Translations under genes and position numbers: made by a program | In this document: piece after piece, positions 1-5,780 of the stretch | Layout: every line of letters starts with the position of its first letter | How positions within the stretch are numbered: position 1 is the first letter of the stretch | Origin: a virus | IMG/VR virus record: IMGVR_UViG_3300017613_000835 | Span: 1 to 5,780 of that record | Strand: one strand, 5' to 3' | Length of the DNA stretch: 5,780 nt | Notes under the pieces: model-generated | What the model was told of the DNA's origin: nothing | Databases searched by the model: none | What the model saw: only the letters and a program-made list of their open reading frames with translations

Positions 1-40
1 AAGAGGTGATATAGATGGCAAGAAATATCAGAAGACCTAG
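1..40 (+). CDS. D: 3' end of the external scaffolding protein D gene (wrap-around duplicate of 5660..5699, partial)
   Basis: Codons from nt 2 read RGDIDGKKYQKT then TAG, identical to the C-terminus of the 5172..5699 ORF. Confidence 0.85.
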   Translation, partial: RGDIDGKKYQKT

Positions 41-86
41 AAGAAAGAAAAATAAGATATATTATGTAGGTGGATATAGAGCTTAA
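15..86 (+). CDS. J: Small basic DNA-binding/packaging protein J (23 aa: MARNIRRPRRKKNKIYYVGGYRA)
   Basis: This ORF is not in the supplied track because it is too short. The ATG at 15 follows AAGAGGTGATATAG, which resembles an extended SD. About 10 of the first 14 residues are R/K. The C-terminal IYYVGGYRA resembles the conserved hydrophobic tail of phiX174 J (...ARLWYVGGQQF) and G4/alpha3 J. It sits immediately after D and before F, as in phiX174, and overlaps the D 3' end by 26 nt in another frame. Confidence 0.85.
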   Translation: MARNIRRPRRKKNKIYYVGGYRA

Positions 87-101
87 AAAGGAGTAAAAAT
101 A

Positions 102-281
102 ATGGTAAAAACAAAAAAAGGATTATTCGGTGTAGTATTCGGCTTTATAGTAGGAATAGCATCAATATTCTTAGTAAAAACAGGAGTATTAGACAAAGAA
201 ACAGTAGATTCAGTAGTAAAAGAAGCAGACTTCTTCATTAATCAATTAGATGAAAGGAGCGATAAAAGATATGGACGATAA
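102..281 (+). CDS. 59-aa small membrane protein (N-terminal single TM helix, charged C-terminal tail); candidate lysis protein
   Basis: Not in the supplied track. AAAAAGGAG lies upstream (GGAG 90-93), with spacing like that of the H and J genes. Translation: MVKTKKGLFGVVFGFIVGIASIFLVKTGVLDKETVDSVVKEADFFINQLDERSDKRYGR. It has a basic N-terminus, a hydrophobic stretch of about 19 residues (GLFGVVFGFIVGIASIFLV), and a charged tail. Codon usage matches the rest of the genome. Confidence 0.62.
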   Translation: MVKTKKGLFGVVFGFIVGIASIFLVKTGVLDKETVDSVVKEADFFINQLDERSDKRYGR

Positions 282-414
282 ATGGTATTATTATGATGAA
301 GTAGCAGAAGACCAAAAGTTATATGTATATTACGATAAGGAATTATCAGAACAAAAAGTAAATAGAGAAATAAAGAAAGAGGTGAAACATGGAATTAAAC
401 AGAACCACATATAG
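271..414 (+). CDS. Hypothetical 47-aa Tyr-rich acidic protein (MDDKWYYYDEVAEDQKLYVYYDKELSEQKVNREIKKEVKHGIKQNHI)
   Basis: This is the only open frame spanning the J-F gap after the TM ORF. It overlaps the TM ORF by 11 nt and the F start by 26 nt. The GGAG at 256-259 is 15 nt before the ATG, farther than for the other genes, which weakens the call. Confidence 0.3.
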   Translation: MDDKWYYYDEVAEDQKLYVYYDKELSEQKVNREIKKEVKHGIKQNHI

Positions 415-1663
415 TCTAGACCACCACTCGTTTAACGTCGGTGCAATAGGCTCCCTACAAACTGTCTCTTGTGTGCCAGTCGTAGCAGGTGATTCAATGC
501 AGATGGATTTTCAAGGATTGTTTAGATTAGCACCATTAGTAAGAAATTTATATTTAGATGCAAAGTTAGATTTGTTTGCGTTCTATGTACCATACAGACA
601 TATATATGGAGATGATTGGACAGCATTCATTAAAGATGGAGTAGATGAAGCAACAACATTCGGTACATATACAGCAACAGATGTTATAAGATGTACAGGA
701 GCATACCAAACAGGTACAATACCAAAATGGAATATAGCAAGTTATGCAAGAATATGGAATAGATACTTTAGACACCCAACAGATGCAAATCAGATAGATG
801 ATGACCATTTAAAAGATACAGGAGATTCAGATATAGCACAATATGGTATGAAATGCACATATTTAAAAAGAATATGGAATACAGGAGTAGATGAAGAATT
901 AGTAGATGCAGACCATATATTAGATACAACAGCAGATAAGTTAGATTTATTTGATTTAGTACAGACACAAAATAGGTTAGAAACAGAAAGACAAAGAGAA
1001 TGGTTTGGACAAAGATACGCAGATGTAATGCGTAATGCATTCGGTACAAACGTAAATATAGATGCAGATGAAAGACCAGAGTTAATAATGAGAACAAGTC
1101 AATGGTTATCAGGACATGATGTAGATGGAACAGCATCAGACAATTTAGGTAAGTATGCAGGTAAAGCTTATGGAGTAGGTGAATTATCATTTCCAATGAA
1201 ATTCTTCCCAGAGCATGGTAGTTTATGGTTAATGGCATTAATTAGATTCCCAAGTATACCAAACTACGAAAAACATTATTTATATAGTCAAGCAGAGCCA
1301 AGTTATAAAGTAATAGCAGGTGACCCAGATGTAGTAGCAAATGAACCGCCAATAGTATTAGATGTAGCAGATTATATAGAAAATGCAACATGTAATGATG
1401 CAGGATTAATACCTTATGCACAATGGTATAGAGAGCATCCAAGTTATGTTCATGACAAGTATAGAGATGTAACAGGACATCCGTTTATAAGTAAAGTAAT
1501 AGCAACAGCAGATGATAGTAGATATATTACTGCAGGAGAATATGACAATATATTCCAAACAGAGGCATTAAAACATTGGAATTTACAAGGTCATATAGGA
1601 TTAACAGCAAAAAGAGTTATACCAGACCCTAAAACTAGTATATTCGCAGGTGTGGATAGATAA
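389..1663 (+). CDS. F: Major capsid protein F (phiX174 F type, 424 aa)
   Basis: AAGAGGTGA SD lies at 377-385. The ORF is colinear over its whole length with phiX174 F as I recall it (about 426 aa). Matching blocks: VVAGDSMQMDF...FRLAPLVR vs VIAGDSFEMDA...LRLSPLRR; FAFYVPYRHIYGDDWTAFIKDGV vs FTFYVPHRHVYGEQWIKFMKDGV; DADERPELIMRTSQWLSGHDVDGT vs DADNRPLLVMRSNLWASGYDVDGT; FFPEHGSLWLMALIRFP vs FVPEHGTMFTLALVRFP; AQWYREHPSYV vs GQWYRYAPSYV. It lacks the large insertion loop of gokushovirus VP1. Confidence 0.97.
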   Translation: MELNRTTYSLDHHSFNVGAIGSLQTVSCVPVVAGDSMQMDFQGLFRLAPLVRNLYLDAKLDLFAFYVPYRHIYGDDWTAFIKDGVDEATTFGTYTATDVIRCTGAYQTGTIPKWNIASYARIWNRYFRHPTDANQIDDDHLKDTGDSDIAQYGMKCTYLKRIWNTGVDEELVDADHILDTTADKLDLFDLVQTQNRLETERQREWFGQRYADVMRNAFGTNVNIDADERPELIMRTSQWLSGHDVDGTASDNLGKYAGKAYGVGELSFPMKFFPEHGSLWLMALIRFPSIPNYEKHYLYSQAEPSYKVIAGDPDVVANEPPIVLDVADYIENATCNDAGLIPYAQWYREHPSYVHDKYRDVTGHPFISKVIATADDSRYITAGEYDNIFQTEALKHWNLQGHIGLTAKRVIPDPKTSIFAGVDR

Positions 1664-1676
1664 GAAAGGATAAAAA

Positions 1677-1904
1677 ATGACAGAACCAATAAATGAATTA
1701 AAGGAATTTAAAACAGTAAACGAAATAACAGAAGAAGTATATGATAGGTATAAATCAGGAACAGATGTAGATTATATAGATTTAAAACCAGTAGAAAAGT
1801 ATCAATGGAAAGAAGCAACAAAAGATATGTTAATATCAAAAGAATTAGTGTATGATTATGAAAATAAAAAAATAGATATATTATTTGGAGAAAAGGTAAT
1901 ATAA
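1677..1904 (+). CDS. Hypothetical 75-aa acidic protein in the F-G gap
   Basis: GAAAGGA SD lies 6 nt upstream of the ATG. Codon usage is genome-typical. The ORF fills a position that is non-coding in phiX174. I recognise no motif. Confidence 0.65.
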   Translation: MTEPINELKEFKTVNEITEEVYDRYKSGTDVDYIDLKPVEKYQWKEATKDMLISKELVYDYENKKIDILFGEKVI

Positions 1905-1917
1905 GAAAGGAGTAAAA

Positions 1918-2538
1918 ATGTTACAACCAAATTTAAGAGGAAGTATGGCGCATAATATACATGCGGCACCAGTCGATTTTTTAACAGCAGATTTAGCGTT
2001 AATTGATAGTGATATATATAGTAAAACATATTTACCATATGCGTATACTGCAACAGTAGCAGATGATAGTGATGGTGTATCATATACAATAGCAACAGCT
2101 GCTCAAGCAATAGCAGATGATCAAAAAGTAGCATTAGGATTATATCTATCAGCAGATAATGAAAAAGGAAATTTAGTATTTAATTTACAAGGTTCAGTTT
2201 CAGCAAGATATTCAGCAAATGATGTTAGTACATTCTTTATATTCGGTAGGAGAGATGGAGCAGTAACAAGTACAAAAGCAGGAACAGCAAATCAATTAGG
2301 TAGAAATATTATATTACCATTAGATACAATAAGTCAAGATGATGGATTAGTATTTGCATCAATTAATCAAAGTATAATAATACAATGTGATACAACAGAT
2401 ACAGCAGTAGCATATTGTTTTGCATTAGTAATGGAAAACGAAACTGGTGGAGCAGTTACAGCAAAAATGGAATCAACACTAAGTATGCAGAAATATAGTT
2501 GGATAGAACAAACACATGATCCAGCTTATTCAGTATAG
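1918..2538 (+). CDS. Putative major spike protein (G-position ORF, 206 aa)
   Basis: GAAAGGAG SD lies upstream. The ORF sits between F and H exactly where phiX174 G (175 aa) lies. Its composition is rich in Ala/Thr/Ser/Asp/Val and poor in Lys/Glu, unlike the rest of the proteome and consistent with a beta-rich surface protein. I see no sequence similarity to phiX G by eye, so the function rests on synteny only. Confidence 0.55.
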   Translation: MLQPNLRGSMAHNIHAAPVDFLTADLALIDSDIYSKTYLPYAYTATVADDSDGVSYTIATAAQAIADDQKVALGLYLSADNEKGNLVFNLQGSVSARYSANDVSTFFIFGRRDGAVTSTKAGTANQLGRNIILPLDTISQDDGLVFASINQSIIIQCDTTDTAVAYCFALVMENETGGAVTAKMESTLSMQKYSWIEQTHDPAYSV

Positions 2539-2540
2539 AA

Positions 2541-2558
2541 ATATCGTTAGCACGATAT
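2541..2558 (+). promoter_or_regulatory. Intergenic stem-loop 1 (ATATCGT / tagc / ACGATAT)
   Basis: A perfect 7-bp inverted repeat with a 4-nt loop lies 3 nt after the G-position stop codon, in the only clear non-coding gap of the genome. Confidence 0.6.
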
Positions 2559-2563
2559 AGATA

Positions 2564-2594
2564 AACCTGGAGAGTTTACAAGGCTCTCCAGGTT
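2564..2594 (+). promoter_or_regulatory. Intergenic stem-loop 2 (AACCTGGAGAG / tttacaagg / CTCTCCAGGTT); candidate leaky terminator, mRNA stabiliser or minus-strand origin
   Basis: A perfect 11-bp inverted repeat with a 9-nt loop. It is locally much more G+C-rich than its surroundings. No T-tract follows it; it abuts the H-gene SD, so it is not a canonical intrinsic terminator. Confidence 0.65.
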
Positions 2595-2610
2595 GAAAGG
2601 AGTAATAACA

Positions 2611-3192
2611 ATGAACCCAGCAGTATTAGCATCATTAATTAAAGCAGGTGGAGATATAGCATCAACAGGAATAAATAAGATAACTGGAGTACCAACACCA
2701 AAAGGTGCATTTACACCGGGTGCAAAAGAAGGTAGTCAATATAGACAATTTTTAAATAAAGCTTATCCAGGTACAACAGTTTGGGAACAAATAGGTGCAT
2801 CAGGTGCAGGAACAGCAGGAGCAATAGGCTCAGGACATATGTCTAGTAGAGTGCAACAACAAGCTGTAGATATACAGAAAAAGAAAATGTTTGCAGAATT
2901 AGCAAATATAACAGCAAATACAGCAAAAACGTATCAAGATACAAAATTAGCAAAGAAAGTAACAGATAAAACAGAAGAAGAAAAACAAATGACACAAAAA
3001 GAAAATAGAATGAAAGAACCATTATTAGATGCACAATTAACAAGTGAAAGAGGTAGAAATCCAATGACTTATATGCAACATATAGCTGAAGGATTAGAGA
3101 GAAAAAAGATAGATTTTATAAATAAAGTTGGTGGATATTTATCAGATAGAAATATAAAAAAAATAAGAAAAAGAGGTTTGAGAAAAAATTAA
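2611..3192 (+). CDS. H: DNA pilot (minor spike) protein H homologue, short form (193 aa)
   Basis: The ATG at 2611 is preceded by GAAAGGAG (2595-2602). The track start at 2593 is a TTG lying inside the hairpin. The Gly/Ala-rich hydrophobic N-terminus MNPAVLASLIKAGGDIASTG resembles phiX H MFGAIAGGIASALAGG. YRQFLNKAYPGTTVWEQIGASGAG matches phiX [26 protein letters not shown]. A Gln/Lys/Glu-rich predicted coiled coil follows. The position between G and A matches phiX174. Confidence 0.85.
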   Translation: MNPAVLASLIKAGGDIASTGINKITGVPTPKGAFTPGAKEGSQYRQFLNKAYPGTTVWEQIGASGAGTAGAIGSGHMSSRVQQQAVDIQKKKMFAELANITANTAKTYQDTKLAKKVTDKTEEEKQMTQKENRMKEPLLDAQLTSERGRNPMTYMQHIAEGLERKKIDFINKVGGYLSDRNIKKIRKRGLRKN

Positions 3193-4704
3193 ATGTATAT
3201 GTTAAAAAAGGAAATAAAAGTGTCAGATTTATTATTTGATAAAGAATATAGATTAATAAACGCACTAAAAAGTAGAATAAGAGCATTAGAATATCAATGG
3301 AAAATAGGTAAAGATAAGTGTATAGTAACAGATAAATTAGAAGATAAATTAGATGTAGAGTTGGATTGTATATATAGTTATATCCGTCTAGTTAATAACT
3401 CCTTAAAAGTAAACAGTGAAGATAATTATAAAAAAGCTTATAAATATTACAAAGAATTACCAAAAACAATAAAAGAACATTCAGAAAAGTTGTTAGGTTA
3501 TTATTATGTAAGAAGAAATACAGATTATGATAAATTAGAAGAGCTTAAAAAAACAAAAAAAATATATTTGACTATGAAGTGGAAAACTGATAAAATAGAT
3601 AAAATGATAAAAAAAGAAGAAATGAGAGTTAAATATATGGAAAATTATAAGAAAATGTTAAAAAGTTCATGTTTAAAAGCAAGAAAATATGAATTACAAA
3701 GTAGGTTAATGTATGAAATGCAACAAAGAGTAAACGAAGGTTGGTATATAATATTTAATACACTAACAGTAAACAGTTTCAATATAAAAAATGTATTTGA
3801 TAATGGAAGTAAAGGATTTATGAAATATGTAAGAAAAGTAGATAGAGAAGTAGGAAGAAAGATATATGGTAAGTTTAGAGATATACCAGATAATGCAGAA
3901 TATCATAGATATTTTGGAGTAGTAGAAAGAGGTAGTGAAACAGGTAGATTACATATACACGTTATTCATATGGTAAAAGAACTCCCAGAGGGATGTTATG
4001 ATATGAATAGAGGAAAGCAAATACCAAGCAATAGAGAAATATCAAGATTCAAAAAATATTGGGAATATGGATTCAGTTCTCCTATAGCAGTAAGATTTAA
4101 TAGCAGTGATGCATATGGTAAGTTAGGATGGCGAGTGCCATGTAAAATGGAAGAAGATGGAAATTATAGTATAGTAGATAATGGAAGTGTAGATAAAGTA
4201 GTAGGATATATGAGTAAATATATCAATAAAGAGTTAGAAAAAGAGAAAGGAGATGAAATACCATGGAGAACGAGAATGACAAGAGGATTAGGAATGAAGA
4301 TAGTAAAGAAAATAGTACAGTCAATGACAGCGAAAGAATTAATAATGATAATGTCGTTGAAAAGGAACAAAAGGATAAAGTTGAAGGACAAAGAGATACC
4401 AATGAGCTTGTTAAGGAAAGAAGCGATAAAGATATATATGATGACGAAGAAAGAGAAAGAGAATTTGAAAGAAAATATGGTAAAAATAAAGCCACGGAAA
4501 GGTATCTTAGAAGTTATAAGGGATATAATAAGAATGAAAAAGGAGTACAGCAAAGCGAATTATACAGATATAAAGACTCTGAATATGAGAAAGATGGATG
4601 GATTTAAATTAGTAAATAAAATAAAGAAAATAGAAAAAGAGATGTTCGGAGAAAATATAATAAAGTTAGATGTATTAGGAACAACAATAGATAGTATTGT
4701 ATAA
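3193..4704 (+). CDS. A: Replication initiation protein A (HUH rolling-circle endonuclease, 503 aa)
   Basis: The ATG directly abuts the H stop codon. RCR motif I is FNTLTV (3754-3771), motif II (HUH) is GRLHIHVIH (HIH at 3952-3960), and motif III with two Tyr is VVGYMSKYINK (Tyr codons 4207-4209 and 4219-4221, residues 339/343, versus 343/347 in phiX A). Blocks matching phiX A as recalled: EGWYIIFNTLT vs DGWFIVFDTLT; TGRLHIHVIHMVKELPEG vs NGRLHFHAVHFMRTLPTG; WEYGFSSPIAVRF vs WPYGYSMPIAVRY; RTRMTRGLGMKIV vs RIRMSRNFGMKML. The N-terminal ~175 aa are Lys-rich and I cannot align them by eye. Confidence 0.95.
   Translation: MYMLKKEIKVSDLLFDKEYRLINALKSRIRALEYQWKIGKDKCIVTDKLEDKLDVELDCIYSYIRLVNNSLKVNSEDNYKKAYKYYKELPKTIKEHSEKLLGYYYVRRNTDYDKLEELKKTKKIYLTMKWKTDKIDKMIKKEEMRVKYMENYKKMLKSSCLKARKYELQSRLMYEMQQRVNEGWYIIFNTLTVNSFNIKNVFDNGSKGFMKYVRKVDREVGRKIYGKFRDIPDNAEYHRYFGVVERGSETGRLHIHVIHMVKELPEGCYDMNRGKQIPSNREISRFKKYWEYGFSSPIAVRFNSSDAYGKLGWRVPCKMEEDGNYSIVDNGSVDKVVGYMSKYINKELEKEKGDEIPWRTRMTRGLGMKIVKKIVQSMTAKELIMIMSLKRNKRIKLKDKEIPMSLLRKEAIKIYMMTKKEKENLKENMVKIKPRKGILEVIRDIIRMKKEYSKANYTDIKTLNMRKMDGFKLVNKIKKIEKEMFGENIIKLDVLGTTIDSIV
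4263..4607 (+). CDS. B: Internal scaffolding protein B-like ORF, overprinted inside gene A in the +2 frame (114 aa)
   Basis: AAAGGAG at 4246-4252 lies 10 nt before the ATG, and this SD is embedded in A coding sequence. The ORF starts about 14 codons after the catalytic Tyr motif of A and ends 97 nt before the A stop, closely mirroring phiX174 B (120 aa, nested in A, ending 85 nt before the A stop). The protein is highly charged. Its aromatic C-terminus SELYRYKDSEYEKDGWI resembles phiX B AEFYRFHDAEVNTFGYF. Caveat: the region is purine-rich, so open frames arise more easily here. Confidence 0.7.
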   Translation: MENENDKRIRNEDSKENSTVNDSERINNDNVVEKEQKDKVEGQRDTNELVKERSDKDIYDDEEREREFERKYGKNKATERYLRSYKGYNKNEKGVQQSELYRYKDSEYEKDGWI

Positions 4705-4710
4705 GGAGAG

Positions 4711-4962
4711 ATGATGCTTAATGAATTAAATATGATGGTAATACATATGAAAGTAATAGGAGAAATATTAAGTTATGGACAAATATTAGAAAATACAAAA
4801 GAATTAATAGTAGATGGAGTATTTAGAGTAGAAAGAATAGTAGATGAAATAATGATGTATATAGAATTAAATCATGATGAAAGATTAAAATATATGTGTA
4901 GTGAAAGGAATAGGAAATTATATGATACAAAAAATATTAGCGTTAGCATTAAAATTAAGTAG
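4711..4962 (+). CDS. Hypothetical 83-aa protein at the gene C position (possible DNA maturation/packaging factor)
   Basis: The ORF begins just after the A stop codon. AAGGAGAG at 4703-4710 is very close to the ATG at 4711, so the second ATG at 4714 has more typical spacing. Size and position match phiX174 C (86 aa), but I see no sequence similarity by eye. Confidence 0.5.
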   Translation: MMLNELNMMVIHMKVIGEILSYGQILENTKELIVDGVFRVERIVDEIMMYIELNHDERLKYMCSERNRKLYDTKNISVSIKIK

Positions 4963-5080
4963 GTTATATAGCTTATTCCATTACTACTTAGATGAAGAAG
5001 AAGAAAAAATGTTAAAAGAAGAAATAAAAGAAATTAAAAAGGATATAGAAAAAATAAAACAAGCAATTAAAGAGATATAG
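4922..5080 (+). CDS. Hypothetical 52-aa protein overlapping the 3' end of the C-position ORF (MIQKILALALKLSRLYSLFHYYLDEEEEKMLKEEIKEIKKDIEKIKQAIKEI)
   Basis: Not in the supplied track. A weak SD (AGGA at 4912-4915) lies 6 nt before the ATG. The N-terminal half is amphipathic/hydrophobic and the C-terminal half is a charged heptad-like helix. The stop codon lies immediately before the SD of the next small ORF, so with this ORF the C-D interval becomes fully coding. Confidence 0.35.
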   Translation: MIQKILALALKLSRLYSLFHYYLDEEEEKMLKEEIKEIKKDIEKIKQAIKEI

Positions 5081-5090
5081 AAAGGAGAGT

Positions 5091-5171
5091 ATGCTTGATA
5101 TAGTAACAATATTAGTGTTATTAGCAATATTCAATGAATTAAAAGATAAGAAAAATAGAAAGGATAGATAA
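5091..5171 (+). CDS. Possible 26-aa hydrophobic micropeptide (MLDIVTILVLLAIFNELKDKKNRKDR), translationally coupled to D
   Basis: AAAGGAGAGT lies immediately upstream, with short spacing. The TAA stop is directly followed by the D ATG (TAAATG). The hydrophobic core IVTILVLLAIF is short for a TM helix. The same DNA carries the ori-like motif, so the ORF may be incidental. Confidence 0.25.
   Translation: MLDIVTILVLLAIFNELKDKKNRKDR
5094..5115 (+). promoter_or_regulatory. Candidate viral-strand (+) origin / Rep nick site, phiX174-ori-like
   Basis: CTTGATATAGTAACAATATTAG compares with the phiX174 origin CAACTTG^ATATTAATAACACTATAGACCAC. The 8-mer CTTGATAT spanning the gpA cleavage site is exact, and TAACA and TAT(T)AG follow with two 1-nt indels. 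This is the only CTTGA I found in the window. The predicted nick lies between G5097 and A5098. Confidence 0.35.
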
Positions 5172-5699
5172 ATGGGTCTAAATTACGAAGTAGCAAAAGG
5201 TACAATGAATTTAATAGCAAATCAGTGTAAAGAAGGATGGTTAGAAACATGTTGTATAACAAAAGACGACTTTGATAAATTAACAGCACCAGTATGTTGG
5301 TTATCAGTAGATAGAAATAGAGTAACACAAACATTCTTCAGTTTATTGTACGGAACAGTAGATGCAATAGGAATACCTAGATTCACGTTACCAGCAGAGT
5401 ATATAGCATCAGCAATATCAGTTTATATAGACCCAGTAAACGTGTTAGTAGCATGTAGATTCTTTGAAAAAGTACCTACAGCAGAAGGATTAGGTAGAGG
5501 AGTAGATAACATAGAAAATGTAACGTCAAAACAGTTGTTTGGATTAGTAGTACAGTTAGTAGCAGATGTAGAAAATAGTAATGCAAGATGTTTATTCGAG
5601 AAAAAAACAGGATTAGTAGTTAGTAGGACAAAAAGAATAGAAATGTTAGAAAAAAAGAAAAGAGGTGATATAGATGGCAAGAAATATCAGAAGACCTAG
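5172..5699 (+). CDS. D: External scaffolding protein D (175 aa)
   Basis: GAAAGGA SD lies 7 nt upstream. Matches to phiX174 D as recalled: ITKDDFDKLTAPVCWLSVDRNR vs LTEDDFDFLTSNKVWIATDRSR, and LYGTVDAIGIPRFTLPAEYIASAISVYIDPVNVLVAC vs VYGTLDFVGYPRFPAPVEFIAAVIAYYVHPVNIQTAC. It is longer than phiX D (152 aa) because of a Lys-rich C-terminal extension that overlaps the J start. Confidence 0.93.
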   Translation: MGLNYEVAKGTMNLIANQCKEGWLETCCITKDDFDKLTAPVCWLSVDRNRVTQTFFSLLYGTVDAIGIPRFTLPAEYIASAISVYIDPVNVLVACRFFEKVPTAEGLGRGVDNIENVTSKQLFGLVVQLVADVENSNARCLFEKKTGLVVSRTKRIEMLEKKKRGDIDGKKYQKT

Positions 5700-5780
5700 A
5701 AGAAAGAAAAATAAGATATATTATGTAGGTGGATATAGAGCTTAAAAAGGAGTAAAAATAATGGTAAAAACAAAAAAAGG
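5660..5780. repeat. Terminal direct overlap, copy 2 (circular closure of the contig)
   Basis: Identical to nt 1-121. It also contains the first 20 nt (5761-5780) of the 59-aa TM ORF. Confidence 0.97.
5674..5745 (+). CDS. J: Protein J gene, second copy created by the terminal overlap (same gene as 15..86)
   Basis: Identical sequence to 15..86, offset by 5,659 nt. Confidence 0.85.
   Translation: MARNIRRPRRKKNKIYYVGGYRA

Follow-up and report, generated by a model that had tools for sequence, protein, structure and literature searches.

A probable complete pequeñovirus-like microvirus genome with the phiX174 core genes

Kirchberger et al. 2022 (PMC9239249) group the Bullavirinae with Klebsiella prophages and pequeñovirus MAGs in Family 1, the hallmarks of which include the spike and the external scaffold. 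PMC9865509 and PMC9239249 credit the candidate genus Pequeñovirus to Bryson et al. 2015, and GenBank records of this clade carry an annotated external scaffolding protein and minor spike protein. An external scaffold is also found in a cultured non-enterobacterial microvirus, Vibrio parahaemolyticus phage vB_VpaM_PG19 (OM055665; PMC9431446), which places known examples of the two-scaffold plan beyond the Enterobacteria. In the Gokushovirinae, D and G are absent and VP1 is longer, carrying an insertion loop (in part PMC9431446).

We have analyzed a 5,780-nt stretch of viral DNA (IMGVR_UViG_3300017613_000835:1-5780; the window), which is very probably the complete 5,659-nt circular genome of an uncultured microvirus with the full phiX174 core. 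Within 'Family 1 / Suborder I' (the broadly defined Bullavirinae), it would fall in the pequeñovirus-like branch, where Eel River Basin (ERB) pequeñovirus c22476 is its nearest known relative.

Genome organization and core genes

The first and last 121 nt of the window are identical and spaced 5,659 nt apart, so the window represents a circular genome of that length, as a preliminary description made from the sequence had proposed. Under the bacterial code 97.7% of the circle is coding, without frameshifts, and the single non-coding gap longer than 15 nt lies at 2539-2610, between G and H. Every gene with family support lies on the + strand (Table 1), the sequence of genes being J, F, G, H, A (with B nested within it in a different frame), C slot and D; the phiX174 order given in the preliminary description is therefore borne out, and its reading of a complete phiX174-plan microvirus with two scaffolding proteins, J and a spike is supported.

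Table 1. Coordinates of predicted genes and other features in the window
Feature	Coordinates	Strand	Basis
Terminal direct repeat (assembly overlap)	1..121 (= 5660-5780)	.	121 nt, 100% identity
J, basic DNA-packaging protein, 23 aa, MARNIRRPRRKKNKIYYVGGYRA	15..86 = 5674-5745	+	alignment with phiX174, G4, alpha3 J; phmmer
o59, 59 aa, basic N-terminus, one transmembrane helix (residues 7-25)	102..281	+	SD AAGGAG
o47, 47 aa (mechanical ORF 250-414), overlaps o59 end and F start	271..414	+	preceded by GAAAGGAG
F, major capsid protein, 424 aa, compact phiX type	389..1663	+	Pfam Phage_F 7e-57; PHROG 514 1e-80
o75, 75 aa, acidic, between F and G	1677..1904	+	SD AAGGA
G, major spike protein homolog (predicted fold), 206 aa, all-beta jelly roll	1918..2538	+	AF2 model and Foldseek
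Two stable hairpins, 2541-2558 and 2564-2594 (second with 12-bp stem)	2541..2594	+	ssDNA fold
H, DNA pilot protein, 193 aa from ATG 2611	2611..3192	+	Pfam Microvir_H; phmmer; SD
A, HUH rolling-circle replication initiator, 503 aa	3193..4704	+	PHROG 713 3e-82; Phage_GPA 7e-9
Putative viral-strand origin inside gene A, ATCCGTCTAGTTAATAACTCC	3382..3402	+	A-protein alignment
B, internal scaffolding protein, 114 aa, nested in A, other frame	4263..4607	+	PHROG 1473 2.4e-7; Pfam Phage_B
C-slot ORF, 83 aa, orphan	4711..4962	+	position and size only (phiX174 C = 86 aa)
o52, 52 aa from ATG 4922 (mechanical ORF start GTG 4901)	4922..5080	+	GAAAGGA at 4903
o26, 26 aa, hydrophobic peptide with basic tail	5091..5171	+	SD AGAAAGGAG
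D, external scaffolding protein, 175 aa	5172..5699	+	Pfam gpD 8.3e-19; PHROG 1386 7e-43

Profiles or direct comparison with phiX174, G4 and alpha3 confirm the identities of A, B, D, F, H and J at the sequence level, in agreement with the earlier alignments by eye of F, A, D and H and of the J and B C-termini; D was recovered with gpD and PHROG 1386, B with PHROG 1473, and J by phmmer and alignment. F can be aligned over its full length with phiX174 F (37% identity; 33% and 36% for G4 and alpha3, respectively), shows no gokushovirus-type insertion, and is thus the compact capsid protein of about 425 aa that had been described, not a gokushovirus VP1. D is 37% identical to phiX174 D and 51% identical to its c22476 homolog. 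Matches of B to Pfam Phage_B (1.4e-5, 26.4 bits) and of H to Microvir_H (1.8e-4, 21.4 bits) fall slightly below the curated cut-offs of 27 and 22.7 bits, respectively, and phmmer matches B to the alpha3, phiX174 and G4 proteins and H to those of 47 genomes, phiX174, G4 and alpha3 among them. The B C-terminus, VQQSELYRYKDSEYEKDGWI, is alignable with those of G4 and alpha3 B. The J peptide aligns with phiX174, G4 and alpha3 J proteins (…RLWYVGG…) and in phmmer matches the J proteins of relatives and alpha3-like phages; its start, preceded by the SD GAGGTGAT, lies within D, the last 26 nt of which belong to J as well. Gene H had been assigned the mechanical ORF start at TTG 2593, and most likely begins instead at ATG 2611, which has AAGGAG 8 nt upstream; the product is about 40% shorter than the 328-aa phiX174 H.

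The protein in the G position has no similarity to G by sequence (hhalign probability 0.3%). However, the five best Foldseek matches of its AF2 model (pLDDT 91.8, pTM 0.88) in the PDB are the G structures of phiX174, PJNS002, PJNS001, alpha3 and G4 (E 7e-9 to 3e-7, TM 0.49-0.61), and a BFVD entry named 'Major spike protein G' also matches (E 6e-8). By its predicted fold this protein, whose family has 140 cluster representatives, is a true G homolog, upgrading what had been an assignment by position.

The life-cycle roles of A, B, D, F, G, H and J are taken from phiX174 biology, and we infer the mechanism from homology throughout. A, an HUH endonuclease with two catalytic tyrosines, would nick the replicative form to start rolling-circle synthesis, and procapsids would form from F and G pentamers with B inside and D outside. 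J would come in with the ssDNA, displacing B, D would be shed, and H would carry the DNA into the next cell.

Replication signals and small ORFs

Gene A encodes the motifs GRLHIHVIH and, as the two-tyrosine motif, GYMSKYINK, and residues H254, H256, Y339, K342 and Y343 are invariant in an alignment with phiX174, G4 and alpha3 A. The same protein alignment makes the ori-like site homologous to the phiX174 ori core CAACTTGATATTAATAACAC, suggesting that the putative cognate origin of A, where nicking would occur, sits within gene A itself. This site is the rarest-codon 7-codon window of A and the second rarest genome-wide, and its core, CGTCTAGTTAATAACTCC (3385-3402), is identical at 17/18 positions in c22476. 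Across the clade the core C[AG]ACT[TA]GATA is kept in most genomes; the window departs from consensus, with CTAGTTAA in place of CTTGATA, and the nick position is therefore uncertain.

The G-H gap contains both hairpins, and the ssDNA fold of this region (-16.3 kcal/mol, z = -6.87) is more stable than that of any of 200 shuffles. No T-run follows, which rules out a canonical terminator, and the structure is a candidate complementary-strand origin or mRNA-stabilising hairpin.

The predicted gene complement departs from the phiX plan in having no E or K homolog, no recognisable C, and six small stand-alone SD-led ORFs. These lie in the J-F, F-G and A-D intervals, where the matching phiX174 regions are intergenic or hot-spot, and need to be added to the gene list of the preliminary description, the core of which stands. 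Neither the Bullavirinae profiles nor the ORF list yielded homologs of E, K or C in the window. The E profile fails to reach the window, and the ORF list has no ORF of at least 25 aa overprinted on D, so that there is no E equivalent at D. The C-slot ORF has zero Pfam and PHROG matches, is not reached by the Bullavirinae C profile, and matches only itself among 5.8 billion proteins; it is 26% identical to ERB gp3 (E 6e-4), and its AF2 model has a pLDDT of 46. The 'C position' proposed earlier thus holds for position and size, with homology to C not detected.

Significant homologs of o59, o47, o75, o26 and the C-slot ORF were absent from the profile comparison, c22476 included. ORFs with the architecture of o59 nevertheless occupy the same slot between J and F in eight relatives, and although o59 has no phiX174 homolog and no profile match, it is a candidate lysis or membrane protein, and our best guess for the lysis function because of its slot, its architecture and the absence of E. 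The o47 slot in c22476 holds a 49-aa ORF without significant similarity, and the o75 slot holds gp7 (63 aa), which is weakly similar (E 0.04 against a tiny database). With an amphipathic N-terminus followed by a charged helix, o52 aligns without gaps to a c22476 ORF (52/53 aa; 42% identity, 73% positives; phmmer 3e-10). No homolog of o26 was found.

The extended SD GAAAGGA occurs eight times compared with 1.5 expected (0/200 shuffles), on the + strand only, and seven of the eight sites are upstream of gene starts called beforehand. Together with positional conservation, this supports the small ORFs as probable real genes. More generally, AAGGAG or GAGGTGA (AAGGA at o75 and D) lies 2-10 nt before all checked starts except that of A, in line with the strong SDs noted earlier before almost every gene.

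Composition, placement and alternative readings

The base composition is A.449, T.251, G.201 and C.098. C is indeed the rarest base, as previously noted, and at 29.9% the GC content is somewhat lower than the one third then estimated; the stated dominance of ATA, AGA, GTA and TTA is evident in the counts (113/129 Ile codons or 88%, 70/87 Arg, 90/116 Val and 106/130 Leu, respectively). Third codon positions are 56% A, compared with 52% T in phiX174 F, and C is down to 5%. An A-rich, C-poor coding strand is common to the window and c22476 and is not found in other relatives; those of the same clade have a GC content of 34 to 57% and very different A/T ratios. This composition points to a low-GC host, to a strand-specific bias, or to both.

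A low-GC host is plausible, but the strand asymmetry (A/T 1.8, G/C 2.05) cannot be explained by host GC alone. It is possible, though rather doubtful, that the composition is mainly viral, reflecting strand-specific mutation or selection on ssDNA or purine-rich mRNA, and says little about host GC. Skews that are strong and uniform genome-wide (GC skew +0.14 to +0.63, AT skew +0.18 to +0.39) argue for this, as do the scarcity of third-position C and the GC range of the relatives, which implies rapid shifts within the group. However, deamination of cytosine in packaged ssDNA raises T, as seen in phiX174, whereas here A is enriched; phage GC usually tracks host GC; and the sisters share the bias at only 60% F identity, which points to constant selective conditions, for example a host type common to both.

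In a neighbor-joining tree of F with the Gokushovirinae as outgroup, the window pairs with c22476 (98% bootstrap) and groups outside the phiX174, G4 and alpha3 species, from which it is deeply diverged, as had been claimed. The deep nodes are weak (20-47%) and give no support here for a pequeñovirus-like radiation as the sister of the Bullavirinae. F is 44-53% identical to approximately 250 metagenomic proteins, and the 60% identity to c22476 F is the closest of any kind. The nucleotide match to c22476 extends over just 39% of the genome at 70% identity, and the clade of c22476 was described in 2015. The window is certainly a species distinct from c22476 and probably a distinct genus, and it is a new member of the described pequeñovirus group, not a new kind of virus.

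The preliminary description had instead envisaged a novel, deeply diverged phiX-like lineage from a low-GC, SD-using host, extending the two-scaffold system far beyond its known hosts. The low GC, the predominance of A-ending codons, the strong extended SD sites, the 37% identity to phiX174 F and the distance even to the nearest relative fit such a lineage, and GAAAGGAG presumably pairs best with a 16S 3' tail ending in CCUCCUUUCU, not with the E. coli-type CCUCCUUA, although this is a lead only. We consider this reading unlikely; its novelty does not hold and its host-range extension is not supported: a sister of the same composition has been in GenBank since 2015, the clade with its D and H genes and spike is in the literature and records, and the cultured Vibrio phage has A, B, D, F and H. 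Moreover, the strand asymmetries go beyond host GC, a search of 185,579 species genomes turned up no prophage relative, the long contigs are concatemers, and no host signal was obtained.

Membership of a complete genome in the described pequeñovirus group is also favored over a chimeric or defective assembly, which is very improbable. A patch at 416-498 does have atypical codon usage (GC3 ~0.4, compared with 0.1-0.2 elsewhere) and is closer to a higher-GC relative (L027) than to c22476, but the terminal repeat is perfect, the intact core genes are collinear with c22476, the circle is almost entirely coding with zero frameshifts, and an identical F protein is on record from two contigs. Finally, spike-in contigs of phiX174 turn up in many public assemblies, but an ordinary member of the phiX174, G4 or alpha3 groups, or a contaminant, is refuted by zero nucleotide matches to Bullavirinae records, by F identities of 33-37% and by the F tree, and the wholly different composition and absent E, K and C homologs also oppose it.

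Comparison with known systems

The Gokushovirinae (e.g. phiMH2K and SpV4, the latter infecting a low-GC host) share Microviridae capsid and Rep homologs with the window, and differ in that the window has D, G and a compact F. The Bullavirinae (phiX174 Sinsheimervirus, G4 Gequatrovirus and alpha3 Alphatrevirus) share A, nested B, D, J, F, G and H on one strand in the same order, the HUH and YxxKY motifs of A, an origin at homologous codons of gene A, the B C-terminus, the J C-terminal VGG motif and the G fold. They differ in F sequence, in a G to which that of the window is undetectably related by sequence, in having E, K and C and not the six additional ORFs, in a longer H and in a T-rich rather than A-rich strand, and no evidence here points to an enterobacterial host for the window.

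Phage vB_VpaM_PG19 has annotated A, nested B, D, F and H (PMC9431446), and its ORF4 is a J-type peptide ending YYTGGQRM. However, its F is just 35% identical to that of the window, its GC content is 41%, and the protein in its G slot, ORF6, is similar to Bullavirinae G (hhalign E 1.3e-4, probability 54%) rather than to the pequeñovirus G family (probability 0.3%).

The closest system is c22476 (NC_026665 / KP087957), from methane-seep sediment. It is larger (6,083 nt), has a 257-aa H and yielded no counterpart of o26, and its G and H abut without the hairpin gap. Nonetheless, both genomes are laid out as A(B)-small ORFs-D-J-TM ORF-small ORF-F-small ORF-G-H, A is ~40%, H 42% (conserved part) and G 28% identical, and c22476 shares the ori-like sequence, the 52/53-aa ORF, an A-rich and C-poor strand (A.434, C.121) and an unannotated 23-aa J ending, as in the window, in KIYYxGGYRA.

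Genome organization and core genes

The first 121 nt of the window (1-121) are repeated exactly at 5660-5780, so that the assembly closes into a circle of 5,659 nt; both this circularity, as read from the assembly, and the size fit the circular genomes of ∼5-6 kb of Family 1 / Suborder I of the Microviridae. All of the ORFs with family support are on the plus strand, 97.7% of the circle is coding using the bacterial code, and the sole gap longer than 15 nt lies at 2539-2610. The minus-strand ORFs are rich in Leu, Phe and Ile and are artefacts that reflect the complement of an A-rich strand. Rfam and tRNA scans of the window gave zero matches, a sigma-70 promoter scan gave matches below the shuffled level and is uninformative, and a terminator scan gave two terminator-like matches, both on the non-coding strand.

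The preliminary description of a complete genome on the phiX174 plan holds, with the core genes A, B, D, F, G, H and J all present on the plus strand. Profile searches against phage families support F, A, D and B, including the D and B matches on which the two-scaffold description depends. The 424-residue F aligns to phiX174 F across residues 5-419, and D scores 68 bits with Pfam gpD against a cut-off of 25; B and H fall short of the curated Pfam cut-offs by 0.6 and 1.3 bits, respectively. These two borderline assignments hold up in direct phmmer searches, in which B matches the B proteins of alpha3 (2.5e-7), phiX174 (8e-4) and G4 (1.4e-3), and H matches its counterparts in 47 related genomes, phiX174 (1.4e-5), G4 and alpha3 among them. 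At its C-terminus B reads VQQSELYRYKDSEYEKDGWI, which aligns with VQPTEFYRFNDHEINKYGYF of G4 and also with alpha3. The A protein contains the HUH motif GRLHIHVIH and a two-tyrosine motif, GYMSKYINK, that aligns with FYVAKYVNK of phiX174, and is predicted to be an HUH replication initiator with two catalytic tyrosines that would nick at a putative origin within its own gene.

At 23 aa gene J is shorter than the initial ORF length cut-off. Its start is preceded by the Shine-Dalgarno sequence GAGGTGAT, and its first 26 nt are also the end of D. The product, MARNIRRPRRKKNKIYYVGGYRA, has K or R at 9 of its 23 residues, and its C-terminus (YYVGGYRA, compared with WYVGGQQF) aligns with the J proteins of phiX174, G4 and alpha3 (…RLWYVGGxQF/Y), as well as with unannotated J-equivalent ORFs in the relatives.

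Coordinates of predicted genes and sequence features in the window, and of o59-like ORFs in related genomes (L numbers; L001 is Eel River Basin pequeñovirus c22476)
Feature	Coordinates	Strand	Description
J	15-86 (= 5674-5745)	+	23-aa ORF; aligns with Bullavirinae J
o59	102-281	+	Basic N-terminus, one TM helix, short tail
F	389-1663	+	Pfam Phage_F 7e-57; PHROG 514 1e-80
G	1918-2538	+	206 aa; AF2 fold match to Bullavirinae G
H	2611-3192	+	Microvir_H 21.4 bits, cut-off 22.7
A	3193-4704	+	PHROG 713 3e-82; Phage_GPA 7e-9
Putative rolling-circle origin	3382-3402	+	In gene A; ATCCGTCTAGTTAATAACTCC, codons ATC CGT CTA GTT AAT AAC TCC
B	4263-4607	+	Nested in A, other frame; PHROG 1473 2.4e-7; Phage_B 26.4 bits, cut-off 27
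C-slot ORF	4711-4962	+	83 aa at the phiX174 C position; orphan
o52	4922-5080	+	52 aa; matches c22476 (L001) 1363-1524, 53 aa
o26	5091-5171	+	26 aa, MLDIVTILVLLAIFNELKDKKNRKDR: hydrophobic then basic; directly 5' of D
D	5172-5699	+	Pfam gpD 8.3e-19; PHROG 1386 7e-43
GAAAGGA(G) sites	252, 1664, 1905, 2595, 4245, 4903, 5080, 5158	+	Motif count
o59-like ORFs in relatives	L001 2343-2522; L053 4760-4927; L026 2935-3138; L027 3536-3742; L042 4836-5042; L037 4629-4853; L024 2666-2863; L023 4543-4767

The product of the G slot was left unassigned by Pfam and PHROG scans, and a 90-member profile of its family shows no similarity to an alignment of the phiX174, G4 and alpha3 G proteins (hhalign probability 0.3%). 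The family comprises 140 representatives (50%-identity clusters), nearly all of 200-220 aa, and the deposited homologs are all labelled 'hypothetical protein'. An AlphaFold2 (AF2) model built on the 90-member family alignment is all-beta (pLDDT 91.8, pTM 0.88), and the top five Foldseek matches in the PDB are all G chains of Bullavirinae virions – phiX174 (2bpa_2), Salmonella phages PJNS002 and PJNS001, alpha3 (1m06_G) and G4 (1gff_2) – with E-values of 7e-9 to 3e-7 and TM scores of 0.49-0.61; the next-ranked PDB matches are generic viral jelly rolls at 3e-4 or worse. In BFVD, unnamed proteins of ∼200 aa rank first (top TM 0.89), followed by 'Major spike protein G' of coliphage ID204 (6e-8). 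These matches of the model to Bullavirinae G in both structure collections identify the G-slot protein as a real, if highly diverged, G homolog. The spike proposed earlier from gene position is thus supported by structure, with the sequence profiles negative, and this structural evidence that a pequeñovirus 'hypothetical protein' missed by sequence methods is a true G spike is of use beyond cataloguing.

Small ORFs, the putative origin and the G-H hairpins

The window departs from the phiX174 plan at E, K and C. There is no ORF of 25 aa or more overprinted on D in the window ORF list, and iterated profiles of Bullavirinae E, K and C, searched against all ORFs of ∼60 related genomes, reach 29, 22 and 24 genomes, respectively, and never the window. 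Iterated HMMs started from the C-slot ORF, o59, o75 and o26 recruited nothing from the ORFs of the same ∼60 genomes. The C-slot protein is an orphan among 5.8 billion proteins, has a marginal match to gp3 of Eel River Basin (ERB) pequeñovirus c22476, the nearest known relative (26% identity, E 6e-4), and its single-sequence AF2 model is unreliable (pLDDT 46). The 'C position' of the earlier description is one of position only. The A-D interval ranges from 27 to 781 nt among members of the clade and carries several unrelated families of small ORFs, and it is an accessory hot-spot rather than a conserved C locus.

Six additional small ORFs preceded by Shine-Dalgarno (SD) sequences (o59, o47, o75, the C-slot ORF, o52 and o26, the o-numbers giving length in aa) occupy the J-F, F-G and A-D intervals. 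The o52 product aligns without gaps to its c22476 counterpart, which is unannotated in GenBank, with 42% identity and 73% positives, and blastn finds no nucleotide match there; both proteins have an amphipathic N-terminus, an acidic linker and a charged helix. The SD sequence of o26, AGAAAGGAG, is very strong, and no homolog of this ORF was found.

Eight relatives have an ORF of o59 architecture between D/J and F, whereas phiX174 has only a short intergenic spacer between J and F. The window, c22476 and L053 proteins have visibly similar TM segments, and a C-terminal FGCS(H/R)Q motif is common to the o59-like ORFs of six of the eight relatives. Because the window lacks an E homolog, we put o59 forward as the best candidate for a lysis function, and this recurrent J-F membrane-protein gene in genomes without E, a candidate new single-gene lysis protein, is also of use beyond cataloguing.

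A search for the phiX174 origin 20-mer with up to three mismatches found none in the window, and an origin-like site was located only through an alignment of 60 A proteins. The phiX174 origin core, CAACTTGATATTAATAACAC, lies in gene A and encodes QLDINNTIDH. In the DNA at the corresponding codons, a core of C[AG]ACT[TA]GATA…TAA, related to that of the window, is kept across most of the ∼60 Family 1 genomes. The window site, a series of rare codons containing C, is the rarest-codon seven-codon stretch of A and the second rarest genome-wide; its codons CGT, CTA, TCC and ATC account for 2 of 87 Arg, 8 of 130 Leu, 2 of 88 Ser and 3 of 129 Ile codons, respectively. Its core, CGTCTAGTTAATAACTCC (3385-3402), matches CGTCTTGTTAATAACTCC of c22476 at 17 of 18 bases in a region of only ∼35% protein identity, which points to constraint at the DNA level, consistent with a predicted recognition and nick site for A. 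A conserved origin core inside gene A, clade-wide, is of use beyond cataloguing.

The G-H gap at 2539-2610 contains two single-stranded DNA hairpins, at 2541-2558 and 2564-2594 (the second with a 12-bp stem), with a folding energy of -16.3 kcal/mol (z = -6.9) and no T-run after them. The gap is missing in c22476, where G and H abut. The structure may serve as an origin for the complementary strand or as an mRNA hairpin.

Composition, translation signals and host

The viral strand is.449 A,.251 T,.201 G and.098 C, and as described earlier the genome is AT-rich (29.9% GC) with A-ending codons: A occupies 56% of third positions and C 5%, compared with 52% for T in phiX174 F, and ATA accounts for 113 of 129 Ile codons, AGA for 70 of 87 Arg, TTA for 106 of 130 Leu and GTA for 90 of 116 Val. 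GC skew and AT skew are both positive along the entire window. The excess of A over T and of G over C is a property of the strand that host GC alone cannot explain.

Strong SD sequences before nearly all genes were likewise described earlier, and AAGGAG or GAGGTGA (AAGGA for o75 and D) does lie 2-10 nt upstream of all of the starts checked, with the exception of A. The extended form GAAAGGA(G) is present in eight copies compared with 1.5 expected, on the plus strand only, and none of 200 shuffled sequences reaches eight; c22476 has three copies. Seven of the eight sites are 6-12 nt upstream of starts that had already been called (o75, G, H, B, o52, o26 and D), and the eighth is upstream of an ATG at 271. 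This placement of SD and GAAAGGA sequences supports the small ORFs as probable translated genes. The extended motif would base-pair with a 16S 3' tail such as CCUCCUUUC rather than with the shorter tail of the E. coli type, and is a possible clue to the host.

A C-rich patch of rare codons at the 5' end of F (416-498) has a GC3 of ∼0.4, compared with 0.1-0.2 elsewhere in F. Nucleotide conservation of the patch is absent in c22476, where similarity begins at 476, and there is 78% identity over 68 nt with L027, a higher-GC relative. The segment 416-480 has no special fold (z = 0.37), and either recombination or a codon ramp may account for the patch.

The low GC content, A-ending codons and extended SD plausibly fit a low-GC, SD-dependent bacterium, and the composition argues, only indirectly, against an enterobacterial host. 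The presence of a G spike and an H pilot protein suggests a diderm host. A fuller reading, in which both the window and c22476 infect a low-GC host outside the gammaproteobacteria – its 16S tail would pair with the extended GAAAGGAG Shine-Dalgarno – and an o59-type protein has replaced E for lysis, we regard as unlikely; if true, it would take two-scaffold microviruses beyond the Proteobacteria for the first time and add a new family of small lysis proteins. A Mollicute host using code 4, with TGA read as Trp, is countered by the codons of the called genes, in which all 22 Trp codons are TGG and in-frame TGA is absent. The stop codons of the thirteen called genes are eight TAA, five TAG and no TGA, a lack of TGA that is not statistically significant, and the genes are compatible with the standard code.

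No integrated relative was found among 185,579 species-representative genomes, where phiX174 spike-in swamped the scan and no F was closer than 37% identity. In dozens of bacterial assemblies from unrelated phyla (L066-L144; Clostridium, Bifidobacterium, Helicobacter, many Rhodobacteraceae and others), a contig of 5.4-5.5 kb encodes an F with the same 37% identity to the window F as phiX174, and these contigs are almost certainly sequencing spike-in contamination rather than prophages. Contigs of 17-24 kb with F relatives were also considered as prophages, and the one examined is a tandem concatemer of a 6.1-kb genome. This contig (ERZ25069810, 23.7 kb), whose F is 44-45% identical to that of the window, has at least 3.5 tandem copies of the ∼6.1-kb genome, and one copy deviates in having a 180-aa ORF in place of one of 183 aa and in lacking a 33-aa ORF.

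Relationship to pequeñoviruses and Bullavirinae

Comparison by blastn with 50,697 phage records gave c22476 (NC_026665 / KP087957) as the sole match, with 70% identity over 39% of the genome; no near-identical described genome was found, and there was no match to Bullavirinae records. The window F shares 60% identity with that of c22476 and 48, 46 and 41% with those of other ERB isolates; the figure is 44% for a Ciona-gut microvirus and 37% for phiX174. The 41-60% span among pequeñoviruses is far wider than a single genus. In a collection of 5.8 billion proteins the exact window F is present (JGI), the next match is c22476 (run SRR100608), and beyond it are ∼250 metagenomic F relatives at 44-54% identity.

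In a neighbor-joining tree of 36 F proteins the window and c22476 pair with 98% bootstrap support inside a radiation of other ERB isolates, the Ciona virus and IMG/VR genomes, with phiX174, G4 and alpha3 apart; the window is not nested among the latter. The topology agrees with a monophyletic pequeñovirus clade sister to the Bullavirinae, but the deep nodes have only 20-47% bootstrap support. Membership in the Bullavirinae proper (Sinsheimervirus, Gequatrovirus and Alphatrevirus) is rejected by the lack of a blastn match, by identities to phiX174, G4 and alpha3 of 33-37% for F and 23-26% for A, and by the separation in the tree. The predicted F protein thus groups with the Eel River Basin pequeñoviruses and away from the enterobacterial microviruses, and the window is a new species, and probably a new genus, of a known group.

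Pequeñoviruses were reported from methane-seep sediment (Bryson et al. 2015, as cited in PMC9865509 and PMC9239249), and Kirchberger et al. 2022 united them, as MAGs, with the Bullavirinae and Klebsiella prophages as Family 1 / Suborder I, of which the spike and external scaffold are hallmarks, the external scaffold D being lacking in other suborders (PMC9239249). The window has the features of this group: the major capsid protein F, the external scaffold D, the major spike G, the internal scaffolding protein B nested in A, an HUH-type A, the small basic J for DNA packaging and the pilot protein H. In GenBank, ERB pequeñoviruses have genes labelled 'putative external scaffolding protein' and 'putative minor spike protein', the Ciona record likewise names an external scaffold, and the cultured Vibrio phage vB_VpaM_PG19 (41% GC) has A, nested B, D, F and H. 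Because these records, the 2022 classification and PG19 all precede it, the window does not extend the two-scaffold system beyond its known range, as had been proposed. The ∼250 metagenomic F relatives and 140 G-slot clusters indicate that this architecture is widespread outside the coliphages, as is already in the literature.

The paper on PG19 (OM055665) reports no major spike protein or gpG homolog. In a 122-column hhalign alignment (E 1.3e-4, probability 54%) its G-slot ORF6 (3689-4192) matches Bullavirinae G; ORF6 ends in …QPSK, comparable to …QPLK in G, and ORF4 (2236-2325) encodes a J-type peptide ending in YYTGGQRM. The 'spike-less' conclusion may need revisiting.

In the c22476 record NC_026665, J (2258-2329, 23 aa) and the nested B (717-1067) are unannotated, and A is split into two overlapping CDSs, gp1 and a 'replication initiation protein' (5636-101 with 1-1164). 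Combined, the two CDSs match in alignment the one 503-aa A protein that the window encodes, which suggests a frameshift in the 2015 assembly. Recognition of the unannotated J and nested B in this reference pequeñovirus record is of use beyond cataloguing.

The gene slots of c22476 are as in the window, an unannotated J (MRRTRKGTRRKGKKIYYTGGYRA) being likewise present, and its composition is similar (.434 A,.121 C, 30.7% GC). Since the other relatives range from 34 to 57% GC, the A-rich state is a feature of the sublineage formed by these two genomes, and in taxonomic terms the window is the second well-resolved genome on the most A-rich branch of the phiX-like radiation.

What the first reader, a model, noticed from the sequence alone, without database searches (positions are those of the whole stretch)
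102..281. No E-like overprinted lysis gene in D; a free-standing 59-aa N-terminal-TM protein between J and F is the best lysis candidate
I read both alternative + frames of D (5172-5699). Stops recur every few to about 30 codons, and no ATG-initiated ORF exceeds about a dozen codons. So there is no counterpart of phiX174 E, which is 91 aa, embedded in D, and inhibits MraY through its N-terminal TM helix. Instead, the J-F interval is a short non-coding spacer in phiX174. Here it carries an SD-preceded ORF encoding a protein with a basic N-terminus, one ~19-residue TM helix and a charged tail. That is the same overall architecture as E and other single-gene lysis proteins. The genome has no recognisable endolysin or holin. 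A non-overlapping, unrelated small membrane protein would be an independent solution to lysis in this lineage and possibly a new cell-wall-synthesis inhibitor.
Basis: partly seen in the sequence, partly recalled or inferred. Interest (0 to 1): 0.62.

Follow-up and report, generated by a model that had tools for sequence, protein, structure and literature searches.

The report
Conserved small membrane protein, candidate lysis gene
This tiny phiX174-like phage has no copy of the phiX174 lysis gene, but between its DNA-packaging and capsid genes it carries a real 59-residue membrane protein gene, kept in the same spot in eight related phages, which is the best but untested candidate for how these phages burst their host.

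Summary
The window is a complete 5,659-nt circular microvirus of the pequenovirus group, the sister group of phiX174-like phages. Both alternative frames of gene D are full of stops, and no frame of the genome matches the phiX174 E family. ORF 102-281 has a strong ribosome-binding site and genome-typical codon pattern. It encodes a basic N-terminus, a 19-residue uncharged helix and a second helix.

It is not an orphan. A profile search of 1.84 billion proteins found nine members of 40-83 aa. Each lies between D and capsid gene F; J immediately precedes it wherever the upstream DNA could be read. They share a Gly-x3-Gly/Ala-x3-small helix face, and eight of nine have a positive N-flank with a negative C-tail, which predicts N-in/C-out, opposite to E.

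No known family matches. One relative carries an M15 peptidase in the same slot, while others carry unrelated small membrane ORFs elsewhere. This turnover fits lysis genes. However, another relative has a non-membrane Cys-rich ORF in the slot. The lysis role stays inferred, at about 50%. The scan has noted analogous, non-homologous small membrane genes in other microviruses.

The parts
15..86 (+). J-like DNA-binding protein gene (23 aa, Arg/Lys-rich, C-terminal YYVGGYRA). It is the upstream neighbour of the membrane ORF and lies in the same frame, 5 codons away.
   Evidence: Similar basic ORFs ending in ..Y.GG.. precede the membrane ORF in L002, L012, L008, L016, L017 and L018. There is no Pfam hit, as the protein is too short.
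87..93 (+). Shine-Dalgarno sequence AAAGGAG, 8 nt upstream of the ATG of ORF59.
   Evidence: Read directly from the sequence. L002 has AAAAAGGAG at the equivalent place.
102..281 (+). ORF59: a 59-aa single-pass membrane protein gene, the candidate lysis gene. It belongs to a 9-member family specific to pequenovirus-like microviruses.
   Evidence: The profile hits are P0001-P0009, and each lies in the D/J-F interval of a microvirus contig.
102..119 (+). Basic N-terminal flank (MVKTKK, net +3), predicted to be cytoplasmic.
   Evidence: N-flanks are +2 to +8 in all 9 members.
120..176 (+). Transmembrane helix, residues 7-25 (GLFGVVFGFIVGIASIFLV). G10, G14 and G18 form a Gly-x3-Gly-x3-Gly face.
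   Evidence: G10 is invariant, position 14 is Gly in 8 of 9 and Ala in 1, and position 18 is Ser/Thr/Gly/Gln. The AlphaFold model has a helix at 5-26, with pLDDT block means of 65 (residues 1-10), 86 (11-20) and 71 (21-30).
177..281 (+). C-terminal tail, residues 26-59, plus the stop codon. It is a predicted helix (32-57), charged and amphipathic, and predicted to lie outside the cytoplasmic membrane.
   Evidence: C-tails have net charge -1 to -8 in 8 of 9 members and 0 in P0004, with a loosely conserved P-x-V-x-D-[VF]-x-[DE] start in relatives.
250..414 (+). Second small hydrophilic ORF (54 aa). It more likely starts at ATG 271 (47 aa), which has the SD AAAGGAG at 253-259. It overlaps the 3' end of ORF59 and the 5' end of F.
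   Evidence: Non-homologous ORFs of 49 and 53 aa occupy the same place in L002 and L016. It has a weak Choline_bind_3-like match (E=0.017, below the cut-off).
389..1663 (+). Major capsid protein F, the downstream boundary of the slot.
   Evidence: Pfam Phage_F 7e-57 and phrog_514 1e-80.
5172..5699 (+). External scaffolding protein D, with no overprinted ORF.
   Evidence: Pfam gpD 8.3e-19. Alternative frames carry 31 and 15 stops. No PF04517 match.
5091..5171 (+). Rival candidate: a 26-aa ORF (hydrophobic N-terminal half, basic tail) with a strong SD, ending directly before the D start codon (stop 5169-5171, ATG 5172).
   Evidence: It has no counterpart in L002, L016, L012 or L020.

Best explanation
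ORF 102-281 is a real late-operon gene of a pequenovirus-like microvirus. It encodes a single-pass cytoplasmic-membrane protein, with its basic N-terminus inside and an amphipathic, charged C-terminal helix outside. It belongs to a previously unnamed nine-member family that sits in the D-F interval, directly after J in every member whose upstream sequence could be read.

Its most likely job is host lysis as a single-gene lysis (Sgl) protein. It would accumulate in the membrane late in infection. Its conserved Gly-x3-Gly/Ala-x3-small helix face would pack against either a membrane enzyme of the lipid II pathway (type I, a 'protein antibiotic') or other copies of itself or a host factor (type II, like MS2 L). 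The host's own autolysis would then release the phage, since the genome has no wall-degrading enzyme.

Shown: the gene is real and conserved, its position is conserved, it has membrane-helix features and a charge asymmetry, the genome has no E and no muralytic gene, and an M15 peptidase occupies the same slot in one relative.

Inferred: the topology, the lysis function and any target.
For: (1) Coding signals: a strong SD, genome-typical codon-position bias, and a shuffle probability of 0.0044.

(2) Conservation: a syntenic 59-aa homologue exists in Eel River basin pequenovirus. A profile of four members, searched against 1.84 billion proteins, returned only nine proteins of 40-83 aa. All five new hits lie in microvirus contigs, four between gpD/J and Phage_F and one (L015, a 525-nt fragment) directly before F. 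An HMM of the nine hit only these ORFs among 1,035 ORFs of all loci. Members are spread over capsid lineages only 40-60% identical.

(3) Membrane features: uncharged cores of 19-32 residues, N-flanks of +2 to +8, and C-tails of 0 to -8. G10 is invariant and there is a small-residue i/i+4/i+8 face. The model has helices at 5-26 and 32-57.

There is no E and no lysin or holin. ORF59 is one of only two small hydrophobic + strand ORFs in the genome, and the only conserved one.

(5) Slot and turnover: relative L006 has a Peptidase_M15_3 gene (E=9e-19) exactly between J and F. Such peptidases are the proposed lysis enzymes of other microviruses (PMC3394797, PMC9239249). L007, L009 and L011 lack the family but carry unrelated free-standing small TM ORFs in the H-A, D-J and J-F gaps. 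This is the kind of positional and sequence turnover seen for lysis genes of small phages.
Against: There is no functional data and the host is unknown.

The strong SD within the abundant late operon is unlike the weakly expressed phiX174 E. This comparison rests on my own knowledge.

The J-F slot is not lysis-specific. L020, whose D protein is 51% identical to the window's, has a Cys-rich non-membrane 77-aa ORF there, and no free-standing TM ORF anywhere.

Several relatives (L003, L004, L010, L013) have neither the family nor an obvious substitute.

Only about 10% of TM-bearing candidate sgl ORFs from ssRNA phages lysed E. coli when tested (bioRxiv 10.1101/2023.10.16.562596).

The window's copy is the most divergent member but one. 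It lacks the Pro after the helix, and the Ser at position 18 is replaced by Gly.
Confidence: 0.5

Rival explanations
1. ORF59 is a real membrane protein but not the lysis effector. It would be an accessory factor comparable to phiX174 K (a small, non-essential membrane protein that modulates burst size). Alternatively it could be a superinfection-exclusion or envelope-modifying protein made in large amounts from the late operon.
For: The strong SD and the position among highly expressed structural genes fit an abundant accessory protein better than a potent toxin. The family is dispensable on evolutionary time, being absent from L006, L007, L009, L010 and L020. The J-F slot hosts assorted accessory ORFs.
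Against: Lysis would then have no conserved candidate at all in the window or in L002. A separate conserved small ORF already sits in the K-like position (4901-5080; L002 1363-1524; L016 1703-1858). The M15 peptidase in the same slot in L006 points to lysis.
Confidence: 0.25
2. ORF59 is a holin- or pinholin-like pore former. It oligomerises through its glycine-zipper face and collapses the membrane potential. Wall breakdown is then left to host autolysins or to an unrecognised partner, such as the overlapping downstream ORF at 250/271-414.
For: The Gly-x3-Gly-x3-Gly/Ser face is the motif type that lines pinholin channels (my own knowledge). The downstream ORF looks translationally coupled and has a weak cell-wall-binding-repeat-like segment (E=0.017). 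A small ORF follows the TM ORF in the window, L002 and L016.
Against: The genome has no endolysin. The second ORFs are not homologous to each other and are absent in L012, L018 and the P0008 contigs. The Choline_bind_3 match is below the cut-off. This rival overlaps the best explanation, because it is still a lysis role.
Confidence: 0.12
3. Lysis is done by another element of this genome, and ORF59 has an unrelated role. The most likely alternative is the 26-aa ORF at 5091-5171, which has an N-terminal hydrophobic segment and a basic tail, the same polarity as E, and ends directly before the D start codon.
For: It has a strong SD (GAAAGGAGAGT) and a Kyte-Doolittle value of 2.1-2.4 over its first 15-17 residues. 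Its charge polarity resembles E, and it lies next to D.
Against: It is found only in this genome, with no counterpart in L002, L016, L012 or L020. At 26 aa it is shorter than the 37-residue LysM, the shortest lysis protein I found in the papers read here (PMC12506998). The stretch was also read as an origin-like DNA motif by another note (e1-3443768), so it may not be coding.
Confidence: 0.08
4. The ORF is not translated. The J-F interval would be a non-coding DNA or RNA element that happens to be open.
For: In phiX174 the J-F interval is a short non-coding spacer (my own knowledge).
Against: Protein-level conservation across nine lineages despite diverged DNA, an SD, codon bias, and a chance probability of 0.0044.
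Confidence: 0.03

Closest known systems
phiX174 lysis protein E (Pfam PF04517 Microvir_lysis; inhibitor of MraY, requires SlyD)
   Same: Both are small proteins of a phiX-plan microvirus that lacks any muralytic enzyme. Both have an N-terminal single membrane helix as the main feature, followed by a charged tail. E is the only lysis protein known in the family Microviridae.
   Different: There is no sequence similarity. ORF59 is free-standing in the J-F gap rather than overprinted in D. Its predicted orientation is opposite: N-in here, whereas the N-terminal motif of E acts at the extracellular face of MraY (PMC11812184). It has a strong rather than a weak ribosome-binding site. Its target is unknown.
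MS2 L and 'L-like' (type II) single-gene lysis proteins of ssRNA phages
   Same: The domain order is the same: a basic N-terminal segment, a hydrophobic helix and a variable C-terminus, with N-in orientation. Five of the nine family members have a Leu/Ile-Ser pair inside the helix at the same column.
   Different: The helix is N-proximal, not C-terminal. The window's copy has Val-Gly at that column. The significance of the LS motif is itself questioned (bioRxiv 10.1101/2023.10.16.562596). No homology exists, and the phage type differs (ssDNA).
LysM/SglM of ssRNA phage M (37 aa, wedges into MurJ; PMC12506998)
   Same: It is a very small membrane-embedded helix followed by a second helix along the membrane. 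The AlphaFold model of ORF59 also shows two helices. It shows that such peptides can be specific enzyme blockers.
   Different: No sequence similarity. The host and target of ORF59 are unknown, and ORF59 is larger.
Eel River basin pequenovirus gp5 (YP_009126957.1, 'hypothetical protein')
   Same: It is a true homologue: 59 aa, the same position after J, the same motif.
   Different: It is only about 19-27% identical overall, depending on the alignment (42% over the 19-residue helix core). It has a far more basic N-flank (+8) and a more acidic tail (-8). It is unannotated as to function.
Peptidase M15_3 accessory genes of microviruses (PMC3394797, PMC9239249)
   Same: One occupies the same J-F slot in relative L006. 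These peptidases are the proposed lysis function in microviruses without E.
   Different: It is an enzyme of 173 aa, unrelated in sequence and mechanism.

Membership tests
phiX174 E / Pfam PF04517 Microvir_lysis | Sequence match to the family profile | tested here: not met
   No Pfam hit for ORF59 at E<=0.1. A six-frame search of the whole genome with PF04517 found no match at E<=10.
phiX174 E / Pfam PF04517 Microvir_lysis | Gene overprinted in an alternative frame of scaffolding gene D | tested here: not met
   The alternative frames of D have 31 and 15 stops, and the longest ATG ORF is 11-12 codons. ORF59 lies in the J-F interval.
phiX174 E / Pfam PF04517 Microvir_lysis | N-terminal TM helix with N-out/C-in orientation and an essential intramembrane proline | tested here: not met
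   An N-terminal helix is present, but the flank charges (+3 at the N-flank, -1 in the tail; family +2..+8 and 0..-8) predict N-in. The window's helix has no proline. The orientation is predicted, not measured.
phiX174 E / Pfam PF04517 Microvir_lysis | Inhibits MraY and depends on SlyD | not testable with these tools
   The host is unknown. This needs genetics or biochemistry.
Single-gene lysis proteins (Sgl), functional class | Small phage genome without a muralytic enzyme or holin-endolysin pair | tested here: met
   Pfam and PHROGs scans of 10 ORFs found no lysin or holin.
Single-gene lysis proteins (Sgl), functional class | Small protein with a membrane helix and plausible translation signals | tested here: met
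Single-gene lysis proteins (Sgl), functional class | Expression alone causes host lysis | not testable with these tools
   This is experimental. The base rate for TM-bearing candidates in E. coli is about 10% (bioRxiv 10.1101/2023.10.16.562596).
L-like (type II) Sgl | Basic N-domain, hydrophobic domain, conserved Leu-Ser dipeptide, variable C-domain | tested here: inconclusive
   The basic N-flank and the hydrophobic domain are present in all 9 members. Leu/Ile-Ser occurs at one column in 5 of 9, but the window has Val-Gly there.
Holin / pinholin | Works with a phage endolysin encoded nearby | tested here: not met
   No endolysin in the window. The one relative with a peptidase in the slot (L006) lacks the TM family.
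Holin / pinholin | Self-association into a membrane pore | tested here: inconclusive
   A glycine-zipper-like face is present. The four-copy complex prediction gave no verdict and is not counted either way.
Unnamed pequenovirus J-proximal membrane protein family (defined here: P0001-P0009) | Profile match with the motif K-[KR]-x-x-[LIF]-[FIL]-G-x3-[GA]-x-[IV]-[ILV]-[STGQ] | tested here: met
   ORF59 scores 2.2e-15 against the 4-member profile (which includes itself) in the 1.84-billion-protein library. It scores 1.7e-16 against the 9-member HMM.
Unnamed pequenovirus J-proximal membrane protein family (defined here: P0001-P0009) | Located after J and before F in a microvirus that encodes external scaffolding protein D | tested here: met
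   Window. Relatives L002, L008, L012, L016, L017, L018 and the Logan contigs.

The most novel reading that the evidence does not exclude
The family is a second, independently evolved 'protein antibiotic' of the Microviridae. It would be an N-in single-pass peptide whose conserved Gly-x3-Gly-x3-small face binds and blocks a membrane step of cell-wall precursor synthesis or export (MraY, MurJ, the undecaprenyl-phosphate cycle or similar) in a low-GC, non-enterobacterial host. Its nine natural variants would map a new druggable surface.
Probability: 0.2. Interest if true: 0.75.

Novelty: new member of a known kind. Interest (0 to 1): 0.5.

Why it matters
phiX174 E is the only lysis protein known for any microvirus. 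How the many microviruses without E leave their hosts is an open question (PMC3394797, PMC9239249). This work turns one suspicious ORF into a defined nine-member family with a conserved motif, a fixed genomic address and a natural replacement by a peptidase in one relative. That set can be synthesised and screened directly. Each validated single-gene lysis protein so far has pointed to a vulnerable step of cell-wall synthesis, so a hit would have value for antibiotic-target discovery. A negative result would also help, because it would send the search to overprinted candidates such as those noted in L010 and L020.

Tried and rejected
- Single-sequence search of ORF59 in the 5.8-billion-protein index found only itself. 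tblastn against 50,697 phage records found nothing.
- Pfam, PHROGs and PDB-sequence profile searches of the family found nothing significant.
- The ESM Atlas feature search gave only hits below 0.9, with DUF3042 at 0.85, so it was treated as noise.
- Complex prediction with four copies of ORF59 (alignment A3) gave no verdict (score 0.01). It is not used as evidence in either direction.
- The scan of bacterial genomes for relatives of capsid protein F found none, so there is no prophage-based host assignment.
- The search for more M15-peptidase-bearing relatives found only L006 itself.
- The word-index search with D added only one further lineage, L020.
- The promoter and terminator scan was uninformative: 24 promoter-like sites against 34 expected, and no + strand terminator.
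- The TM ORFs of L007, L009 and L011 were tested as distant family members and rejected (HMM E=7.5 for L007; L009 and L011 not reported at E<=10).
- The second small ORFs (window 250-414, L002 2509-2658, L016 2767-2928, L008 1252-1392) were tested for mutual homology. None was significant; the best was E=0.036.
- dN/dS was not attempted because all family pairs are too diverged (9-29% identity to the window's copy, 16-27%).
- Bryson et al. 2015, the original pequenovirus paper, is not in the searchable library, so I could not check what it says about gp5.

Full report
**What the window is**

Bases 1-121 repeat exactly at 5660-5780. The record is a virus contig with direct terminal repeats, rated 100% complete. 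It is therefore a circle of 5,659 nt with 29.9% G+C.

All large ORFs lie on the + strand, in the phiX174 order:
- J-like, 15-86
- F, 389-1663 (Pfam Phage_F 7e-57)
- a G-position gene, 1918-2538
- H, 2593-3192 (Microvir_H, E=1.8e-4; 21.4 bits, just under Pfam's 22.7-bit cut-off)
- A, 3193-4704 (phrog_713 2.9e-82)
- D, 5172-5699 (gpD 8.3e-19)

The only similar public phage genome is Eel River basin pequenovirus NC_026665, at 70% nucleotide identity over 39% of the genome. Kirchberger et al. place the proposed Pequenovirus taxon with the Bullavirinae in their Suborder I / Family 1. That group is defined by the spike and the external scaffolding protein (PMC9239249).

**Checking the observation**

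- The two alternative frames of D carry 31 and 15 stops. Their longest ATG-initiated ORFs are 11 and 12 codons.
- A six-frame search with the E family profile PF04517 finds nothing at E<=10.
- No ORF matches a lysin or holin family.
- ORF 102-281 starts with ATG, 8 nt after AAAGGAG.
- Its codon-position composition is the G-rich position 1 and A-rich position 3 pattern of the known genes.
- An ORF that long appeared in 0.44% of shuffles of the interval.
- The product has a +3 N-flank, a 19-residue uncharged core (residues 7-25, hydropathy maximum 2.65) and a charged tail.

The finding omits one thing: a second short hydrophobic ORF at 5091-5171 (26 aa).

**Is it a gene? Comparative evidence**

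Eel River pequenovirus has a 59-aa ORF in the same place after J, with a basic N-terminus, a helix and an acidic tail. BLASTP aligns the helix cores at 42% identity. Capsid-based scans gave 12 related loci. Two more of these, L012 and L008, carry recognisable homologues in the J-F interval.

A profile of these four, searched against 1.84 billion representative proteins, returned nine proteins and nothing else at E<=1e-3. All are 40-83 aa. All five new ones are encoded in microvirus contigs. Four lie between gpD/J and Phage_F, and one (L015, a 525-nt fragment) lies directly before F, with a non-J-like partial ORF upstream. This is an independent check, because the search knew nothing about genomic position.

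An HMM of the nine, run against all 1,035 ORFs of every locus on both strands, hit only these J-F ORFs. The profile search in the 5.8-billion-protein index found the same nine.

On a capsid tree the members fall in at least three lineages: window+L002, L012+L008+L018, and L016. Their capsids are only 40-60% identical to the window's. The gene has therefore been kept for a long time. I put the probability that it is a real protein-coding gene at about 0.95.

**Anatomy of the family**

- All members have a Lys/Arg-rich N-flank (+2 to +8) ending in K-[KR]-x, followed by an uncharged core.
- Gly10 (window numbering) is invariant. Position 14 is Gly in eight members and Ala in one. Position 18 is Ser, Thr, Gly or Gln.
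- These three positions lie on one helix face (i, i+4, i+8). In the window they read G-x3-G-x3-G.
- Most relatives continue with [IL]-F-x-P and an acidic amphipathic segment. The window lacks the Pro.
- Tails have net charge -1 to -8 in eight of the nine members and 0 in P0004.
- By the positive-inside rule the N-terminus is cytoplasmic and the tail is outside.
- AlphaFold with the nine-row alignment gives helices at 5-26 and 32-57, with mean pLDDT 72.
- A conserved small-residue face in a single-pass helix is a helix-packing surface. The partner could be a host membrane protein or other copies of the protein, and the data do not say which. A four-copy complex prediction returned no verdict.

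**Evidence bearing on function**

For a lysis role:
Lysis is the one unassigned essential function.
- Known lysis proteins of small phages are membrane peptides, apart from Q-beta A2 (bioRxiv 10.1101/2023.10.16.562596; PMC12506998).
- ORF59 is the only conserved small membrane ORF in the window, and its homologue is the only small membrane ORF found in L002.
- In relative L006 the J-F slot holds a Peptidase_M15_3 gene (E=9e-19). That enzyme is proposed as the lysis function of other microviruses (PMC3394797).
- Relatives without the family have unrelated free-standing small TM ORFs elsewhere: L007 in the H-A gap, L009 between D and J, and L011 after J. Others have overprinted candidates: L010 inside D and L020 inside A. 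This turnover is typical of lysis genes in small phages.

Against a lysis role:
- L020, a fairly close relative (D 51% identical), has a Cys-rich non-membrane ORF in the slot. The slot is therefore a general accessory-gene site.
- Second, mutually unrelated hydrophilic ORFs accompany the TM gene in three genomes.
- The ribosome-binding site is strong, unlike that of E.
- Only about one in ten TM-bearing candidates lysed E. coli in the published ssRNA-phage screen.

I put the lysis role at about 0.5 as the primary lysis effector, plus about 0.12 for a holin-like variant of it.

**Comparison with known proteins**

ORF59 is not a member of the E family. There is no profile match, it is not overprinted in D, and its predicted orientation is opposite to that of E, whose N-terminal Arg-Trp-x-x-Trp motif acts on the extracellular face of MraY (PMC11812184). 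In domain order it is closer to L-like Sgls (basic N-terminus, hydrophobic segment, variable tail). However, the Leu-Ser motif is not conserved in the window, and its meaning is disputed anyway. The only true relatives are eight unannotated or 'hypothetical' proteins, including Eel River pequenovirus gp5.

**Verdict**

The finding is real and is strengthened at the level of 'this is a conserved gene'. The functional claim remains a well-motivated hypothesis. As a kind of thing, a small membrane protein as candidate single-gene lysis factor of a tiny phage, it is known. As a family it is new and unnamed.

The scan's notebook shows analogous, non-homologous small membrane or lipoprotein genes next to capsid genes in several other microviruses. 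Those notes are unchecked and are not used as evidence here, but they show that the theme recurs.

Noticed in passing
window 250-414 (probable start 271): The ORF that overlaps the end of ORF59 and the start of F has its own SD (AAAGGAG, 253-259), placed for the second ATG at 271, which would give 47 aa. It contains KWYYYDE, a weak match to the choline-binding/cell-wall-binding repeat (Choline_bind_3, E=0.017, below the cut-off). Unrelated small hydrophilic ORFs sit at the same place in L002 (2509-2658) and L016 (2767-2928).
   Followed up: partly
window 5091-5171: A 26-aa ORF with a strong SD, a hydrophobic N-terminal half and a basic tail (the same polarity as E), ending directly before the D start codon. 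It has no counterpart in L002, L016, L012 or L020. Another note read the same stretch as an origin-like motif.
   Followed up: partly
window 4901-5080; L002 1363-1524; L016 1703-1858: A conserved small ORF overlaps the end of the C-position gene. It has an amphipathic N-terminal segment, an acidic run, then a Lys/Glu-rich helix. It lies between the C-position gene and D, overlapping the former's 3' end. The likely start in the window is the internal Met (residue 8).
   Followed up: partly
L006 101-622: This relative carries a 173-aa Peptidase_M15_3 gene (E=9e-19) exactly between J and F. It has no N-terminal signal or TM segment and no accompanying free-standing TM ORF. How such an enzyme would reach the wall is unexplained.
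   Followed up: partly
L007 69-191; L009 2876-3007; L011 2678-2824: Relatives that lack the family have other free-standing small ORFs with a basic N-terminus and one hydrophobic helix, in the H-A gap, between D and J, and after J. None is detectably homologous to the family.
   Followed up: partly
L020 1548-1748 and 3504-3737: A relative with D 51% identical has a Cys-rich 77-aa non-membrane ORF in the J-F slot. It also has a 66-aa two-helix hydrophobic ORF with a good SD overprinted inside gene A, upstream of the nested B-like ORF. The latter is a possible overprinted lysis gene.
   Followed up: no
L010 3843-4037: A 64-aa ATG-initiated hydrophobic ORF lies in an alternative frame of D in a 53% G+C relative that has no TM ORF in its J-F gap. 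It is E-like in position, but could be chance in a G+C-richer genome.
   Followed up: no
L016 2362-2556: A 64-aa ORF with two CxxC pairs lies between D and J, and J overlaps its end. L020 also has small Cys-rich ORFs (3504-3737, 5070-5282). These may be small zinc-binding accessory proteins in this clade.
   Followed up: no
window 15-281: J and ORF59 are in the same reading frame, separated by the J stop codon (TAA, 84-86) and five codons. Read-through would fuse them. In L002 the two genes are in different frames, so this is probably coincidence.
   Followed up: partly
window 1677-1904; L002 4018-4209; L016 4266-4424; L020 5070-5282: A small ORF also fills the F-G interval in the window and in several relatives. 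I did not test these ORFs for homology.
   Followed up: no

What the first reader, a model, noticed from the sequence alone, without database searches (positions are those of the whole stretch)
4263..4607. B-like internal scaffolding gene overprinted inside the Rep gene at the same relative position as in phiX174
A 114-codon ORF in the +2 frame of gene A has its own AAAGGAG SD embedded in A coding sequence. It starts just downstream of the catalytic Tyr motif and stops 97 nt before the A stop (85 nt in phiX174). Its product is highly charged and ends in an aromatic tail, ELYRYKDSEYEKDGWI, resembling the phiX B tail EFYRFHDAEVNTFGYF. In the published procapsid structures that tail is the ordered segment that binds the coat protein. 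Elsewhere in this genome (I read both off-frames of D) stops recur every 5-30 codons in off-frames, so a 114-codon open off-frame is unusual. If the ORF is real, the A/B overlap predates the split between this AT-rich lineage and the enterobacterial phages. It would also offer a second, very divergent sequence pair for studying dual-coding constraints.
Basis: partly seen in the sequence, partly recalled or inferred. Interest (0 to 1): 0.65.

Follow-up and report, generated by a model that had tools for sequence, protein, structure and literature searches.

The report
Hidden phiX-type scaffolding gene inside Rep
A second real gene sits in another reading frame inside this small AT-rich phage's replication gene; it is a distant homologue of the phiX174 internal scaffolding protein B, present but unannotated in every relative examined, so the finding is solid but an expected extension of a known arrangement.

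Summary
The 114-codon ORF at 4263-4607 exists as described. It lies in the +2 frame of Rep/A, behind an AAAGGAG Shine-Dalgarno sequence, and begins 14 codons after the catalytic YMSKY motif. It stops 97 nt before the A stop.

It is not a composition artefact. No other off-frame run in the five long genes exceeds 39 codons. Codon-shuffle and synonymous-permutation nulls give P <= 0.0005, or 0.006 with a conservative local pool.

All 16 distinct pequenovirus-like genomes recovered (GC 30-52%) keep a 113-126-codon ORF in the same frame with the same aromatic tail. Gene callers and the GenBank pequenovirus record do not list it.

A profile of these ORFs matches phiX174/G4/NC28 protein B (hhalign 97%, E 8.5e-11). 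PDB returns phiX B at E 2.4e-5, with the next hit at 0.77.

In the last 30 codons the most variable site is B's third codon position, which is A's second. That shows purifying selection on B there. Over A's WRTR motif the pattern reverses.

Codon usage favours B as the older frame, as Pavesi proposed for phiX174, so "overprinted" probably runs the other way.

Verdict: a new member of a known kind, of moderate interest.

The parts
4263..4607 (+). B-like internal scaffolding gene (114 codons plus TAA), in the +2 frame of Rep/A
   Evidence: ORF list and sequence. Nulls P<=0.0005. Conserved in 16/16 relatives. Phage_B, PHROG 1473, hhalign and PDB matches.
4246..4252 (+). Shine-Dalgarno AAAGGAG, 10 nt upstream of the B start, written in Rep codons E-K-G
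   Evidence: Sequence. A purine-rich GGA(G) block 8-10 nt upstream recurs in most relatives checked and coincides with Rep's conserved K-G.
4263..4265 (+). B start codon ATG, made of the last base of Rep codon 357 plus the TG of Rep's invariant Trp358 (motif WRTR)
   Evidence: Sequence. W358 and R359 are invariant in the Rep alignment. The start is ATG in 15 relatives and GTG in L010.
4263..4502 (+). N-terminal ~80 codons of B: acidic, polar, poorly conserved and predicted disordered. Here Rep is the better conserved frame.
   Evidence: Per-bin conservation, B -0.9 to 1.3 vs A up to 3.3. AF2 pLDDT below 50 for residues 1-3 and 10-43. Over the first 12 codons B's third position (= A's second) is the least variable.
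4503..4604 (+). C-terminal ~34 codons of B (YLRSYKGYNKNEKGVQQSELYRYKDSEYEKDGWI): the conserved aromatic tail and inferred coat-binding segment. Here B is the better conserved frame.
   Evidence: hhalign aligns residues 73-114 end to end with phiX B 79-120. Conservation is B 1.0-3.6 vs A -0.3 to 0.9. B's third codon position is the most variable, and A-frame identity equals that of the non-coding frame. AF2 pLDDT is 80-87 at residues 81-100.
3193..4704 (+). Rep / gene A (503 aa), the host frame. Its C-terminal third carries the overlap.
   Evidence: Phage_GPA and PHROG 713, E 3e-82. Alignment with relatives.
4207..4221 (+). Rep catalytic two-tyrosine motif YMSKY (A residues 339-343)
   Evidence: Y339, Y343 and K346 are invariant in 9 Reps. 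The phiX174 equivalent is YVAKY 343-347.

Best explanation
Positions 4263-4607 encode a real protein, a distant homologue of the internal scaffolding protein B of phiX174-type phages. It is nested in the +2 frame of the last third of the replication gene.

Shown here: the frame is kept open in every relative. The product family is related to enterobacterial B. Its C-terminal ~30-35 residues evolve under purifying selection at the protein level.

Inferred from what is established for phiX174: ribosomes start at the ATG built on Rep's Trp358 codon, using the AAAGGAG embedded in Rep codons. The acidic, disordered N-terminal ~80 residues act as a tolerant spacer inside the procapsid. The aromatic C-terminal tail (...SELYRYKDSEYEKDGWI) docks on the inner face of coat protein F. 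That would keep F pentamers assembly-competent and help build the procapsid together with the external scaffold D, which this genome also encodes. B would then leave when DNA and the J peptide are packaged.

The two overlapping genes coexist by dividing the ground. Rep is constrained over the 5' part of the overlap (WRTRxSRxLG and following). B is constrained over the 3' part, where Rep is nearly free.
For: Openness. The run is 116 codons against at most 39 elsewhere. Codon-shuffle and synonymous-permutation nulls give P<=0.0005 in the window and <=0.0045 in each of 9 genomes. The local null gives 0.0058.

Conservation. 16/16 distinct genomes spanning 30-52% GC have a 113-126-aa ORF in the same +2 frame. 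It stops 76-181 nt before the Rep stop and carries the tail Q-x-[AS]-E-[FYHM]-[YW]-x-[FY]...G-[RN]-[FL].

Homology. Pfam Phage_B hits 13/16 members, 2 above the curated cutoff, with the window at 26.4 vs 27. PHROG 1473 gives 2.4e-7. hhalign against phiX/G4/NC28 B gives 97.0%, E 8.5e-11, aligned end to end at the C-termini. PDB returns phiX174 B (1M0F_B, 1AL0_B/1CD3) at 2.4e-5 and 3.7e-5, with the next hit at 0.77.

Not a shadow of Rep homology. Over the same nucleotides the hhalign score is 60.0 in the B frame, 38.4 in the A frame and 28.2 in the third frame.

Selection. A third-position differences drop from 0.451 to 0.222 in the overlap for L004/L005 (p 9e-6) and from ~0.54 to ~0.38 for L008-L011. 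In the last 30 B codons, differences by B position 1/2/3 are 0.13/0.17/0.30, 0.28/0.24/0.53 and 0.52/0.47/0.65. Tail amino-acid identity is B 0.68 vs A 0.37 vs third frame 0.39.

Context. The same genome encodes F, a D-like external scaffold (gpD 8e-19, PHROG 1386 7e-43), an H-like protein and a J-like peptide.

Structure. AF2 predicts a disordered N-terminal half and a helical C-terminal part. The only two Foldseek PDB matches are phiX procapsid chain B, though neither is significant.
Against: No expression or protein data exist for this phage, and its host is unknown.

The window's own protein misses Pfam's curated Phage_B cutoff by 0.6 bit.

The window has no close relative: the best Rep identity is ~40%. 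So the substitution-pattern evidence comes from sister lineages, and the window/L003 pair itself is saturated (0.487 vs 0.461).

The SD spacer of 10 nt is on the long side, and no promoter signal stands out upstream.

The N-terminal M-E-N conservation is dictated by Rep's WRTR motif, so it is not independent evidence. The frames are not independent either, since the non-coding third frame still scores 28 in hhalign.

Coat binding by the tail is inferred from phiX174, not tested here. The Foldseek E-values (1.8 and 5.5) are not significant.
Confidence: 0.88

Rival explanations
1. The open frame is a by-product of local purine richness and AT-rich codon usage, and no protein is made.
For: The region is 73% purine on the + strand. 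Two minus-strand frames are also open for 99 and 83 of 115 codons.
Against: Nulls that keep the Rep protein and codon pool give P 0.0005, and the local-pool null gives 0.0058. Relatives with 51-60% purine and up to 52% GC keep the same frame open in 16/16 cases, whereas minus-strand frames vary from 19 to 125 codons. The tail shows third-position-dominated variation in the B frame. The product matches B profiles.
Confidence: 0.01
2. The ORF is a real, conserved gene and a homologue of B, but in this lineage it does something other than internal scaffolding, for example a regulatory or host-directed role.
For: No functional data exist. The N-terminal ~80 residues are unrelated in sequence between lineages. 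Laboratory phiX174 lines that dispense with B are known from the literature (my recollection, not checked here), so the role is not immutable.
Against: The full phiX assembly set (F, D, J, H-like) is present.
Confidence: 0.08
3. The conservation reflects a nucleic-acid element (a replication, packaging or mRNA structure signal) or purely Rep's own constraints. The B-frame similarity to phiX B is then a passive shadow of Rep homology.
For: Rep is homologous across the two lineages over this region (A-frame hhalign E 2.8e-6). Even the third frame scores 28. The M-E-N start is forced by Rep's WRTR.
Against: The B frame scores far higher than the A frame over the same bases, 60.0 vs 38.4. In the tail, Rep amino-acid identity equals that of the non-coding frame (0.37 vs 0.39) while B is at 0.68. 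Variation is concentrated at B's third codon position, a protein-coding signature that a DNA or RNA element would not give.
Confidence: 0.02

Closest known systems
Internal scaffolding protein B of Bullavirinae (phiX174, G4, alpha3/NC28; Pfam PF02304 Phage_B, PHROG 1473; PDB 1AL0, 1CD3, 1M0F chain B)
   Same: Nested in the +2 frame of the 3' third of gene A, starting shortly after the catalytic Tyr motif and stopping 76-181 nt before the A stop (97 nt in the window; 85 nt in phiX). About 115-125 aa and mostly acidic (14 of 16; pI 4.05-7.99), with a variable N-terminal half and a conserved aromatic C-terminal tail (..Q-P-A-E-F-Y-R-F......G-Y-F vs ..Q-S-E-L-Y-R-Y......G-W-I). Co-encoded with F, D, J and H. 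B is the more genome-like frame by codon usage.
   Different: Only ~20-26% identity over the last 42-65 residues, with no alignable N-terminal half. The start sits on Rep's WRTR Trp codon, ~16 codons downstream of the position homologous to the phiX start. The tail ends G-R-F in 12 of 16 (G-W-I in the window), not G-Y-F. The genome has 30% GC, an unknown non-enterobacterial host, and no E-type gene inside D.
Eel River basin pequenovirus NC_026665 / KP087957 (Bryson et al. 2015), the described sister clade of the enterobacterial microviruses
   Same: The closest record: 70% nt identity over 39% of the genome. Its Rep groups with the window's (94/93 support). It carries the same nested ORF at 717-1067 (116 aa, MENKTNKD...AAELWNYNDSDYEQYGRF).
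   Different: That ORF is not annotated in the record. It is 27% identical to the window's product and much more acidic (net -22 vs -6). I could not read the 2015 paper, so I cannot say whether its text mentions a B gene.
VP3 internal scaffolding protein of Gokushovirinae (Chp2, phiMH2K)
   Same: Regarded as the functional analogue of B. The phiMH2K record's own note says so, as does Kirchberger et al. 2022 (PMC9239249).
   Different: A free-standing gene that is not nested in Rep. No detectable sequence relationship: hhalign probability 0.05-0.12%.
OG63, the ORF overprinted in the Rep C-terminal end of reekeekeeviruses (PMC9865509)
   Same: A conserved ORF hidden in the less conserved C-terminal part of a microvirus Rep and missed by gene callers.
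   Different: A different microvirus group with small Reps, of unknown function. I did not test any relationship to B.

Membership tests
Microvirus internal scaffolding protein B (Pfam PF02304 Phage_B) | Sequence match to the family profile | tested here: met
   Window protein: 26.4 bits, E 1.4e-5, full-length alignment 4-113 to 9-108/109, which is 0.6 bit below the curated cutoff of 27. Two family members pass it (L015 32.8, L020 28.0) and 13/16 match at E<=0.03. Family profile vs phiX/G4/NC28 B: hhalign 97.0%, E 8.5e-11. PDB phiX B: 2.4e-5. PHROG 1473: 2.4e-7. Met at family level, borderline for the single sequence.
Microvirus internal scaffolding protein B (Pfam PF02304 Phage_B) | Gene nested in the +2 frame of the 3' part of gene A, downstream of the catalytic tyrosines and ending before the A stop | tested here: met
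   The frame offset is 2 in the window, all 15 relatives, phiX174, G4 and NC28. The start is 14 codons after YMSKY and the stop 97 nt before the A stop.
Microvirus internal scaffolding protein B (Pfam PF02304 Phage_B) | About 120 aa, acidic, with a variable and largely disordered N-terminal part and an ordered C-terminal segment | tested here: met
   114 aa, pI 4.97. AF2 pLDDT is below 50 for residues 1-3 and 10-43 and 80-87 for 81-100. N-terminal conservation is near zero.
Microvirus internal scaffolding protein B (Pfam PF02304 Phage_B) | Conserved aromatic C-terminal tail under purifying selection | tested here: met
   Tail aligned end to end with phiX B. B third-position variation dominates, and B identity is 0.68 vs 0.37 for the A frame.
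Microvirus internal scaffolding protein B (Pfam PF02304 Phage_B) | Binds coat protein F inside the procapsid and is required for procapsid assembly | not testable with these tools
   No multimer prediction or experiment is available. The Foldseek matches to 1CD3_B and 1AL0_B are the only PDB hits but are not significant (E 1.8 and 5.5).
phiX174-plan microviruses (Kirchberger et al. Family 1 / Suborder I: Bullavirinae plus pequenoviruses) | External scaffolding protein D, short F-type capsid protein, and a spike-position gene | tested here: met
   gpD PF02925 8.3e-19 and PHROG 1386 7e-43. Phage_F 7e-57 with a 424-aa product. A 206-aa gene in the G position has no profile match. The Rep tree places the window with the pequenovirus and apart from gokushovirus Reps (100/100).
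Gokushovirinae VP3 scaffold (considered) | Sequence relationship to VP3 | tested here: not met
   hhalign probability 0.05% (A6 vs Chp2 and phiMH2K VP3) and 0.12% (entero B vs VP3). No Pfam hit other than Phage_B.

The most novel reading that the evidence does not exclude
The A/B dual-coding arrangement is not an enterobacterial-phage peculiarity. It was already present in the common ancestor of all D-encoding, phiX-plan microviruses.

It arose with B as the older frame: Rep's C-terminal ~150 residues were laid over a pre-existing scaffolding gene. In the last ~30 codons of the overlap Rep is essentially passenger sequence.

The 19 deeply diverged lineages (30-52% GC) would then be replicate outcomes of one ancient overlap. 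They show that the conflict is resolved by spatial partition of constraint rather than by compromise at each codon.
Probability: 0.5. Interest if true: 0.55.

Novelty: new member of a known kind. Interest (0 to 1): 0.4.

Why it matters
First, it adds a core assembly gene to the annotation of a whole sister lineage of phiX174. Gene callers, the GenBank pequenovirus record and a 5.8-billion-protein collection essentially never list this gene: one unnamed entry matched. Large surveys of microvirus diversity state that they omit overprinted genes outside Bullavirinae (PMC9239249).

Second, it pushes the origin of the textbook A/B overlap back to before the radiation of phiX-plan phages. It extends the codon-usage inference that B is the older frame from three coliphage clades to 16 further genomes.

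Third, it supplies many highly divergent pairs for studying how two proteins share one sequence. The pattern is clear and testable: Rep is constrained 5', B is constrained 3'.

Fourth, the conserved tail motif gives a handle for asking how the scaffold-coat contact co-evolves.

Tried and rejected
- A single-protein scan of viral contigs with the window's Rep found nothing. One of them, L016, is a Rep in a non-microvirus context whose +2 ORF has no B tail and no Phage_B hit.
- The large protein index showed no Rep closer than ~40% identity, so a synonymous-rate test on the window itself was impossible. The window/L003 pair is saturated.
- Bryson et al. 2015 is not held, so I could not check whether B is mentioned there.
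- The promoter scan shows fewer sigma-70-like sites than shuffles and none placed like phiX P_B, so I drew no conclusion from it.
- I counted T-ending Rep codons before AA/AG/GA (0/388 in overlaps vs 534/1373 outside). This is a restatement of openness, not independent evidence.
- B vs gokushovirus VP3 homology is negative.
- The Foldseek result for the AF2 model is not significant.
- Pfam scans of the small genes downstream of B and A (C/K positions) gave no hits.
- The minus-strand ORFs are rejected as genes. They are open only erratically among relatives, and one of them is the codon-for-codon antisense of a Leu/Ser-poor protein.
Full report
**What the window is.** The 5780 bases are a complete circular microvirus genome of 5659 nt with a 121-nt terminal repeat and 30% GC. 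All genes lie on one strand in the phiX174 plan:
- a J-like peptide (16-84)
- a 59-aa membrane protein (102-281)
- capsid F (389-1663; Phage_F 7e-57)
- a 75-aa ORF
- a G-position gene (1918-2538)
- a short H-like gene (2593-3192; Microvir_H 1.8e-4)
- Rep/A (3193-4704; PHROG 713 3e-82)
- two small ORFs
- a D-like external scaffold (5172-5699; gpD 8e-19, PHROG 1386 7e-43)

The closest public record is the Eel River basin pequenovirus NC_026665, at 70% nt identity over 39% of the genome. That phage belongs to the sister group of the enterobacterial microviruses, which Kirchberger et al. place with Bullavirinae in 'Family 1 / Suborder I' (PMC9239249).

**Check of the observation.**
- The ORF at 4263-4607 has 114 codons in the +2 frame of Rep, the same offset as phiX174 B in A.
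- AAAGGAG lies at 4246-4252, 10 nt before the ATG.
- Rep's two-tyrosine motif YMSKY is at residues 339-343, and B begins in codon 357. In phiX174 the motif is YVAKY 343-347 and B begins in codon 365.
- The ORF stops 97 nt before the Rep stop, against 85 nt in phiX174, G4 and NC28.
- The product is 51% charged, has pI 4.97, and ends ELYRYKDSEYEKDGWI.

The open frame is far beyond chance.
- In the off-frames of the five long genes, the next longest stop-free run is 39 codons, against 116 here.
- Shuffling Rep's codons never gave an ATG-ORF this long (0/2000).
- Permuting synonymous codons while keeping the Rep protein left this stretch open in 0.05% of trials.
- A deliberately conservative permutation using only the overlap's own codons gave 0.58%.

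**Relatives.** I collected the following:
- 9 IMG/VR loci found with a Rep alignment
- 2 metagenome loci
- 6 contigs carrying Rep homologues from the large protein index

After removing duplicates (L001=L003, and L006/L007 carry an identical nested ORF product), there are 16 distinct phiX-plan genomes with GC from 30% to 52%.

Every one of the 16 has a 113-126-codon ORF in the +2 frame of Rep. It starts at or beside the Trp codon of the Rep motif W-R-[TI]-[RK]; the start is ATG in 15 and GTG in L010. It stops 76-181 nt before the Rep stop. It ends in a tail of the form Q-x-[AS]-E-[FYHM]-[YW]-x-[FY]-...-G-[RN]-[FL].

None of these ORFs was called by the gene callers of the source collections. 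The GenBank pequenovirus record does not annotate its copy at 717-1067. A profile search of 5.8 billion predicted proteins found a single unnamed entry.

It fails because the 50-52% GC genomes keep the frame. The minus-strand frames that are open in the window vary between 19 and 125 codons among relatives. One of them is simply the codon-for-codon antisense of a protein poor in Leu and Ser.

**Homology to protein B.**
- The window's product matches Pfam Phage_B over its full length at 26.4 bits (E 1.4e-5), 0.6 bit under the curated cutoff. It also matches PHROG 1473 at 2.4e-7.
- Thirteen of the 16 family members match Phage_B, and two exceed the cutoff.
- A profile of the 16 sequences against an alignment of phiX174, G4 and NC28 B gives hhalign probability 97.0%, E 8.5e-11. 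The last 42 residues align end to end.
- Against all PDB sequences, the same profile returns the phiX174 B chains at 2.4e-5 and 3.7e-5. The next hit is at 0.77.

Rep is homologous in both lineages and B lies in the same frame of it, so I tested whether the B similarity is a passive shadow. Over the same nucleotides the hhalign score is 60.0 in the B frame, 38.4 in the Rep frame and 28.2 in the third frame. The frames are therefore not independent, but B is clearly the best conserved reading.

An AF2 model built on the family alignment has a disordered N-terminal half and a helical C-terminal part, with pLDDT 80-87 at residues 81-100. Its only two Foldseek matches in the PDB are chain B of the phiX174 procapsid. 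Their E-values are 1.8 and 5.5, so I count this as weak corroboration only.

**Selection.** In the closest pair (L004/L005, Rep 80% identical), differences at Rep third codon positions fall from 0.451 outside the overlap to 0.222 inside it (Fisher p 9e-6). Rep amino-acid identity is the same in both parts. The four-genome clade L008-L011 shows the same drop.

The sharpest result comes from the last 30 B codons, which align without gaps from the stop. The most variable site there is B's third codon position: 0.30, 0.53, 0.61 and 0.65 in four comparison sets, against 0.13-0.52 for B's positions 1 and 2. Yet that site is Rep's second codon position, where every change alters Rep. In that stretch Rep amino-acid identity (0.37 in L008-L011) equals that of the non-coding third frame (0.39), while B stands at 0.68.

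Over the first 12 codons, which lie on Rep's WRTRxSRxLG motif, the pattern is reversed and B's third position is the least variable. Binned conservation across all 16 genomes shows the same see-saw. Rep is the better conserved frame for the first ~80 overlap codons, and B for the last ~35.

Two details follow from this. The M-E/A-N start of B is dictated by Rep (TGG AGA ACN read as aTG GAG AAC), so it is not independent evidence. The Shine-Dalgarno block is likewise written in Rep's conserved K-G.

**Which frame is older.** Codon usage of the B frame correlates with the rest of each genome (mean r 0.48). It does so much better than the Rep frame over the same bases (0.22), which is no better than the non-coding frame (0.17). 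B wins in 15 of 16 genomes (Wilcoxon p 6e-5). A synonymous-only version gives the same direction in 13 of 16 (p 0.001). phiX174, G4 and NC28 behave identically in my implementation.

A Rep-core tree separates the gokushovirus outgroups (100/100) from all 19 phiX-plan Reps. Within those 19 the backbone is unresolved. The window groups with the pequenovirus, L017, L018 and L019 (94/93). Since all 19 lineages carry the nested gene, the simplest reading is that the overlap was already present in their common ancestor.

A test for a deeper link to the free-standing VP3 scaffold of gokushoviruses was negative.

**How it most likely works.**
- Shown: a conserved, selected protein-coding frame related to B.
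- Inferred from phiX174 biology: translation from its own SD; an acidic, disordered N-terminal spacer; docking of the aromatic tail on the inner face of F to keep coat pentamers assembly-competent and to build procapsids together with D; and expulsion during packaging.
- Not tested: expression, coat binding and essentiality.

**Comparison and verdict.** This is a member of the B family by sequence, genomic position, size, composition and tail. It differs in three ways:
- It is extremely diverged (~20-26% identity, restricted to the C-terminal third).
- Its start is shifted ~16 Rep codons relative to phiX.
- Its tail ends G-R-F or G-W-I, not G-Y-F.

It is a new member of a known kind. The result is solid and useful for annotation and for overlapping-gene studies, but a specialist would have expected a sister clade of phiX174 to share this arrangement.

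**Limits.**
- The window has no close relative.
- The 2015 pequenovirus paper could not be read.

Noticed in passing
L008:4510-4516, L009:4240-4246, L010:5039-5045, L011:1754-1760: In the ~50% GC clade the B stop overlaps an ATG (TAATG/TGATG). A 93-101-aa ORF opens at that ATG in L008, L010 and L011 and runs over the end of Rep. This is the same junction as B/K in phiX174 (TGATG). In L009 the ORF list puts the equivalent ORF's start at a TTG 3 nt upstream (4240). These ORFs have no Pfam match. The window lacks this coupling: its next gene starts after the Rep stop at 4711.
   Followed up: partly
L007 (IMGVR_UViG_3300020050_002980, 42,762-nt contig), 1-7392: A microvirus whose nested B ORF product is identical to that of the circular L006 sits at the end of a 42.8-kb viral contig. 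It is followed by a 481-aa ORF unrelated to microviruses. This is either a chimeric assembly or an integrated or co-assembled microvirus.
   Followed up: no
L016 (FUIF01003392.1), 1330-2463: A 377-aa Rep relative (GRLHFH, Y..KY-type) lies next to oppositely oriented genes that look non-microviral. It also has a 115-117-codon +2 ORF in its 3' part, but without the B tail and without a Phage_B hit.
   Followed up: partly
window 4164-4553 (-) and 4223-4495 (-): Two long minus-strand ORFs (129 and 90 aa) lie opposite the B region. They are by-products of purine richness and of B's Leu/Ser-poor composition, and they are not consistently open in relatives.
   Followed up: yes
L010:4545-5042: In this relative the conserved ATG of B is replaced by GTG (4668), and an upstream in-frame ATG would extend the ORF to 165 aa. 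The start choice there is uncertain.
   Followed up: no
window 102-281 and 5172-5699: No long off-frame ORF exists inside the D-like gene (longest run 25 codons), so there is no E-type nested lysis gene. A free-standing 59-aa protein with a hydrophobic N-terminus lies between J and F.
   Followed up: partly
window 3193-3600: The window's Rep has a ~130-residue N-terminal extension relative to the annotated Rep of NC_026665. That record instead annotates a separate 182-aa ORF running across its origin (5636..101), which probably belongs to the same Rep region.
   Followed up: no
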